Virus record (IMG/VR): IMGVR_UViG_3300032218_001507
Location: 1-61,850 of that record
Direction: 5' to 3' (one strand)
DNA length: 61,850 nucleotides
Source of the DNA: a virus
Taxonomy: Duplodnaviria > Caudoviricetes
Shown: positions 1 through 61,850 of the stretch, piece by piece
Layout: the number at the start of each line of letters is the position of its first letter
Numbering within the stretch: the stretch's first letter is position 1
Made by a program: the position numbers and the translations under genes
Notes under the pieces: generated by a model
Told to the model about the DNA's origin: nothing
Database searches by the model: none
What the model saw: only the letters and a program-made list of their open reading frames with translations

Positions 1-1
1 A

Positions 2-67
2 GAACTATTAGACAAAGACCTGTGGGATACAGAAGGAGAAGAGAGTGCTACCTCAAAAGACGATTAA
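2..67 (+). CDS. 3' end of a truncated early hypothetical protein (...ELLDKDLWDTEGEESATSKDD*)
   Basis: Open frame from the window edge to TAA at 65-67; carries the SD (aaggag) of the next gene and the shared [DE]LW[DE] motif. Confidence 0.55.
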   Translation, partial: ELLDKDLWDTEGEESATSKDD

Positions 68-230
68 GTTTATTGAGTCGTTAGACCATGACGATTTAGT
101 TTGCTTTCTTTCTGTTTATTCCACAGCAACAAAAGCAAATGATAAAGAAGTCTATCAAGCAGTAAAAAACGAAATGATAAAAAAACTATCCGATAACAAC
201 CTAGAGAAAGAACTATGGGAAACAAAATGA
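45..230 (+). CDS. Hypothetical early protein
   Basis: GTG start after aaggagaag SD; stop overlaps the next ATG (ATGA). Confidence 0.7.
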   Translation: MLPQKTIKFIESLDHDDLVCFLSVYSTATKANDKEVYQAVKNEMIKKLSDNNLEKELWETK

Positions 231-676
231 CACCAACACTAATAGCACCAAGCACAGAGACAAAGGTACAAGCAAGCAACACCTTGTCTTTTTATTGCTA
301 CACAATTCTTGCGGAAGCAGAGCAGATAATCATAAATATAGAAGAGACTGAATATAAAGATGTAAATGGTAGTTACACGCAAGTACCCACAGGCGTAGTA
401 AATAAATACCGCTTAGAGTCTCTTATCTACACAGGGTACTCAGACGGCATGACAGAGGGCATACGCCTAGACCGAATAGTCGTACGAGGATTCCGTAAAG
501 ACGGCGGGCTAAAGTTTCGTGACACTTCTTTTTATGGTCAAGCACCGATTATGAATAAAGTCATGCCACAAATCCCCGATAGTTACCACGACTACGCAAG
601 AGAAGCGTGGGAAAAAGAAGCAATAGAACTACAAAAGAAACTAACTAACATGACAGCAATAGGAGTGCAGGTATGA
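227..676 (+). CDS. Hypothetical early protein
   Basis: ATG at 227 coupled by ATGA overlap; ATGA overlap with the next gene. Confidence 0.75.
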   Translation: MTPTLIAPSTETKVQASNTLSFYCYTILAEAEQIIINIEETEYKDVNGSYTQVPTGVVNKYRLESLIYTGYSDGMTEGIRLDRIVVRGFRKDGGLKFRDTSFYGQAPIMNKVMPQIPDSYHDYAREAWEKEAIELQKKLTNMTAIGVQV

Positions 677-1272
677 ACACCAAAGGAAAAAATCGCAAAG
701 AGCGTGTGCTAGTCCATACAAAGGTAAAGAAGTCTGACCTTACTCTTCCTAAAGAAGTTGGAGAGGCAATAAGAAGTTTGCCACTAGCAGAGCGCAAAGC
801 GTACTCAAATCTTTTGCGTAATGCTGGTTGGACTCTTCAATCCATAGCAACAGAAGTGGGAGTGACAAGAGAGAACATTCGTCTTTATGAGCGTTCTACA
901 CCTAGCGCAGAGACACTAGAAAAAATAAAAGACCTTCTCATTCCTGAAGTACCAACAGTAGAAATCTATAAAGACAGAGTAGTTAAGGTTTTGCCAAAGC
1001 CTGAAGTCATAGCACAACTAAAAGAACTTAAAGCCAAAGCCTCACTTGTAAGAGGCAAAGGTAAAGCCCATAGAGAAGAAGCAGAGCAATATACAAAACT
1101 TCTTTATGAAACTATGGAGAGTGGTGTATCTGGTTATCGTCTAGCAAAAGAATTAGGCGTAACTCATAGCGCAATTCTCTTTAGGCTTGTGAGATACGGC
1201 TATGCAACAACAGAAGGAAAGTCAAAGACATACAGACAACTAACCCATAGAAAGGAAAGCGACAATGCCTAA
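673..1272 (+). CDS. Tandem-HTH DNA-binding protein; first HTH is sigma70 region-4-like
   Basis: TLQSIATEVGVTRENIRLYE resembles sigma r4.2 (TLxEIGxxxxVTRERIRQIE); second HTH SGYRLAKELGVTHSAILFRL; aggag SD. Confidence 0.7.
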   Translation: MNTKGKNRKERVLVHTKVKKSDLTLPKEVGEAIRSLPLAERKAYSNLLRNAGWTLQSIATEVGVTRENIRLYERSTPSAETLEKIKDLLIPEVPTVEIYKDRVVKVLPKPEVIAQLKELKAKASLVRGKGKAHREEAEQYTKLLYETMESGVSGYRLAKELGVTHSAILFRLVRYGYATTEGKSKTYRQLTHRKESDNA

Positions 1273-1897
1273 TTGGTGTGTGAACGAGTTAATTATTGAA
1301 GGCAAGCCTAAAGACATTAGCAAGTTAATGAAGGCTGTTGAAGTAACTCAAAGCGAAGCAACAGAAGATACCTATGCACAAGTGTTCTCATGTCAAAAGG
1401 TTATTCCTAGACCGGCAAGTGAGAGCGCAAATTGGTATGAATGGAACATAGCAAATTGGGGTAGCAAATGGGATTTAAGCGACCCTAGACGAGATGACTC
1501 GGAATGGGAAGAAGGAAAAGTTGTCTACTCGTTTGAGAGCGCATGGAGTCCTGTTGTAGAAGTTATCTCTGCACTTGCAAAAGAACATAAGAAACTTTCT
1601 TTTACTTACAACTATTGGGAAGGTGGCTCTGATTTTTGGGGAGAACACGAATACAAGAATGGTAAAGAAGTTTCATACGAAGGCGGTTCTTTAGGAGAAG
1701 CAGGTTGCGAAAGACTTGAATACTTAATGGGCGACCACCACCAATGCCAAGAGTGTTGGGAAGCCGTTGAGTGTGCAGGAGATAAAACACCTGACTTATG
1801 TGATGAGTGCGAACTCAAATCAAAAGAGATAGAAACTGAACTATGGGAAGGAGAGATAGATGAAAGTGAAGCCGAACAACAAGTTAAAACTGCGTAA
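1265..1897 (+). CDS. DUF1281/YubB-like ferredoxin-fold protein with C-terminal Cys cluster
   Basis: MPNWCxN start, WYEWNIANWGSKWD and FESAWSP motifs; CQEC...C...CDEC tail. Confidence 0.7.
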   Translation: MPNWCVNELIIEGKPKDISKLMKAVEVTQSEATEDTYAQVFSCQKVIPRPASESANWYEWNIANWGSKWDLSDPRRDDSEWEEGKVVYSFESAWSPVVEVISALAKEHKKLSFTYNYWEGGSDFWGEHEYKNGKEVSYEGGSLGEAGCERLEYLMGDHHQCQECWEAVECAGDKTPDLCDECELKSKEIETELWEGEIDESEAEQQVKTA

Positions 1898-2099
1898 GGT
1901 TCAAGCAGGTCAATACCTGACAGACGATAATCGTTACTTGATTATCAAGTCTGATGAAGGCTGGTCTTGGCAAGTAACAGACGGCGCACAATGGGTAACA
2001 AAAGACAAAAGAAAATACAAAACAAAGTCATGGGTAGAAAGATGTGTGGAAGCAGAACGCTACCAAGAACATGACGAACTACAACTGTGGGAAGGATAG
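1860..2099 (+). CDS. Hypothetical early protein
   Basis: aaggag SD 6 nt before ATG; 79 aa ORF. Confidence 0.7.
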   Translation: MKVKPNNKLKLRKVQAGQYLTDDNRYLIIKSDEGWSWQVTDGAQWVTKDKRKYKTKSWVERCVEAERYQEHDELQLWEG

Positions 2100-2103
2100 A
2101 TAA

Positions 2104-2595
2104 ATTAAAAGCAAGACAACTAAAAGATGTTTCAAGTGCAATCGCTACAAAGCCACTCATCTTTTTAATCGTAATAGCGCACGCCCTGACAAGTTGCAGA
2201 CTCAATGCCGTAACTGTCAAAAGAAGTCTAGTGCTGATACTTACAAGGTTAATCACAAGGTAATGATTAAGCAGACTAAGTACGCTAAAGCAAAAAGGCG
2301 TGCGTTATTACAGGCTTATGTAGCCGAATACAAAAAGAACAATCCTTGCGTTGAAAAGAACTGTACCAACAACGACATAAGAGGGTTGGACTTTGACCAT
2401 GTAAGAGGAAGAAAGTTGTTTGATGTATCGGAAGGTATCAAAAGCGGTATTCCTCTTATCAAGTTACAAAAGGAGATAGGCAAGTGTGTTGTTAGATGTG
2501 CCTATCACCATAAGGTAAGAACAAGTAAAAAGAACAATGACTACCTAAACAAGTATGTAAAGACAAATAAACTCTATAAGAAAGCAAGGGCATGA
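2104..2595 (+). CDS. HNH-type endonuclease with N-terminal Zn finger; apparent ATT start
   Basis: FDH...KCVVRCAYHHKVRT HNH core; frame stays open upstream through KRCFKC...QCRNC to ATT at 2104, with aagga SD 7 nt upstream; fallback starts TTG 2194 and ATG 2263. Confidence 0.7.
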   Translation: MKSKTTKRCFKCNRYKATHLFNRNSARPDKLQTQCRNCQKKSSADTYKVNHKVMIKQTKYAKAKRRALLQAYVAEYKKNNPCVEKNCTNNDIRGLDFDHVRGRKLFDVSEGIKSGIPLIKLQKEIGKCVVRCAYHHKVRTSKKNNDYLNKYVKTNKLYKKARA

Positions 2596-2720
2596 TGAGT
2601 ACCTACAAGATAACTGCCGAAGTAGATGAACAATGGTTTCAGATACTTGGACAGATAACACGACACCAAGAAGGTTTCGTATGGCAAGCAGTAATAAAGG
2701 AAGGAGAAAATAATGGGTGA
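2592..2720 (+). CDS. Small hypothetical protein (42 aa, not in ORF track): MMSTYKITAEVDEQWFQILGQITRHQEGFVWQAVIKEGENNG
   Basis: ATGA overlap with the HNH stop; fills the gap and carries the SD of the next gene. Confidence 0.6.
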   Translation: MMSTYKITAEVDEQWFQILGQITRHQEGFVWQAVIKEGENNG

Positions 2721-2898
2721 GTTGTTTATTCGCCGTATCACAAGCCAAGATGAATTATGGCTATGTGATGATTGTGGTCAAGAAGGACTCAAAGCAAGCG
2801 GTAAAGAGATAAATCACAATGGCGAAATGGTCATGTGGTTCTGCTACAACTGTGTAGAACGAGTCAAAAGAACTATTGAGCGTAACTATGAGATGTGA
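2713..2898 (+). CDS. Small Zn-finger protein
   Basis: CDDC...CYNC; aaggag SD. Confidence 0.7.
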   Translation: MGELFIRRITSQDELWLCDDCGQEGLKASGKEINHNGEMVMWFCYNCVERVKRTIERNYEM

Positions 2899-3082
2899 GC
2901 AAAAGAAGGGTTACTCAACAAAGCATAGTGCAGAGAAAGCAATCACTATGATTTGGAAAACTCAATGGTTAAATAACAATCGCAAGAAGCCATGTGCAAG
3001 TTACAGGTGCGAGATTTGCGGTAAGTGGCACTTAACTAGCCAAGCACAAAGAAGGAAAGTCACAAAAGAAGGTACGAACTAA
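2888..3082 (+). CDS. Small Zn-binding phage protein
   Basis: C-x-x-K-K-x-Y...YRCEICGKWHLTS, a pattern common in small actinophage proteins. Confidence 0.7.
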   Translation: MRCEQKKGYSTKHSAEKAITMIWKTQWLNNNRKKPCASYRCEICGKWHLTSQAQRRKVTKEGTN

Positions 3083-3091
3083 AGATAAACT

Positions 3092-3135
3092 AAAAGGGGA
3101 ACAGGTTGCCAAGTGCAACTTGTTCCCCTTTTTTT
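3092..3135 (+). terminator. Intrinsic terminator, potentially bidirectional
   Basis: aaaaggggaacaggttgc-caagt-gcaacttgttcccctttttttt long stem with U-tract and mirrored A-tract. Confidence 0.9.
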
Positions 3136-3153
3136 GTTCTATTTGCTACTCGC

Positions 3154-3168
3154 TGGTAGGGTGACAGC
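3154..3168 (+). promoter_or_regulatory. Extended -10 promoter for a leaderless integrase transcript
   Basis: TGgTAGGGT-gacagc-ATG; no SD. Confidence 0.55.
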
Positions 3169-4482
3169 ATGGCTTACACAGTAGCAAGGAATGGCAGATT
3201 CACCGCCTATTACCGAAAAGACGGAAAAGTCAAATCGGTAGGAACTTTCAACTCTAGGGCTAAAGCACTCAACGCTGGATTACTTGCCGAAGAAGGCGAG
3301 TTTAATCTAATGCCCGACAATCAAAAGACTTTCAATGATTATCTTGAACAACTTGTGAACAACACAGAGATTAGGGTTATCACTCGCAAGACTTATTTAA
3401 CCCTGATAAAGAAGTATGCCCAACCCTCTTTAGGTACTCGTCGCATCTCGGCTATCAACAAGCGTGATGTTAAAGCCTTACTAGATGACCTAGCAAGTAA
3501 AGGTATAAGCACAAGCACTATCTCTCACTTAAAGACTTCTTTAGGTTCTTTATTTAGGCTCGCCATAGATGATGAAGCGATAGCCACCAATCCCACCCAC
3601 CGCATACGCATAGCCCAATCAAAGCCTGACCCTACATACAGCCTAGAAGCAGGGGACTTCAAGCGTATTCTAAAAGAACTTCCAACAGAGGGTAGTGTTC
3701 TTTTGGCTCGTTTTCTCATAGCGTCCGGCTGCCGGTACGGGGAAGCAACAGAATTAAGGGTTAAAGACTTTAACTTTAATTCTAAAGAAGTCTACATAAG
3801 AAGAACAGTAAGTGATGTAGGCTCTAAATATCATTCCGAGGGAAAAAGATTCCTCGTAGTACCAGCTACAAAGAATGGAAACAAACGCACAGTAGTCGTC
3901 TCTCAAGCTCTACTAGCAGAGATAAAGACCTTTGTAACAGCAAAAGCCTTGTCAAAAGAAGAATTAGTCTTCTCAAAGCACCTGGTTGAGAAGGCTAGTA
4001 AACTAGGAAGTCCTACCCAAAAGGTAGGAAAGCCTTACATCGTTGGAAGCAGAAGATTCCAACACGCAACGGCGTATTCATACAATGTTGGCGGTTGTCG
4101 GTGTGAGGCGTGTAAGCAAGCGGTTAGGGAGTACCGCAATCACTATAGAAAGGACAAGGGAAAGGGCAAGGTAGAAAGCCTTAGCAAAAGCCTTAGCAGA
4201 AGCGAAAGCCTAAGCAAAAGCATTAGCGAAAGCCACCTACCTCGTGACAAATGGCGAGCCATTTGGAACGAAGCCATCAACAAGTCAGGGATTGGTTGGT
4301 ATCCCACCACTCACGACCTACGGCACGCTAACGCTACTCAGTTGTTAAAGAACGGGGTAGATGTGCACGAGGTCAAAGAGAGGCTAGGTCACCAGTCAAT
4401 CGTAACGACGGAGAGGTATCTGCACCGTATCCGTCACCAGCAGTCAAACGCAGCCGAGGTTGTGAATGACTATTTGGAGTGA
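3169..4482 (+). CDS. int: Tyrosine recombinase/integrase with internal Zn-finger and repeat insertion
   Basis: Catalytic R (GCRYGE), K (TKNG), HDLRH, LGH, Y (ERYLH); N-terminal arm-binding-like and core-binding domains. Confidence 0.93.
   Translation: MAYTVARNGRFTAYYRKDGKVKSVGTFNSRAKALNAGLLAEEGEFNLMPDNQKTFNDYLEQLVNNTEIRVITRKTYLTLIKKYAQPSLGTRRISAINKRDVKALLDDLASKGISTSTISHLKTSLGSLFRLAIDDEAIATNPTHRIRIAQSKPDPTYSLEAGDFKRILKELPTEGSVLLARFLIASGCRYGEATELRVKDFNFNSKEVYIRRTVSDVGSKYHSEGKRFLVVPATKNGNKRTVVVSQALLAEIKTFVTAKALSKEELVFSKHLVEKASKLGSPTQKVGKPYIVGSRRFQHATAYSYNVGGCRCEACKQAVREYRNHYRKDKGKGKVESLSKSLSRSESLSKSISESHLPRDKWRAIWNEAINKSGIGWYPTTHDLRHANATQLLKNGVDVHEVKERLGHQSIVTTERYLHRIRHQQSNAAEVVNDYLE
4175..4234 (+). 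repeat. Degenerate hexamer/12-mer tandem array (aaagcc-ttagca) inside the integrase gene
   Basis: aaagccttagca aaagccttagca gaagcg aaagcctaagca aaagcattagcg aaagcc. Confidence 0.85.
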
Positions 4483-4484
4483 TT

Positions 4485-5066
4485 ATGAAACTAACAAAAA
4501 AATGGAAAATGCTTTTAGGAACATTTTCTACCATGCCTTTTGCGGTGGCTTTACTCATAGGGTTTGCAGCCCCAGCAGTAGCCCCAAGTAAGGCAGAAGC
4601 ACAAACGCTAGTGTTAAAGAAGTATGAAAACTATACCAAGTTTCAACCAAAGGAACTTGTGACAATGCTTGAGGCCGTAGGGTTTCAAGGTCAAGGTTTG
4701 AAATACGCATGGGCAGTAGCGATGAAAGAATCACACGGGAACGCTCTCAGTTATAACGGAAATGTGAACACAGGAGACCACTCCTATGGATTGTTCCAAA
4801 TTAACATGATTGGTTCATTGGCTGAAGTAAGACGAGCCAAATTAGGTTTAGCATACAACGCTGAACTGCTTAACCCTGTGAAGAATGCTAAGGCTGCTTA
4901 TTTTATGAGCGGTCGTGGCAAAGATTGGAGTGCATGGAAAGGCACACAGCAGAAAGTCGTACAAGACTGGCTTGCTAAGTACCCATACAAGGCGCACACT
5001 CAGGCGAAGAAAGCCATAGCAAAAGCAAAGGCAAAGACAAAGCCTATGCAAAAGCCAAAGCAATAG
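4485..5066 (+). CDS. Secreted lysozyme-like/lytic transglycosylase protein with basic K/A tail
   Basis: Signal peptide (...PSKAEA); catalytic ES in AMKES; GDHSYGLFQINM; NPVKNAKAA; WSAW. Confidence 0.85.
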   Translation: MKLTKKWKMLLGTFSTMPFAVALLIGFAAPAVAPSKAEAQTLVLKKYENYTKFQPKELVTMLEAVGFQGQGLKYAWAVAMKESHGNALSYNGNVNTGDHSYGLFQINMIGSLAEVRRAKLGLAYNAELLNPVKNAKAAYFMSGRGKDWSAWKGTQQKVVQDWLAKYPYKAHTQAKKAIAKAKAKTKPMQKPKQ

Positions 5067-5068
5067 CA
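5010..5068 (+). repeat. Second degenerate hexamer array (aaagcc-atagca type)
   Basis: aaagccatagca aaagcaaaggca ... aaagcctatgca aaagccaaagca atagca. Confidence 0.75.
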
Positions 5069-5074
5069 GAAGGC

Positions 5075-5117
5075 AAGAAGAAAGCCCCTAGCCATAAAGG
5101 TTAGGGGCTTTCTTCTT
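5075..5117. terminator. Bidirectional terminator at the convergence of + and - blocks
   Basis: aagaagaaagcccctagcc-ataaa-ggttaggggctttcttctt, 19-bp stem with one G-U pair. Confidence 0.9.
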
Positions 5118-5123
5118 TAGTAA

Positions 5124-7142
5124 TTACTGATTGTCTTTAATCAACTTAACTTCACAAGCATCCGTGGTGCAGTAAGCCTCACCAATAGCGTCAGAAGCCA
5201 TACCAGCATAAACACCCGCAAGGTCAATTGGGAACAACTTCATAGTTCCTTCTTTCTCGTACTCTTCTTCAGTAATCTGGGTGTAAGGCATCTGTGGATA
5301 AACCATGTTACCCATAGGTAAGAAACTAATCGTCTTTAACTGTCCGTCATACATATGTAAGACTGACTCAATAGACTCTGCTTCCTTCTCAGCGTCAAAA
5401 GTTACTGTTACTGAGACTGAGTTATCTGACCAGTATCTCTGAGCTGCAGCTGCAAGAGCAACCTTTTCATAAATTGAAACTTCTTTTTCGGCTCTTTTTG
5501 CATCTGTCTTTACCGGAAAGAATACAACACTCGTAGTTTCGGGCGATTCTGCTGCAGGTTCTACACGATAGTTAGCCATCTTAAAAAGCGGAAGCATAGG
5601 GTCATTGTTTGCAAAACGGATTGCTCTGTTAAAGAACTTTCCACCTGAAGCCCAGTGAACCCCTGGAGATTCACCAGCAAGAATAGAAACTGTGCCTGAA
5701 GGCTTAACAGTAGTCGTCTTTATGGACTCACGAATACCTAACCACTCTGAGTAGTTGATGTCATAGTTCTTTATGACCTTATAACCTTCATCCATCCATG
5801 TGCGAAGCACAGACCAACCATTATTATCTGCAAAGTTTGCTACACCAGAGATTGAAGTTCCAATACGACGGTTGCGTTGCATGATGGCGTTGGTCTCTTG
5901 CCAATGTGTAGGAATAAGAGTTACAGTCTTGGCATAAAGATAAGCAAACTTCAATGTTCTTTTGAAGTCCTCAAGGTTTTCATGGCGATTCAAATAAGTT
6001 TCAACCAAAGTACAACACTCGTAAGATTCAAGAGACTGTTCGGCACAAGGGTTGTACCCAGCAATACGCCAGTCTTTGTTGTTGATTGGGTCAGCCAACC
6101 GACCGTATTGACGAGAAACATCCATCCAAATAACGCCAGGCTCACCATTAAGAGCAATGCCGTCAATGATTGGAGTAAGGTTTTGACCTACTGCTACTTC
6201 AACAGAGTTGTTAGACATCCATCCGTAAGCCATGCGGTCAGGGTTTTTTTCATAGTTCTTTAAGTTAAGGAAACCTTCATCGTCTAAGCGGCCCATAAGC
6301 AACTCAGCACTGCGGCGTACATTTCCAGAAACAACACAGACACCAATCATGTTGCCAATATCGGCAATATCTCTACGAGTAAGTTTCTCTCCAGCTCTAC
6401 CGGTAAACATAGAGACGATATGGTCGTGTAACTTCTTTAAGGGTTCGTGTCCTGCGGCTGTTCCACCAAAGGTTTTGATTGGTACCCCTGCTGGGCGGAT
6501 TTCTTGGTAGCCAAATAATGGAGTCTTCGTATCTGGCTTGAGGTAAGAATTGAGGAGGGCGGCTGTTGATTCAACCCAGCCTTCTCGGGTATCTGGGATG
6601 ATGTATTCATAACTTTCTTTTGGCTCATAGATATTAAAGTCCTTGTCTGCTCCTTTGTCATCAAAGCCAACGCCCACTCCAAGCATTGAGGCTTCCATGA
6701 GGAAAGCGAATGGTTTTGCTGGGTCGGTTTTAGTCATTGACCCCGTTGAAACAAAAGCACAATTTTGTAGGGCTGCTGAGTTACGTTGTTCATTGACAAG
6801 AGGTGTACCCATAACCCAAAGACCTCGTCCAGGCGGAGTCCACTTTAAGTTAAAAAGACGGTCAAAAGCTTCTTTAGCCGAGGCTGCTGCTTTAGCATCT
6901 GACCATGGAAGGCGGTTGAGTTTAGCGTGGTCTTTCTGCAAGGAGTACATGCCATTGATGACCCTCTGGCAGACATCTACCCATGTTTCTTTAGTACCAT
7001 CTGGCTTCAGACGAGAATAGGTACGGAGAAAAGTAATCTCCCCTACCGAGTTTCCCGCAGCATCTTGATACCCAAAAGGAGCCTTCTTGCCCTTATACGA
7101 TTCTACGAATTCTCCTGCTAGTTCAAAAGAAAACAAACCCAC
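5124..7142 (-). CDS. nrdJ: Class II (adenosylcobalamin-dependent) monomeric ribonucleoside-triphosphate reductase
   Basis: RTYSR, PPGRGLW, LQNCAF, NPCAEQ, TTVKPSGTVS and C-terminal CTTDAC shuttle cysteines. Confidence 0.93.
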   Translation of the reverse strand: MGLFSFELAGEFVESYKGKKAPFGYQDAAGNSVGEITFLRTYSRLKPDGTKETWVDVCQRVINGMYSLQKDHAKLNRLPWSDAKAAASAKEAFDRLFNLKWTPPGRGLWVMGTPLVNEQRNSAALQNCAFVSTGSMTKTDPAKPFAFLMEASMLGVGVGFDDKGADKDFNIYEPKESYEYIIPDTREGWVESTAALLNSYLKPDTKTPLFGYQEIRPAGVPIKTFGGTAAGHEPLKKLHDHIVSMFTGRAGEKLTRRDIADIGNMIGVCVVSGNVRRSAELLMGRLDDEGFLNLKNYEKNPDRMAYGWMSNNSVEVAVGQNLTPIIDGIALNGEPGVIWMDVSRQYGRLADPINNKDWRIAGYNPCAEQSLESYECCTLVETYLNRHENLEDFKRTLKFAYLYAKTVTLIPTHWQETNAIMQRNRRIGTSISGVANFADNNGWSVLRTWMDEGYKVIKNYDINYSEWLGIRESIKTTTVKPSGTVSILAGESPGVHWASGGKFFNRAIRFANNDPMLPLFKMANYRVEPAAESPETTSVVFFPVKTDAKRAEKEVSIYEKVALAAAAQRYWSDNSVSVTVTFDAEKEAESIESVLHMYDGQLKTISFLPMGNMVYPQMPYTQITEEEYEKEGTMKLFPIDLAGVYAGMASDAIGEAYCTTDACEVKLIKDNQ

Positions 7143-7316
7143 TTACATACCACCATTTCTATAAATGTGTAAATACCCCTCAATAGGGAGACCTATTGTG
7201 ACGGGTGGAAACCTACCATGCACTTGCTAACTTTATTTACAGTTGAGGTGTGGCTTGGGTGGCTAAACTAGCATCCACCTTGCTCCACTACCCTCCCTTT
7301 ACTGTTATCAGATAAC

Positions 7317-8822
7317 TTAATCTTCTATGGAGGATTGAATAATCTTTGTAACTTGTTCTTCTTTAAGGGCTTCAGGCAATTCACGAAGAGCCTGAGCCTT
7401 GTCTCCAAAGATAGCCGAAAGCACTCCACCCGATGATTGACGGCTGGCTGTAATCTGAATAAACTCTTTATCAGAGTTCATATCATTGACTCGCTCAACC
7501 ATTTTTATTAAACGGTCAACTTCTTGAGATACATTAGGGTCTGCGTATCCGCCGTTCATTTCTTCAGCAAAACGCATAAAAGCAACTCTTTGACCCTGCA
7601 TTTCAATCATTGAAGTCATCAAAGCCTTTAATTGTTCTTTAGTCTTGACCTCAATTGGAAGGTTAAAAGCACAGGTATTGGAAGGCTTGAAAGCGGGACA
7701 GTTGGCGGCAACAAAGCAAGTATCACACTGCCTTAAAGAAGATTGCTGGGTTTGAACAACAGGGATGTCCATCAAAATATCTTTGCCGTTTTCATCTCTA
7801 TCAACAACGGTTTTCATCTTGTACCCAAAAACAGGGAGGTTTTGAACCTCATTTGGGTCTCGCTGAATCAATTCTGAAGAAGAATTTTTCCGCACCTCAG
7901 GAGCACTGTTATCAGAAGGGTACCCTCCTAGTTCCATACCTAACCCTGTGTATAGGGTGTCACTGTTATCAGATACTTGGGGTTCTTTACCACCATCAAT
8001 AATGTGAAAGTTAGGCGTTTTTTTGTCCATGGATATCTCCAACTGTAAGTATGACCAGACCGCAACTCTAGTTGCTTCTAGTGTGTTATCTTGGCTAAAC
8101 CCCAAATAGTCCAGTCCAGCCTTCTCCACAATAGTCTTGTAACGAGGTCTGGCTTGGGCTTTCATGCGCTTGGGATAGCGTTTAATTTGAGTGCCATCCC
8201 AAACAATTGTTTCTCCTCGGCGCATAGGAGATAGCCATGACAATGTGCTTGCTGTGGCAAATGGTATCTGTCTGAGGTTGTCTGGCTTGGCACAAGCAAG
8301 GGCATGGTAGGAAGTGCCAAACTGTCTCTGATAACCCCTTGTAAGGGCTGCTAGGCTGGTTACAGACTCAATCTCATCGTTGGGTATGACCACGTTTTTA
8401 TAAGTCTCAGACATGGCTTTAAGCGCTGGTAAACCGTACTCTTCATGCCATACAACCCAGAACTTTGGGTCATGCTCATAAAACGGTCGTTGGGCTTCTA
8501 CCCAATCTTTGCCCAAAACCAATGAATCAAACTCCATGTAAGCTGAAGCTCGTTCACTGTTATTAACCAAAAACTCTTGATAATCGGCTGCTAAAGAAGT
8601 TAACTCTTCTTTTGAGAGACCTGCCTTCTCAGCTTGAGCTGCGCCGGACTCAATGATTACCTTTGTAGCTGCATCATAGTGTTCACTGATTAGCCATGTT
8701 TTAGTCTTAGGCAATCCTCTTTTGCGCAAAGTCCAATAGTTGAGTCCCATTGACTCAACTTTCTGTCCATCTAAAAGGGTGCGGTTAGAGCCCACTTCAG
8801 CACCGCTGAAGATAATTTTCAT
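7317..8822 (-). CDS. Divergent TGT/DpdA-like TIM-barrel protein fused to a 4-Cys domain and helical C-terminus
   Basis: Motif order IESGA, MEFD, VVWH, YHALAC, PFATASTLSW...RRGE parallels LDSGAF, xLD, PVWH, HLLG, PFxSxDSSSW...RxG of phage TGT-like proteins; CDTC-x5-C-x8-C. Confidence 0.5.
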   Translation of the reverse strand: MKIIFSGAEVGSNRTLLDGQKVESMGLNYWTLRKRGLPKTKTWLISEHYDAATKVIIESGAAQAEKAGLSKEELTSLAADYQEFLVNNSERASAYMEFDSLVLGKDWVEAQRPFYEHDPKFWVVWHEEYGLPALKAMSETYKNVVIPNDEIESVTSLAALTRGYQRQFGTSYHALACAKPDNLRQIPFATASTLSWLSPMRRGETIVWDGTQIKRYPKRMKAQARPRYKTIVEKAGLDYLGFSQDNTLEATRVAVWSYLQLEISMDKKTPNFHIIDGGKEPQVSDNSDTLYTGLGMELGGYPSDNSAPEVRKNSSSELIQRDPNEVQNLPVFGYKMKTVVDRDENGKDILMDIPVVQTQQSSLRQCDTCFVAANCPAFKPSNTCAFNLPIEVKTKEQLKALMTSMIEMQGQRVAFMRFAEEMNGGYADPNVSQEVDRLIKMVERVNDMNSDKEFIQITASRQSSGGVLSAIFGDKAQALRELPEALKEEQVTKIIQSSIED

Positions 8823-9310
8823 TAGTCAGACCAGAGTTCGGCTTCTTTTGGTTTCTGTGCTTGTTCTGACCTAGCCATGTTTACACGGTTAACAGATGCT
8901 TCTATATCTGACCAGCGTCTAACTTTCTTAGGTGCATCTGGACGGTTTTCAACAACAGCAAATCCTGGATGGCTAAAAAGGATTGTTGGCACTCGCTGTT
9001 CTTCAAATACCCAAGCACACATAGTAGGGTCGGCATCTACATACATTTCAATGGGTGCCCTGGAACGGGACATTGTGAACTGTCTCTTTTTTAAGTCTTC
9101 GCCTTCCAGTGCAAAAGAAAAATCAATCAAATCGTCATAGTTAATAATTCCGTGCGATTGCAACCATTGTTTAGCGTCTTCTTCTTTGCGAGAAGTCATA
9201 ATGGCTACACGGTTGTTAATGTTTAGGGCGTAATAAAGTGCCACTCCTGCACGGATAGGTTCTCCTGACTCCGAACTGAGTACGCCGTCTAGTGATACGA
9301 GTATGTTCAT
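8822..9310 (-). CDS. HAD-superfamily-like protein with degenerate motif I
   Basis: ILVSLDGVL (DxDG with first Asp replaced by Ser), IMTSR motif II, K, YVDAD motif IV. Confidence 0.6.
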   Translation of the reverse strand: MNILVSLDGVLSSESGEPIRAGVALYYALNINNRVAIMTSRKEEDAKQWLQSHGIINYDDLIDFSFALEGEDLKKRQFTMSRSRAPIEMYVDADPTMCAWVFEEQRVPTILFSHPGFAVVENRPDAPKKVRRWSDIEASVNRVNMARSEQAQKPKEAELWSD

Positions 9311-9857
9311 AGTTATCCGTTAGAGTCTACGGGAGCCTTTACATCCGCTGAAGTTACGTACTTGTTGTAAGCAGCAACCCAATCTTTAGCAATAGCCTTT
9401 TGTGCATCAGCCAATGAAATCTTGGCAGAACAAATCATGTTTTTTAGTTTAGTCTCAACAACATCTTTCTTACGGGCATTGCTACCAGAGTATGGCTGAG
9501 GCCATAGGTTTTTTGGGTCAGTAGGACTACCGCCAAGTTGCAAGGAGATAAGGTGGTCTTCTTCGTAACCTGATGCTGCTGCTCCGTAGAGAGCAACAAA
9601 TGATTTGTAAGTAGTTGCAAGTTGAGTTGCCTTTAACTTGTTTGTATAAGTAATTGTTGGGCGTACTTTTGAAGTCCAGTTTGCTTTGCATACGTTTTGG
9701 CTAATGTTTGCTTGATTGACTGTAGGGTTAATAACGCCAGGCGTTACTAATACGTTTGGCTTTTCCCAATCAGGCCCTGTAGTAGCAGCCATCGCTCCAC
9801 CAGCAATTAATGCTAGAAAAAATCCAATTACTATCCCTTTTGTTTTCATAGTTATCC
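9306..9857. repeat. 13-bp direct repeat ttcatagttatcc (9306-9318 and 9845-9857) flanking the secreted HNH-like gene
   Basis: Exact match read from the sequence. Confidence 0.85.
9313..9849 (-). CDS. Secreted protein with HNH-like motif
   Basis: Signal peptide; TPG, EEDHLISLQLGG...NLWPQ, KDxxE...C...AQxAIAxDW. Confidence 0.7.
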   Translation of the reverse strand: MKTKGIVIGFFLALIAGGAMAATTGPDWEKPNVLVTPGVINPTVNQANISQNVCKANWTSKVRPTITYTNKLKATQLATTYKSFVALYGAAASGYEEDHLISLQLGGSPTDPKNLWPQPYSGSNARKKDVVETKLKNMICSAKISLADAQKAIAKDWVAAYNKYVTSADVKAPVDSNG

Positions 9858-10784
9858 TTTTGCTCTGTATGTTGCTGCTCGTCTAATTAGGGTCTGAGTA
9901 TCTGGCAGTTCAACGCCATATGTGGTTTCAGCCTGTTGCGCTTTGTATGCTGACCAGTACTCAGACAGTTTACGTAGGGCAGGTACAGTTCCGTATTTCT
10001 TTCCAGCCTGCCATCTATAGTTGTAGAAGTCTGCATAACCTTGTCCATCGGCTTTAAAAGCAAACTTACGTGCGCCATGGATGTCATCATAAAGAGCTGA
10101 GGCTTGCGTTAGAGCAGCGTGTAGTTGTGCTTCTGCATTACGACGTGCTGGGTCATTTTGTGCACCATGCACATCAGTCAATGCTTTGGTGTAACGTGTA
10201 ACAATCTGTGTTGCTACTGATAAATCACGTTTTGCGACTTCATCCCATACACGGTTTTCTGGAGCAGTGGTTTGTGCTGGGTGCACTGTCCATTCGTTAT
10301 GGGTAAGGTCGTATGCTGCATATGGATTAATAGAACGTATATCTGTTGCACCTGGGTTTACATAAAACGTGACTTCAAAACCATTCCAATTTTCGGTATC
10401 TGGTTGTAAGTGGTTACGGAAATCTTCATTGAGCATACGGCTAATTTCTACATCACCAAGTCCTACATACTCTGGATGTGCTTTGCGAAATTGAATATAA
10501 TTAACGCCAATCAAAACGTCTAAATCTCCTGGCTCACGAGCAGCAGACCATTGATAGGAAACTCCAGAACCTGCAATCCATACATGACACCATAAATCTG
10601 GATGCCGATAGTTCTCATTTAAAAATCCAAAAAGAAGTTGCAAGATGCCATTACGTACCCATCCCTTTATTGCTGTTCCTGAAAATAAACGAGGGTCTAG
10701 CTCTTGTTCAGGCGCAGAAAAATAGGAAGTAGGTGACCCTTGAATATGGACAGGGTTTGAGTTACTTCCTAAGTTTGTAAACAT
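9852..10784 (-). CDS. Pol-beta-superfamily nucleotidyltransferase
   Basis: hhAGS-x-x-SYQW...GDLDVLI motif; third acidic residue in FEVTFYV. Confidence 0.75.
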   Translation of the reverse strand: MFTNLGSNSNPVHIQGSPTSYFSAPEQELDPRLFSGTAIKGWVRNGILQLLFGFLNENYRHPDLWCHVWIAGSGVSYQWSAAREPGDLDVLIGVNYIQFRKAHPEYVGLGDVEISRMLNEDFRNHLQPDTENWNGFEVTFYVNPGATDIRSINPYAAYDLTHNEWTVHPAQTTAPENRVWDEVAKRDLSVATQIVTRYTKALTDVHGAQNDPARRNAEAQLHAALTQASALYDDIHGARKFAFKADGQGYADFYNYRWQAGKKYGTVPALRKLSEYWSAYKAQQAETTYGVELPDTQTLIRRAATYRAKG

Positions 10785-10788
10785 ACCC

Positions 10789-11058
10789 TTAGTTTAAGGG
10801 CGTATCTATGCCTCTATCGCTTAAAGCATCAATAATCTTTGCTCGTTTCTCAGCATCTGGGTCTTTTGGCTGTAGAGCGTGGATAACAGTGCGTGCAATA
10901 CGGTCAGCAAGAAGTTGGCTTTCAATGTCTGAAACCAATTCTTTGCTTGTTTGATAGATGTCAAAATTAGTTGCTGGACGTTGAACGTCTTTGGTGATAA
11001 TTTCAGTTGCAATGCTTCCATCATCATTAATAAACACTGCATATGCTGCTTGAGTCAT
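10789..11058 (-). CDS. Hypothetical protein
   Basis: TAATG-coupled ORF. Confidence 0.7.
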   Translation of the reverse strand: MTQAAYAVFINDDGSIATEIITKDVQRPATNFDIYQTSKELVSDIESQLLADRIARTVIHALQPKDPDAEKRAKIIDALSDRGIDTPLN

Positions 11059-11606
11059 TAGTTCATTCCTAACAGTTTTTGTTTACGCTGGTTTACAGCA
11101 ATTGATACGGGACAAAAATTACATAGGTAAGTTTTTGGCCCTGCTTCATCTTGATAACGTGCCATACCTTCTGCTTTACGTTCTTTTGCCGTATTGGGGA
11201 TTAACAGTTTTTCCTTGTGCTGCCAGTCAACACAGCCTTCTTTTGGCTTGTTGTGTTGTTGGTAGCATTTCATTGCGTCTTCTAAAAACATGGAACGAGA
11301 ATCGTAAAAGGTATCGTCAACCTCTGCCAATCCTTTAGAGCCTCCGCCTTTAATCTGACGAATAATTTCTTTTTTTGACTCTAGTTTTGCCCATGCTCGT
11401 AGTGGCAAAACAAACAACTTACCTTTGTGTGGCTCACCTGATGGAAAAACATGTGATTCACAAGCAATTGTTAACAAGTGGTCTTGTTCTGGGGCGCCAT
11501 CATATGGCGGAAGTTCGTCCAGTGAATCGCAAACAAGACAGTACAACAACCGAAACATTGGTTCGTTGTCCATCTTTTTTTCGCCCAAAATAGGTACGTT
11601 ACTCAT
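11058..11606 (-). CDS. Hypothetical Cys/His-rich (Zn-binding) protein
   Basis: CLVC, H..H, CYQQH...C, CNFCP; aggag SD. Confidence 0.75.
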   Translation of the reverse strand: MSNVPILGEKKMDNEPMFRLLYCLVCDSLDELPPYDGAPEQDHLLTIACESHVFPSGEPHKGKLFVLPLRAWAKLESKKEIIRQIKGGGSKGLAEVDDTFYDSRSMFLEDAMKCYQQHNKPKEGCVDWQHKEKLLIPNTAKERKAEGMARYQDEAGPKTYLCNFCPVSIAVNQRKQKLLGMN

Positions 11607-11641
11607 TGTGCTCCTAGTAGTAGTCCGATTATCTTAACGTA

Positions 11642-12022
11642 TTATGCGTTCCAAAGACCTTGTTCTGTTGCATCAGCCTTGGCTTTTTTCTTAGCTGCAC
11701 GGGCTTCCATCTTGTTTTCACGCTCACTCTTTACGCCAATTGCACGGCGAACAATAGACTGATGCTTACCAGTAGATGGACTGTGTGAAACGTCTGGATA
11801 AATCCATCCACCTTCGTGGTGAACAGCAATTGGAGTGTTGTAAGACTTGACGTGGTAGTCAGTAGTGTTTGCTACGTCTGAAAGTTGTTTTGAGAATTGA
11901 GTCCCATTCAACCAACCGTGAGATGATGGTGCGCCTTTGACGCCCTCCATGTTAGAGCCTTTAAACTCTTCTCGTCCTTGGATATGTGGACCAGCGTTTG
12001 TATTTGAAACTCTTTTAGCCAT
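11642..12022 (-). CDS. Conserved-looking phage hypothetical protein
   Basis: SYNTPIA...W...SPSTGKHQS pattern seen in small phage proteins. Confidence 0.7.
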   Translation of the reverse strand: MAKRVSNTNAGPHIQGREEFKGSNMEGVKGAPSSHGWLNGTQFSKQLSDVANTTDYHVKSYNTPIAVHHEGGWIYPDVSHSPSTGKHQSIVRRAIGVKSERENKMEARAAKKKAKADATEQGLWNA

Positions 12023-12195
12023 TATCGTCCCATCGCTTTACTATGCCCTTTACGAGCGCATGATTTGCATACTGTTCCTGCAAAATAACCCATTGGGTCT
12101 TCATGACCACAAGTGGCTTTCATTTTAGACCAATCAGGACTGGTTGGTTTGCGGTTTGCATCACCCGACATATCTGGAACAGATGTTTTAGCCAT
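12022..12195 (-). CDS. Small Zn-binding hypothetical protein (57 aa, not in ORF track)
   Basis: MAKTSVPDMSGD...CGH...CKSC...MGR*; TAATG overlap with the next gene; fills the gap. Confidence 0.65.
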   Translation of the reverse strand: MAKTSVPDMSGDANRKPTSPDWSKMKATCGHEDPMGYFAGTVCKSCARKGHSKAMGR

Positions 12196-12197
12196 GA

Positions 12198-12404
12198 TTA
12201 CTTACCTGGGTTTACCTTATTTGGATATTCAGATGTAATAAAACCATAACCGTAAAAAGGATGCAATGATTGGCGATTGTCTAGCGTCGCTTCATCTCCA
12301 AGACCAGGAATAACTTCTGTATCTGGGCGAGCCTTACGATACTTGCCGTCTGTTGCGCCTTCATTCAATGAGTTATTCATTGAGCGAGATGAGTTAACTG
12401 CCAT
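12198..12404 (-). CDS. Hypothetical protein
   Basis: TAATG-coupled ORF. Confidence 0.7.
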   Translation of the reverse strand: MAVNSSRSMNNSLNEGATDGKYRKARPDTEVIPGLGDEATLDNRQSLHPFYGYGFITSEYPNKVNPGK

Positions 12405-12955
12405 TAGTTTCCTGCTTTCCTGTTGCGACCTTCGTCAGCACGGCGGATATTCTCCGTATGAGCTGCCTTGATGATGTTAAGTCTAGTATTTATTGCTTTA
12501 TGGGTCATGGCTAACAGCTCATCACTTCCCTTTCCAGGGTTAGTTACGAAGTGTTTTGCCTGTCCTAAAGTGGTGTGAAGTTCTGGGGACATCTTTCCAA
12601 TATTGGCATGAATAGCATTAAATGCTTCGTGGGCTGCATGGTGCTCTGGGGAGCCAATTGGGTGTTGAGCCATCGCTGATAGATGAGTACGGGCTGCGTC
12701 TACTGCTGCTTTGATATGTGGGTAACTTCCAGATGAGGCACCTTTGGAAATTGGTTTTTCACCCATACCCATAAGACCTTCAGGTTTTGGTTCTGGTTTA
12801 GGCCCCGCTATTGGAAGAGTGGTGGTTCGTGCTGCTTTCTTTTCTTCTGCAGTTGTAGCCCTAATCTTTCCGTTTTCTCCACGAGTAACGGAAGGAACTG
12901 CAACTTTACCCTCTGCTGTTAACTTTTTACCAGTACGAGTTTTTTTGGTTGCCAC
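12404..12955 (-). CDS. Hypothetical basic, His/Ala-rich protein
   Basis: GTG start; contiguous operon packing. Confidence 0.7.
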   Translation of the reverse strand: MATKKTRTGKKLTAEGKVAVPSVTRGENGKIRATTAEEKKAARTTTLPIAGPKPEPKPEGLMGMGEKPISKGASSGSYPHIKAAVDAARTHLSAMAQHPIGSPEHHAAHEAFNAIHANIGKMSPELHTTLGQAKHFVTNPGKGSDELLAMTHKAINTRLNIIKAAHTENIRRADEGRNRKAGN

Positions 12956-12957
12956 AA

Positions 12958-13158
12958 TTAGACCATTTTTCTTTTAACACGGTCAGACATCTTTTGGGCG
13001 TAACAGTTTTGGCACATACCTTTGCTGTACAACGCTTCTACTGGGTTAAGAACAACGCCACATGCTGGGCATGGATATGAACCTTTATATTTGGTTGCAT
13101 TTTCCGCAATCTGTCGTGCTTGTAATTCCATTGTTTCTGCGCCATCGCCATCAAACAT
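12958..13158 (-). CDS. Small Zn-finger protein
   Basis: ATG at 13158 after aagga SD; CPAC...CQNC. Confidence 0.7.
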   Translation of the reverse strand: MFDGDGAETMELQARQIAENATKYKGSYPCPACGVVLNPVEALYSKGMCQNCYAQKMSDRVKRKMV

Positions 13159-13723
13159 TGCGGTTCCTTTCGCCGTGTGCCTTTGCTTGACCCATACCTG
13201 TGTCATAATCGGCAACTTCTGGTGTACTAAATGCTGTGTATTTTTTGCCTGAGTTTGCTTCTTTTGCAACGCTACGGTCAGCCCCCATAAATGCTACAGC
13301 TGGACGACCTTGTCGTGAAACTTTCCAAGTTTTAGGTTTGTAAGCTTCATTCCATTGAACGTGAGACAACGCTCGTAATCCGCCTTTTTGATACATGTCT
13401 GGCAACTTTGGGTCAAATGCTGATGCATGAGTTGCTTTTGAAATTAAAATTGAATGCTCTGCTGCACGGCGTGCTACATCTTCATATTTAGCATCCGGAT
13501 GTTTAAATACAGAATTAAGTTCACCTTCTTGGTTTACTGCATACCCAGCTAATCCATCAGGTGTAGTAAACATACGCATCTTTTTATAATCAGCAACTTT
13601 GTGTACATCTACCGCAGCACCGTTAGGGTTTGCTTTTTTTGCACGCTGAATAAACGCTTTAAAATGTCCAGCTTCTTTTGGCGAATACTCTACAAAATGA
13701 GGAAAGTTATCTTCTTTAGACAT
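13151..13723 (-). CDS. Putative GNAT-fold acetyltransferase-like protein
   Basis: DGxAGYAV...GELNSVF...AFDxxLPxxYxxxG...WNxxYxPxxW...PxVxFM resembles GNAT-like modules of phage polyvalent proteins. Confidence 0.45.
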   Translation of the reverse strand: MSKEDNFPHFVEYSPKEAGHFKAFIQRAKKANPNGAAVDVHKVADYKKMRMFTTPDGLAGYAVNQEGELNSVFKHPDAKYEDVARRAAEHSILISKATHASAFDPKLPDMYQKGGLRALSHVQWNEAYKPKTWKVSRQGRPAVAFMGADRSVAKEANSGKKYTAFSTPEVADYDTGMGQAKAHGERNRNV

Positions 13724-14085
13724 TACACACCGCCTAAATCATTGCGGGCAGTGCCACCGTACCCTGCTGGGCTACCAGAAAACCAAGAAATACGTGGCTC
13801 ATGGTATTGACGGTCAACTGTGACTACATCTTCAATTCCGGGTGAGCGACGGTCTCCGTAACCATACCGTTCTGGGAACAAACGAATCTGTGGCAGTGGT
13901 GGACGCACCATTGCTTGAATATCTTTTCCGGGAATAGTAGCAACCATTAGGGCCTGTTGTGTTAGGCGCTCCATATTGGTTGCCCATGGGCCCAAGTATG
14001 ACCAACGTTTTGCAACCTGGTCAGGTTCTATCGGTGCTCGCCATGGCTTGGTATGGTCGTAAACTCCGTCAAATTTTTGTGTCAC
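13723..14085 (-). CDS. Hypothetical protein
   Basis: GTG start; contiguous packing. Confidence 0.7.
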   Translation of the reverse strand: MTQKFDGVYDHTKPWRAPIEPDQVAKRWSYLGPWATNMERLTQQALMVATIPGKDIQAMVRPPLPQIRLFPERYGYGDRRSPGIEDVVTVDRQYHEPRISWFSGSPAGYGGTARNDLGGV

Positions 14086-14086
14086 T

Positions 14087-14620
14087 TTATCTCCAAGCAG
14101 GTTTCAAATAAGCCAACATTGCTTGACGACGTTCATTGATTTGTCCTGGCTCTGTAGCAATAGTGTTTGCTTTGCCGTCGTTGACAAGGTGAGGAGCAGG
14201 AACCAAACTAACTTCTGGTGCAGCACGCATTGTTTGATAGACATTGGCGCCATTAATATTAACTCGTGTTGCTTTCATTTGACGTTCAATACCTGACATG
14301 TCATTCATATCCATAGGCCAAAAATACATAGATGGCTCAATGCGCTCACCTTTGTGTACGCCACGTTGATATGCTTTTTGATTGACACGACTTTTGATTG
14401 AGTCTAATAAGCGGTCATCACGACGTGACCGAATAGTTCCTAAATAACCATCTGGATATTCTGCAGATGGAACACGACCAACACCGATGCGAGACGCATC
14501 CATGGAGTCACGTGCTACAGGAGTTCCTGCACCACCTTGGTTGTTATAGCCATAAAGACCATTGCCACCAATAGACTGCCAGTTTTGTTGAGGAGAATAA
14601 TTATTTACTCCACCAGCCAT
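14087..14620 (-). CDS. Hypothetical protein
   Basis: ggaggt SD; TAATG coupling. Confidence 0.75.
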   Translation of the reverse strand: MAGGVNNYSPQQNWQSIGGNGLYGYNNQGGAGTPVARDSMDASRIGVGRVPSAEYPDGYLGTIRSRRDDRLLDSIKSRVNQKAYQRGVHKGERIEPSMYFWPMDMNDMSGIERQMKATRVNINGANVYQTMRAAPEVSLVPAPHLVNDGKANTIATEPGQINERRQAMLAYLKPAWR

Positions 14621-14868
14621 TACGCACCTCCAAAACTAGCACCTTTGTCAGATGATGGTGGTTGTATTGTTGGTGTATCATCAAAATTTAAGGTTGTACT
14701 ACGGGTCTTTGAAGAGTAAGAAGCAGGAGAAGTTCCTTCTTCATTAGACTTCCAAGATGTTCTTTGAGCTATAGAACCTGTTGTTGATTTACTCAACGAC
14801 AAAGGAGCTTTTACTCTGTGCTGTGAGGCACTAAGAACAGAACCGTAGTCAGAACCTGAATCAGTCAT
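14620..14868 (-). CDS. Hypothetical Ser/Thr-rich protein
   Basis: TAATG coupling on both sides. Confidence 0.65.
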   Translation of the reverse strand: MTDSGSDYGSVLSASQHRVKAPLSLSKSTTGSIAQRTSWKSNEEGTSPASYSSKTRSTTLNFDDTPTIQPPSSDKGASFGGA

Positions 14869-15314
14869 TAGAGAGAGTTTTTCATCCCATTATTAAAATT
14901 GCCTGCTTGACCATTTGCTGCTGGAACAGTTTTTGCATTTGCCATTGTTGGACCAGCTTCTGGTGCAACAGTTGGGTATGAAGCAGTGACACGGTAACGT
15001 GCGCCCATACGCTCTGATGCTGCTGCGTTATTAACAAGCATGTTGCTTCTATTGGCTTTGCCACCAGCAGTTGGGTCTGCTGCTTGTGTATTTTTCTTAG
15101 CAATTTTAGTACCACGTGATGGTGCAGCAGTTGTTGCTTTTGCAGCATCCATGCCCATGTAACGACGTGCGCTAGTCTTATGTTCTGCAGAAGCAATTAC
15201 TTCTTCTGGTGTCATGTGATTTCTTGTCATTGATTTACCTGCTGCTTCTAGGTGATTTGAGGGTGCGCCCATGCGACGACGCATTGCGTGACCCATTGAT
15301 GTCCATGCTGCCAT
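14868..15314 (-). CDS. Hypothetical Ala/Met-rich basic protein
   Basis: aaggag SD; upstream cgTATCCT -10-like element. Confidence 0.75.
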   Translation of the reverse strand: MAAWTSMGHAMRRRMGAPSNHLEAAGKSMTRNHMTPEEVIASAEHKTSARRYMGMDAAKATTAAPSRGTKIAKKNTQAADPTAGGKANRSNMLVNNAAASERMGARYRVTASYPTVAPEAGPTMANAKTVPAANGQAGNFNNGMKNSL

Positions 15315-15352
15315 GATGACTCCTTGCGTTTGGTATAAAGGATACGGTTGTT

Positions 15353-15646
15353 TTAGCTTGCTGTAATGTGAAAAACAATGGCGGAAATTTCGCCGTCTCT
15401 TGATTCAATGGTGGTAAATCCTGGTTTATCGGTCAAATCCATGCCACGAGGTGCCACATATCCACGGGCAATAGCGATGGCTTTAACTGCTTGATTTACT
15501 GCTCCTGCACCTACAGCACGCAACTTTACTTCGTGTTTATCATAGATTGCATGGGCAATTGCGGAAGCAACGCTTTGGGGATTGGAACTTGCGCTTACTC
15601 GTAGAAATGGCTCTTCAGTTGTTTTAACGTCTGGTGTGTCGCTCAA
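15353..15646 (-). CDS. spoVS: SpoVS-family (Alba-like) nucleic-acid-binding protein
   Basis: LRVSASSNPQSVASAIA...AVGAGAVNQAVKAIAIARGYVAP.G.DL..KPGF, the SpoVS signature; TTG start after aagga. Confidence 0.92.
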   Translation of the reverse strand: MSDTPDVKTTEEPFLRVSASSNPQSVASAIAHAIYDKHEVKLRAVGAGAVNQAVKAIAIARGYVAPRGMDLTDKPGFTTIESRDGEISAIVFHITAS

Positions 15647-15699
15647 TTGTTAGTCCTTTGGTTCGGTTTGGTGTGCCACTCCTAAACCAAAGGATACGT

Positions 15700-16290
15700 T
15701 TAAAACTTAGAGGCGTCTCTGTATTTGGGGTCTGACATTTGAATAGCTACTGCCTTTTCAACTTCATTAATTGAAAATTTTCCTACAAGGCGTGCTAAAG
15801 CGTAAGAATCGGCAGCATTATCGTCATTAAACTCCACACCCCAACGCTTGTAAATTTGAAGGAGCATTTCTTGTTTTTTGGCATTGCCTTTGCCTGCTGC
15901 GTACTTTTTAAGGGTCATGGGAGGAACCTTTAATGGGTAACGACGATGGTCTCCTTCATCAAAAAAGTCATAAATTGCCAACCGAACTGTTGCCGACAAC
16001 TCACCAAGAACAAGTGCTGCTTGACTTGCTAATACTGTTCCTTCCATTGCTATATCCACAATATTCATTTCAACTTCCATCTCAACATAGTTGAGAGTGT
16101 CAATTAACCATTGACGAATGTCTACTAATCTTTCAATACCAAAATAAGGAGATTTATAAACCCACGTTAAATGTTTTTGCGGGTCATTTAACGACAAAAC
16201 AGTTAATGCAAATCCTGTAAGTGATTGGTCAATTCCAATCGTTACATCACCTTTTGTATTTAATCCACCATCAAGTAGTTTTGTTGGCAC
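15700..16290 (-). CDS. ruvC: RuvC-like Holliday junction resolvase
   Basis: IGIDQSLTGF, AMEG, LKKYAAGKGNAKK, DNAADSYALA. Confidence 0.85.
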   Translation of the reverse strand: MPTKLLDGGLNTKGDVTIGIDQSLTGFALTVLSLNDPQKHLTWVYKSPYFGIERLVDIRQWLIDTLNYVEMEVEMNIVDIAMEGTVLASQAALVLGELSATVRLAIYDFFDEGDHRRYPLKVPPMTLKKYAAGKGNAKKQEMLLQIYKRWGVEFNDDNAADSYALARLVGKFSINEVEKAVAIQMSDPKYRDASKF

Positions 16291-16567
16291 GGAGTTTTCT
16301 TTCTTCTATGACCATCTCAATGGTTCCAAGATATCCTGCCCCGTCTGTCAAGTTATCTCTTTTATGCATATACGATTCTCGTGCAATTTTTACCCATGCC
16401 ATTGCTAAACCTACTTGTTCTTCAGTAATGTCAATACCGAAAATAACTTCCCAACCCTTTTTAATTCGGTTGAAATTATCTAATGGGTGGTCGTAAGTGT
16501 AATTTCGGTCTCCTGTAATTAGTTTTTGAGCTTCTTCTAAAACAGTTTCGTTATGGGATGAAGACAT
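16271..16567 (-). CDS. DUF6378-like (all-alpha dNTP pyrophosphatase-like) protein
   Basis: LEEA...GDRxxxYxHPxDNFxRI...W...MxxVKIAR...DNxxDxAGY. Confidence 0.75.
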   Translation of the reverse strand: MSSSHNETVLEEAQKLITGDRNYTYDHPLDNFNRIKKGWEVIFGIDITEEQVGLAMAWVKIARESYMHKRDNLTDGAGYLGTIEMVIEERKLRANKTT

Positions 16568-17408
16568 ATTTTCCTGTTAACCATTCGTTAGATGCGGTAG
16601 TTGTAACGGGGTTTCTATTGGTTAAAAATAGTGCTGCTATAGCTGCTGATGCATTTGAAGTTCCAACCATAAACTTTGTTGTTCCATTGTTGTTTGTTAC
16701 ATACCAACGAGCATTGGTGTAATAACTTGTTGCCGTATTTCCATTGCTATAACGAGCAATATATGGCTTTGCAGTTGGGTCCCACGCTTTTCCTGATATA
16801 CCTGAGTCTGGGTTGTCGGTTGCACCAACGGAGATTACATCGGGCAAACATGCGATTGAATCCATTGCAGTTCTATTGCTTGCATTGCCTGTTGCTGCAA
16901 CTACTACAACTCCTTTGGCTTTAAGTGCTGCTACATCTTCTGCTGTGCCTGGAGGCACTGCACACCCTGCAAAAATTGCTCCTTGAGAAACATTTACTAC
17001 TTGAATGTTGTACTTAGCTTGGTTTGCAACAACCCAATCAAGAGCTAACTTAACCGCTTTGTTTGTGTAAAGGGTTGGGGAACCGTTTGAACTCATACCC
17101 ATAATACGAATTGGAATAATGCCTGCTGTTGGATTGACTTTGAGCATAATTGAAATCATTTGTGAGCCATGGTCAAATTGTGTGTAGGTAGTTGCTGGTA
17201 TGGCGGCTGCTCCAGTGCCTTCCATAGTTTGTTTTCCGTTTGGGCAGTTTGTATATTCAAGTACACAATATTCAGCAACAATGTTGCCTTTAAATTGATT
17301 GGTTCCTGTGTCAATAACCGCAATTGCTGGTGTAGGTAATGCGTGTGCTGATACCCCTGTAATAACGCTTAACGTTACTATTGCTGAAACTATTACCCTC
17401 TTTATCAT
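16551..17408 (-). CDS. Secreted subtilisin-like S8 serine peptidase
   Basis: Signal peptide; triad IDTG, HGSQM, GTSNAS; oxyanion ATGN. Confidence 0.9.
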   Translation of the reverse strand: MIKRVIVSAIVTLSVITGVSAHALPTPAIAVIDTGTNQFKGNIVAEYCVLEYTNCPNGKQTMEGTGAAAIPATTYTQFDHGSQMISIMLKVNPTAGIIPIRIMGMSSNGSPTLYTNKAVKLALDWVVANQAKYNIQVVNVSQGAIFAGCAVPPGTAEDVAALKAKGVVVVAATGNASNRTAMDSIACLPDVISVGATDNPDSGISGKAWDPTAKPYIARYSNGNTATSYYTNARWYVTNNNGTTKFMVGTSNASAAIAALFLTNRNPVTTTASNEWLTGKYVFIP

Positions 17409-17893
17409 GTTCCTAGCCTATCCTTTCGTGACATCCGTATGTCGTTTGTTCGTCGTGTAATCTCTCTTGAGACTAACGCTACATCTCTTTCAAAGTTGTT
17501 TGCTACAACTTCAACCATCTTGCGATAAGCATACGCATGGGTAAGTTGATTTTCCAAATCCTCAACCTTTGGGTCAGCAGCAACTTGAGCTTTAATAAGA
17601 GTAACTCGTTCACCTTTAACTTTTGAATTGTCTTTATCAAGAAATAATCTTGCCTCTAAAGAATCTTTCTTTTTGTTTAGTACATGTTCATCTACTTGAG
17701 CTGCAGCTAGCTGACCAGCAACATAATTAGACCACGCTGTAAGTTGAGTAAATAAAGCACTAAGTTCATCGCTGTCAAGTATTGAAATGTCTCGGGGCAT
17801 TTTAGGTTGTTCTGACTGGTCAGGCCACATCAAGATATTTTGTTCCGCCATCTTCTTTACGGCTAAATCTGATATTGGTCCTAGATTAAGCAT
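17405..17893 (-). CDS. Helical protein, possible UvsY-like recombination mediator
   Basis: Long coiled-coil character and position in the RecA/Cas4 block; function is inference. Confidence 0.45.
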   Translation of the reverse strand: MLNLGPISDLAVKKMAEQNILMWPDQSEQPKMPRDISILDSDELSALFTQLTAWSNYVAGQLAAAQVDEHVLNKKKDSLEARLFLDKDNSKVKGERVTLIKAQVAADPKVEDLENQLTHAYAYRKMVEVVANNFERDVALVSREITRRTNDIRMSRKDRLGT

Positions 17894-18743
17894 TCCAATC
17901 CCCCAAATTTATAAGTTTGTCACACTGTTTGCATCCTCCAGGATTGACGTTGCAATCAGGTATTTTACCTGCAGCTATTGTTTTTATCAATTTCTCAGCG
18001 CTAAAGAAAATACGTTCTACAATTTCATAATCTGCTTTAACTGTAAATTCTTTTGTTGCTTGGTCAGCTTTATTCTCGTACAAAAACACAATCTCTTTTG
18101 GAGCTTGGTTACCAAACATGCGATGTGTTAACTCTAAATACATTTGACCTTGAAGTAAATGACTGCGAAATGGACGACGAATGTTATTAAACGCTTTTGT
18201 TATATCTCCATTAGCGTCAGCCAAGATTTCTGGAGCTTCAAACCGTAAAGTTCCTGCTCCAATTGACTTAATTTCAATAAGGCAATCATCTCCTATGCCT
18301 TTAATCCAACCATCTGTGTGCCCCGCAATACGCAAAACATCATCTACAAGAGTAACTTCTTGATACTCCATGGTCTCTGCAGTGCCGCATTCATCACACT
18401 CAGGAGATATTCCTGTGGTTGTTGTTTTACACGCTACGCATTGAAACTTGCCGTAAAGAACGCCCATCTCTTGGAATCGTTTTTGCCACTTAGCATGGAT
18501 GTAATGTCCTTCATCAAAAATATTTTGCAATCTTAGGTTTGGTTTGTCTCTTTTTGCCTCTCCACCCGTTAACAAGTAATAAGAATAACGGTGACACCAG
18601 TCAGGTTTAATGATTTCTGACGGGTGGAGGACATCTTGACGACGATTATCCAATGGACGACGCATAAGGTGTCGTTCAACATCACCCAATAAGCGTGTTG
18701 TCGTTTTCTTTGCATCTAAGAACTTTTTCAGTTCTGTTCCCAT
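17886..18743 (-). CDS. Cas4-like PD-(D/E)xK exonuclease
   Basis: HPS...WC, GHxIH, GHTDG, IEIKS, QGQMY, C-terminal C..CKQC; internal CVAC/CDEC ribbon. Confidence 0.85.
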   Translation of the reverse strand: MGTELKKFLDAKKTTTRLLGDVERHLMRRPLDNRRQDVLHPSEIIKPDWCHRYSYYLLTGGEAKRDKPNLRLQNIFDEGHYIHAKWQKRFQEMGVLYGKFQCVACKTTTTGISPECDECGTAETMEYQEVTLVDDVLRIAGHTDGWIKGIGDDCLIEIKSIGAGTLRFEAPEILADANGDITKAFNNIRRPFRSHLLQGQMYLELTHRMFGNQAPKEIVFLYENKADQATKEFTVKADYEIVERIFFSAEKLIKTIAAGKIPDCNVNPGGCKQCDKLINLGDWNA

Positions 18744-18744
18744 G

Positions 18745-19077
18745 TTAGTCCTTACTGAAAATAAACTCCTTAAGAGTCATTTTCTTAGCGAATGTTTTTT
18801 TGTGCTTACGGATTAAAGCATTACGTTCTCTGTGGCTTAAACCTCCCCAGATTCCATGCGGCTCTTCTCTGTTTATCGCATCCCATAAACAGTCTTTTAA
18901 TACTGGACATGGGTTCTTGCCGTTTTCTCCAAAACAATATGCTTTGGCTTTTTCAGCTATTAACTTGTACTTTTCTTTGTCTCTAGGAGGATAAAAAATA
19001 TCTTCTTCATCCCGGGATTTTGGGGCGGCACCAAAGCAACGAGCTTTAGACCACCAGGGTGTGTCTTCTTCATACAT
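18745..19077 (-). CDS. whiB: WhiB-family Fe-S transcription regulator
   Basis: W...ARC...FYP...AKAYC...CPVxxxC...GIWGGLSxRER. Confidence 0.92.
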   Translation of the reverse strand: MYEEDTPWWSKARCFGAAPKSRDEEDIFYPPRDKEKYKLIAEKAKAYCFGENGKNPCPVLKDCLWDAINREEPHGIWGGLSHRERNALIRKHKKTFAKKMTLKEFIFSKD

Positions 19078-19080
19078 GTA

Positions 19081-19398
19081 TTAGGCATCCTTAAGTCGGT
19101 CCCTCATCTCTAAGAAATCGTCTTCAAGAAGAATTACATAATTCTCCCCGTCTAGATGAACACCCAAAACGGGCATACGTCCATCCATGATTGCCTCTCC
19201 AGTGATTTTCTTCAACACCTCCGATTTTACTGAAAAAGATTTTTTTCCAGTAAACTTGTGTTCAATCAAGAGGTCGCTTGACCGAACATCTCCTTTGTGA
19301 GACCAAAACGCTCCAGAAGCTGCCATTGTCTTACCACCTATTTTTTTAGCAAGACGTTTTTCATGCTTCTGTGATTGTTTTTGTCCTTCAGTCTTCAT
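19081..19398 (-). CDS. Hjc-like (PD-(D/E)xK) Holliday junction resolvase
   Basis: HEKRLAKKIGG...SGA...KGDV...IEHK; ATG at 19398 overlapping the recA end. Confidence 0.75.
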   Translation of the reverse strand: MKTEGQKQSQKHEKRLAKKIGGKTMAASGAFWSHKGDVRSSDLLIEHKFTGKKSFSVKSEVLKKITGEAIMDGRMPVLGVHLDGENYVILLEDDFLEMRDRLKDA

Positions 19399-20437
19399 CG
19401 TCCGCCAATATTGGTGCAGCGTCAGATGACAGTACGGCTTTCTGTATTTCTTCTTTAAGGTCAACTTCTTCACGGATGCTAGCAATAACAGAATCAATCC
19501 CCTGCCATTTTCTTTCGCCGTAATAAAACCAACCACCTTTGCGTTCAACAACTCCCATGATTACACCAAGAGATGCAATTTCTTTAGCGAAATCAAACTC
19601 TCCTGGAGCACAGTTGCCACCTTCTGCAAAGTAGAAATCAAAATACGCAACACGTTGTGGTGGTGCGGTTTTATTTTTTAAAGTACGAACAACAATTTGT
19701 TGACCTACTCGTACTTTATTTGTTCCAGTACCAATTTCAATCCATTCCTTACGACGAACTTCACAACGAGTAAAAAATGCATAATTCTTACCTTCACCGC
19801 CAGGGGTTGTGCGTGGGTCGCCGTGCATAACGCCAATTTTCATACGGTATTGATTAATAATAAGACCTAACACAGGTCGCTCATCTTCTGTGAGACTACG
19901 TTTCATTGCTGTACCAACTACACGAAAAAACTTGTTAGTAAGAAGCGCTCCTCTTCCAACAGTCATTTGATTCATGTCATTTTCCATCTCTGGCATTGGA
20001 GAAAGAGCTGGAAGTGAATCAATAACAATTGCATCTACAGATTTAGATTCTGCAAATTCAATAACTGCTTGATATGCCTCTTCCATAATAGAAGTTTCAA
20101 TAACAATTACACGGCTAGTATCTACGCCGCACATCGCTGCATATTCTGGAACCCATTGTTCTGCAGCTACCCACACTGTTGTGTAATCAGGGTTTAGCGC
20201 TTGATTTGCTGCAATAGTTTTAAGAGCGAGAGCTGTCTTGCCGTGCGACGGCTCACCAATAAGCTCATTCCATTGGTTACCAGGAAACCCACCACCGAGA
20301 ACATAGTCAAGAGTAGTGCTACCACTAGTAATACGGGGAATAATATCGCTGCGAATATCAGACGCAAAAACAACAACATCAGATTTAAACTTTTTGTTAA
20401 GTTGTGCAACAAGTTTTCTAGCTTCAGCATTTATCAT
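19388..20437 (-). CDS. recA: RecA/UvsX-like recombinase
   Basis: LDYVLGGGFP, Walker A GEPSHGKT, VIDSL, INQYR.KIGVM.GDP.TTPGG, KNKTAPP. Confidence 0.95.
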   Translation of the reverse strand: MINAEARKLVAQLNKKFKSDVVVFASDIRSDIIPRITSGSTTLDYVLGGGFPGNQWNELIGEPSHGKTALALKTIAANQALNPDYTTVWVAAEQWVPEYAAMCGVDTSRVIVIETSIMEEAYQAVIEFAESKSVDAIVIDSLPALSPMPEMENDMNQMTVGRGALLTNKFFRVVGTAMKRSLTEDERPVLGLIINQYRMKIGVMHGDPRTTPGGEGKNYAFFTRCEVRRKEWIEIGTGTNKVRVGQQIVVRTLKNKTAPPQRVAYFDFYFAEGGNCAPGEFDFAKEIASLGVIMGVVERKGGWFYYGERKWQGIDSVIASIREEVDLKEEIQKAVLSSDAAPILADDED

Positions 20438-20814
20438 ATTTTCTGTCCTTGAGAGTTGTAACCATCTGGCATTGGATTAAATCCACCGGTTGTATTTCCT
20501 ATTGCACTTTTTGCAGTGCCTTCTACTTTTGCACCAGTCAATGCACCGTATCTAGAACCTGATTGACTAATTGGATATCCACAGTCATAGCAACGAAGAG
20601 CAATAGTTTGACTAGGGGACATGTAATTATTGCCACCACATTCTGGGCAACTCTGTGTTTGTGCTGCACTTTGAGCAGTAGTGCGTTGTTGTTGTGGGGG
20701 AACATATGGAGTCATAGGCTGTTGCGTTGGAGGCATAGGGTTGTTAGCGGAACGTTGTACCGGTGCTTGAGGTTGTGCACCTAACTGTTTAGACCACCAA
20801 TCTGCATTACTCAT
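20434..20814 (-). CDS. Zn-ribbon protein with Pro/Gln-rich N-terminus
   Basis: CPECG...RCYDCGYP; ATGA overlap with the polA stop. Confidence 0.75.
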   Translation of the reverse strand: MSNADWWSKQLGAQPQAPVQRSANNPMPPTQQPMTPYVPPQQQRTTAQSAAQTQSCPECGGNNYMSPSQTIALRCYDCGYPISQSGSRYGALTGAKVEGTAKSAIGNTTGGFNPMPDGYNSQGQKI

Positions 20815-22808
20815 TTTGCTTCTCCCCACTTGTCTACAATTTTAACATCGGCAATAAGAGGAACTGTAATCTCTGGCAGTTTAATACCTTCCATTGACAC
20901 TCTAATTGCCTCCGCTGTTTCTTCTGCTAAATCTTCACGTGCCACTGTAACGAGTTCGTCGTGCACAGTCAATACGACATTCACATCCGGCTCGTCTATA
21001 AAACACGAGTGCGCCCTTACAATCGCTAATTTCATTAAATCTGCAGCAGAACCCTGAATTACAGTGTTGAATGCTTGTCGGTCTGCTCTGCTCTTTAACC
21101 CACGTTCTGAGCTTTTTAAATCAGGAATATAACGACGGCGACCAAAAACAGTCTCTACATAAGGAACGGGAGAACGCTGTGTGGAAAGTCTAAGTACTTT
21201 GGCTTTGTACTTAGCAATATCATGAAACCGTTCTGTAAAATCATTAAGAAGTTTTTTTGCGGCATCAATAGTTACTCCCAAAGAAGATGCAATCTTGTCT
21301 GGTCCTACGCCGTATGTCATAGCAAGAACTAATACCTTACCTGCTTTACGGTCTAGTCCTACAGTGTCACCAATTGTGGTGTAAATATCTTTACCTGTTA
21401 AGTAATTATCCATCATAATTGGGTCATTAGAAAACGACGCTACAATGCGTGGTTCAATCTGTGAGTAATCTGCTACAACCAACTTGTATCCTGGTGGTGC
21501 GACAAACAGATTACGAATTAACTTGCCATATTGACCTGATGAAGGAATGTTTTGTAAGTTTGGGTCACTACTAGAAAAACGACCTGTTTCTGCTCCATGC
21601 GATTTAAAACTTGTGTGTACTTTACCATTAACTAAAAGAGATTTTTTCTCAATAATGCGTGATTTACCTGCAGTAGTGCGAGTAATATCTCCGCCTAAAT
21701 AAGGCATAACATAAGTAGTCATTAACTTATTTAAATCTTGATAATCCAAAATTGCATCAACTAACTCATCTTTAGAACGATAAAACTCAAGCGCATCTGA
21801 TGACACTGAATACTGACTTATAGTAGGTGATTGACCTGCTGCCAACATGTCTTGACCTTTGGTGGTCAATGCAATCTTTACTTTTAAGTTTGGTTTGATA
21901 CCACGTCCTTCTGGCTTAGGAGAAAACAAAATCTGTTGTTTTTCTTGAACTGAGTTCATAGAAAATGCTTTACCTGCTAATTTCCAAGCGCGAGCTTTAG
22001 AGTCATCAATATCAATCTCTAATCTTTTTTTAAGGTTTTCTAACTCGGTAACATCAACGGTTGCTCCTGCTAATTCCATATCACACAATGCGCCAACAAC
22101 ATCCATCTCTAATCCCCACACACGAGCAAGACTTCCCGTAAGTTTTGGAGCAAGTTCTTTATACAACTTCCAAGTTACTTCTGAGTCAAAACCTGAATAA
22201 TGAGCCACATCTGAAAAAGAATGCACCTCAACCATTGCTCCTATACCTTTTTCAACTTTAATCTTTAAGTATTTTTCAGCACAATCTTTTAACCCCAGCT
22301 TTCCGCGATTACGGTTGTCTAGAATAAACGCAGCCATAAGTGTGTCAAAAAATGGTTTCTTAGGAACTACACCACGGTAGTATTTAGCAATTGACTTTAA
22401 ATCAAACTTAACATTGTGACCTACTTTGAGTTGGTCACTAAAAAATAAAGGTTTTAAAGCTTTAAAAACTTCTCCTGGAAGTAATTGTTCTGGAGGAGCA
22501 TCAAATACCGGTGTCCACTTTGCTTGGTTCTTTGAGTAATCAATGTCTTTAAGTTCTTTGCCTGCTGCAAGTTTTTTTTGACCACTGAGTAACATCTCTT
22601 TATCCCAGCGTAAAAACTCTCCATTAGGATGTCCCATAGGAATAACGTCTGTGCGATTATCTGTTGCTAATGAAATCCAAAGTACATCATTAACAACTGG
22701 TTGGATACGGTTTTCTCCAACAGTTTCTACGTCAAATGCAAAACCATCTACCTTGGAGTAAAACTCAACAAGGTTTGCTAACTGTTCTTTTGTTGTAATG
22801 ATATTCAT
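20811..22808 (-). CDS. polA: Family A DNA polymerase with 3'-5' exonuclease
   Basis: Exo FDVET, HNVKFD, YSGFD; TGRFSSSDPNLQNIP; motif A DYSQIE; motif B RKAGKVLVLAMTYG; motif C VHDEL. Confidence 0.97.
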   Translation of the reverse strand: MNIITTKEQLANLVEFYSKVDGFAFDVETVGENRIQPVVNDVLWISLATDNRTDVIPMGHPNGEFLRWDKEMLLSGQKKLAAGKELKDIDYSKNQAKWTPVFDAPPEQLLPGEVFKALKPLFFSDQLKVGHNVKFDLKSIAKYYRGVVPKKPFFDTLMAAFILDNRNRGKLGLKDCAEKYLKIKVEKGIGAMVEVHSFSDVAHYSGFDSEVTWKLYKELAPKLTGSLARVWGLEMDVVGALCDMELAGATVDVTELENLKKRLEIDIDDSKARAWKLAGKAFSMNSVQEKQQILFSPKPEGRGIKPNLKVKIALTTKGQDMLAAGQSPTISQYSVSSDALEFYRSKDELVDAILDYQDLNKLMTTYVMPYLGGDITRTTAGKSRIIEKKSLLVNGKVHTSFKSHGAETGRFSSSDPNLQNIPSSGQYGKLIRNLFVAPPGYKLVVADYSQIEPRIVASFSNDPIMMDNYLTGKDIYTTIGDTVGLDRKAGKVLVLAMTYGVGPDKIASSLGVTIDAAKKLLNDFTERFHDIAKYKAKVLRLSTQRSPVPYVETVFGRRRYIPDLKSSERGLKSRADRQAFNTVIQGSAADLMKLAIVRAHSCFIDEPDVNVVLTVHDELVTVAREDLAEETAEAIRVSMEGIKLPEITVPLIADVKIVDKWGEAK

Positions 22809-22826
22809 TTAAATCCCTCTGGTTGT

Positions 22827-22867
22827 GTAGAGGGGGACCTGGAAACGGAAGACAGGCCCCCCACTAC
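22827..22867 (-). promoter_or_regulatory. GC-rich hairpin between ssb and polA, no U-tract
   Basis: Minus strand gtagtggggggcctg-tcttccgtttc-caggtccccctctac. Confidence 0.6.
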
Positions 22868-22878
22868 GGTGGAAGTTT

Positions 22879-23529
22879 TTACGCTATTGAACGAGCAATT
22901 TCAAGGAGTTCGGAGCGAGGGGTCTCTCGTACTACTTCATCTGCTGTAAAAGGCACAGCAGCTGCAATCTGTTCAGTAACGTTGTCCAAAGACAACTTCC
23001 ATTCCTCTGCAAGGTCACGACCACGAACGTAGTTGAGGGTGTACTGCGTTGTTGGTCCTGTACCCATGCGAGAAATTTCCCAGAACTCACGGTCAAGTGG
23101 TCCTTTGCGCTCATCATCGTGAGCTTTCTTAATCTGACGTGCGAGTGAAGGCGGTGCAGTCAAAACCTGTACACCGACAGTGTCGCCAACAAGTACTAAA
23201 ATGTTGAATGCAAACTTTCCACGAGGCTTGTCGCCAAGAACTTCGCAGAGTGGGCAACCATCTCCGATACAAACAAAAGACTTCTTACCCTTAGGGCGTT
23301 CAATCCAGTGCTGTTCGTAGGTTGCAAATGGGCGGTCTTGCAAGAACTTAATGAGCTGTGGCTCATCTGCAAAACGGAAATCAGTTGGGAACTCAGAGTT
23401 CTTAGCATCTTCCAATGCTACGACTGCATCCCATCCTTCTTGGACGGTTGTTCCAACTTTAGGTTGAATATCTGCGCTATCTTCAGCGAGATATGTGTCA
23501 GCATCAACTGACGGCTGTGTGATTGGCAT
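22879..23529 (-). CDS. Single-stranded DNA-binding protein (gp32-like)
   Basis: QHW...FVC...CPLC Zn motif, SRxGTGPTTQY; position before polA. Confidence 0.7.
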   Translation of the reverse strand: MPITQPSVDADTYLAEDSADIQPKVGTTVQEGWDAVVALEDAKNSEFPTDFRFADEPQLIKFLQDRPFATYEQHWIERPKGKKSFVCIGDGCPLCEVLGDKPRGKFAFNILVLVGDTVGVQVLTAPPSLARQIKKAHDDERKGPLDREFWEISRMGTGPTTQYTLNYVRGRDLAEEWKLSLDNVTEQIAAAVPFTADEVVRETPRSELLEIARSIA

Positions 23530-23552
23530 GTGTTTCCTTTAGGTAATGAGGC

Positions 23553-24029
23553 CTATCGGCTCTCTGTGGATGTGATTTCCTTCCAGCGGCTAATCAATGC
23601 CTCTGTAAGGTCTTCGTGCTGACCCCACTCTACACGAGCGGTGCCTATTAGCCCTCTTTTGACGAACTCGTCAATCGTGGCTTCAATGAGTTCTCGGGTG
23701 TATACCCGATTACCACCAGTCTTCTTACCGCCAAGTGTCTTAGCGCGAAGTCTGTATGGTGCTCCTGGTATGTAACCTTTGCGCTCCCATAAACGAACAG
23801 AAACAATAGATTTTTCCAACGCCTGTGCTAAAGCACCAATGGTGAAAACTTCCGTGTCTTGCCCGCCTAATCGTTTAATGATTGGGTTTGCATCCCAACC
23901 ATTTGTTTCTCCCGCCTTACGGCGAGAAACCTTTGGGTCTGCTTCACGTCGTTTTTTCTTTGAGCCTGGAACGTATTCCAAATCTGCAAATGCCTTCTCA
24001 ATTTCGTCGTGACCTCGTAGACCAGCCAT
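23553..24029 (-). CDS. MerR-like HTH DNA-binding protein
   Basis: FTIGALAQAL..SIVSVRLWERKGYIP...GNRVYT. Confidence 0.75.
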   Translation of the reverse strand: MAGLRGHDEIEKAFADLEYVPGSKKKRREADPKVSRRKAGETNGWDANPIIKRLGGQDTEVFTIGALAQALEKSIVSVRLWERKGYIPGAPYRLRAKTLGGKKTGGNRVYTRELIEATIDEFVKRGLIGTARVEWGQHEDLTEALISRWKEITSTESR

Positions 24030-24154
24030 TATTTATCCTCTAATTTATCTACGTAACTTCCTATTGGTTCTGCGTGTTTGTCACAGCAAACGGAACCATC
24101 TATCCAGATGTACCACTCAACTGTATTAGAACATCCTTCTACATAACATTTCAT
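24029..24154 (-). CDS. Small Zn-binding hypothetical protein (41 aa, not in ORF track)
   Basis: MKCYVEGC...CCDKH...; TAATG overlap with the next gene. Confidence 0.55.
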   Translation of the reverse strand: MKCYVEGCSNTVEWYIWIDGSVCCDKHAEPIGSYVDKLEDK

Positions 24155-24156
24155 AT

Positions 24157-24594
24157 TTACTTCTTTAGTACCAACGCCCAAGTAATTGAAGATGGGTACA
24201 TCTCATCAACTTCTGCTTCGGTAAGTTCGTCGTTATACAACGCTGCCATTAATGCGTCTTCATCAACAACACGAACGGTTTTATAAAGAGTATCTTCCAT
24301 ACCTTTTTCAATAATAATTTCTTCTGCTCGTATCTCATCAATCTTGCGTGATACACGACGTTGTTTGGTAATAGCAGTGTAACCATCTACTTCTTCTGGA
24401 AGTTCAATAATAAGATTGCCTTTGTCGTCCTCTTCACCATCAAGGTCAAGAACCTCAAACAACTCAGCACGAAGAGCTTTTTGTTCTTTTTCTAAATAAT
24501 CTAACTGTGATTTAAGAAATGAGTATTTTTTTGCACGAGCAATTAAGTCTGTCTCGTCTACGTTACGTAATTCTTCTGGCTTTACTTTTGCCAT
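24157..24594 (-). CDS. Acidic coiled-coil hypothetical protein
   Basis: ggggga SD; operon packing. Confidence 0.7.
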   Translation of the reverse strand: MAKVKPEELRNVDETDLIARAKKYSFLKSQLDYLEKEQKALRAELFEVLDLDGEEDDKGNLIIELPEEVDGYTAITKQRRVSRKIDEIRAEEIIIEKGMEDTLYKTVRVVDEDALMAALYNDELTEAEVDEMYPSSITWALVLKK

Positions 24595-24595
24595 G

Positions 24596-26215
24596 TTATT
24601 CCCCCTTTAAGAAGTTAAGAAGACTTCCTACTGTTAAGTCTACACCGCCTTTAACATTAATGCCTTCTCCATCCATTACAGCATCTGCAATGGCGTTTTT
24701 TTGCATTAACATTTGGTGTTGTCTTTCTTCAATAGAGCCTAGCACAAGAAAGTCCTGAATCACAACATGGCTCCACGTGCTAGAAGCACGCCGTATACGG
24801 GAATTACGTTGAACAGCCGTACCGGATGACCATGGCAAATCGTAGTTAACTAGTAAGTTAGCTTGAGGCAAATCTACCCCATACCCACCAGCATCTGAAG
24901 AAATAAGTACCCTAACGTCATTTAAAGTTTGAAATTCTGTTTTAGATTCTTCTTTTTCTTTGGCATTCATCGTGCCTGAATACAACCTGGTTTGAATTTT
25001 CTTTTTAGTAAGTATGTCTTGAATAAGGGGAAGCATACCCAAATAACAAGTAAAAATAACTACTTTGTGGTCTTCGTTAGCCTCTAAATGCTCAACAACA
25101 AAATCAATAACTGTTTTTAGTTTTTGAGATTTTTTTGTTTTTGCCAAGAGCCCAGAGTCCTCAAGCTGAGCAGCGTAAGCACTGCCACCCCTAGAGCCTT
25201 CCAAATTGACTTTTTCGCCATTTATATCCTGCCATCCATTATGAAACTTAGTTGAACTTTCAATTATAAGTTGTGGAGAGTCACACAACATCCTTAAAGA
25301 AGTTATTTTTGACATTATAGAACCCCGTAGTTTATCAGCTGGACTTCCTGGTTGATATCCATGACCGTAATGAGCGTCTAAAGAAAATGACCCACCCATA
25401 AGCTCTTGTGCCTCTAACAACTCGTGGATTAAATCTGAAGAAATGGTTTTATAAAGTTCTTTACTTGGTTTATCTAATTCTACAAGTATGGGTTCTAAAT
25501 GAATTGTTTCTGGAAGATAAGGCGCTACATCTGGGTCTTTTTGTGTTTTGCGCACCGCTACTTGTTTCATTTTTTCGTGAAATATAGGGAGGTTTCTATA
25601 CCTTTGAACTCCCCCAAAATGATTACGCACAATAAAAGTTTGGTCAAACAAATCAAACCGTCCAAGAGTATTTGGGTCTACAAATTGCATAATGGAATAC
25701 AACTCTTCTGGGCGCCCATTTTCAATAGGGGTACCGGTAAGAGCGTATTTAACCTTAACGTCTTTAGCTAACTTCTTTACATATTTTGAACGTTGTGATT
25801 TAAAACTTTTGATAGCTGTAGCTTCGTCGCAAACTACCGCTCCCCATTCATAGTCTTTAATCAAATCCCAATCATTAACTACTGCCTCATAATTACATAT
25901 GATGTAGTTTGCTTCTCCATCCCATTCATACGCCCGCATCCAACGTGTTGTTCTTGTAGATTTGGTACCATCAATAACTTCAGTTGTGGCGTCTGAAAAT
26001 TTATGTATTTCTTTCTCCCATTGGTACTTTAAACTAGAAAGAGCAATAACAAGAATAGGTTTATTAATTAACCCATCTTCTTTTAATTGTTCAATTGCAG
26101 CAATAGTCATGCAAGTTTTTCCAAGTCCCATCTCATATGCAACTAACATTTTTTTACGTTCTACCATTTTGGCTACTGCCTCAACCTGAAACGGTTTTAA
26201 AGTTTTTTTAAACAT
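24596..26215 (-). CDS. SNF2-family helicase/translocase
   Basis: EMGLGKT, DEAT, LTGTPIEN, KVVIF, AGGYGVDL, QRNSRIRR. Confidence 0.92.
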   Translation of the reverse strand: MFKKTLKPFQVEAVAKMVERKKMLVAYEMGLGKTCMTIAAIEQLKEDGLINKPILVIALSSLKYQWEKEIHKFSDATTEVIDGTKSTRTTRWMRAYEWDGEANYIICNYEAVVNDWDLIKDYEWGAVVCDEATAIKSFKSQRSKYVKKLAKDVKVKYALTGTPIENGRPEELYSIMQFVDPNTLGRFDLFDQTFIVRNHFGGVQRYRNLPIFHEKMKQVAVRKTQKDPDVAPYLPETIHLEPILVELDKPSKELYKTISSDLIHELLEAQELMGGSFSLDAHYGHGYQPGSPADKLRGSIMSKITSLRMLCDSPQLIIESSTKFHNGWQDINGEKVNLEGSRGGSAYAAQLEDSGLLAKTKKSQKLKTVIDFVVEHLEANEDHKVVIFTCYLGMLPLIQDILTKKKIQTRLYSGTMNAKEKEESKTEFQTLNDVRVLISSDAGGYGVDLPQANLLVNYDLPWSSGTAVQRNSRIRRASSTWSHVVIQDFLVLGSIEERQHQMLMQKNAIADAVMDGEGINVKGGVDLTVGSLLNFLKGE

Positions 26216-26387
26216 TAGGATTATCCACTGGAGTAACGACGGTTACTAACGCCCCACAATCATCGCAAACAGCGTCAGTAAACCATAATGCAATATCATA
26301 ATCTTCAAACATTGCTTTAATTTGAAAGACTAAATGCCCACAGTTAGGGCATGCATGAGTAGGTACACCCCGAGCATCTAAAACCAC
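26208..26387 (-). CDS. Small Zn-binding protein (59 aa, not in ORF track)
   Basis: MVLDARGVPTHACPNCG...CDDCG...TPVD; GTG start overlapping the primase end. Confidence 0.7.
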   Translation of the reverse strand: MVLDARGVPTHACPNCGHLVFQIKAMFEDYDIALWFTDAVCDDCGALVTVVTPVDNPNV

Positions 26388-27316
26388 GAATAGGCTGCCT
26401 TGCCATAAATCATGTCACGGGCAGTGTTAATTCCTTGTTGTATTTCGTTAGGTGTCATGTCTCCTGGGTCCTTAACATCAATGCCGGTGTAGTTAAAGTA
26501 TGACAGCTCAATTCCATACTTCCTAGCAAAGCCACGCATTAACTCATTGGCATGCATTCCTGCATCATCTTTATCAAAAGCTGCAATAACACGTTTAGCT
26601 CTGCGCATAATCTTTGCTTGGTCTTCGCTAATTATTGCGCCATATGTAGAGATGGCTCCAACAACACCAGCGGTAGTTAAACGAGCGACATCAAGCGGAG
26701 ACTCAACAACAACCAACGTCTCAGTAGACATAACTTCTACACCAAAAACAGTTTTAGATTTTTTAACACCCTGCGGCTGGTTACGAAAGAACCGACCACG
26801 AGCTCCCTTTTCTTGCCATCCCCAAAGACTGTAATCGTTAGGGTCGCGTATTGGGACAATCCAAGCGTTGTTGTTAATATCCCATAAAACATTGTGATGT
26901 TTTGCAGCTTCTGCATTTATAAATCTTTTTCGTAATTCTTTTTCTGGTGGGTCTGTAAAAACTGCAAGACGAGCCTCAGACATAGAAAGAACTTCATCAA
27001 TGGAGACATACTGTGGCAATTCACGGATACGCTTTAACAGTATATCTACATCTAACTCAGTACTGGAATCCACATAGTCTTTGGCATCAAAGTAATCAAT
27101 CCCTTTAATATCAGCAACCAATGTGTATACGTTGCCCTTGTAACCACAAGAAAAGCAGATGTGTGCTCCTGTTACAGAGTTAATCCACCATGACGGATTG
27201 TGGTCTTCCTTACCAGTACGAGCTTTATGCATAGGACAAAGTCCCTGCACTTCATCTCCCCTTTGAGCAACTAGAGGAATGTCTAAATTAAGAAGTACTT
27301 TCTCAACATCAACCAT
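26378..27316 (-). CDS. dnaG: DNA primase (CHC2 Zn finger + TOPRIM)
   Basis: CPMH...CFSCG; VVESPLD; AFDKDDAG; KDPGD. Confidence 0.92.
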   Translation of the reverse strand: MVDVEKVLLNLDIPLVAQRGDEVQGLCPMHKARTGKEDHNPSWWINSVTGAHICFSCGYKGNVYTLVADIKGIDYFDAKDYVDSSTELDVDILLKRIRELPQYVSIDEVLSMSEARLAVFTDPPEKELRKRFINAEAAKHHNVLWDINNNAWIVPIRDPNDYSLWGWQEKGARGRFFRNQPQGVKKSKTVFGVEVMSTETLVVVESPLDVARLTTAGVVGAISTYGAIISEDQAKIMRRAKRVIAAFDKDDAGMHANELMRGFARKYGIELSYFNYTGIDVKDPGDMTPNEIQQGINTARDMIYGKAAYSWF

Positions 27317-28562
27317 TGCCGCCCCAATTAGAACAGTATGGGCACTTCATCATCTCTGATTCATCGTGGAAACAACCTGTTTCCCATTTCCATGTAAGAG
27401 ATGTTTCTTTTGGTGGGCAGTTACGAGAAGCAACTACCTTTAGTAAACGAATAGAATCGTCCTCCTCCACAGGCTCAAGTCCCAGGATTACATCAGAGTC
27501 CTGGAAGAAGGACGAAGAATAACCAATGGAATCAGCGGTAACTTTGCCCGCACGCATTTTCCACAGGAGGGTTTGAGTGGTAATAACAATTGGTAAATTA
27601 ACTTTTTGTGCAAGACGTTTTAAAGCACGAGTAATGTTTGTGATTGCTTGTGGCGTGTTCATTTCACCAGTCAAATCATCCAGCATCAAATAAACGCCAT
27701 CTACAAAAACTATGTCTGGTTTAAGTTGTTCAATCTTTGCTGATAAAGCAGAGACAGTAATTCCATTAACTGCGTCAACTAAATGAAAGGGATGCTCATT
27801 CTCCATAAGATTCAACATGTCTATATAACGACGTTCTTCTTCTGGTAATAGCTTTCCTCTGCGCAATCTTCCATGGTCAATGTGAGACCGCATCGCGTCG
27901 TGACGTTGCTGTTGCTCATGGTTATTCATCTCAAAAGATTGAAACATAGGTATCTTACCTAGTTTGTGCACATTAATTGCTATCTGCAATGCCACCTGAG
28001 ATTTACCTGTTTTAGGTGGCGCAATAATAGTTACAAGTTGACCTCCTTGTAATCCTGCAGTTGCTTCATCAATGTCTTTAAACCCTGTAGGCAAACCAAG
28101 AAACTCTTGATTTTGAATTGCTTGATATTCTTTGTAACGTTCCTCAGTATTTTTAGTAAGGTCAATTTCATGAGTACCAAGAACACCTTGTTCATTAACT
28201 TTGGAAACTGTTTGTTCCATTGCACGAAGTGCTGATTCATGGTCGTTATCTTGTAATTGTTCAACAGCAGTTTCTAATCCTTGACGTGTAAGTAAACGAC
28301 GACGAAAATCAACCATTGTGTCCAACAAATAATCCATGCTGTCTTCAACGTTAAGAACCTTATAATTTGGATAGTGGTCTAAAACAGTCGTTGCAGTAGG
28401 TACTTCGCTGTACTCGCTATAATGCTTTCTTACAAACGCCCACACTTTACGGTTGTCATCATCAAGAAACCAAACATCAGTGATGCCCCGTTGTAGTACA
28501 GAAGTAATCTCACGTTCTTTGATTACTTTACTGACTAATCTGTGTTCGTTATCTGCTGCCAC
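27309..28562 (-). CDS. dnaB: DnaB-like replicative helicase
   Basis: PTGFxxID, Walker A APPKTGKS, SFEM, FVDG, QDSDVILGL. Confidence 0.93.
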   Translation of the reverse strand: MAADNEHRLVSKVIKEREITSVLQRGITDVWFLDDDNRKVWAFVRKHYSEYSEVPTATTVLDHYPNYKVLNVEDSMDYLLDTMVDFRRRLLTRQGLETAVEQLQDNDHESALRAMEQTVSKVNEQGVLGTHEIDLTKNTEERYKEYQAIQNQEFLGLPTGFKDIDEATAGLQGGQLVTIIAPPKTGKSQVALQIAINVHKLGKIPMFQSFEMNNHEQQQRHDAMRSHIDHGRLRRGKLLPEEERRYIDMLNLMENEHPFHLVDAVNGITVSALSAKIEQLKPDIVFVDGVYLMLDDLTGEMNTPQAITNITRALKRLAQKVNLPIVITTQTLLWKMRAGKVTADSIGYSSSFFQDSDVILGLEPVEEDDSIRLLKVVASRNCPPKETSLTWKWETGCFHDESEMMKCPYCSNWGGNG

Positions 28563-28679
28563 TTACTTCCACCGTTCTCCGCATGATTGACACTGTAAAT
28601 ATGAGTTTCCGTTTACATAAATTCTTTCAACAACATGGGCATGACACATTGGACAATTGGTATTTGCAACACTGAACAT
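28563..28679 (-). CDS. Small Zn-ribbon protein (38 aa, not in ORF track)
   Basis: CPMC...CQSCGERWK; ggagg SD. Confidence 0.6.
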   Translation of the reverse strand: MFSVANTNCPMCHAHVVERIYVNGNSYLQCQSCGERWK

Positions 28680-28697
28680 AACGCCCTCCCTCAAGGA

Positions 28698-29114
28698 CTA
28701 GATATTGTCTAGTTGTACTCCTGCTGAGCCGTACATAGCAACTCGGCCTGGTACATCTATGACTGCCCTTAGATTAGCACGATAAGGCAGTCCACCCACA
28801 ATCTCGTGTGGGCTTTCGTAAAGTTGCCAGTAGTTAAAGGGGTTTACAGCACGACGCTCTAACTTTTCAAAGGCTTTGTCAAGCAGTTCTTCTGTCCAAC
28901 CCTCATCTTCAAAACCTGCTAGCTCTAAAGAAATTCCATAGTTGTTTCCCATTGTCCACAGCTTGTTAGCGACAAGTAAATCTACGTTACCTATGCGTGC
29001 AATCTTCTTTTTGGTTAAAAGACGTTTTTCTTCTTCAACCTCAAGAGTTAAAAGAAGTGTGGCTGTAACGATGACCTGTGGTGAGGAGACGTTTGAAATG
29101 TCTCCGCCTATCAT
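28698..29114 (-). CDS. Hypothetical protein
   Basis: ATGA-coupled ORF in the replication operon. Confidence 0.7.
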   Translation of the reverse strand: MIGGDISNVSSPQVIVTATLLLTLEVEEEKRLLTKKKIARIGNVDLLVANKLWTMGNNYGISLELAGFEDEGWTEELLDKAFEKLERRAVNPFNYWQLYESPHEIVGGLPYRANLRAVIDVPGRVAMYGSAGVQLDNI

Positions 29115-29416
29115 AAAACTTCTATCGTTGCGTAGTTGACTACAAATTCACGAAACTTAGCTGGGTCTTGACTTGCTTCAGCAGCCCATTCTTCAGGAAC
29201 ACTAACAGGTACATTGATAGAGTAATGCCCAGTATTTTTAATTTTTGAATCTACAAAATGCGTGTGTTTGCAAAGCTGTTTCTTTTTAAACACAGGACAG
29301 TTACAGCGAGTTGCCTTGGTGTCGGTTTTCATTTCTACTTCAAAAATACCAACACCCTGAGCAGAAATAAACTGTTGGATTGTCATCCATTCAGAATCCA
29401 CTTGGGGTCCTTTCAC
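29111..29416 (-). CDS. SWIM-type Zn-finger protein
   Basis: CNCPVF...CKH. Confidence 0.7.
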   Translation of the reverse strand: MKGPQVDSEWMTIQQFISAQGVGIFEVEMKTDTKATRCNCPVFKKKQLCKHTHFVDSKIKNTGHYSINVPVSVPEEWAAEASQDPAKFREFVVNYATIEVL

Positions 29417-30135
29417 TGTGCGCCTCGTAAGTCTGAGCCTAGTATAGGAACTCTTATGAAGGCTTCGTTAGCGAAACTCGCCATGGCTTCACTGTACTGT
29501 GTTTCCCAGTTTTCTAAACGAACATTGGTAGTAACGATGGTTGGAAGGCCTTTGTCATAGCGCAAACGCAATATTTCATCAAAAGAAGTGTCGTCATACT
29601 TAGAACCATATTCTTTACCTAAATCATCCAAGATAAGAATACGTACGTTTAACCAGTCAAAACGGCAACGACCATGAAACCCGTCTAGTTCATACATCAT
29701 TTCACGTTTGTCAACACCTTCCATATCAAAAGTTGACTTTTTACGGGCAAGAAATTCTGGGTAAGTCATGTAGTAAATGGGACGAAAACCAAGCCCGTAC
29801 TCAGTTTGTTTACCGTGCAAAATTGCTGCTGCTTTTAACTCGTCCTCTGGAAGATTACGAACAACCTCCATAGCTGCAACAACAGCATGGGTTGTTTTAC
29901 CTAAACCAGGACCCCCATCAAATACAAGCCCCACACCGTTTGTCCCAATGTTTCCAATGCTTTGAATTACGTGCCCTGACGCAACATCATCTAACCAATT
30001 TTTAATTTCGTCTGGAAACAAACCCATCTTTTCAGTAATATCACTAGGTTCTAACCCAATAAATCTGCGTGGGATGTTTGACGTTCTTAATAACCAATGT
30101 TTCTTTAGTGGTGACAATCCGTTGATGTCATACAT
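29413..30135 (-). CDS. DnaC/IstB-like AAA+ ATPase (helicase loader)
   Basis: IPRRF, GGPGLGKT, LILDDLGKE, RYDKGLPTIVTTN; start at ATG 30135. Confidence 0.88.
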   Translation of the reverse strand: MYDINGLSPLKKHWLLRTSNIPRRFIGLEPSDITEKMGLFPDEIKNWLDDVASGHVIQSIGNIGTNGVGLVFDGGPGLGKTTHAVVAAMEVVRNLPEDELKAAAILHGKQTEYGLGFRPIYYMTYPEFLARKKSTFDMEGVDKREMMYELDGFHGRCRFDWLNVRILILDDLGKEYGSKYDDTSFDEILRLRYDKGLPTIVTTNVRLENWETQYSEAMASFANEAFIRVPILGSDLRGAQ

Positions 30136-30289
30136 CTTTTTGGCCCTCTTCCAATGTTTCAATTAATGCTTGTAATTTTTCAGTATCCGTTATGCGAAAC
30201 CTTGCCTCTAAGTTCTCATCGTACTCAACTGAAACAAGCCCCAATTCGTATAAACGCATCAGGGCTTGTTCAAGTTCTTCTTCTTCCAC
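30128..30289 (-). CDS. Small acidic hypothetical protein (53 aa, not in ORF track)
   Basis: GTG directly after the previous stop; MEEEELEQALMRLYELGLV... Confidence 0.55.
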   Translation of the reverse strand: MEEEELEQALMRLYELGLVSVEYDENLEARFRITDTEKLQALIETLEEGQKDV

Positions 30290-30412
30290 TTACTTGGCTT
30301 CGTTTTCCTTAAGCCATGAAGCAAATGCAATTTGTGTTTCTTCTTCTGGTACTGAGTTTTCTTCTAAATACTCTAGAAAATCAGCGTCTAACATTAAGTT
30401 GTCTGTGCTCAT
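30290..30412 (-). CDS. Small acidic hypothetical protein (40 aa, not in ORF track)
   Basis: ATGA overlap; MSTDNLMLDADFLEYLEEN... Confidence 0.55.
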   Translation of the reverse strand: MSTDNLMLDADFLEYLEENSVPEEETQIAFASWLKENEAK

Positions 30413-30717
30413 GCTTTGAACTCCAATACTCCAACAAATGCTGTTGGTTTCTCTGTTGTCTTATCAATCTTAGTCGGTTCCATCTTGACACTCTTGCGAG
30501 GAGTCATCGCTAGTACCTGAGACTTAATCCAACGCTTACCTGCTGATGCATTTTTCCATGCTGCTTCTGCACTTACAGCATCTGCTGGTTGCATTGAGTT
30601 TGGATTATCACTATCAATTGCTGGAGTAAGAAGGCTGACGTTAGCCAACCATGCGCCACCTTGTTCGGTGTTTAATGTAAGTGTTGCTGTGAACTTCTTT
30701 GTTATCTTTTTTGCCAC
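30409..30717 (-). CDS. Hypothetical protein
   Basis: ggagg SD; GTG start. Confidence 0.75.
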   Translation of the reverse strand: MAKKITKKFTATLTLNTEQGGAWLANVSLLTPAIDSDNPNSMQPADAVSAEAAWKNASAGKRWIKSQVLAMTPRKSVKMEPTKIDKTTEKPTAFVGVLEFKA

Positions 30718-30797
30718 TTTTTAAATCCTCCCAGGATTAGATTTGTTCCAATAAGTGTGCTGAGTATTAGAAGTAAGTAACCAAGTACTTCCTTCAC
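30702..30797 (-). CDS. Single-pass membrane peptide (31 aa, not in ORF track)
   Basis: aaggaggt SD; GTGA overlap; MKEVLGYLLLILSTLIGTNLILGGFKKWQKR. Confidence 0.55.
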   Translation of the reverse strand: MKEVLGYLLLILSTLIGTNLILGGFKKWQKR

Positions 30798-31768
30798 TTT
30801 ACCTCCTTCAAACGCTTTTCATGACGTTCTAGTTGTGCACGACCAGAAAGCGAGTTCTGGAAGGTACGACCATCACTTGCCAAGAGCCTATCAGAAGCTT
30901 TAGTAGTTTCTATCTTAGCCGTTACTTTGTTAAGCCCTAAATTTTCTCGTGCTTGGTTCATCTTGGTGCCAAAAGACGCAAGGTACTTCTTGTAAAGCAA
31001 AGGTGCCTCGTCGCCAATGTCTTTGAAGTTACGCTCATCGCCCATGAACAGGCGTAACAACTCAAGCTCTATAAGCGGGGTTGTGGCGTACTGGGTTCTG
31101 AACTTTCTAAGGGCGCCCGATAATTGTTTGACGCTAACAGTTCCCGGGAGAAGAGGATATTTGCGCCCGACCTGGTAACTAAACTCAGCAGCAACGTCCA
31201 TGGCAGTCCATTCATGCTCTGGTCTCTTACCACGGGTTTTGGGGTCGGACTTTCTAATCGTTGGCTGCGGTGCATCCTTCGGTTCAACAAGACCAAAGCC
31301 TGCCAGAGAGTCTGCATCATCTTCCCATTTTCTCATAGGAACCTTAATCTCCTTTGTGAAACCTTTGGTTTCAGATTCTTTTAATTTATTACTATTAGCT
31401 ATTTGGCTATTAGGTACTAATGGCTTATAGCTAGGATGGCTAATGTAACTATTAGCCACATAGTCATGTGAGGTGCGGTAATTTTTTACCGTTTGGTTAT
31501 CCACAGTGCGGTAATTTTTTACCAAGATAAGTTTCTTGCCTTGATAACCGTTAGCCCGTTTGGTGGATTGAGTGGCTATGAGCTCTGCCTTCTCCAAACC
31601 CTTGAGGGCGCTACGGACCGTCTTGTCACTTAACTTGCCACTCTCTGCACAGAGCTCTGCTACTGAGGCCTGTACGAGGCCTCCAGGCCCCGCTAAACGG
31701 CATAAAATAGCCAGCAGTCGGAACTGGAAATCCGAGATGTTGGCTGTAAAAGCCTCAGGTGGCATCAT
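30794..31768 (-). CDS. Replication initiator (N-terminal winged HTH, internal iterons)
   Basis: wHTH (SVAELCAESG.LSDKTVRSALKGLEKAELI); repeated VKNYRT linker; upstream of DnaC-like/DnaB/primase, as in lambda-O-type modules. Confidence 0.75.
   Translation of the reverse strand: MMPPEAFTANISDFQFRLLAILCRLAGPGGLVQASVAELCAESGKLSDKTVRSALKGLEKAELIATQSTKRANGYQGKKLILVKNYRTVDNQTVKNYRTSHDYVANSYISHPSYKPLVPNSQIANSNKLKESETKGFTKEIKVPMRKWEDDADSLAGFGLVEPKDAPQPTIRKSDPKTRGKRPEHEWTAMDVAAEFSYQVGRKYPLLPGTVSVKQLSGALRKFRTQYATTPLIELELLRLFMGDERNFKDIGDEAPLLYKKYLASFGTKMNQARENLGLNKVTAKIETTKASDRLLASDGRTFQNSLSGRAQLERHEKRLKEVK
31395..31523. other. Putative replication origin: two 18-bp iterons flanking a perfect DnaA box, plus an adjacent AT-rich tract
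   Basis: gtgcggtaattttttacc at 31473-31490 and 31506-31523; TTATCCACA at 31497-31505; tagc/gcta-rich AT segment around 31380-31465. Confidence 0.7.
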
Positions 31769-31771
31769 AAG

Positions 31772-32365
31772 CTAATCGTCCAAGTCGTCAAAAGGTGAAA
31801 TGTTTTTCTTTTGTTGGTTGAGTATGTGCTCCATGACTGCCTCACCTAGTGACTCCATAACCGTAGTGGCTACGTAAGCTGCCAGCATATCTACTAAAAC
31901 ATCAACTGTTTTGTGGATGGTGTCATGAAGGTCGTCTGGGTCCATGTTTGTAAAGGGGTCGTCATCAATCTCAATGGGGTCTAACCCATCTGTTATATCC
32001 CAAACATCTAATGCCAAATCTTCCAAGGTATGCAAGACCAAGTGGTCACCCATGGTATCTAACCAAACAATGCCAACTGCATCTCCTGGCGAAAGTTGGT
32101 GCAAAACTTCTTGGATGGGGTCATCTGCAATGACTACCTTGGTTGCTTGATAACCGATGAAAGACATGTGGCTGATGTCCTTAGTGTAAGCAGTTACCTT
32201 AACCTTGTTCTCAATGCAGTTGCGTATTACTGACTGAGAAAAATCATCTTGACGTGCCTTTACAGGAAAAATAATCTCGGGAGATTGTTCAGAGTATTTA
32301 GTGATTAGTTGGTCAACGCCTCGTGCAACATCTAAATTGTCTTCTGAAAAAATAGCAATCTTCAT
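31772..32365 (-). CDS. Acidic hypothetical protein
   Basis: 197 aa ORF, tight packing. Confidence 0.7.
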   Translation of the reverse strand: MKIAIFSEDNLDVARGVDQLITKYSEQSPEIIFPVKARQDDFSQSVIRNCIENKVKVTAYTKDISHMSFIGYQATKVVIADDPIQEVLHQLSPGDAVGIVWLDTMGDHLVLHTLEDLALDVWDITDGLDPIEIDDDPFTNMDPDDLHDTIHKTVDVLVDMLAAYVATTVMESLGEAVMEHILNQQKKNISPFDDLDD

Positions 32366-32644
32366 TTAAATCCTAGGTGTATTACGTCTGGAAGCATTGA
32401 TAACAACTGGTTTATTAATGAATTTATTTAACATTAAAACAACAAAAGCAATTGCAGGTATAGCAACTATAGATTTTTTATCCAAAGAGTAAAAGCACAT
32501 CAATGCGCCAATACTAAGCGGCAACGAAAAAACGCTATAGATGCGTTCCTTATTAAAAAACAATCCTAAACCAAGTGAGATTAACTCAATGGTAAAAGTG
32601 ACAGCAATTCCTGAAAGAAAGACAGCTATGAGTAGGTTAACCAT
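32366..32644 (-). CDS. Small 3-TM membrane protein (holin-like candidate)
   Basis: Three hydrophobic segments and a basic C-terminus; leaderless TAGGAT-N6-ATG start. Confidence 0.55.
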   Translation of the reverse strand: MVNLLIAVFLSGIAVTFTIELISLGLGLFFNKERIYSVFSLPLSIGALMCFYSLDKKSIVAIPAIAFVVLMLNKFINKPVVINASRRNTPRI

Positions 32645-32653
32645 GCGGGCATC

Positions 32654-34606
32654 CTACACGGTCAGATTGTTATATTCCTCTTTAGCCGGGGTGATGATTC
32701 GCCACCAAGCATTCATAGGTACCCAATCATTAAGGGTTCCAGCTAACCTTGGAATCTTGACTAGTTTACTTGGATAAAGTAAAGTAGAGGAAGCATGAGG
32801 TGTTCCCGCCCAGACAGCGCCAAACTGTTCTGGCATTGAGCCGTCAAAGTAATCGGTAGCTTCATAGGTGTCTTCTGCTTGAATCAAATCTAAGTACAGA
32901 GTCCCTGCTGTTCCAGAAAACTTTAGTTCTGCGTAGCTTGCTGTTGAGTCAGAGGGTATAAGTCCACTTATAGAGTTCCTCATCCACGTTGTCATGATGC
33001 TGTGAGTATCAGTAAAAGAGAATAACAAAGTGTCGTTTAAGTCATAAACATCAAGAGACATATTCATAGAAGTCATGTCTGTTGATTTAGAGTACATAGA
33101 TGCAGTGATGTAAGAGCCTGGGTCAACTGGAATTTTGTCAACAGTTTTTATTGACCAATCTCCAGCAGCTACAAACTTTCCACTATATGTTCCGGAATAA
33201 CCATCTGTAGGAACGTCACTTTCTTGGCTAAACGTTGCTCCAGTTACCGTCCATGTTGAAGCATCTACTTCAAATGAAGGGTTCTTAATGTAATTTTCTT
33301 TTTTAGGATTAAGAAGCAATGTAATTGCACGAGCTTCGTCGTAGGTAACTGTGTCTCCAAGTTGAGCGCTTACTTGGTCAACATAATAAGTTCCAGCAGC
33401 ACTGTAAGAAATTTTAAGAATAGCGTAACTAGATGTAGCATCAGTAGTTGCTGTAACACTTGTTGTTTTCCACGTGTTGTTTGCTGCTGTAGCGGTTCCA
33501 GAATGGTATGAAGAAGTTGAGTTACCATCTTTATCAAAGAATTGAACAGATATTGTAATTGTTCCAGCACTTGAAGGAGACTTTAGGTAACAGCCAAAAG
33601 TGTATTGAGTACTTGCGTTTACTGGTATTCCTTTTGTTATTGGGGATGATGCACCTAAAATCATACTTCCAGAACTAGCTGCTGTAATTTTGCAGGTATA
33701 AGTAGTGTCAATTTGATTACTAGTTGTAGCAGGTACTATATTTGTAGCTGGTTCAATTGTTGCTCCTGTTGCTACCCAATTACCAACAGAGTTATAAAAG
33801 GTAGAATCTTGAACGGTCAAGAGTAGGTTGGGAGAAACAGTTGCAACAGGTGGGTAACCAGTTAACGACTCTGCATAGTCTTCAATGCCAAGTTTTAATC
33901 CACGATGGCTATACATATAAAAAGCTTCACGAATTAAACGACGTTGATTTATAGCTGGTATGTTTGGTTCAATAGATAAGCCAACGTTTAAATCTTCGCC
34001 AGGTATTGTTGAGTAACTTGCTTTGTCTACTCCATGAGTTGGACGAATTAACTCTAAATCTGTTAACCATTCTTCATAAGTAAATGCAAATCCATCTAAA
34101 AATTTGTAGATAGCAGAGTCTGGAGAAACAGTGCCTAATGGACTAATCTGTTCACTGGTTAACACTCGTGGCAAAAGGTTTAAAAGTTTTTCTGTAGCGC
34201 CAGTATCTTTTGGTACAACTCCTGTTGTAGACCCAGCTTTAACCCAAATTTTTGCATTAGTAAATAAAAAAACACTGTAATAAACTTGACGTCCTGATTC
34301 AATACCAACTTGTCCTAGGTTTTCTTCTCCATCAAAAAAGTAATTTCTTGTTACTTGACCACTAATGTTAGAACCGTCTGCAGAACTTTGCTCAAATACA
34401 ACATAACCATCTTCTGCTGTTTCTGGAAATCCATTTTGATTTCTTATAAGGCGAAACTTAGAAAAGTTACCATTAGGGGGTTGCCAATAAACATATGCCA
34501 CATGAAAGTCAATAACTTGCACCGACATTGGCGCAACAGAATAAGCAATCTTAGGAGTTTCACCGTAAGTAGCTCCGTGGTATACAACGTTGCCGTATTT
34601 AGCCAT
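32654..34606 (-). CDS. Baseplate/tail protein with carbohydrate-binding-module-like domains
   Basis: LLNLLP...FLDGFA...RRLIREA...Y..RG tail-I-like segment; NLL...STF...W and NYIKNPSFE...W CBM4/9-like repeats. Confidence 0.7.
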   Translation of the reverse strand: MAKYGNVVYHGATYGETPKIAYSVAPMSVQVIDFHVAYVYWQPPNGNFSKFRLIRNQNGFPETAEDGYVVFEQSSADGSNISGQVTRNYFFDGEENLGQVGIESGRQVYYSVFLFTNAKIWVKAGSTTGVVPKDTGATEKLLNLLPRVLTSEQISPLGTVSPDSAIYKFLDGFAFTYEEWLTDLELIRPTHGVDKASYSTIPGEDLNVGLSIEPNIPAINQRRLIREAFYMYSHRGLKLGIEDYAESLTGYPPVATVSPNLLLTVQDSTFYNSVGNWVATGATIEPATNIVPATTSNQIDTTYTCKITAASSGSMILGASSPITKGIPVNASTQYTFGCYLKSPSSAGTITISVQFFDKDGNSTSSYHSGTATAANNTWKTTSVTATTDATSSYAILKISYSAAGTYYVDQVSAQLGDTVTYDEARAITLLLNPKKENYIKNPSFEVDASTWTVTGATFSQESDVPTDGYSGTYSGKFVAAGDWSIKTVDKIPVDPGSYITASMYSKSTDMTSMNMSLDVYDLNDTLLFSFTDTHSIMTTWMRNSISGLIPSDSTASYAELKFSGTAGTLYLDLIQAEDTYEATDYFDGSMPEQFGAVWAGTPHASSTLLYPSKLVKIPRLAGTLNDWVPMNAWWRIITPAKEEYNNLTV

Positions 34607-34612
34607 GGGGTA

Positions 34613-35062
34613 TTAAGCTCCGATAAGTAGCAGTGGACTAACCTGTTGTTCCTGTTGTTCTACAATTGCCCAAGACGCTTGAGTTCCATCGTTTGTAAGG
34701 TATTTTCCTTGATTACCTGTAAAAGATGGTAAAGCGTTTATGTCTGCCCAAATCGTTGCATAGTCAGAGCCAGAGTTTTTTATTAAAACTTGTCCTGTTG
34801 TTCCTCCAGGAGGCACAGCATCAAAAGCTGTACTTAAACCATATTCAATATTTGCTAATCGGTCTTTAAGCGTATTCCATATAGATATTGTTCGGTCAAA
34901 AGTTCCAACCCAACCAGAGCTAGTGCGGATATATGTTCCAATGTTTACTTCAAGAGCATTAACTTCATCTTGAAGGCTATTAACATGGTCAGCAAGAATC
35001 GTGTCTGTAAAGTCAACCTTGTTAACAAAGGTTTTGACTATCGTTGGGTAATATGCAGTCAC
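34613..35062 (-). CDS. Tail/baseplate-associated protein
   Basis: AxHVNxLQxEV, PPGGTTGQVLIK, GKYLTNDG fibre-type motifs. Confidence 0.65.
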   Translation of the reverse strand: MTAYYPTIVKTFVNKVDFTDTILADHVNSLQDEVNALEVNIGTYIRTSSGWVGTFDRTISIWNTLKDRLANIEYGLSTAFDAVPPGGTTGQVLIKNSGSDYATIWADINALPSFTGNQGKYLTNDGTQASWAIVEQQEQQVSPLLLIGA

Positions 35063-35128
35063 TGTTCTCTTTCCTTCAACTAGTAGGTTTATTTTCTCTA
35101 ATTTACCCCGTATTTACTGCCTTAACTA

Positions 35129-35632
35129 CTAGCCATTGGTTCCATGAGTGTGGTTTATTGAGGTTCGTGTGCCCAAAGTGCTGTGAAGAGTAGTTAATTG
35201 AGACTCTATGGAGGCAACACGAGTCTCATGGTCTTTTAGTTTTGTAGCCATAGCTACCAAAGTTGCGGTTACATCTACTACTGTAGTTCCATCCGCATCT
35301 TTTACAGTTATTAGATATGGCGTTAATCCAGTTAACACTACAGTGTTTTTTAATGGCAATATTTTAATTGGTTTAGAATTGCTTGGGGATTTTCCAAAAA
35401 CACCTAACCATGCTGGGTACTCTGGGTCTCCACCTATGTACAAAACCCAAACACCTTGTCCAATTTCTGGGATAGCGGTGTGCGTTCCAGTAACTTCTAC
35501 AGGCCAAATCCAATCAGTTACTTGGTCTCCAGTTGCTTGGGAGATTACACGTAAACGACGAAGATTACCTGGGTCTTTGTTATCTGAAACCGTTGCTCTA
35601 AAAAGACCATGTATTTTTTTAACATTATCCAT
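35129..35632 (-). CDS. Baseplate central spike (gp5/gpV OB-fold)
   Basis: DNKDP...RLRV...W..P...PEIGQGVWV...GGDPEYP.W.G; C-terminal HTH (HxH). Confidence 0.8.
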   Translation of the reverse strand: MDNVKKIHGLFRATVSDNKDPGNLRRLRVISQATGDQVTDWIWPVEVTGTHTAIPEIGQGVWVLYIGGDPEYPAWLGVFGKSPSNSKPIKILPLKNTVVLTGLTPYLITVKDADGTTVVDVTATLVAMATKLKDHETRVASIESQLTTLHSTLGTRTSINHTHGTNG

Positions 35633-37197
35633 TAAACAGAACCTACGCTGATGTTAGCTTCTTGAAATCTAAAAATTTCATTAGCCGCACCAACAAGAGT
35701 ATTTAAGCCACTATCGCCTTGACGGTGAAGAGCGGTTACTTTGGAAGTTTTAATTCCAGGAACTTGTTGTAAAGAATATTCAATATCTTGTGGATAAATT
35801 GTTTGACCAAAGTCATTGTTAGTATAACCAAAATCAGTAACAATAGTTGTTTTTAATGCAGTTTCTATTTCAGTAGTTGTGTATTGACTAAATTTTACAT
35901 ATTGAACGGTGATGATTGCGTCTACATAAGTTGGAGGCTGAATAGTAACCGATGTTCCAATCAAAGTTTTTTCTGATAAAGCATTAGCTGTGTTGGTTGA
36001 TATAGTTGTAAACTCAATTGTTGGGTTACCATTTTGAGTCATACCCGTTCCATCAAGGCCTGGGGCAATATCTGTGTCAGTAGCTACACGTGTAGGAGCA
36101 ATGTAAAGAGTAACAGATGTCCACACATCTGCTTTTGCTTTAGCTTTTCCTACACCGCTTACTTGACTTGCAAGGTTTGCAAAATCTTGCAAAGTAATAG
36201 CTCTGTTGTTGGAACGCAATGCAAGAGGTGCGGCATAACGAACTTGAGATAATGGTTCAGGGTCTGAACCACCCAATGCTGTTTCTTGATTAGACACAGT
36301 AATTACTGATTGAAGTGCAGTTAACTCATTAGGTGTTAAGCCAGGTACGTAATCAATGTTAACCAATGTTCCAGGCAATACATTGCTTATTTCTCCTCCA
36401 CCTATGGTGTATTGAGCACGAATTTGCGACCCATTAACAGGCATCTGTCCTGAGATTCCATCGCCAAAATAAATAGAAGCAATATTGTTAGCATCACTTT
36501 TTACAGTAAAGACTTGGTCGTATGGACCGTAATCTACGATGTGCTCTACTTGAGTCCATTTTGAATAGCTACTGCCTTCTTCAACGTAAACAACAACAGT
36601 TCCATCAACAACAGGTGTCTCTAAAAGTTCAAATGACATATTTGTTACTTGTGTTGAAGTACCCACCAGTTCTCCATAAACATTTGCATTAGTAGAAACA
36701 AGAGTTACAGAACGACCACTAAGAGCTTGAACGGTCACATCTCCGTTATTTAATCCTGGGTCACTTGTTGCATCAGCTAGGGTTGTAAAATAAACTTGTT
36801 CTACAACATCTCCAGTTATGACGTCTCCGTAAACAACTGTTCCTTGAGGAATTGTAATAACATCAGTTCCAGAATTAAAAAATGAAAGAGTGACCGAAGC
36901 TTGTCTGTATCCAGCAGCTACATAACCATATGTTTGTGCAATGTTCAACACACTGTCTCGTTGTGTTGCTGTTGTAATAAATGATTCATTGACATTTCTG
37001 TCAATGTAATACGACATGATGTCGCCAAGATAAGCAAAAGCCTCTACAAGAGCAACGCCAAAATCTGATGGGTCAGATGCAGTCCACGCAGGAATTCGGT
37101 CTTGAATACGTGCAATTAGCTGTTCACGGAGAGCGTAGTAGTCACGTCCCGTATAGCTAATAGCAATAGGAATATCAGATGCTGGGGTTACGCTCAC
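35632..37197 (-). CDS. Baseplate wedge protein (gp6/J-like)
   Basis: YTGRDY..LR, SDFGVALVEAFAY.GD...YY.D...NE.F..TA, GG.D.E...RAIT..DF. Confidence 0.9.
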   Translation of the reverse strand: MSVTPASDIPIAISYTGRDYYALREQLIARIQDRIPAWTASDPSDFGVALVEAFAYLGDIMSYYIDRNVNESFITTATQRDSVLNIAQTYGYVAAGYRQASVTLSFFNSGTDVITIPQGTVVYGDVITGDVVEQVYFTTLADATSDPGLNNGDVTVQALSGRSVTLVSTNANVYGELVGTSTQVTNMSFELLETPVVDGTVVVYVEEGSSYSKWTQVEHIVDYGPYDQVFTVKSDANNIASIYFGDGISGQMPVNGSQIRAQYTIGGGEISNVLPGTLVNIDYVPGLTPNELTALQSVITVSNQETALGGSDPEPLSQVRYAAPLALRSNNRAITLQDFANLASQVSGVGKAKAKADVWTSVTLYIAPTRVATDTDIAPGLDGTGMTQNGNPTIEFTTISTNTANALSEKTLIGTSVTIQPPTYVDAIITVQYVKFSQYTTTEIETALKTTIVTDFGYTNNDFGQTIYPQDIEYSLQQVPGIKTSKVTALHRQGDSGLNTLVGAANEIFRFQEANISVGSV

Positions 37198-37595
37198 AGG
37201 TTCTCCTCATAAATTGGTTGGTTGTTGTCAATATAAACAAAGGAAACGGTAGTATCAATTTGGTCATTGTTTGGCAAGCTATACAGAACCGTAACTTCCA
37301 TTACTCCCGTAGGTTCATCAAATGTCGTATCTACAGTTTGAAGAGTTAAAGGTTGTAACTGAGAAGAAAAAGCTCTACCTACCTCAGTAATAACCATTGA
37401 TGAAGCCATGTCTTGAGTCTCCATAAAAGAACTAGGTACAAGACACCCAAATTCAGGGCGCATTAATCTTTCACGTAGGTTTGTACCTATAACAGAACGA
37501 ACTCTATCTGACCATATCTTTTTTTGGTCAGTTGATGTTGTTACTTTGCCAAAAACATCAAAAGAAAATGGGATAGATATTGCTACTTCTTGCAT
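37194..37595 (-). CDS. Baseplate gp25/GPW-like protein
   Basis: TxxxERLMRPEFG motif. Confidence 0.85.
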   Translation of the reverse strand: MQEVAISIPFSFDVFGKVTTSTDQKKIWSDRVRSVIGTNLRERLMRPEFGCLVPSSFMETQDMASSMVITEVGRAFSSQLQPLTLQTVDTTFDEPTGVMEVTVLYSLPNNDQIDTTVSFVYIDNNQPIYEENL

Positions 37596-38848
37596 TATCT
37601 TCCTGCCCATCGTCTAGGGGTTATTTTAAATCCAGCTTGTGTTTGGTTATACAGAGGTTCTACAGAGTGTAGTTTAGCGGAGGTCGGTGTTGGTTGGGTT
37701 CCCGTAGCTAATTCGTATTCTATGTTTCTAGTCGGAACTACGGCAGCTTTTGCAGGTCTAAAAGCAGAAGGTTTGTTTCCTCCAGTGCCATCAGAAACGC
37801 ATTTAAAATCTACTGTATACCGACCATCAAATGCCATAAAGTGTTCAGCGCGAGTAACTATCCAAAATCCATCAGAAGTATCTCCCGTACCATTTATCTC
37901 AATGGTTCTGTAGGGTGCAATGCGTGCGTCGCCTTGTGCAGAGCCCTCAGCAGGTAGAGACCAACGAGCTAACTGTGCTTGCGCCTCTGACATTGCCTTG
38001 CTTTCAGCAACGCTACCTGTAATACGGGTGGGTACATATTCTTTAAAAAGAGAAGCTTTAACGTTAGCACGGAGATTTGCCCCAACTTTGTTTGGAGATG
38101 AAGTTGAAGAATAAGTTTTAGCTGTTAAAGGGTCAACACCAAATACAGTTTTATCTTTTCTAGAATGACCACCAATTTCTACAAGGTCACCTACAAGAGG
38201 CTTAAACCTATCTAAAGTTTGTGCTTCGTAAACATACCCTGAATCAATGTCTCCATCTTGATATGACAAAATGGGTATTGACGAGACAAAACTATCAATC
38301 ATTTTATCCATAGGATGAAAGTGCAGTTCTACTCCTACAACTTGAGCCACATACCCTATGCGATGTGCAAGTTCTTGAATTTTTTCCCAATACGTATGTC
38401 CAATTAAAGACTGTTGAGCAAATCTAACTGGGCTTGGAGTAATTACAGGTTTTAATTTAGCGCTCTTTGCTAATTCAGTAACAATTTCACTAGCAGTTTT
38501 ATTACGCCAAATTTTAGCTCCACCTTCTTTAAGTACAAAAGAAGAACCAACGCATTTGATAGTTATTAAACGAACAGCACTAGCTTGAGTAGTCATGCTT
38601 GAAGAGTGGACATACCCAATAAAGTTCCCTTTGCCTTTTTCATTTACCCAGGTAACTTGTACAGGAACGCCAGTTTTTAAAGCCTTGTAATAAAAGTCGC
38701 TAAAAGCTGGAAAGTTAATTTCGGCAATGTCGTGTTTCCCGGTTTCTTGTATTAACGTAAAATTTCTAGGTTGTATAGAGAACATTGGAAAGTCAGGAAA
38801 ATCAACTGCTAATCTTGTCCCATAACGATTTTGATTAGCATTACTCAT
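37595..38848 (-). CDS. Baseplate hub (gp27/GpD-like)
   Basis: W.NKTASEIV..LA, Q...T.W..I..LA..IGY, GDA.I.P...I.I.G....DG.W.V....H. Confidence 0.8.
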   Translation of the reverse strand: MSNANQNRYGTRLAVDFPDFPMFSIQPRNFTLIQETGKHDIAEINFPAFSDFYYKALKTGVPVQVTWVNEKGKGNFIGYVHSSSMTTQASAVRLITIKCVGSSFVLKEGGAKIWRNKTASEIVTELAKSAKLKPVITPSPVRFAQQSLIGHTYWEKIQELAHRIGYVAQVVGVELHFHPMDKMIDSFVSSIPILSYQDGDIDSGYVYEAQTLDRFKPLVGDLVEIGGHSRKDKTVFGVDPLTAKTYSSTSSPNKVGANLRANVKASLFKEYVPTRITGSVAESKAMSEAQAQLARWSLPAEGSAQGDARIAPYRTIEINGTGDTSDGFWIVTRAEHFMAFDGRYTVDFKCVSDGTGGNKPSAFRPAKAAVVPTRNIEYELATGTQPTPTSAKLHSVEPLYNQTQAGFKITPRRWAGR

Positions 38849-39119
38849 TAGGTATTCTCAACAATGTTCCAGGAGGAATTTCAAACGGATTTAAAATTTC
38901 TGGATTTATATCCATAATTTGCCACCAAAGTTCTGGGTTTCCCAAAAACTTTACAGCAATATTTTCAATGCGGTCTATCTCGGTAACTTCATACAAAGAA
39001 AAAGTAACTGAGTAAACAGGAAAAGTTCTAAAAACAGTTACAATGTTATTGTTTGAACGGGTGTCTTTTGCTTTAAACAAAGCACCATCGGCATACCTAC
39101 TGTCTAAATAAATAGTCAT
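38841..39119 (-). CDS. LysM/gpX-like baseplate protein
   Basis: DRIENIA.KFLGNP.LWW.I.D.NP.I..P..I.PGT.LRIP. Confidence 0.85.
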   Translation of the reverse strand: MTIYLDSRYADGALFKAKDTRSNNNIVTVFRTFPVYSVTFSLYEVTEIDRIENIAVKFLGNPELWWQIMDINPEILNPFEIPPGTLLRIPNE

Positions 39120-40417
39120 TTTTTACCTGCCGAAAAATCTACTGAATCCCAGTAACGTGCACAAGTAAATGTAACAGTTGAAAGAATAGGAACCATTCTA
39201 GGATTAAACACTGTGTGGTTTACTGTTAAGTTTTGAATGCGAACTCGGTAACGAAGTTTGTTTCCAAGGTGCAGCTCCACAGGACGAACCGGAAGCCAAC
39301 CTGGGTCTGAGGTTACGCTATTCATAAGAAGACTTTTGTATCCAGTGTTGCCAGTTAATGCATGCATTGTTTTGAACAAGTACTCAATGTCATACATTGT
39401 TCCTTTTTCAAAGATTTGAATTAACTCAGAGTTAGGAACGCTCTTTGGGTAAGGGTTTGTAGAACCAGTAGTTCCTTGAACTTTTTTTAATCCAGTTTGG
39501 TCTAAGTAATTGAAGTCTTCAATGCGATTAATGATAATTGAAAATTCTAGATAACTTTGAATAAGGTTTTGCGTTCCAGGAACAAAAGGGTCAACACCCA
39601 TGCTTTCATATGTAGGGTCAGTTTTCTGTACCGCACCCCAGTTCATTGATACGGACCCTGGGTTGTATAAAAATTTAAACCCATAAAGATTTGTGTCAAC
39701 CTTGTTTCCATACCGTAGTGCGTCTTTAGTAGCTTGTGCAACTGCTGCAGCTGTTACGGTTTGTTTATCAACTTGGAATGCTCCACGACCCGTTATTGGT
39801 GTGCCATTAGTTCCTATAGACCATGTATTTTTTGCGTCTGTATACGGTCCTGCATTTACATAATTGCCATGTAATATTTCAGATTGAATTCCTCTAAAGT
39901 ATGTTTGAGAAACCATGGGAGCGTTAAAATGAATTGTAGAAGTATCCGGTGTTGATTGATGAACTACAGTAGTTGAGTTGCCTTTAGGTAAAACAGTAGC
40001 TGGTGGTTTTACTGGGTGTTGAATATTTTTTATTTGTTGCAATACTGTTTTTGATGTTGCATCGTTTTTAGCAAGGCGAGTTTTATAACCATCAATAAGT
40101 TTTTGTTGAAAGTTAAGGTCACGAATAATAGTTTTATACTGTGACGAAGTGTAGTTTGGATGGCCCGGTGTGCCATAATCAATAGCGGCTTGTACTGCTT
40201 GTTTTTGAAGTATTGCAACTTGAAATTGTGGGTCAGACATAGCTTGAAGAATTGATTTATTGTCTGCTTTAATAGCGTTAAGTTGCCTATTTAATGCCCC
40301 AACTTGAGCTTTTACTTTGTCTTTTGCTTTTTGAGCAGCACTCTTGACCTCAGCATCTTTTTGTCGTTGCTCGTATTGTTTTACTTGTGCTTCAATGGTT
40401 TGTTGTGTATTAGCCAT
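39116..40417 (-). CDS. Tail tube initiator/baseplate protein
   Basis: N-terminal coiled coil; GFKFLYNP, GT.YD.EYL, V.H..F...MVP; position after tape measure. Confidence 0.6.
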   Translation of the reverse strand: MANTQQTIEAQVKQYEQRQKDAEVKSAAQKAKDKVKAQVGALNRQLNAIKADNKSILQAMSDPQFQVAILQKQAVQAAIDYGTPGHPNYTSSQYKTIIRDLNFQQKLIDGYKTRLAKNDATSKTVLQQIKNIQHPVKPPATVLPKGNSTTVVHQSTPDTSTIHFNAPMVSQTYFRGIQSEILHGNYVNAGPYTDAKNTWSIGTNGTPITGRGAFQVDKQTVTAAAVAQATKDALRYGNKVDTNLYGFKFLYNPGSVSMNWGAVQKTDPTYESMGVDPFVPGTQNLIQSYLEFSIIINRIEDFNYLDQTGLKKVQGTTGSTNPYPKSVPNSELIQIFEKGTMYDIEYLFKTMHALTGNTGYKSLLMNSVTSDPGWLPVRPVELHLGNKLRYRVRIQNLTVNHTVFNPRMVPILSTVTFTCARYWDSVDFSAGKK

Positions 40418-42768
40418 TAGGAGCTTCCAATCAAGTGGTTGTTGTTTTTGTTATCAAGAATGCTTTGTACTTTTTTAGCAAATGTTATTGCGCTTGCTTC
40501 ATTTGCTTGGTCAATTTTAACTGTGATATAAACATTTTTTGAATTAGAAGTTCCTTGGTTTACTGTTGCAGCTCCAAGAACCGTGTCATTGGCAACAGGG
40601 CTGTGAACACTTGCTCCATAGCCGGGAGTTCCGCCACCAATTCCAAGTTTTCTAGAAGTATTTACCCAAGCATCGCTCCACTTAGTTCCGCCTTTAGATA
40701 TGTCGTAGGCAATTTTTGCATTGATAGCTGGGTCATACAAACTTTCTGGACCTGTGTAACCAATGTCTTTATATTGTTTTAAATATTGAGCGTTTCTTGC
40801 GGTACCGAGACTTCCAATCATATTGATTTGGAATAGGCCCATAGAATAATCGCCGCTACTAGCGTTGGGGTTTAAAGCACCTGGACGTCCACCAGACTCT
40901 GCCTTTGCTACGTTGTACGCATTAGTTAAAGCGTCACCAGTAAACCCTGCTTTTTGAAGCACCGCCATTAACTTTGCATCTGTTGCAGCAAGGTTACTTC
41001 CTGCAGGTGCTCCACCAATTTTTAAAGACGCGCCAGAAGTTTTAGCATTTTTAGAACCTTTATTAGACATAGTTATTGCCATGCCCAAAGGTGAGCCACC
41101 CATAGCACCAAGTTCTGCTGGGTTTACTGGGTTGTTTTTTCCTTTTCGGACTTCGTAGTGCAAACCTGGTCCAGTAGTATTTCCTGACTGACCTACTTTT
41201 CCAATTTCTTGTCCAGCACTAACTTGACTTCCTGGGCTTACTTCTTTGTTTTTTAAATGTGCGTACAAAGTTGAGTAGCCATTTGGATGGTCAATTAACA
41301 CAGCATTACCGTAGTCACTGCTGATTGAATCTCCAGAAACAATTCCAGGCATTGTTGCATGTACAGGCGTACCTAGTGGAGCTGCGTAGTCAACTCCTTT
41401 ATGTTGATTTCCTGTTGATGCCCAAATACCTGATTGGTCTACTGCCCCATACCCCGCTGTTTGTAAACCTGTTACGGGTGAGTTAGGGGTACCTCCGCCA
41501 CGTGCTCCTTTACGAGTAAAGGAACCACCATAACCTGGGTTACCTCCACCAAGCATAAGTGCTCCAAGAGCAACAGCTCCAGCAACCTTTAACGCTCCAC
41601 CAAGAAAGTTTTTAATTCCACTAACAGCAGAGTGAGCTCCGGCTTTAATTCCTTTACCAGCATTAGTTCCGCTCATTCCATCCAAGTAGCCTTTAAATAA
41701 AGCCATGGAAGAAATAACATCTTTCATATTGTTATTAAAAATTTCAACAGTTGTTGCTGCAGCATTAAGCCCCTTAATAGTGTTTTTTTCAGAAGCTTGT
41801 TGAATCATTGTTTGAGAAGTGTTCATACGCAATGCTGCTGATGCTGGGTTTTCATTTGCGGTTTTACTTGCTAAATCAGGATTTTTACCACTAACTGTGT
41901 CAACCATTGCTTGTCTAACAAGTTTTTGTTGGTCTGCAGAAAGTCCTAGTCCTTCAAGAATTGGACCAAGGTTTCCTTTAAGAAAGGATGTATTGATTGT
42001 TTCTGCTGTAACTTTTTTACCAGTTACTAAACTTACTCCTTTAGCATCTGTTGGCATAAAGGTTTTCATTATTTGTTTAGAGATGTCACCAGTACTCTTA
42101 AAACTTCCATCAGCATTCATAGTGGTGATGCCATACTGATATGCATTAGCTGCAAAAGCTCCGGATTGCATTCCAGCAATTGCTGCAGATGCTTGTTGGT
42201 TACCCATGTTTAAGTAACGAGCCGCTCCTCCTACTTGAGCTGCAGCTCCAAGATAGTTAGCTGTGCCTGCTGTGTAGCCACTGCCAGCAAGGATAGATGC
42301 AACTTGAGCATCTGAACCAACCCCAGTCAAACCACCTCTTAAAGCAGAAAAAGTTGCTTTAGCAATTGTTGTTCTATTGCCGGTACCAGACATAAGAGCT
42401 GCGTTGTTATACGTGCTTGCTCTGTTAACAATGCCACTGCTATCCATGGTTGCGCCATACGCCATTGCAACAGGTGCCATAGCCAACTGTGCTGCGCCTT
42501 GAATCATGTTTCCAGCGCCTTGAACAGCCATAGAAGCTACTGCTATTTGAGGAGTTGAGAAACTTGCAAGAGAACCGCCCATGACATTACCTTGTTGTCC
42601 AAAGCCAATACCACGAGCTCCACCGCCCATGAGCATGCCTTTAACACCGCCAAGGCTTTGGGTGGTTACTCCAGCAAGGGATTTAACATTGCCAAGAAGT
42701 TCTTTTACTTGCTTATTAAGGTCGCCAATGCCAGAGGACATCGCTTTGATGTTTGTTACAACACTCAT
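40417..42768 (-). CDS. Tape measure protein with M23 peptidase and lysozyme-like domains
   Basis: Long Ala/Gly helical region; HKGVD...YAHL...GPGLHYE; AESGG...GDYSMGLFQINM...W..W. Confidence 0.88.
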   Translation of the reverse strand: MSVVTNIKAMSSGIGDLNKQVKELLGNVKSLAGVTTQSLGGVKGMLMGGGARGIGFGQQGNVMGGSLASFSTPQIAVASMAVQGAGNMIQGAAQLAMAPVAMAYGATMDSSGIVNRASTYNNAALMSGTGNRTTIAKATFSALRGGLTGVGSDAQVASILAGSGYTAGTANYLGAAAQVGGAARYLNMGNQQASAAIAGMQSGAFAANAYQYGITTMNADGSFKSTGDISKQIMKTFMPTDAKGVSLVTGKKVTAETINTSFLKGNLGPILEGLGLSADQQKLVRQAMVDTVSGKNPDLASKTANENPASAALRMNTSQTMIQQASEKNTIKGLNAAATTVEIFNNNMKDVISSMALFKGYLDGMSGTNAGKGIKAGAHSAVSGIKNFLGGALKVAGAVALGALMLGGGNPGYGGSFTRKGARGGGTPNSPVTGLQTAGYGAVDQSGIWASTGNQHKGVDYAAPLGTPVHATMPGIVSGDSISSDYGNAVLIDHPNGYSTLYAHLKNKEVSPGSQVSAGQEIGKVGQSGNTTGPGLHYEVRKGKNNPVNPAELGAMGGSPLGMAITMSNKGSKNAKTSGASLKIGGAPAGSNLAATDAKLMAVLQKAGFTGDALTNAYNVAKAESGGRPGALNPNASSGDYSMGLFQINMIGSLGTARNAQYLKQYKDIGYTGPESLYDPAINAKIAYDISKGGTKWSDAWVNTSRKLGIGGGTPGYGASVHSPVANDTVLGAATVNQGTSNSKNVYITVKIDQANEASAITFAKKVQSILDNKNNNHLIGSS

Positions 42769-42784
42769 GCTATTCCTCTCTGAC

Positions 42785-42922
42785 TTACCTTATCTCTAAC
42801 CAATTATGTCTTTCTCTGTACGAAAGGTTCTGTATCTCTGTTAAGTTCCAGCCTGTGTACGTTTCTGCTAAGCCTCGCCATTCTGCAAGTAACTGCACAA
42901 ATGGGCTAATACTAGAAACGAA
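42785..42922 (-). CDS. +1-frame extension of the tail assembly chaperone (G-T-like)
   Basis: Open frame FVSSISPFVQLLAEWRGLAETYTGWNLTEIQNLSYRERHNWLEIR* overlapping the chaperone end; GWxLxEIxxLxxxERxxWL pattern. Confidence 0.6.
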   Translation of the reverse strand, partial: FVSSISPFVQLLAEWRGLAETYTGWNLTEIQNLSYRERHNWLEIR

Positions 42923-43718
42923 ACATAGCGCCTAAATTAATAGGGACACGTACCTCGCCTTCACACTCAGGGCAAGTAACGCTTAGGTCATCAAATTGTG
43001 GCCCAACAAAACGTTTATTGATTTCTTCAATAACCTTTTTGCGGTCCAATACACCTAAGTTCTGGACTTGTTGTTTGCTAACTACTGGAGCATTACCAAT
43101 CTTAATAATTGTATTTTCCAATAGGATTGTATTTAATTCTGAGATTGTTTTATCTGCGTTATTGATAAGTTCTTTTTGAGCTCGTCCTGTAGGAAGTTGA
43201 ACTGTATATTCTTGGTTCTTTCCTTCTACTGTAAAGACTCTTTCATTATGGTCAAGCATTACCTTGACTTTAATATCTTCATCTAAATCAACATCTACCT
43301 CTTTAACTTCATCGCAAGTAGCGCAATAAGAAGGAAGCGTAGAGATATTTCCAAATGTAACTTTAAGGATTGCTAATAGGAGAGCATCTCTGTCTCCAGA
43401 TAAAAGCTGGTCTAACAAGGCTTCATCTGCAGGTAGGTCGCCAATCTTTACTGTTCCACGATTGAGAATAGTGATAAGCGCTTTTCCTGTAGATGATGCA
43501 CGAGAGATAGCTTCTTCGTCTTTGCCTGTGAGCTCACGAACCTCTGCGGTTGTGATGAGCTCCCCGGCAGGCGTTAGGTACCCGCCAGGGAGTGTCACAT
43601 GTGTGTCCAAAGGAGGTAGGACTTTTACTTCTTTTTCTTCTGGCTTTTCAACTGTAGCTTGTTCTAATAGTTTGTTTGCCAATGCGGGATTGACCGCTGC
43701 ACTAATTGTTTTCGTCAT
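42912..43718 (-). CDS. Tail assembly chaperone / baseplate hub assembly protein (T4 gp26-like)
   Basis: VRELTGxDEE, L.SGDRD.LL..I...TFG, CxxC twice, LPTG; between tube and tape measure. Confidence 0.8.
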   Translation of the reverse strand: MTKTISAAVNPALANKLLEQATVEKPEEKEVKVLPPLDTHVTLPGGYLTPAGELITTAEVRELTGKDEEAISRASSTGKALITILNRGTVKIGDLPADEALLDQLLSGDRDALLLAILKVTFGNISTLPSYCATCDEVKEVDVDLDEDIKVKVMLDHNERVFTVEGKNQEYTVQLPTGRAQKELINNADKTISELNTILLENTIIKIGNAPVVSKQQVQNLGVLDRKKVIEEINKRFVGPQFDDLSVTCPECEGEVRVPINLGAMFRF

Positions 43719-43732
43719 GTTAGTCCTTTAGA

Positions 43733-44347
43733 TTATGCTGATGGGTAAGTTGATGATGCTGAAGTTGAAAGGTCTGTTGCCCAGTTGATATCAAAGCCTT
43801 CGTGTACGAGTGTCATTTGCTCAACGTAAAGAGCGTTGTCACCAGCATTGAGGTCTGAGTATGCAACTGTTGTAGGCCAAGCATTGAACACCTTAAAGCG
43901 CATTGCAACGTGGTCTGTAGACGTTGTTGCAGTGTCGTTTTGGTTAGGTGAACCTGGGATTGGGTGTGAAAGAACTGCAATCTCTATATCGCAACGGAAG
44001 TTTTGGTCAACCGCACGAGTAGAGCCTGTTGCGTTCACTGTAGCAAATAAGTTCTTCATCCAGTCCCAATTCTGACGTGTGCCCAGAATGACGCCACGTT
44101 GAAGTGTGAGAGGTGTAAAAGAAGTTTGTCCAGGAATCTGGTGAACAGTGGTGTTGTATCCACCTTCACGGTAAGGAATAGAGTCTGTTGTAACAGCCAA
44201 TCCTGATACCGAAGTGAATCCAAGTGTCACATTGTTCAGACCCTTGAGAGCAGTGTTGTTGCTATCTTGTGGTTGAAACGTAACTAAAAATCTAAAGTTA
44301 CGTAATGGGTCGGTCAACAGTGTTGAACGGTTATTGATTGTTGCCAT
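43733..44347 (-). CDS. Tail tube protein (T4 gp19-like)
   Basis: DPLRNFRFLV, GF.SVSGL, YREGG, PG.T.F..LTLQRG, NAWP, E...LVHEG. Confidence 0.93.
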   Translation of the reverse strand: MATINNRSTLLTDPLRNFRFLVTFQPQDSNNTALKGLNNVTLGFTSVSGLAVTTDSIPYREGGYNTTVHQIPGQTSFTPLTLQRGVILGTRQNWDWMKNLFATVNATGSTRAVDQNFRCDIEIAVLSHPIPGSPNQNDTATTSTDHVAMRFKVFNAWPTTVAYSDLNAGDNALYVEQMTLVHEGFDINWATDLSTSASSTYPSA

Positions 44348-44368
44348 TGTTTTCTATCTCCTTCGGTC

Positions 44369-45874
44369 TTAGACCAGGGTCTTTTGGCTGAGGTCAATGA
44401 CGACGAATTCTGCAGGGTACTGCAGTGCCACACCGACCTGGATGTGAACTTCGCCATTAGCGATTGCTTGGGCTGTGTTGTTTTGTGCATCACACTTAAT
44501 GAAGAACGCTTGTGTGTTGTTAGCTCCACGAAGCCCGCCCTGATTTCGGTATTCATTTAAGAATACTGTAAGGGAGGTATTGATGCGAGCCCATAGGCGC
44601 TCATCATTGTTTTCAAAGACTGCAAACTCTGTAAGGTTCTTAAGGTTCTTACGGATATAGTTCAAAGAACGACGCATGTTTACATATTTGTTTGCTGTTC
44701 CATCTTGCTTAAGTGTACGAGCACCCATTACAGAAAGACCTGCACCAGGAATCTGGCGAAGAGCATTTACTGGAGCAGTAGCAGAGTTAAGTGAATCAAG
44801 TTCTGTTGATGTAAATGACTTCTCTACAGCAACAACGCCTTGAACAGTAGTTGTGATACCTGCAGGTGCCTTGAAGACGCCACGACCAGCGTCAGTTGCT
44901 AAGTAAAGTCCTGCAACAGCACCTGCTGGACCAATCTTGCGAAGTGAACCTGAACCACGACCAATTGGGTCAGCAATGTAAAGGTTAGGGAAGTAAACAG
45001 CAGCAGCACTTGAAGACATCAAACCGCTAGCAAAGGTCAACGCCTCTGTAACTGTTTGGTCAGCATCGGTATCTACAACAACAAATGAGTTGTTATCTTC
45101 AGCCCATGATGATGCTGAATCAATTACTGTGTCAATATCAGCTGCAAGTGTTTTGTGGATTTCTGGAAGAAAAACAACAAGAGGACGGTCAAGAGATGAG
45201 AAGCTCTCAAACACTGAATCACCAGTTGAGTGGTAGTTTGTGTAATCTGCTGCAACAACTGCTGTTCCATTAGCTCCTGCTGAAAGTGGGTACTTGTTTA
45301 GTACAGGTACTCCTGAAGCACTTGCACTAATTGTAATTGCTGAAGAAACAGTATTTACAACTGTCTCTGCAAAATCACTTGAAGTAGAGTCATTAAAAAC
45401 AATGTTCTCATAGCGCTCTAAGAGAATGTCATCTGAGATAACGTTAGCAACGCCAGCTTCACGATAGACAGTCAATGTGTAAGTAGCAGCAACTGAACCA
45501 GCTGAAATAACAACACGAAGGTTGTTTCCATCTGCTCCTGCATTTTTTGCAGTAACAGTTGCAACTGTTGCGCTTCCTACTGTAACAATATCTGTATGTG
45601 CTTTAACAGCGTCTGAATGTAGAACACGTTTTACATAAAGCTCACGTCCGCCATTGGAGAAGAATGCTCCAACGCCGAATGTTGCTGGGTACTGAGCGTT
45701 GTATCCGCCAAAGTACTTATTGAACTCATACCACGATGATACGAGGGTTACGCTTTCTGGGCCTTGTGCGAAGGGCGCAACAACGGCACCAGCAGCGTTA
45801 GCTGACACTCCACCGGGAATGCTTGCTGGTAGAAGGCGTTCACTAATGTAAACACCAGGACGGCTATAAGCCAT
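44369..45874 (-). CDS. Tail sheath protein
   Basis: RPGVYI.E, FF.NGG, RGVFKAPAG, GARTL, Y.N.RR, FAVFE.ND..LW, PAEFV. Confidence 0.96.
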   Translation of the reverse strand: MAYSRPGVYISERLLPASIPGGVSANAAGAVVAPFAQGPESVTLVSSWYEFNKYFGGYNAQYPATFGVGAFFSNGGRELYVKRVLHSDAVKAHTDIVTVGSATVATVTAKNAGADGNNLRVVISAGSVAATYTLTVYREAGVANVISDDILLERYENIVFNDSTSSDFAETVVNTVSSAITISASASGVPVLNKYPLSAGANGTAVVAADYTNYHSTGDSVFESFSSLDRPLVVFLPEIHKTLAADIDTVIDSASSWAEDNNSFVVVDTDADQTVTEALTFASGLMSSSAAAVYFPNLYIADPIGRGSGSLRKIGPAGAVAGLYLATDAGRGVFKAPAGITTTVQGVVAVEKSFTSTELDSLNSATAPVNALRQIPGAGLSVMGARTLKQDGTANKYVNMRRSLNYIRKNLKNLTEFAVFENNDERLWARINTSLTVFLNEYRNQGGLRGANNTQAFFIKCDAQNNTAQAIANGEVHIQVGVALQYPAEFVVIDLSQKTLV

Positions 45875-45904
45875 GGTTTCTCCTTAGGGTTGTAGGTAGG
45901 TTCC

Positions 45905-46591
45905 TTATGGTGCCGTTATGTTGTACGAAATTGGGGTAAACGTTCCACGACCAATAATTTGGCTTTGTGTAGTAGTTGGTCCCGTAGCGATGACTTGTAA
46001 CGCTTTGTAAACTTTGCTGTATGTTTCTGGCGCAATCTCAGAGGAGACTCGCACAGTAAATGCGTTTACGAATAAACGCTTGCCTTGCTCTGTAACATCT
46101 CGTTTAGAGATATCCAAAACATCTAGACGACGAACAGTATTGTCATCTGTCTCCAGTACGGCAAAACGCAATGGAATCTTTTTGTATAGCATTTGCGCCA
46201 AAATCTCACGGTCATGACGAGGTTGGCGGGCATAGGTTGTAATTTGGTAATCAATGTTTACTGGAATTGGATAGTGAATCATCCAATCGTTAACAGCATC
46301 ATCATATTGAACCGCTTGAGTGCTTTGAGTTGCTTCCACCATATTAGTTGGGTCACCCATATATCCAGGCTTTACAAGGCCACGGTGCGCACGAACAAAA
46401 TCTTCAGCAATATCAATCATATCAATAGTGATGTAAGGGTAGCTCTGCGCTGTAATCTCCTGGTCAGGTTGCCCAAACCAAACGCCAACTTTACGTTGAG
46501 GTCCTTCTCCTGTAACGGATTTCTGGTCAGTAACAACCATATCCTTTAGGAGAGTACGAAGAGCAGCGTCTTCTGAAAGAAGGAATGTCAT
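45905..46591 (-). CDS. Tail terminator/completion protein
   Basis: YPYITI, PxxxDYQI; immediately upstream of the sheath gene. Confidence 0.65.
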   Translation of the reverse strand: MTFLLSEDAALRTLLKDMVVTDQKSVTGEGPQRKVGVWFGQPDQEITAQSYPYITIDMIDIAEDFVRAHRGLVKPGYMGDPTNMVEATQSTQAVQYDDAVNDWMIHYPIPVNIDYQITTYARQPRHDREILAQMLYKKIPLRFAVLETDDNTVRRLDVLDISKRDVTEQGKRLFVNAFTVRVSSEIAPETYSKVYKALQVIATGPTTTQSQIIGRGTFTPISYNITAP

Positions 46592-46905
46592 AGCTCACCT
46601 AGTATCTTGTGCATACGTCCAGCAAGGAACTTATCCGCTTCGCTGGTGCGGTTGGCAAAACGGCGTACTGCAGCTGTTGGGCGCATAGTTGTATTGCCGT
46701 ACTCAAGGTCGTTAGCTTCTTCTTTATGAGCATCGTGCGTATGGGCTTCAAAGCCTTTGTCGCTATAGGTAACACCCATATTGCCAACAACGTGAGAAGG
46801 CCAACCACTAGCGTGGGCTTCTGAACGTAGGTGTGCTGTCATGAATTGTGATGTCTCATGACTTGCTTGATGAATTGCGTTTTGAAAAGCGTGGATTTCT
46901 TTCAT
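46588..46905 (-). CDS. Putative neck/tail-completion protein
   Basis: LEYG...P motif as in HK97 gp10-like proteins; position. Confidence 0.55.
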   Translation of the reverse strand: MKEIHAFQNAIHQASHETSQFMTAHLRSEAHASGWPSHVVGNMGVTYSDKGFEAHTHDAHKEEANDLEYGNTTMRPTAAVRRFANRTSEADKFLAGRMHKILGEL

Positions 46906-47015
46906 AGTTCAACCACCATCTGGGTAGGTGAAAGCAGCATGAATAAATCCCCTTATCAAACGCAAGTAGTTGGGAACTACACAGGGTTCGCACGAACTCC
47001 CGATACTGCAATGAT

Positions 47016-47042
47016 AAAGAAGAAAGGCCCCTTTCGGGGCCT
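47016..47042 (-). terminator. Intrinsic terminator
   Basis: Minus strand aggcccc-gaaa-ggggcct followed by ttcttcttt. Confidence 0.85.
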
Positions 47043-47048
47043 AACTAC

Positions 47049-47306
47049 TTACTTCTTTTTCTTACCTTTAGACTTGATGTCTTTGGCTAGTGCCTTGTCC
47101 ATCATTTTGTCTTTTGAAGGAGATGGCTTCTTCTTATCCATCTTCTTATCTTTCTTCTTAAACTCTAGCATTTGAGCTGGGGTCATATTCTTCATGACCT
47201 TAGCGTCTTGCTGTTTGTCACGAGCACCAGCACATGTGGCACAAGTGCACTTACATCCTGCTGCTGGCTTTCCTGCCTTGCAGCCACAACCACATTTAGC
47301 GCACAT
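47049..47306 (-). CDS. Cys-rich (metallothionein-like N-terminus), Lys-rich small protein
   Basis: 8 Cys in the first 25 residues; K/D/M-rich tail. Confidence 0.75.
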   Translation of the reverse strand: MCAKCGCGCKAGKPAAGCKCTCATCAGARDKQQDAKVMKNMTPAQMLEFKKKDKKMDKKKPSPSKDKMMDKALAKDIKSKGKKKK

Positions 47307-47452
47307 TACTTCTTCTTTCCACGAAGCATGGCAAAGTCTTTTTTATCTAGCTTTCCATTTTTGTCCATGTCAAGCTTGCTTTGCTTACCTGTCATCTTTT
47401 TAGCAGGTGACTTCTTAGCAGCCTTCTTGCCGCAACCACATGTAGCACACAT
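47306..47452 (-). CDS. Lys-rich small protein with EF-hand-like loop (48 aa, not in ORF track)
   Basis: MCATCGCGKK...DMDKNGKLDKKDFAMLRGKKK; TAATG overlap. Confidence 0.7.
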   Translation of the reverse strand: MCATCGCGKKAAKKSPAKKMTGKQSKLDMDKNGKLDKKDFAMLRGKKK

Positions 47453-47453
47453 A

Positions 47454-47597
47454 TTACTTGCTCACTTTCTTTTTAGGTTTTGATTTTGGAATTCTGCCAG
47501 AACGGTCTGGCACGCAGTTTGGTACTTTCTTGCCGTTCTTCATCTTCATACCTACTTGAGTATAGCCATCCCAGCAAGGGTCTGTTTTTTTAGCCAT
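47454..47597 (-). CDS. Lys-rich small protein (47 aa, not in ORF track)
   Basis: CWDGY.QVGMK.KNGKKVPNCVP motif; TAATG overlap. Confidence 0.7.
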   Translation of the reverse strand: MAKKTDPCWDGYTQVGMKMKNGKKVPNCVPDRSGRIPKSKPKKKVSK

Positions 47598-47866
47598 TAG
47601 CAGTCCCACGCTCTTCTAGCTTTATTCAATCTACTGTTTGGGTCTTTTGCTGCTGCAGGAAACATTTTAGCTTGACCAGCAGAACGAGCACAGTAACTTT
47701 TACGACGAGCAGCAGACTTCTTAGATTTAGCTGCTTGTTCTTTTTTTACAGGAGGCTTTAGGTCAGAGCCTGGGTGTGCTTTCTCGTAAGACTTACGTCC
47801 TTTTTCATTAAGCCCGCCTTTAGCGTTCTTACCTTCTTTACGAGTCCATGCTTCAGTCTTTGGCAT
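47597..47866 (-). CDS. DUF6321-like basic protein
   Basis: GGLNEKGRKSY...LKPPV...RRKSYCAR...KDPNSR...W.C. Confidence 0.75.
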   Translation of the reverse strand: MPKTEAWTRKEGKNAKGGLNEKGRKSYEKAHPGSDLKPPVKKEQAAKSKKSAARRKSYCARSAGQAKMFPAAAKDPNSRLNKARRAWDC

Positions 47867-47867
47867 A

Positions 47868-48059
47868 TTACTTTCCTGTCGTTCTGTGATATTTTTTTAC
47901 GGCTTTAACGCCTTGTTGAATATTTTTAGCACCAGCTTTTTTAGTGAGGTTAATCTTATCCCAAGGACCTTTGTTGCCTTCATGGTCAACAATGATGTCA
48001 CCTTTTTTGTTCTTCTTAATAACGTGTTTTTCACCAGCGGCTTTAATAGTCTTAGACAT
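47868..48059 (-). CDS. Lys-rich small protein
   Basis: Operon packing. Confidence 0.7.
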   Translation of the reverse strand: MSKTIKAAGEKHVIKKNKKGDIIVDHEGNKGPWDKINLTKKAGAKNIQQGVKAVKKYHRTTGK

Positions 48060-48264
48060 TTTTCTTTGCCTTTACAGAAATAGGTTTTGGTTTATTAGCA
48101 GCAGCATGTTTTTCTTTAAGCTTAGCAAATTCAACCTTATGCTTTGCCTCTAGTGCTTCAATCTCTAATTTATGAGACTCAGGAGTTCTAGATGCCATAA
48201 GTTTTAATCCTCCACCATTAGGAAAAGGTAAGTGTTCTTGACCAAGTTTAAATGGATGCTCCAC
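48052..48264 (-). CDS. Small basic hypothetical protein
   Basis: GTG start; operon packing. Confidence 0.6.
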   Translation of the reverse strand: MEHPFKLGQEHLPFPNGGGLKLMASRTPESHKLEIEALEAKHKVEFAKLKEKHAAANKPKPISVKAKKNV

Positions 48265-48265
48265 G

Positions 48266-48454
48266 TTACTTTTTCTTTGCTGCCTTGCGGCCTTCGGTTA
48301 ATGCAATAGCTACAGCTTGTTTTTTAGATTTAACTGTTGGACCTTTACCAGGACCAGGTTTACCTGAATGAAGTTTGCCAGACTTGTACTCTGACATTAC
48401 TTTTTCAACTTTGCCTTTATTCGGCGTCGTCTTCTTCGCTGTAGTCTTCTTCAT
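48266..48454 (-). CDS. DUF6496-like basic protein
   Basis: KVEKVMSEYKSGKLHSG...VKSKKQAVAIAL.E. Confidence 0.8.
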   Translation of the reverse strand: MKKTTAKKTTPNKGKVEKVMSEYKSGKLHSGKPGPGKGPTVKSKKQAVAIALTEGRKAAKKK

Positions 48455-48575
48455 CGGTATCCTCTTCCAGTTCGTCTTCCTCTAAATTATAGTCTTCAGA
48501 TAGTTCAACTTCAGCTTTAAGTTTTTCATCAAAAAGGTCTAAATCAAGCTCTGGTTCAAAGGTTTCATCTGTCAT
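48417..48575 (-). CDS. Extremely acidic small protein (52 aa, not in ORF track)
   Basis: aaggag SD; MTDETFEPELDLDLFDEKLKAEVELSEDYNLEEDELEEDTDEEDYSEEDDAE. Confidence 0.7.
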   Translation of the reverse strand: MTDETFEPELDLDLFDEKLKAEVELSEDYNLEEDELEEDTDEEDYSEEDDAE

Positions 48576-48586
48576 GGTTTATCTCC

Positions 48587-49120
48587 TTAGTTTGCGTAGG
48601 CCTGGAACTGGGGGTCGTTCACAAGTTCTTCAGAGTTTACAAGGTTCATGTCAATAGTTATTACTGAATAAAAATTAGAATAGCGCCCACGAGGAAGGAC
48701 ACGGGTAGGAACAAACACTTCACCCTGAAATACGGCACGGTCTTTGATGTGAGCATTGGGGTCAGTAAGCATCCCAGGAAGAAGACGATTAACGTCATTT
48801 ACAGCAACAACTAACCGCAGGGTATCTACAACGTAAAATCCGCGCTCGTTCATAATATTGGTACCACGAAGTTGTTGCGCCATAATTACGGGCATTTTAA
48901 ATGGGGTATTCCAACGACGGCCTTGACCCTCTTCTTGATTAGAGACGTCGTAGATAGGGTCTACCCAGGTGTTGTAATCAGCAGCTAAAGCTGCAGGGTC
49001 CCAAGCCCACCAATCAACTTCCGTACCCACTGGGTCACGGAGTTCATCAACAACGCCTTCTTCCATTGACTTATTTTCAAAGTCAATTTTGAATCGTCCT
49101 TGTACTTTTGAACCACGCAT
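48587..49120 (-). CDS. Putative head-tail adaptor/neck protein
   Basis: DPIYD...G; beta-rich; heads the late operon upstream of tail genes; function is inference. Confidence 0.5.
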   Translation of the reverse strand: MRGSKVQGRFKIDFENKSMEEGVVDELRDPVGTEVDWWAWDPAALAADYNTWVDPIYDVSNQEEGQGRRWNTPFKMPVIMAQQLRGTNIMNERGFYVVDTLRLVVAVNDVNRLLPGMLTDPNAHIKDRAVFQGEVFVPTRVLPRGRYSNFYSVITIDMNLVNSEELVNDPQFQAYAN

Positions 49121-49127
49121 GGTAAGG

Positions 49128-49148
49128 ATTATCCCCTATCTATACTAG
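49128..49148 (-). promoter_or_regulatory. Candidate late-promoter motif (copy 1)
   Basis: ctagtatagataggggataat-N7-ATG; 16/21 identical to the copy at 52898-52918. Confidence 0.55.
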
Positions 49149-49170
49149 AAATAAAGGATTTACTTAGACG

Positions 49171-49374
49171 CTATTCCCTGCCCCAGTTAACTTTATTCCA
49201 AATGCGCTCATGGACGTAGTAAAGAAAAATCTTAGTAAAAACCTCAGTTGCCGAGATAGCAAGGGCAAATTTAATCTTTTTAGTAATAATGTAAGTTAAA
49301 ACAAATGTATCAAAGGTGCCCGTTAACCGCCAAGTTACCGCTTTAACAAAAGAACGTCCGTGGGAAACCCACAT
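49171..49374 (-). CDS. DUF2061-family small membrane protein (start may lie further upstream)
   Basis: RSFVKAVTWR..GT.DT...E...K..LYY.HER.W....WG. Confidence 0.85.
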   Translation of the reverse strand: MWVSHGRSFVKAVTWRLTGTFDTFVLTYIITKKIKFALAISATEVFTKIFLYYVHERIWNKVNWGRE

Positions 49375-49441
49375 AATTGGCGCCCTACTCACAGGAGTTG
49401 CCCACATTCTTTCTTCAGCATCTCCAATACCTTTTCCTGCT

Positions 49442-50194
49442 TCATATACCCATCTCCTTACGCTTTTGAGTAGCGCTAATAGCTTCAATCTCATCACCTA
49501 ATTTCACCTGTTCAATCTTGTATCCAACGTCTCTACCGTAGACGATATTCGTAATGTTAGGCATCTTAACCACCATAGCGTTTTTCATGTGTGGGTCTTG
49601 ACTAATGTAGTGCTTGACCTCATCAAAAGACAGTGGGTCTTTCTCACTTGTGCCTTGGGTGTTTCTTACTCCTAGCATTACCTGACCAGTGCGCTTTTGC
49701 GCCTCATCATAAAGGGCGTGGTGCCCCTCATGCCAAGGTTGATAGCGCCCTAGCATTAAAGTAGTTGGAGTTTTCCAATCATGCAGACCGTTAACAGCGA
49801 TAACAAGGTTTGCTTGAGTTTCACTGTCATAGCTGGTAAAGCGGTGGTTAAACTCTGTAGGTTCTTCCCACAACTTGTTGGTATCTTCAAAGCGCCCCTG
49901 TTGAATAGTGTCCATCCAAATACAAATATCTGGCTTACCAAAAACGGTGCGTGTAGTTTGTGTTGGGCAGATAAAGTCCACTACAACTGTAAGTCCTTGA
50001 CCTGAAAGCATACGAGCCATCTCACCCATACGACGGGCATGCTCAATGCGGTCTTCTGGGCTAAAGCCTAAATCAGAGTTAATAGTAGAGCGCACATAAT
50101 CAGCATTTAAATGGACAGCATTAATACGGTCAACAAGTACTTTTGCTAACGTAGTTTTTCCTGAGCCTGGTAAACCAATTATTTGAATAATCAT
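49442..50194 (-). CDS. cysC: Adenylylsulfate kinase fused to an HxGH nucleotidyltransferase (cytidylyltransferase-like) domain
   Basis: GLPGSGKTT, AD.VR...DLGFS.EDR, F.CP; C-terminal LGRYQPWHEGH and ISAT..R. Confidence 0.85.
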   Translation of the reverse strand: MIIQIIGLPGSGKTTLAKVLVDRINAVHLNADYVRSTINSDLGFSPEDRIEHARRMGEMARMLSGQGLTVVVDFICPTQTTRTVFGKPDICIWMDTIQQGRFEDTNKLWEEPTEFNHRFTSYDSETQANLVIAVNGLHDWKTPTTLMLGRYQPWHEGHHALYDEAQKRTGQVMLGVRNTQGTSEKDPLSFDEVKHYISQDPHMKNAMVVKMPNITNIVYGRDVGYKIEQVKLGDEIEAISATQKRKEMGI

Positions 50195-50760
50195 TTTTTT
50201 TCCATTTCTTTTAATTCAAGGTACAGGTTTAAACACTCCGTAATCTGAGGAATTTCTTGAAGTGTATTTTTTATTTCAGTCAAAAATAATTGGTTATTTC
50301 TAGGCAAATTATCTACTTTATTATCTTTTATCATTGTATCCTTTACTACTTCTAAAGAAACTTTTTTTACAGGGTTTATATTGACAAAGTTAAATACTTT
50401 GTTTGTAATGTAATCTAAGTCTGTTTTAAAAACATTAAAGTCAAGTAAAAGTATATTAGTTAAGTTATTTAAAACATAAGAATAAAACCTTAAATAATAA
50501 GTAATGTCTTTATTTAAGTCTCTTGGATAGTTAAAGTTTTCTTGATATAGGTTCCAAGAAGAAATACAGTCTAATGGATTCCTAATAGGTGTTATTACAT
50601 GAGTATTTTCTTTAAATGTGTTTGTAACATGAGTTTGAGGCGACACTTCTTTATCTGGGTAATACAAGCATTTAAAAGAGTAATTTAAAAAAACATTACC
50701 ACTTCTGGGAAACCCCGAAGTAATTAAGCGGTTTTTATTGAACGATTGGTCCCGATTCAC
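50191..50760 (-). CDS. Sulfotransferase-family protein
   Basis: 5'-PSB loop GFPRSGN and 3'-PB motif IRNPLDCISSW; markedly AT-rich. Confidence 0.75.
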   Translation of the reverse strand: MNRDQSFNKNRLITSGFPRSGNVFLNYSFKCLYYPDKEVSPQTHVTNTFKENTHVITPIRNPLDCISSWNLYQENFNYPRDLNKDITYYLRFYSYVLNNLTNILLLDFNVFKTDLDYITNKVFNFVNINPVKKVSLEVVKDTMIKDNKVDNLPRNNQLFLTEIKNTLQEIPQITECLNLYLELKEMEKK

Positions 50761-51112
50761 CCTCTACCCAATTCCTTACAGACTCATCCCACATCCACAT
50801 TCCAGAATCTGGTTTTTCAACAGGCGCTTTCCAAATAAAATTTTTAGAATCAGGAACCCATGAAGGAAAAGGTTTTTGTGGTAAAAACATATCTATATCA
50901 GAAACATAGACATAGCCTGGGCTTGCATAGTTTCCTCTAAAAGGCGTACCACCTAAAGTGTGAACTCCTTTTATAGTATTGTAACTTGTTTTAATCCAAG
51001 TACCACCAAGATTTTCTGTAATAATGCGATAACCTTCGTCAGGCTCACTATTGTCGCCCACAATTACACGTAAAACAATTCCATCATTATCAATTTCTGC
51101 CCAATGTGACAT
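50735..51112 (-). CDS. MAHFA-type small tail-fibre partner protein (paralog 1)
   Basis: MSHWAEID...V.RV...GGTW..TSYN...FR.NYA..G..Y. Confidence 0.75.
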   Translation of the reverse strand: MSHWAEIDNDGIVLRVIVGDNSEPDEGYRIITENLGGTWIKTSYNTIKGVHTLGGTPFRGNYASPGYVYVSDIDMFLPQKPFPSWVPDSKNFIWKAPVEKPDSGMWMWDESVRNWVEGESGPIVQ

Positions 51113-52890
51113 TATCCACCTACCTGAGAACGAGTATAACGAACAATAATAACACCATTACCTCCAGCGCCTCCAGCCATTGTAGTATTAGCAGCGGTAG
51201 GTTGTCCCCCACCACCACCACCACCGCCTGTGTTATTGGCTGCAGCAGTTCCTCCTACGTTCTGTGAACCACCACTACCACCGCCGCCGTTACCCCCACT
51301 TGCACTGTTTGCCCCACCACCACCACCAGCGTAATAATATGTTCCACTAACATTGTGACCTGTACTTGTTGCGCTACCCCATGAGGAGTACGCAGATGTA
51401 CCAACGCCACCTGCGCCACCCGAAGATGCTCCGCTTGAATCTCCTCCTACGGCTCCCGCACCACCGCCGCCTGCACCAGTAGTGCCGCTTGCTGACCCTG
51501 CCGAACCGCCATCGTTTCCTTGTGGGCTTGTTCCTTTAGTAGGCATGCGGAGAAAAGTGCCATTTTGGTAGAACTGAATTCCGCCCCCACCAGAACCGTA
51601 AGTACCGCTTGTTCCACTAGAAAAATTGCCAGGCCCACCCCCTGGTAGTGCTGTTGTTAGTGCGCCAAATGTTGAACTATTACCAGGATTATTACGCCCA
51701 CCTCCGCCACCTACTGTGGCTGTGTAACTTCCTGTAGATAGTGTTTGTGAAGCCTGGTACACAACGCCGCCCGCCCCTCCTCCACTTCCTCTAATATAAG
51801 TTACTGTGCCCTTACTGTTAAAATACCAACCATCGTAACCGCCAGCACCTCCAGCGATGGTCAAAATATCAGCTGTAATGCTTGCGTTAGAAACCGATAA
51901 CGTGTTGGTTGAAGTAAACGTACGGTAGTAATAGGTAGCATCTGAAGTAAGTGTTCCACCAGAAACAGTAGGAAGAGAATATGGAGTAATTGAGTTAGAT
52001 GCTGAAGATGCAACAGATGTTCCATTAGCATTTACCGCTGAAATTGTAAAAGTATAGGCTTGACCTGATGCAAAAGTCCCTGTAACTGTTAATGGAGTTG
52101 AAGTTCCTGATACCGAAAGAGAAACTGATGGGCTTGATGTTGCGGTGTAACTGGTTATTGCTGAACCACCAGTAGCACCTGCAGTAAACGGAATTGAAAC
52201 AGTTGTTGAGTTGGTAACTGTAGCGGTTCCAATAGTAGGAGCAGCAGGAACAGTAGTAGCGGTCACAGAAGCAGAGGCAGTAGAAGCACTTGATGTTCCA
52301 TTGGCGTTTGTTGCTGTAACTGTGTATGTGTAACCAGTTGCAGATTGCTGTCCTGTTACAACAATAGGAGAAGAAGAACCAGTTCCTGTGAAAGAACCAG
52401 GAGAAGAAATAACTGTATAAGAAGAGATTGCAGAACCACCAGTTGCGGAGGCTGTAAATGCAATAGATGCAGAGCCGTTGTTATAAGCACGCCCTGAGGG
52501 AGAATCAGTTGCAGTAGGTGCTGCTGGAGCGTTTGGAACTGTAGTTGCTGTAATAGAGCTAGAGGCAGAGGATGCTGCACTTGAGCCTTGAGATGCGTTA
52601 GCTTTTACTGTAAATGTATAAGATGTGGCGCTTTGTAATCCCGTTACTGTTAAAGGAGAAGAAGAACCAGTAGCTGTAAAGGCGCCAGTATTATCTGTAG
52701 CTGTATATCCAGTAATAGATGAGCCCCAATAAGTGGTATCTGGGGTAAAAGAGACAGTAGCAGAACCATTGTTATACGCACGTGAGGTACCCACATTTGT
52801 AGCTGAAGGTGAGGTAGGAGCATTAGGCACATCGGCAATTTTGCCTATTGCACCATCTACTGACTCACCTGAGGCATTGCGTATAGACAT
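51112..52890 (-). CDS. Tail fibre/adhesin: three FN3-like repeats plus a Gly-rich domain
   Basis: P.AP...V.FT...GGSAI..YT...GL...T.YTF.V.A.NA.G repeats; AGGGGG tracts; G.VI.RY end. Confidence 0.8.
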   Translation of the reverse strand: MSIRNASGESVDGAIGKIADVPNAPTSPSATNVGTSRAYNNGSATVSFTPDTTYWGSSITGYTATDNTGAFTATGSSSPLTVTGLQSATSYTFTVKANASQGSSAASSASSSITATTVPNAPAAPTATDSPSGRAYNNGSASIAFTASATGGSAISSYTVISSPGSFTGTGSSSPIVVTGQQSATGYTYTVTATNANGTSSASTASASVTATTVPAAPTIGTATVTNSTTVSIPFTAGATGGSAITSYTATSSPSVSLSVSGTSTPLTVTGTFASGQAYTFTISAVNANGTSVASSASNSITPYSLPTVSGGTLTSDATYYYRTFTSTNTLSVSNASITADILTIAGGAGGYDGWYFNSKGTVTYIRGSGGGAGGVVYQASQTLSTGSYTATVGGGGGRNNPGNSSTFGALTTALPGGGPGNFSSGTSGTYGSGGGGIQFYQNGTFLRMPTKGTSPQGNDGGSAGSASGTTGAGGGGAGAVGGDSSGASSGGAGGVGTSAYSSWGSATSTGHNVSGTYYYAGGGGGANSASGGNGGGGSGGSQNVGGTAAANNTGGGGGGGGQPTAANTTMAGGAGGNGVIIVRYTRSQVGG

Positions 52891-52897
52891 AGTGTCT

Positions 52898-52918
52898 AGT
52901 ATCTCCTGTCTTTACTGG
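52898..52918 (-). promoter_or_regulatory. Candidate late-promoter motif (copy 2)
   Basis: ccagtaaagacaggagatact-N7-ATG. Confidence 0.55.
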
Positions 52919-52941
52919 AAAAAATTGATAAAGCGCCGAAT

Positions 52942-53202
52942 TTAGATAACGAGAGTTGCCGCTTCTTCTTCAGTAAGAGGTGTACCTGCTACTAACTTAG
53001 CCTTAGCAGATGCCTTGAGAGCAGCCAACGCTTCTGCTGCTGCCTCACGCTCTGCAGCCTCTGTCGCTGCCTTTGCCGCTGCTGCTTCATTAGCAGCAAC
53101 CTCTTCAGCGGTGAGTGGACGAGTAGTAGTCTGCTCGTGGCCTTCTGCAGCGCAGTTTCCACAGCAGCATACTTCTACAGCGATTGGGGTTGTATCTGTC
53201 AT
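52942..53202 (-). CDS. Ala/Glu-rich small tail-fibre-associated protein
   Basis: RPLTAEE...AKASAKAKL..G.PLTEEEA; aaggag SD. Confidence 0.7.
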   Translation of the reverse strand: MTDTTPIAVEVCCCGNCAAEGHEQTTTRPLTAEEVAANEAAAAKAATEAAEREAAAEALAALKASAKAKLVAGTPLTEEEAATLVI

Positions 53203-53211
53203 TTTTTCTCC

Positions 53212-53709
53212 TTAGATTCCGTATAGATAGAAAGATGAGCCGATTGCAAAAGTTAATCCAGATAAAGTAAGAGATGTAATTGCAGCAGTATTACTCCACA
53301 ACATTGCATCTACTTCATTTTGTGCGTAATCTGCTGAATTATATTCAGTTGCTGTATGCACAGAAAAAGGTTTGTTTTGTGACACAGCATAAGATGGAAC
53401 ATAAACTTCAATGTTAGAAAATGTGTTTGCAGTAGAACCTGCTGAGTTTGCTAATGGAGGTTGAGTAACTGTGCCTGACTCTGCATAACCAGTTCCCGCA
53501 GAAACATAACCTGTCAAATAACGACCTGATAAGTTTGTTGTAACGCCATTAAAACCAACAGTAAATCTTGATGGAAAATTACCAGTTGCAGTTGTTCTTA
53601 TTGACATCCTCAAAACCAAATCCTTATAGGTACTTGGAATTGACGAGAAGGTAACGGATGCGGCTGATGAGCCGAGGACTTGGGATGAGATGAGTGTGTA
53701 TGTGGACAT
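53212..53709 (-). CDS. Tail fibre beta-domain protein (SVTFSSIP family, paralog)
   Basis: TY.LI.SQ.LGS.A.SVTFSSIP.TYKDL...W.NTAAITS...LYGI. Confidence 0.75.
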   Translation of the reverse strand: MSTYTLISSQVLGSSAASVTFSSIPSTYKDLVLRMSIRTTATGNFPSRFTVGFNGVTTNLSGRYLTGYVSAGTGYAESGTVTQPPLANSAGSTANTFSNIEVYVPSYAVSQNKPFSVHTATEYNSADYAQNEVDAMLWSNTAAITSLTLSGLTFAIGSSFYLYGI

Positions 53710-53719
53710 TAGTTTCTCC

Positions 53720-54223
53720 CTAAGCCTTTAAGATTCCGTAGAGGTTGGCGGTTGTACCAGCGGCGAAAGACGTTACATTTGTTGACAAAGTAACTGTTGT
53801 AATTGCAGCGGTGGAACGCCAAAGACCCACCGTCAAATTTATGTTTCCAGTTCCATTTTTATCATTTGCAACGGTTATAAGTGTTGTTTTATATGTTGAA
53901 CCTGCGTAAGAAAAAATGTCATAAGAAATAAATGCAGGGGGTGTGCTAAAAGAACCATATTGGCTGTATGGGTCTATTTCGGTTTGATTGGTCAAACTTG
54001 TTGAAGCCGCCGTAGTGCCGTTTCCGTTTAGAGCTGTAATAGAATAAGTTCCTGTGCTTACGTTGTTAAATCGTAAAAAAACGTCTGGAGCGCTTGAACT
54101 TGAAGTTCCCACAAAAACCAACCGCAAATCCGTCCAACTTGCCGCAATAGACGAAAAGGTAATAGACGATGCAGCCGAGCCAAGTGTTTGCGATGCGATT
54201 AAATCGTAAGTTGCGGTAGCCAT
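53720..54223 (-). CDS. Tail fibre beta-domain protein (SVTFSSIP family, paralog)
   Basis: TY.LIASQTLGS...SITFSSI...TDL...W.STAAIT...LYGI. Confidence 0.75.
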   Translation of the reverse strand: MATATYDLIASQTLGSAASSITFSSIAASWTDLRLVFVGTSSSSAPDVFLRFNNVSTGTYSITALNGNGTTAASTSLTNQTEIDPYSQYGSFSTPPAFISYDIFSYAGSTYKTTLITVANDKNGTGNINLTVGLWRSTAAITTVTLSTNVTSFAAGTTANLYGILKA

Positions 54224-54224
54224 A

Positions 54225-55601
54225 TTAGTTTACTCCGTAAAGGGCGATAGAAGAACCAGATGCAAAAACTCCACTTGTAATTGTAATAGAAGTAATAGCA
54301 GAAGTTGAAAGCCACATACCAGAAGATAAATTGACTGCACTATAAGCTCCATTTTTATCACCACCACCAAAAATTCTTGCAACTTTATACTTAGAGGTTG
54401 AAGAATAGTCAATAATATCGGTAATGCTTACTACAGGATAAGTTGATTGTGATGCTGCGGTATCTACATAAATATAATATCTATTTATGCCACCCGATGC
54501 TGATGCTGTAGTTCCATCACCTGACAGACTATGGCCAGTATAATTTGTTGCAAAATTGCCATTAAAATAAATTCCAATATTGTTACCAAAAGTGCTTGAC
54601 ATATTTACAACTCGCAGTTGCAACGATTTATATGTTTGAGGTATGGATGAGAATGTTACATCTCCGCTACCGCTAGGAGTAAGCGTAGCAATGTTGTAGA
54701 AGGATGACGGAGTAACGACTGTTCCAGAGACGGTGCCAGAGGCTGCGGAATCGCCGTTAGCATTTACGGCCTTGACAGAGAAGTTGTAAGTTCCTGCGGT
54801 TAATCCAGTCAAAGATAATGGACTAGTTGTCTGAGAAGGAGATAGGGCTGTATAAGTAGAACTATCTGTTGAGTACTTATAGTTAGTGATTGCAGAGCCA
54901 CCAGTTGCTGGGGCGGTGAAAGATAATGTTCCAGTTGTTCCTGTGCCACCATCAGTAAAGGTTCCAATAGTAGGAGCCTGTGGAACAGAAGAAGGAGTAG
55001 TAGCAGCAGATGCAGAAGAGGCAGTAGATACGCCATTAGCGTTAGTAGCTGTGACTGTATAGGTGCAAGCAACTCCAACAGTATCTAATACTAAAATCGG
55101 GCTTGATGAACCTGTATTGTTATTACCAGAAGAAGAAGTAACTGTATAACCAGTAATAGATGAACCACCTGTAGCAGGGGCTGTAAAGGGTACAGATACG
55201 TTTGCAGAGCCAGAATAAGATTGAGCGGTAGCAACAGTAGGGCTACCCATTGTAGGCGCGTTTGGAACAGTAGTAGCTGTAATAGAGGAGGATGTAGTAG
55301 CAGCTGTTGTTACTCCAGTGCCATTTGTTGCAGTAGCAGAGACTGTGTAAGAAGTCGCGCTAGATAGACCTGTAAGAGTAATAGGGCTAGTAGAGGTTGT
55401 TGTTGTAACAGTTGTTGGAGTAGTTGTTACAGAGTAAGAAGTAGGCAATCCACCAGTAGGGGATGTAATAGTCACTGTTGCAGCGCCATTATTGTAGGCA
55501 CGGCTAGTGCCTACATTGCTTGCGCTGACTGTAGGTGCATCTGGTACATCGGGTATAGCAACGGGTAGGTTGCTAATGCCACGGAACTTCTTATCTGGCA
55601 T
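54225..55601 (-). CDS. Tail fibre/adhesin: three FN3-like repeats plus a TFSSIP-family domain
   Basis: Shares NVGTSRAYNNG and SSITATTVPNAP with 51112-52890; C-terminal VTFSSIPQTYK...LYG. Confidence 0.8.
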   Translation of the reverse strand: MPDKKFRGISNLPVAIPDVPDAPTVSASNVGTSRAYNNGAATVTITSPTGGLPTSYSVTTTPTTVTTTTSTSPITLTGLSSATSYTVSATATNGTGVTTAATTSSSITATTVPNAPTMGSPTVATAQSYSGSANVSVPFTAPATGGSSITGYTVTSSSGNNNTGSSSPILVLDTVGVACTYTVTATNANGVSTASSASAATTPSSVPQAPTIGTFTDGGTGTTGTLSFTAPATGGSAITNYKYSTDSSTYTALSPSQTTSPLSLTGLTAGTYNFSVKAVNANGDSAASGTVSGTVVTPSSFYNIATLTPSGSGDVTFSSIPQTYKSLQLRVVNMSSTFGNNIGIYFNGNFATNYTGHSLSGDGTTASASGGINRYYIYVDTAASQSTYPVVSITDIIDYSSTSKYKVARIFGGGDKNGAYSAVNLSSGMWLSTSAITSITITSGVFASGSSIALYGVN

Positions 55602-55607
55602 TAGTTA

Positions 55608-55913
55608 TTACTCCTCTGTAGGGAAAATAAACTCGTCTTTTTGGGCGTCGTAAATCATTCCTGGACCAGCATATTGACCGCGAAACTTTTCGTTGTAAGA
55701 AGTTTGAAGCCATTTGCCTTCATAACCTAATTCAACAATGAGTTTTTGACCTATTGCTTCTTGTTCTGGATAATCAAGATTCCCATGGTCTTTGTGATAC
55801 TCCTCTTGGTAATCCCAATGTGTTTTTCCAATGCAACCACCAATGGCGCAATTTGAAATCACAATAATTTGTTCAACAACATTGTTTTCGTTTATTTTTG
55901 CAAAGTGTGCCAT
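55608..55913 (-). CDS. MAHFA-type small tail-fibre partner protein (paralog 2)
   Basis: MAHFAKIN...W.QTSYN..FRG.YAG.G..YD. Confidence 0.75.
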   Translation of the reverse strand: MAHFAKINENNVVEQIIVISNCAIGGCIGKTHWDYQEEYHKDHGNLDYPEQEAIGQKLIVELGYEGKWLQTSYNEKFRGQYAGPGMIYDAQKDEFIFPTEE

Positions 55914-55914
55914 T

Positions 55915-56649
55915 TTATCCAATCACCACCACTACATAACCAGATTGACCTGATGCGCTAGTGCCATCGGCATTACCGCCATCTCCTGAGTTTGCGAGGG
56001 CTCTAGATGATGACCCTCCACCAATTCCATAAGTTGTTGATGTTCCTGTAATACTATTTGCTGCACCAGCACCGCCAGTCGCGCCGCTTCCAGCACCACC
56101 AGCACCTCCACCGCCGCCTTTTACTTGGCCAGAGTTAGCACCGTTTCCACCGTTATTGCCTTGACCAGAAATTCCTGTACCACCACCTGTTGAACCAGTG
56201 CCTGGTCCACCGCCTCCGCCAGAACCACCATTACCGCCTCCGTGTGCACGAGAGTTGTAATTAGAGCCGCCTTGTCCACCACCAGCAGCAAAGTATGTTC
56301 CTAACACAGAGGCTGCTCCTGCTTGATTAGTTCCATTTCCACCACCACCACCTACTGTGACAGTTAATGTTCCTGCTTTGAGTATTGCAGAGGTATCGTA
56401 GATATATCCGCCAGCCCCACCACGACCACCTGTACTTGCATCACTTGGCTCGTAGTGGTTAGGTCCTCCACCTCCAAGAACAAGAATTTCTGCAGTTCCA
56501 GCGGTACCAATAGTAATAGAACCAGAACCAGTAAATTTGTAGATAGTCTTACCAGCACGAGTTGAAGAATCAATTGTTGGAGAGCCAGTAGAAGCAGTTA
56601 CTGTTGCTTTACCTATTCCGCCTGCTGATACGGGACTAAAAAATGGCAT
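55915..56649 (-). CDS. Gly-rich tail fibre domain protein
   Basis: YKFTGSG, LV.GGGG, GQGN.GG, SG.VVV. Confidence 0.75.
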   Translation of the reverse strand: MPFFSPVSAGGIGKATVTASTGSPTIDSSTRAGKTIYKFTGSGSITIGTAGTAEILVLGGGGPNHYEPSDASTGGRGGAGGYIYDTSAILKAGTLTVTVGGGGGNGTNQAGAASVLGTYFAAGGGQGGSNYNSRAHGGGNGGSGGGGGPGTGSTGGGTGISGQGNNGGNGANSGQVKGGGGGAGGAGSGATGGAGAANSITGTSTTYGIGGGSSSRALANSGDGGNADGTSASGQSGYVVVVIG

Positions 56650-56661
56650 GAGTTATTCTCC

Positions 56662-57351
56662 TTATGCGTACTTGACTGGACCAGCACAGAGGACTGTGAA
56701 TGCGGATGAACCTGTCTTTAAGATTGTATAAGAATAGGTATCAACAGCAGATGCGTTACCAGCAGCTGGAGCGGTACCACCTGACCATTTGATAGCAACT
56801 GTGGCGTTGGTATCTACTGTGATTGCTGAGTTTTGATAATAGGCAGTTGTATTGGTTGCCAAAAAGTTTACGGTAATAGCGTCGCCAGTACTCATCAGTG
56901 AGTTAAGAGTAGTTCCTGAAGAACCACGGAAGTTAAGAGTCCAGTTATTAGTAGATGCTGTTGTGTAATATAAAACGCCTTGGGTTAAACAATCAAACTG
57001 AATAGTTCCTGTTGCCGCTGTTGCTGAGATTGTCCACAATTCTTTTGGCGCCGTTAAAGTTTTATTAGTTAAATAGTCTGTTGTTGCCTTACCTACAAGA
57101 GTGTCTGTAGAAGTCGGCAAAGTTATTGTTCCAGTATTAGTAATAGATGAAATAGTAGGAGAAGTAAGAGTTAATCCAGAGAGAGTAGATGACCAGTTAA
57201 CTCCAGCAGTAGCGCCTGAGTTAGCAACAAGGAGTGTATTATTTGCGCCAACAGTTAAAACAGCGGGCGTATTATCAGCAGTAGCTGTATAGATATCGCC
57301 CTTAGCATTAGCTAAGTCGGTGACGCTTGCTACGTCTCTGGCTCTTGTCAT
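56662..57351 (-). CDS. Tail fibre protein
   Basis: MTRARDVA start; AKGD...ATAD; TLP....TLV; LTNKTLT; KW.GG.AP. Confidence 0.75.
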   Translation of the reverse strand: MTRARDVASVTDLANAKGDIYTATADNTPAVLTVGANNTLLVANSGATAGVNWSSTLSGLTLTSPTISSITNTGTITLPTSTDTLVGKATTDYLTNKTLTAPKELWTISATAATGTIQFDCLTQGVLYYTTASTNNWTLNFRGSSGTTLNSLMSTGDAITVNFLATNTTAYYQNSAITVDTNATVAIKWSGGTAPAAGNASAVDTYSYTILKTGSSAFTVLCAGPVKYA

Positions 57352-57401
57352 CTATCTACTTCTTTCTATTTATCTTTACTGGATAAAATTCTTTGGGGCG
57401 A

Positions 57402-57632
57402 TTATTCTGTTGGTGTTTTTATTACAGGAGCAATAAACTTTTTTCCATCCCAGATGTCGCCTGTTCCAGCAAACTTTCCACCAAAATTAGCGTTATAAGA
57501 TGTTTGAACCCAAGTACCACCTAAATTACAATCGTTAGCAAGAAACTCTTGACCACGATTTTCGTGTTCATCTGCTACTACTAGTACTCGGAGTACTACA
57601 TTGTTTGAATCTATTTCTGCAAAATGTGCCAT
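57402..57632 (-). CDS. MAHFA-type small tail-fibre partner protein (paralog 3)
   Basis: MAHFAEID.NN.V.RV.VV...GGTWVQTSYN. Confidence 0.75.
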   Translation of the reverse strand: MAHFAEIDSNNVVLRVLVVADEHENRGQEFLANDCNLGGTWVQTSYNANFGGKFAGTGDIWDGKKFIAPVIKTPTE

Positions 57633-57644
57633 TGTCTATTCTCC

Positions 57645-58418
57645 TTATGACCAATAAATAATTCTTGCGTAACCTGAACCGCCAGCGCCACCAGTAAGAT
57701 TAGAACCACCGTTTGTTGAACATCCAGAACCACCACCGCCTTTGTTTGTTGTACCAGCAATTCCGTTTAATCCATAACCTGGACCTTTGGCACCACCGTC
57801 AACTGCATGTCCTTGGTTGCCAGTATTTCCTCCGCCTCCAAAACCATCTTTTCCAATACCTGCGGCATTTGATACACCGTTGGAGAGTGAACCATAAAAT
57901 CCTTGCAGAGGTTGCGTTGTTGTTGTGCCAGAACTGGCGACAATTTGGTATGTTCCGTTAGTGACGTATGGACCGCTTCCCGCTCCACCACCGTTAGCGC
58001 CAGAAGTTGACGAAGAGTCACTTCCTACCCCGCCACCAGTTGCTCTCATTCCAGGAGTTGTAGTTACGCCGCCACCACCACCACCGCCACCGTATGCAGT
58101 AGCAAGAGAACCAAAAGTTGTATCACTACCATTTGAGCCTGCACCACCAGAACTTCCACCCGCCCCGCCTCCGCCTACGGTTACAGTATAAGAAGTGCCT
58201 GGAGTAACGGAAATTAAAGTTCTAAGTACACCACCGCCACCACCGCCACCACTTTGTTGCGAACCAGAAGTCACACCTCCAGCACCACCACCACCGCCTA
58301 CTAAAAATAGTTCAACAGCAGAACAATTAGATGGAGTTACAAATGTAGTAGTAGTTAAATATTCGGCTACTTTTTGAGTTACGCCGCCACTAGCAGCAGG
58401 AAATACTGTTGATGCCAT
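57645..58418 (-). CDS. Gly-rich tail fibre domain protein
   Basis: LVGGGGG, VTPGTSYTVTVG.GG, GGAGGSG...I.YW. Confidence 0.75.
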   Translation of the reverse strand: MASTVFPAASGGVTQKVAEYLTTTTFVTPSNCSAVELFLVGGGGGAGGVTSGSQQSGGGGGGGVLRTLISVTPGTSYTVTVGGGGAGGSSGGAGSNGSDTTFGSLATAYGGGGGGGGVTTTPGMRATGGGVGSDSSSTSGANGGGAGSGPYVTNGTYQIVASSGTTTTQPLQGFYGSLSNGVSNAAGIGKDGFGGGGNTGNQGHAVDGGAKGPGYGLNGIAGTTNKGGGGSGCSTNGGSNLTGGAGGSGYARIIYWS

Positions 58419-58420
58419 AG

Positions 58421-58738
58421 TTATGCCACCTCTACGCCTGAGACGTGAATGTTGACAGAAGTTGCAGATGCGCCACCCTTAATAGTCTTTGGCGTTGCAT
58501 TTGCTGCTAGCACCTGTTTTAAATCAAAGAAGGCCGTTGAGTTAGCGGCGAGTGCCGTTGTAGTAAACATATCTGTACCATCTAGTGTGATGGTAAATGT
58601 CTGAGAAGAGCCAGATGTATTGGTCACTACGATGTTAGTGACAACTGTTGTTGTTGAGGTAGTAGGCACTGTGTACAACGTGGTAGTTGTAGTGAGTGAG
58701 GCTGCCCCTCTGTAGAGGGTCTTTGCTGATACGGCCAT
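58421..58738 (-). CDS. Small beta-rich virion protein (LYTVP family, paralog)
   Basis: TLYTVP...VV.NI.V.N...SG.E. Confidence 0.7.
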   Translation of the reverse strand: MAVSAKTLYRGAASLTTTTTLYTVPTTSTTTVVTNIVVTNTSGSSQTFTITLDGTDMFTTTALAANSTAFFDLKQVLAANATPKTIKGGASATSVNIHVSGVEVA

Positions 58739-59202
58739 TAGATTAGGGCTCCCATCGTAGTAAGGATTAAGTTGTCATCGCCCCAACGGAGGCCTGAAGT
58801 CTGTGAAGAGTCCACAAGGAGTTCTTGTGGGTAAGTTCCATTAGTTCCAACTGCAAGACGAGTTACAACGTTATCTGCAGTACCAACAATAATATCGCCC
58901 TTGGCATCTACTAAGGTCTGGTCTACAGCATTAGTAATTGTAAAGGGTGAGAAAGTTAAAATCTCAACAACGTCAGATGCAACTAAGGCAGTCAACGCCG
59001 TGATAGATGTTCCGCTTGATGCGGTGTAGTCAGAAGTACGAACAAGCATCACGCCGTTGAGGTAGACCTGCTCCATACCTACTGTGTAGGCAAGGACGTT
59101 ACCATTGGCATCTACGCCTGATACTGAGGTTTCAGCGCCAACAGCAACATAGCGATATCGGCTAAGTGTTGCTACCTGTGCTGATGCTGTTGAAATTGAC
59201 AT
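58738..59202 (-). CDS. Tail fibre-associated protein
   Basis: VYLNGV.L...DYTA..GTSIT; DAKGD..VGTAD...RLAVG. Confidence 0.75.
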   Translation of the reverse strand: MSISTASAQVATLSRYRYVAVGAETSVSGVDANGNVLAYTVGMEQVYLNGVMLVRTSDYTASSGTSITALTALVASDVVEILTFSPFTITNAVDQTLVDAKGDIIVGTADNVVTRLAVGTNGTYPQELLVDSSQTSGLRWGDDNLILTTMGALI

Positions 59203-59531
59203 TAGGAGATTTCACTTCCAAATGCCGAAAATGAAAGAGTTGCAGTTGATGCATAAACACGCACCACATCTGTCGTTGCTAGTGTGATACCTAGAGTTAA
59301 CGCAGTTGAGTCTGAGGCAGCAACTGTTGCTCCATAGACGATGTAGTGCTTAGGGTCAATTGCTGCACCTGCTGGGCTCACTGCGATGCGGTATGTTGCA
59401 GCAGTAGAGGCCTGGTTACAAATCATAATAGTAGAGACCACAGCAGATGTTGCTGAGGGAACTGTGTATAAGGTTGTGAGAGTAGTGGCAGCGGGGTTAT
59501 TTTGCGCCAAAACTTTGTATGTTGTTGCCAT
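59202..59531 (-). CDS. Small beta-rich virion protein (LYTVP family, paralog)
   Basis: YKVLAQ..P.AT...LYTVP...VVSTI.ICN...FG.E; aaggag SD. Confidence 0.75.
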   Translation of the reverse strand: MATTYKVLAQNNPAATTLTTLYTVPSATSAVVSTIMICNQASTAATYRIAVSPAGAAIDPKHYIVYGATVAASDSTALTLGITLATTDVVRVYASTATLSFSAFGSEIS

Positions 59532-59600
59532 GGGACTCCTTCAAAGGGGATATGCATAGGTTAACTGGTACAGAAAGCCTATGTGGGCTAAAGTAACCCC

Positions 59601-60605
59601 ATGAATTTGGTGCAAAAATCGGTTTCTCAGGGCGGTAAATTAGCTCCTATAATTATACCCAATACCTTGACTAATGGTCTGGGTTTAATGAACCCCTCTG
59701 TTTACATAGACAATGATGGGGATATTCTGGTTAACCTTCGCCAGGTTAATTACACACTTTATATTTCTGAAAATGAAAAGCGCTTTTTTTCTCCTTGGGG
59801 ACCGCTTACTTATTTGCATCCTGAGAAAGACCAACGCCTTGTTACAAACAATTTTCTTTGCCGTTTAGATAAAGATTACAACGTAATCAACTACACCAAG
59901 GTAGAGATGCTAGAACTGCATACCCCTATTTGGGAGTTTGTAGGTTTAGAGGATGCCCGAGTTGTCCAGTGGGATGGCGATTACTACATGATTGGCGTTC
60001 GTCGTGATACCACGACCAATGGTCAAGGCCGTATGGAGTACAGCAAGATAGAGATTGATAAAGACAATTGGACCGTAAAAGAAGTTCAAAGAGTCCGCGT
60101 CCCAGCTCCAGTTAATGAAAACACTTCGTATTGTGAGAAGAACTGGATGCCTGTAGTAAATAATCCGTATCACTTTGTGAAGTGGGCAATGCCTACTGAG
60201 GTTGTTTGGGCTAACCCTAATGAGCCTGAGTCTAAACAAGCAATTGTAAATGACAACGTGCCTACCCCACCTATTGACCAACGGGGTGGTTCTCACGTTA
60301 TTGCATGGGGTGATTACTATGTGTGCGTAACCCACGAAGTAAAACTATGGAGAAACTATCTTAATCAAAAGGACTCTACATACCGCCATCGGTTAATCGT
60401 TTGGGATAAAGAGTTTAACTTTGTAGGACTTAGCAAAGAGTTTGCCTTTATGGATACTCCTATTGAGTTCTGTGTAGGAGCTGCGGTAATCAACGACAAT
60501 ATGCTTCTTAGCTTTGGCGTTCAAGATAACTCAGCTTTTGTTCTTGAGGTTCCTAAATCTGTAATTGACGAGATGATTGAAGAGGCAAAGACATATGGCA
60601 ATTAA
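59601..60605 (+). CDS. Five-bladed beta-propeller glycosidase/phosphorylase-like protein (GH130/GH43-like)
   Basis: NPSV, GLEDARV, EKNWMP, RGGS, IEF..G, SFG..D; leaderless TAAAGT-N6-ATG. Confidence 0.65.
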   Translation: MNLVQKSVSQGGKLAPIIIPNTLTNGLGLMNPSVYIDNDGDILVNLRQVNYTLYISENEKRFFSPWGPLTYLHPEKDQRLVTNNFLCRLDKDYNVINYTKVEMLELHTPIWEFVGLEDARVVQWDGDYYMIGVRRDTTTNGQGRMEYSKIEIDKDNWTVKEVQRVRVPAPVNENTSYCEKNWMPVVNNPYHFVKWAMPTEVVWANPNEPESKQAIVNDNVPTPPIDQRGGSHVIAWGDYYVCVTHEVKLWRNYLNQKDSTYRHRLIVWDKEFNFVGLSKEFAFMDTPIEFCVGAAVINDNMLLSFGVQDNSAFVLEVPKSVIDEMIEEAKTYGN

Positions 60606-61155
60606 AGAACTTGCAGTAGATGTTGCGTTTGATTCTTATAATCCAGAAAAAAACTTTGCTCTTGCCAACGCTTACTTTGATGCAGGTCAGTTTGCCTCTG
60701 CTGCTGGTTTTTACTTAAGAACTGCTGACCGTGGATATAAGACACATCCAGTTATTGCTTACTCTTCTTTAATACGAATGGCGTTGTGTTTTTCAAAGCA
60801 AGGCGATAGAAGTGCAACTGTGTACCAAACGTTTCTTCATGCCCTCACTCTTTTGCCTGGAAGACCAGAGGCATACTTTCATCTAGCTCGTGTGCATGAG
60901 CGCAATAAAGAATGGCAAAAAGCTTATACATTTGCAGAACTTGGGCTTGTTTATACAGCATCAACTTATAACCAACCTCTTCCGGTATATGTGGAGTACA
61001 ACGGCCCTTACGTATTGATGTTTGAAAAAGCCGTTGCTGGTTGGTGGCTAGGACGCAAAGATGAAAGCTTTGAACTATTTCATCATCTTTTAGACAACGT
61101 TGAGATGACTCCAGAATATGTACAAGGTTGCATTAACAACCTAAAATTGTTCTAA
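60595..61155 (+). CDS. TPR-repeat protein
   Basis: Helical repeats F.LA..Y...Q..SA..FYLR and P.RPEAYF.LA. Confidence 0.75.
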   Translation: MAIKELAVDVAFDSYNPEKNFALANAYFDAGQFASAAGFYLRTADRGYKTHPVIAYSSLIRMALCFSKQGDRSATVYQTFLHALTLLPGRPEAYFHLARVHERNKEWQKAYTFAELGLVYTASTYNQPLPVYVEYNGPYVLMFEKAVAGWWLGRKDESFELFHHLLDNVEMTPEYVQGCINNLKLF

Positions 61156-61691
61156 TGTTTCCTAATTGGTTTAATAACGTCTCCCCGTATTTTGACCGCA
61201 AGTGTCCGCAAGTTCCTTTGCGTGCTCTCCAGATAGGAACATACACAGGAGATGCTACTGAGTGGCTTCTTATTAATCGGGATATTGTAACGATTGACGA
61301 TGTGGATACGTGGGCAGGCAGTGAGGAAGAACAGCACGAGCATCTAGATTTTAATTCAGTTGAAGGTTATTACGACTCTCGCTTTACAGGTAACACTAAA
61401 GTTATTAAGAACAAAATGACTAGTGATGAGTTCTTTAATCAAAACACTAAGACTTTTAACTTCATCTACATTGACGGAAGCCATACGGCTTTACAGACAG
61501 CTTTAGATGGTCTTAATGCCTTTAAGGTTCTTGAGCCTGGTGGAGTTATTGCCTTTGATGACTATCTATGGGCAGAAGGTGGCAAACCTTTCTTAGAACC
61601 TATGCGTGGTGTTAACGCTTTCATGCAGGTCTGTGAAGGTGAGATGCTATGTCTTGAAGACGGTTATCAGATGTGGTTTGTTAAATGCTAG
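61155..61691 (+). CDS. Class I SAM-dependent methyltransferase (Methyltransf_24-like)
   Basis: LQIGTYTG, DVDTW, IYIDGSH, L.PGG...FDDY. Confidence 0.85.
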   Translation: MFPNWFNNVSPYFDRKCPQVPLRALQIGTYTGDATEWLLINRDIVTIDDVDTWAGSEEEQHEHLDFNSVEGYYDSRFTGNTKVIKNKMTSDEFFNQNTKTFNFIYIDGSHTALQTALDGLNAFKVLEPGGVIAFDDYLWAEGGKPFLEPMRGVNAFMQVCEGEMLCLEDGYQMWFVKC

Positions 61692-61850
61692 TCGTTATCT
61701 ATGGCAAAGGATTATGGGATTCATGGGGTGAAGCCCTTGGACCAGAGTCTCCTTTTTGGGACGGCTTTTCATCCATTGAAAAAGTCATAGAGGTTGACAG
61801 TTTTGATTTTCCTTTACAAGAAGTCTGCAAAGATTACAGCAAGTCTGTAC
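61685..61850 (+). CDS. Hypothetical protein truncated by the window end
   Basis: ATG overlapping the methyltransferase end; frame open to the window edge (MLVVIYGKGLWDSWG...). Confidence 0.55.
   Translation, partial: MLVVIYGKGLWDSWGEALGPESPFWDGFSSIEKVIEVDSFDFPLQEVCKDYSKSV

Follow-up and report, generated by a model that had tools for sequence, protein, structure and literature searches.

Because its DpdA-like protein has lost the catalytic nucleophile, because this protein is encoded together with a set of partner genes, and because QueC and FolE are absent from five complete relatives and TGT from five host genomes carrying the genes, we conclude that a DpdA-derived module of actinobacterial phages has most likely left 7-deazaguanine chemistry. 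The module hints at an undescribed nucleic acid modification in abundant actinobacterial viruses.

The window, that is, the whole analyzed stretch of 61,850 nucleotides, is a contig that is 62% complete according to CheckV. Its DpdA-like gene closes a conserved block with the order g182, small protein, NTase, HAD-like and DpdA-like. All ORFs of the block as well as nrdJ lie on the minus strand, in a run with replication genes on one side and nrdJ on the other. The earlier note had described a unit of three genes for an NTase, a HAD-fold protein and a 501-aa protein, followed by nrdJ. The three ORFs (310, 162 and 501 aa) and nrdJ are present, as are the sequence features described for them, but the ORF count was wrong: a fourth ORF of 178 aa (9313..9849, minus strand) separates the NTase and HAD-like genes, giving four ORFs rather than three. 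The nrdJ gene (5124..7142, minus strand) encodes a class II, B12-dependent ribonucleotide reductase (Pfam RNR_Alpha, 1.1e-28, and RNR-II_ins_dom, 3.5e-12; phrog_367, 6.8e-131), and it adjoins the 501-aa gene as had been stated. It follows the DpdA-like gene in close loci and is a downstream neighbor in the freshwater clade only; among the diverged viral loci examined it was not detected 3' of the DpdA-like gene, nor was it there in the locus of Streptomyces phage GiJojo or in the actinobacterial genome loci.

Profile comparisons place the 501-aa protein (7317..8822, minus strand) in the TGT superfamily, as a diverged representative of the phage DpdA lineage. The protein is predicted to consist of an N-terminal DpdA-like domain (residues 1-269; 8016..8822), a poorly conserved linker (approximately residues 270-350) and a C-terminal four-Cys domain (about residues 351-501; 7320..7772). 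The match to phrog_887 spans its full length (E 3.1e-58). When an alignment of 88 family members was compared by hhalign, it matched gp021 of Bacillus phage BCD7 (99.9%, E 2.7e-32), the DpdA of phage 9g (97.3%, E 2.5e-11) and a DpdA1 alignment of 12 sequences, 9g and Iggy among them (98.8%, E 1.3e-16, 261 columns). In this last comparison, window residues 1-269 corresponded to residues 6-303 of the 317 residues of 9g DpdA. BCD7 gp021 itself directly matched Iggy and the Queuovirinae DpdAs by tblastn. Pfam TGT matched none of the 88 family members, and neither the PADLOC DpdA model nor any other PADLOC model matched a window protein. The cysteines C366-x2-C369-x5-C375-x8-C384 are invariant (88/88 and 159/159 DpdA-like sequences). 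Their domain, which Bacteroides phage BS162P1 encodes as a gene of its own, had no Pfam match and is a candidate binding site for Zn or an Fe-S cluster. The assignment of a TGT/DpdA-like protein with altered catalytic positions is thus borne out by the profile-profile matches, and the motifs E58-S-G and A191-S-T-L-S-W196 are found as noted, along with the four cysteines.

We next turn to these catalytic positions. E58 of the window protein maps to the Asp of DSG, the general acid, and S192 to the Asp of CDSSSW, the nucleophile. Asp occupies both positions in five reference DpdA-type proteins (BCD7, BS162P1, phiFN37, 9g and Iggy). For bacterial DpdA, PMC10164549 describes D95 (acid/base) and D256 (nucleophile) as essential and reports D95, D256 and D130 as invariant across DpdA and TGT. 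Among 159 viral sequences of the window family, position 192 is Ser in 135, Ala in 19, Thr in 3 and Gly in 2, and never Asp; it is Ala, Thr or Ser in the eight copies from Actinomycetota genomes and Asp in one of 150 cluster representatives. P0256, which lies inside the DpdA-like clade, retains both catalytic Asp residues, so the loss of Asp is not universal in the clade, and the tree requires two changes to account for its Asp pattern. Position 58 is variable (Glu in 88, Asp in 35, His in 15, Asn in 11, Thr in 7 and Tyr in 2, together 158 of the 159 viral sequences), being His, Asn, Thr or Tyr in 35/159. Such variability would fit lost catalysis and new catalysis equally well.

Several other residues are almost fixed in the same 159 sequences: E9 (157), E97 (159), D99 (144), H173 (158), E/D204 (158) and W196 (159), with H126 and G203 likewise conserved. 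D99 or E97, together with H173, align with base-pocket residues, the equivalence of D99/E97 to DpdA D130 moving by two residues between the hhalign runs with 9g DpdA and with the DpdA1 alignment. The base-pocket-aligned residues, H126, W196 and the acids E9, E97 and E204 are under strong purifying selection. The dN/dS was 0.086 for the DpdA-like gene, 0.102 for HAD-like, 0.115 for NTase and 0.073 for g182.

The earlier note had also stated that no folE/queCDE genes are present in the window. QueC is indeed absent from it, this being the only 7-deazaguanine gene examined on the window itself, and both QueC and FolE are missing from 5/5 complete relatives. In GiJojo, searched with BCD7 serving as positive control, QueC was likewise missing; it was also sought in the genomes of all five reference DpdA-type proteins. 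In five host genomes that carry the block, TGT was not found, and QueC gave no credible match, with one marginal partial hit.

The 310-aa protein (9852..10784, minus strand) is, by its motifs, Pol-beta-type NTase-like, with an intact signature (G72-S73, D87-x-D89, E137) and a conserved C-terminal GxGYxDxxNYRWQAGK. As had been claimed, the GS...DLD motif is intact: G72-S73...D87-L-D89 is invariant in 30 aligned homologues. The protein is 40% identical to GiJojo gp178 (E 2e-61). Pfam DUF6932 was weakly matched by 13 of the 30 members (best E 0.0027), and the fourth-ranked related Atlas cluster carries PF01909 on 12% of its members. Nothing links the NTase to DNA. Upstream of it, the 89-aa protein (10789..11058, minus strand) shows 42-67% tblastn identity in close loci, was found by phmmer in only some diverged loci and has no family match in Pfam or PHROG. 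A -10-like hexamer, TAAACT, stands 6 nt ahead of the NTase start codon (10782..10796, minus strand), overlapping the stop codon of the 89-aa gene, and may serve as the promoter for a leaderless transcript. It is present as noted, and its position is conserved: TA[AG]ACT-N6-start occurs in frame at the NTase start in 68/128 related loci, compared with 0/150 at HAD-like, 0/159 at DpdA-like and 2/126 at g182 starts; across the window, however, TA[AG]ACT-N6-ATG occurs at the frequency that chance alone predicts (2 found versus 1.9 expected).

The 162-aa HAD-like protein (8822..9310, minus strand) starts with VSLDGVL, its motif I reading S6-L-D8-G-V. That the nucleophile Asp is missing was confirmed in 44 homologues, in which position 6 is never Asp and only G9, V10, G22, W49, L50, P115 and W133 are conserved. 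GiJojo gp179, annotated as 'hydrolase', shares 23% identity with the protein (E 6e-13), and Atlas leads for the latter are NIF/HAD clusters at 0.90-0.92. The window protein probably catalyzes nothing. In the window, its stop codon and the start of the DpdA-like gene overlap (TAATG), and overlaps of -1, -4 or -8 nt occur in 99/152 loci, a layout from which we take the two genes to be translationally coupled. The 178-aa ORF is an insertion outside the conserved module, with counterparts in only two of 80 close loci (L039 and L041). It has a hydrophobic, signal-like N terminus and an HNH-like 'EEDHLISLQLGG...NLWPQP' stretch, and matches Pfam Endonuclea_NS_2 weakly and under the cut-off (E 0.0098). 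GiJojo gp180 is no relative of this ORF and is inserted elsewhere, after HAD-like and before DpdA-like.

The 182-aa protein g182 (11058..11606, minus strand), encoded two genes upstream of the NTase-HAD-DpdA set, had escaped the earlier note. It is rich in Cys and His (C23-x2-C26, H52, C114, H118, C125 and C162-x2-C165-P). In an alignment of 28 homologues, C23, C114, C125, C162, C165 and P166 are invariant, and C26, H52 and H118 are at least 90% conserved. No match was found in Pfam, PHROG, NCBIfam or PADLOC. The protein is probably a metal-binding partner. Besides the HAD-like gene, it is the tightest co-occurring neighbor of the DpdA-like gene, being present in 106/107 viral loci with enough upstream sequence as well as in GiJojo and in 8/8 actinobacterial genome loci.

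The DpdA-like clade is large, and its carriers are myoviruses of Actinomycetota. Gene order is identical in 80 close loci, and of the 107 viral loci whose upstream sequence extends over 4.5 kb or more, 101 have NTase, HAD-like and g182. Counted without redundancy, all three partners are found in 27 of 32 judgeable DpdA-like clusters (70% identity); the NTase is missing from four of the 32, and one cluster is without any partner. GiJojo has the same block order, and all four genes occur together in 7/8 Actinomycetota genome loci. The block order is kept down to approximately 30% identity and from a GC content of 0.42 to 0.69, so that the co-occurrence of the three genes, a check named beforehand, extends to diverged relatives. 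The NTase, HAD-like and g182 profiles, which do detect GiJojo, gave no hit anywhere in the complete records of BCD7, BS162P1 and phiFN37. Comparing these three phages with GiJojo, the presence of the partner genes correlates with the replacement of the nucleophile. The tail sheath of the window phage best matches the GiJojo/BRock group (44-47%) and then BCD7 (30%), and in the actinobacterial genome copies synteny reaches four more window genes upstream. The block as a whole has been passed down inside a single broad lineage of myoviruses, which makes co-occurrence weaker evidence of functional coupling than it may seem. This inheritance and the 182-aa partner had been overlooked in the earlier interpretation, while DpdA/TGT homology, co-occurrence and the missing 7-deazaguanine genes stood.

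We tentatively hypothesize, giving it a little less than an even chance, that the diverged DpdA module has guanine or a different purine of nucleic acid as its target, and no longer works by 7-deazaguanine exchange. As to substrate, chemistry and any physical complex of the block proteins, we infer the following scheme. The target would most probably be phage DNA, with guanine or another purine as the base. The DpdA-like barrel would still bind a flipped-out base and would either alter it in place or exchange it through a relocated carboxylate, for which E204, E9 and E97 are candidates if they are assumed to lie at the barrel mouth. The NTase could provide an NTP-dependent step, much as the ATPase DpdB is required by bacterial DpdA, and the HAD-like and Cys-rich proteins may be non-catalytic or metal-binding subunits. 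Alternatively, the DpdA-like and HAD-like proteins might catalyze nothing and bind DNA, RNA or a nucleotide as decoy, regulator or scaffold, leaving the NTase as the sole enzyme. The lost or variable positions 192 and 58, the HAD-like family without a nucleophile and with almost no conserved polar residues, and the full catalytic signature of the NTase all agree with this. There are also precedents in eukaryotic QTRT2, a non-catalytic subunit, and archaeal ArcS, which modifies a base in place: both act on tRNA and combine a TGT-type fold and base pocket with loss of the catalytic Asp residues. However, the near-invariant acids and His of the DpdA-like protein and its low dN/dS would sooner be expected of an active site than of a surface used for binding alone, and the same clade-specific acids recur in BCD7 gp021, beside preQ0 genes. 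We therefore consider two pseudo-enzymes unlikely, if still a serious competitor.

The common tail sheath and the four extra syntenic genes mean that the block may be an inherited order of an old myovirus lineage, in which neighbors were kept that do not cooperate, and not an operon of one function. The variable insertions between module genes (the 178-aa ORF here, gp180 in GiJojo) and the clusters lacking the NTase point the same way. This reading is nonetheless improbable in view of the overlap of HAD-like stop and DpdA-like start in most loci, the survival of the arrangement across strongly diverged genomes, and BCD7, which has the sheath and a DpdA-type gene with both Asp residues and preQ0 genes, but none of the three partners. 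The TGT superfamily is primarily tRNA-modifying and Pol-beta NTases include RNA-repair enzymes, so that the two proteins might modify or repair host or phage tRNA rather than DNA; BRock encodes 29 tRNAs (PMC7453282). We give this little credence, given that the nearest characterized relatives are DNA-acting phage DpdAs and not TGTs, that Pfam TGT fails to match the family, that the window (an incomplete contig) has no tRNA gene, and that the hosts carrying the block lack TGT. Least probable of all is that the protein is a canonical DpdA inserting preQ0 or another 7-deazaguanine from host or environment. The profile homology to DpdA, the position of the BCD7 relative directly after folE-queC-queE-queD, and P0256 with its two Asp residues would suit it, and host or exogenous precursors were proposed for DpdA-only phages (Hutinet 2019, PMC6884629). 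Against this, the nucleophile Asp is missing, and D256A abolishes DpdA activity (PMC10164549); in the DpdA-only Mycobacterium phage Orion, whose host has no preQ0 pathway, LC-MS/MS found no 7-deazaguanine in the DNA (PMC6884629). The lack of QueC and FolE in relatives, and of TGT and any credible QueC match in hosts, weighs in the same direction.

Among known systems, QTRT2 and ArcS may be comparable to the window protein, as they pair a TGT-type fold with loss of the catalytic Asp. In the bacterial Dpd system, DpdA depends on an NTP-using partner encoded next to it, the ATPase DpdB (PMC10164549), and the NTase could play such a role for the DpdA-type protein; however, DpdB is reported to be an ATPase that resembles ParB and not a Pol-beta NTase, and the window protein has lost the catalytic Asp residues. 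Orion, of group 3 of Hutinet et al. 2019, likewise infects actinobacteria and carries a DpdA-type gene while lacking preQ0 genes, and the authors left the function of that gene open (PMC6884629). Its gene belongs to another subfamily: it was not found with the DpdA1 profile, and tblastn with the 501-aa protein returned no Mycobacterium phages. The DpdA1 enzymes of 9g and Iggy, DNA guanine transglycosylases inserting preQ0 or G+, are homologous over the whole DpdA length and share the motif order xDSG, PxxH, xHGxxxT, S-x-x-S-x-S-W, G. Unlike them, the window protein has Ser for the CDSSSW Asp and Glu for the DSG Asp, carries an extra linker and four-Cys domain, and adjoins NTase, HAD-like and Cys-rich genes instead of FolE/QueC/QueD/QueE. 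A further counterpart is BCD7 gp021 (757 aa, annotated as queuine tRNA-ribosyltransferase). It keeps D58 and D192, has about 250 extra residues between its two domains and follows preQ0 genes in a genome without NTase, HAD-like or g182 homologues; nevertheless, it belongs to the same PHROG and a related phage backbone, and shares with the window protein the two-domain four-Cys architecture as well as E9, E97, D99, H173 and E204.

In the window, a single IMG/VR viral contig of 61,850 bp that CheckV rates as 62% complete and that carries myovirus genes (tail sheath, baseplate, tape measure) as well as a DNA polymerase and helicases, every long ORF from 11606 to 5124 lies on the minus strand. Along this strand we found a Cys/His-rich protein of 182 aa (11058-11606), an 89-aa protein (10789-11058), a nucleotidyltransferase (NTase)-like protein of 310 aa recognized by its motifs (9852-10784), a 178-aa ORF (9313-9849), a HAD-like protein of 162 aa recognized by a motif (8822-9310), a 501-aa protein with motifs of DpdA, the DNA guanine transglycosylase of the TGT superfamily (7317-8822), and, after a gap of 174 nt, the class II ribonucleotide reductase NrdJ (5124-7142). 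NrdJ was assigned by Pfam, with its RNR alpha, B12-RNR insertion and barrel domains matched (PF17975, 1.1e-28; PF21995, 3.5e-12; PF02867, 7.2e-6), and by PHROG (phrog_367, 6.8e-131). The motifs that the earlier note had picked out by eye are all there, namely GS...DLD in the 310-aa protein, SLDG in the 162-aa protein, and ESG, ASTLSW and CxxC-x5-C-x8-C in the 501-aa protein, and nrdJ is indeed the next gene. The three ORFs listed in that note exist as described; the list left out the 178-aa ORF lying between the NTase and HAD-like genes. The N terminus of this ORF is hydrophobic, its stretch 'EEDHLISLQLGG...NLWPQP' resembles an HNH motif, and Pfam Endonuclea_NS_2 is a weak match (E 0.0098); it has counterparts in just two (L039 and L041) of 80 close loci. 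We considered gp180 of the Streptomyces phage GiJojo, a member of the same clade, as a further counterpart and rejected it, the two proteins being unrelated on comparison.

The gene order of the 80 close loci is 182-aa protein, 89-aa protein, NTase, HAD-like protein, DpdA-like protein and NrdJ. With profile HMMs we searched 161 viral loci, some of them sharing a contig; 107 had at least 4.5 kb of sequence upstream. The NTase, HAD-like and 182-aa genes were all present in 101 of these 107, the HAD-like and 182-aa genes alone in 5, and no partner in 1. When the DpdA-like proteins were clustered at 70% identity, 27 of 34 clusters had all three partners, 4 lacked the NTase, 1 had none and 2 were not judgeable; at 50% identity, the 10 clusters comprised 6 with all three, 1 mixed, 1 without the NTase, 1 without any and 1 not judgeable. 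GiJojo shows the same order as the window: gp175 is the homologue of the 182-aa protein, gp178 that of the NTase (40% identical, E 2e-61), gp179, annotated 'hydrolase', the HAD-like counterpart (23%, E 6e-13), and gp181 a 'dpdA-like' gene. The three genes proposed as an operon thus do co-occur in related genomes, as the 101 of 107 loci, the 27 of 34 clusters and GiJojo attest. The same NTase, HAD-like and 182-aa profiles found GiJojo and returned nothing in the whole records of the phages BCD7, BS162P1 and phiFN37.

The block also occurs on large contigs of eight genomes, all Actinomycetota (Nonomuraea, Terracoccus, five Streptomyces and Herbidospora), with all four genes in seven of them and four further window genes syntenic upstream. 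Since the contigs bearing these copies (L170-L177) are so long, one reaching 7.7 Mb, relatives of a supposedly virulent myovirus lineage have either integrated into host chromosomes or been co-assembled with them. The upstream genes whose order is kept there are small minus-strand ORFs of the region 12022-16290 (15700-16290, 15353-15646, 14087-14620 and 13723-14085); a PDB search with those at 14087-14620 and 15700-16290 gave nothing significant, the best hit being RuvC (E 0.27).

Several observations bear on the host. The tail sheath is closest to the GiJojo/BRock group of Streptomyces phages (44-47% identity) and next to Bacillus phage BCD7 (30%), and one NTase homologue is labelled 'MAG Actinobacteria bacterium' by NCBI. 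GC content is 37-46% in 2-kb windows and about 44% across the module. The host of the window phage was probably a low-GC actinobacterium. A 110-aa ORF at 18745-19077 (-), with several Cys and an 'HGIWGG' motif, is WhiB-like by motif only and would fit an actinobacterial host.

Expression of the block has one candidate signal. The TAAACT-N6-ATG reported upstream of the NTase is present at 10782-10796. Across the window, TA[AG]ACT-N6-ATG was found twice against 1.9 expected, so that there is no enrichment. Of 128 related loci, however, 68 have it in frame where the NTase begins, against 0 of 150, 0 of 159 and 2 of 126 for the HAD-like, DpdA-like and 182-aa genes, respectively. This recurrence would fit a conserved -10 element of a leaderless mRNA, and we hypothesize that it is one. 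At the other end of the block, the stop codon of the HAD-like gene overlaps the DpdA-like start as TAATG in the window, and an overlap of -1, -4 or -8 nt occurs in 99 of 152 loci, a count made on longest ORFs and including some contigs fetched twice.

We then examined the descent of the 501-aa protein. The whole protein matches phrog_887, 'queuine tRNA-ribosyltransferase' (E 3.1e-58). Its relatives in the phage collection (9 records) are found in the BRock group of Streptomyces phages, with 33-34% identity from end to end, and in the phages BCD7 of Bacillus and BS162P1 of Bacteroides. A family profile built from an alignment of 88 DpdA-like proteins matched BCD7 gp021 at 99.9%, the DpdA of phage 9g at 97.3% (E 2.5e-11) and an alignment of 12 DpdA1 sequences, including 9g and Iggy, at 98.8% (E 1.3e-16, 261 columns; all by hhalign). 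The last match spans window residues 1-269 and nearly all of DpdA. In addition, a DpdA1 HMM finds members of the clade at 1e-4 to 1e-7, and BCD7 gp021 directly matches the DpdAs of Iggy and the Queuovirinae in tblastn. Judged from sequence, these profile-profile matches tie the family to enzymes of measured activity, and the earlier suggestion of a TGT/DpdA relationship is borne out by homology to characterized DpdA over the catalytic domain. More general resources were silent: none of the 88 family members matched Pfam TGT, Pfam gave no match for the window DpdA-like protein, NTase or 182-aa protein, NCBIfam and PADLOC gave none for the window proteins, and PDB sequence and profile searches with the DpdA-like protein, the NTase, the HAD-like protein and 9g DpdA returned nothing significant. 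The clade is large: clustering at 50% leaves 813 representatives, and over 1600 proteins, counted as 90% identity clusters, match at E <= 1e-5.

Behind the DpdA-like domain, a poorly conserved linker leads to a C-terminal domain with four invariant Cys. In BS162P1 (L169:6013-7645), the putative barrel and the four-Cys domain are encoded by two adjacent genes (275 and 251 aa), so that the Cys domain can evidently exist as a module of its own; immediately upstream of this pair is a QueC-like match. Longer versions exist as well: BCD7 gp021 (L002:7893-10166) has about 250 extra residues between the putative barrel and the Cys domain, and several metagenomic representatives (P0266, P0303, P0332, P0333) measure 814-865 aa.

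The catalytic residues of DpdA are known from Salmonella (S. Montevideo), for which PMC10164549 gives D95 as general acid/base, D256 as nucleophile, and D130 and H181 as reading the base. The mutants D95A and D256A were inactive, and D95, D130 and D256 were reported to be invariant across DpdA and TGT (PMC10164549). In our hhalign alignment, D72 of 9g ('DSG') corresponds to E58 of the window protein and D215 ('CDSSSW') to S192 ('ASTLSW'), so the altered catalytic positions noticed by eye are real. Five references (BCD7, BS162P1, phiFN37, 9g and Iggy) have Asp at both positions. Among 159 viral sequences of the clade, the nucleophile position 192 is occupied by S (135), A (19), T (3) or G (2) and never by Asp; the eight genome copies have A, T or S there, again without any Asp. 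The general acid/base position 58 is more variable, with E (88), D (35), H (15), N (11), T (7) or Y (2) accounting for 158 of the 159 sequences. Conserved in 144-159 of the 159 are E9, E97, D99, H173, W196, G203, E/D204 and the four Cys. H173 aligns with the His of the DpdA1 'VHG' motif (158/159), and the base-recognizing Asp aligns with D99 in the 9g run (144/159) or with E97 in the DpdA1 run (159/159), the register being uncertain by two residues. The base-recognizing Asp and His of DpdA are found, and its nucleophile and acid/base Asp are not; the protein belongs to the family by descent and departs from DpdA in two defining catalytic features.

A tree of the N-terminal domain, midpoint-rooted only and with many forks open, split six Asp-bearing references from a clade of 42 rows (SH-aLRT 99). 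One of 150 cluster representatives, P0256, has Asp at position 192; nested within the clade, it requires two changes of the Asp label. P0256, a protein of 485 aa that shares 40% identity with that of the window, carries 'DSG' and 'TTADSGSW' and is the sole representative to retain both Asp residues. For P0256 and another representative, P0355, no close locus was found among the viral contigs.

For the NTase, a motif test on 30 homologues showed that G72, S73, D87 and D89 of the hG[GS]-DxD-third carboxylate pattern are invariant and that E137 is kept in at least 90%; a C-terminal motif is also strongly conserved in these sequences. Family matches suggest a Pol-beta-type NTase weakly: 13 of 30 members match Pfam DUF6932 below cut-off, and PF01909 appears on 12% of the members of one related Atlas cluster, itself the fourth in rank. 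The BCD7 'nucleotidyltransferase' gp015 bears no relation to the window NTase and was rejected as a counterpart. Two of the loci lacking the NTase (L084:5944-6921 and L163:9049-9507) have in its slot a gene that shows, by eye, a ParB-like box ('DGHHR' or 'SGHHR'). We make no claim of ParB identity for these proteins, since Pfam found nothing and only the box aligned with the ParB-like proteins of phiFN37 (0.9% and 0.3%, hhalign).

The HAD-like family has very few conserved residues among 44 sequences. Position 6 of its motif I, Ser in the window, is Asp in none of the 44 homologues, and position 8 is D, E or N; the absence of the nucleophile Asp remarked on earlier extends to the window protein and all 44. 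A HAD fold is pointed to only by leads from an Atlas feature search (NIF/HAD clusters at 0.90-0.92) and an insignificant PDB profile match ('PF00702 domain protein', E 0.59); phrog_1238 is matched at 9.5e-4. The 182-aa protein has five invariant Cys, with one Cys and two His at 90% or more.

We next asked where a 7-deazaguanine precursor could come from. QueC and FolE were found in none of five relatives rated 100% complete by CheckV, four of which have terminal repeats, and QueC was not found in GiJojo, with BCD7 scoring as positive control. In the five host genomes carrying the block that were searched, there was no Pfam TGT match, and the sole QueC match was marginal and partial, covering 70 of 210 positions within a frame of 712 aa. 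By comparison, all five reference phages have a QueC match in their genomes, that of phiFN37 being weak and below cut-off. In the genomes examined, the DpdA-like gene is thus not accompanied by 7-deazaguanine synthesis or salvage genes in phage or host.

Within the conserved block, the NTase is apparently active and the HAD-like protein apparently inactive. Purifying selection is strong on the DpdA-like homologue and its partner genes, the dN/dS of the DpdA-like gene against the window being about 0.09, a rough value with dS near saturation. The reading that we consider most likely, at slightly under an even chance, is that the block is a nucleic-acid module that probably acts at DNA guanine and no longer performs preQ0 exchange. 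Catalysis would proceed via a relocated carboxylate, or the base would be modified in place, and the NTase would serve as the NTP-using partner of the DpdA-like protein. More specifically, and more doubtfully, a DpdA-derived enzyme whose catalytic carboxylate has moved to E204, E9 or E97 could team up with the Pol-beta NTase, an inactive HAD-like subunit and a protein that binds metal, and modify guanine in phage DNA by a chemistry so far undescribed and distinct from 7-deazaguanine. If true, post-replicative DNA modification would gain a new branch, found in abundant Actinomycetota myoviruses of fresh water and soil whose hosts have no queuosine pathway. Should the module modify DNA at all, it would bring a new chemistry into the conflict between phages and their hosts in two ecologically dominant settings.

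It is also conceivable, at a tentative level, that the DpdA-like protein, with its nucleophile gone, is a non-catalytic binder and the NTase the sole enzyme of the block. That the synteny is merely inherited seems unlikely, although the block has been passed down in a single broad viral lineage, which makes co-occurrence a weaker argument for a shared function. A tRNA target is quite improbable, the characterized relatives being DpdAs. Least probable of all is canonical preQ0 insertion with a scavenged precursor: this large DpdA branch most likely cannot work by 7-deazaguanine, as the nucleophile is missing and no precursor source was found in the genomes examined.

These results bear on known systems of DNA modification by DpdA, a protein that PMC10516641 proposes as the signature of viral DNA containing 7-deazaguanine. 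A clade in which the nucleophile is missing and no precursor source was found implies that annotation as 'queuine tRNA-ribosyltransferase' or DpdA mispredicts biology. Our literature search found no paper on the clade; the main texts of PMC6884629 and PMC10516641 mention neither BCD7, BRock nor Streptomyces, and the supplementary tables of both Hutinet papers may list BCD7 or BRock among phages that encode DpdA. Mycobacterium phage Orion encodes DpdA only, in a host without the pathway, and 7-deazaguanine was not found in its DNA; that 2019 study did not settle what DpdA-only genes do in actinophages (Hutinet et al., PMC6884629). Our DpdA1 profile did not locate the DpdA of Orion. With the Streptomyces phages BRock and GiJojo, the clade has cultivable members in which the DpdA-only question is directly testable. 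Among the Asp-bearing relatives, BCD7 gp021 (757 aa) lies directly downstream of folE, queC, queE and queD. In phiFN37 (L168:5546-7855), a ParB-like gene flanks a short DpdA of 267 aa, and a transporter gene for queuosine precursors follows two genes downstream; this compact layout is of the salvage type and recalls DpdA/DpdB.
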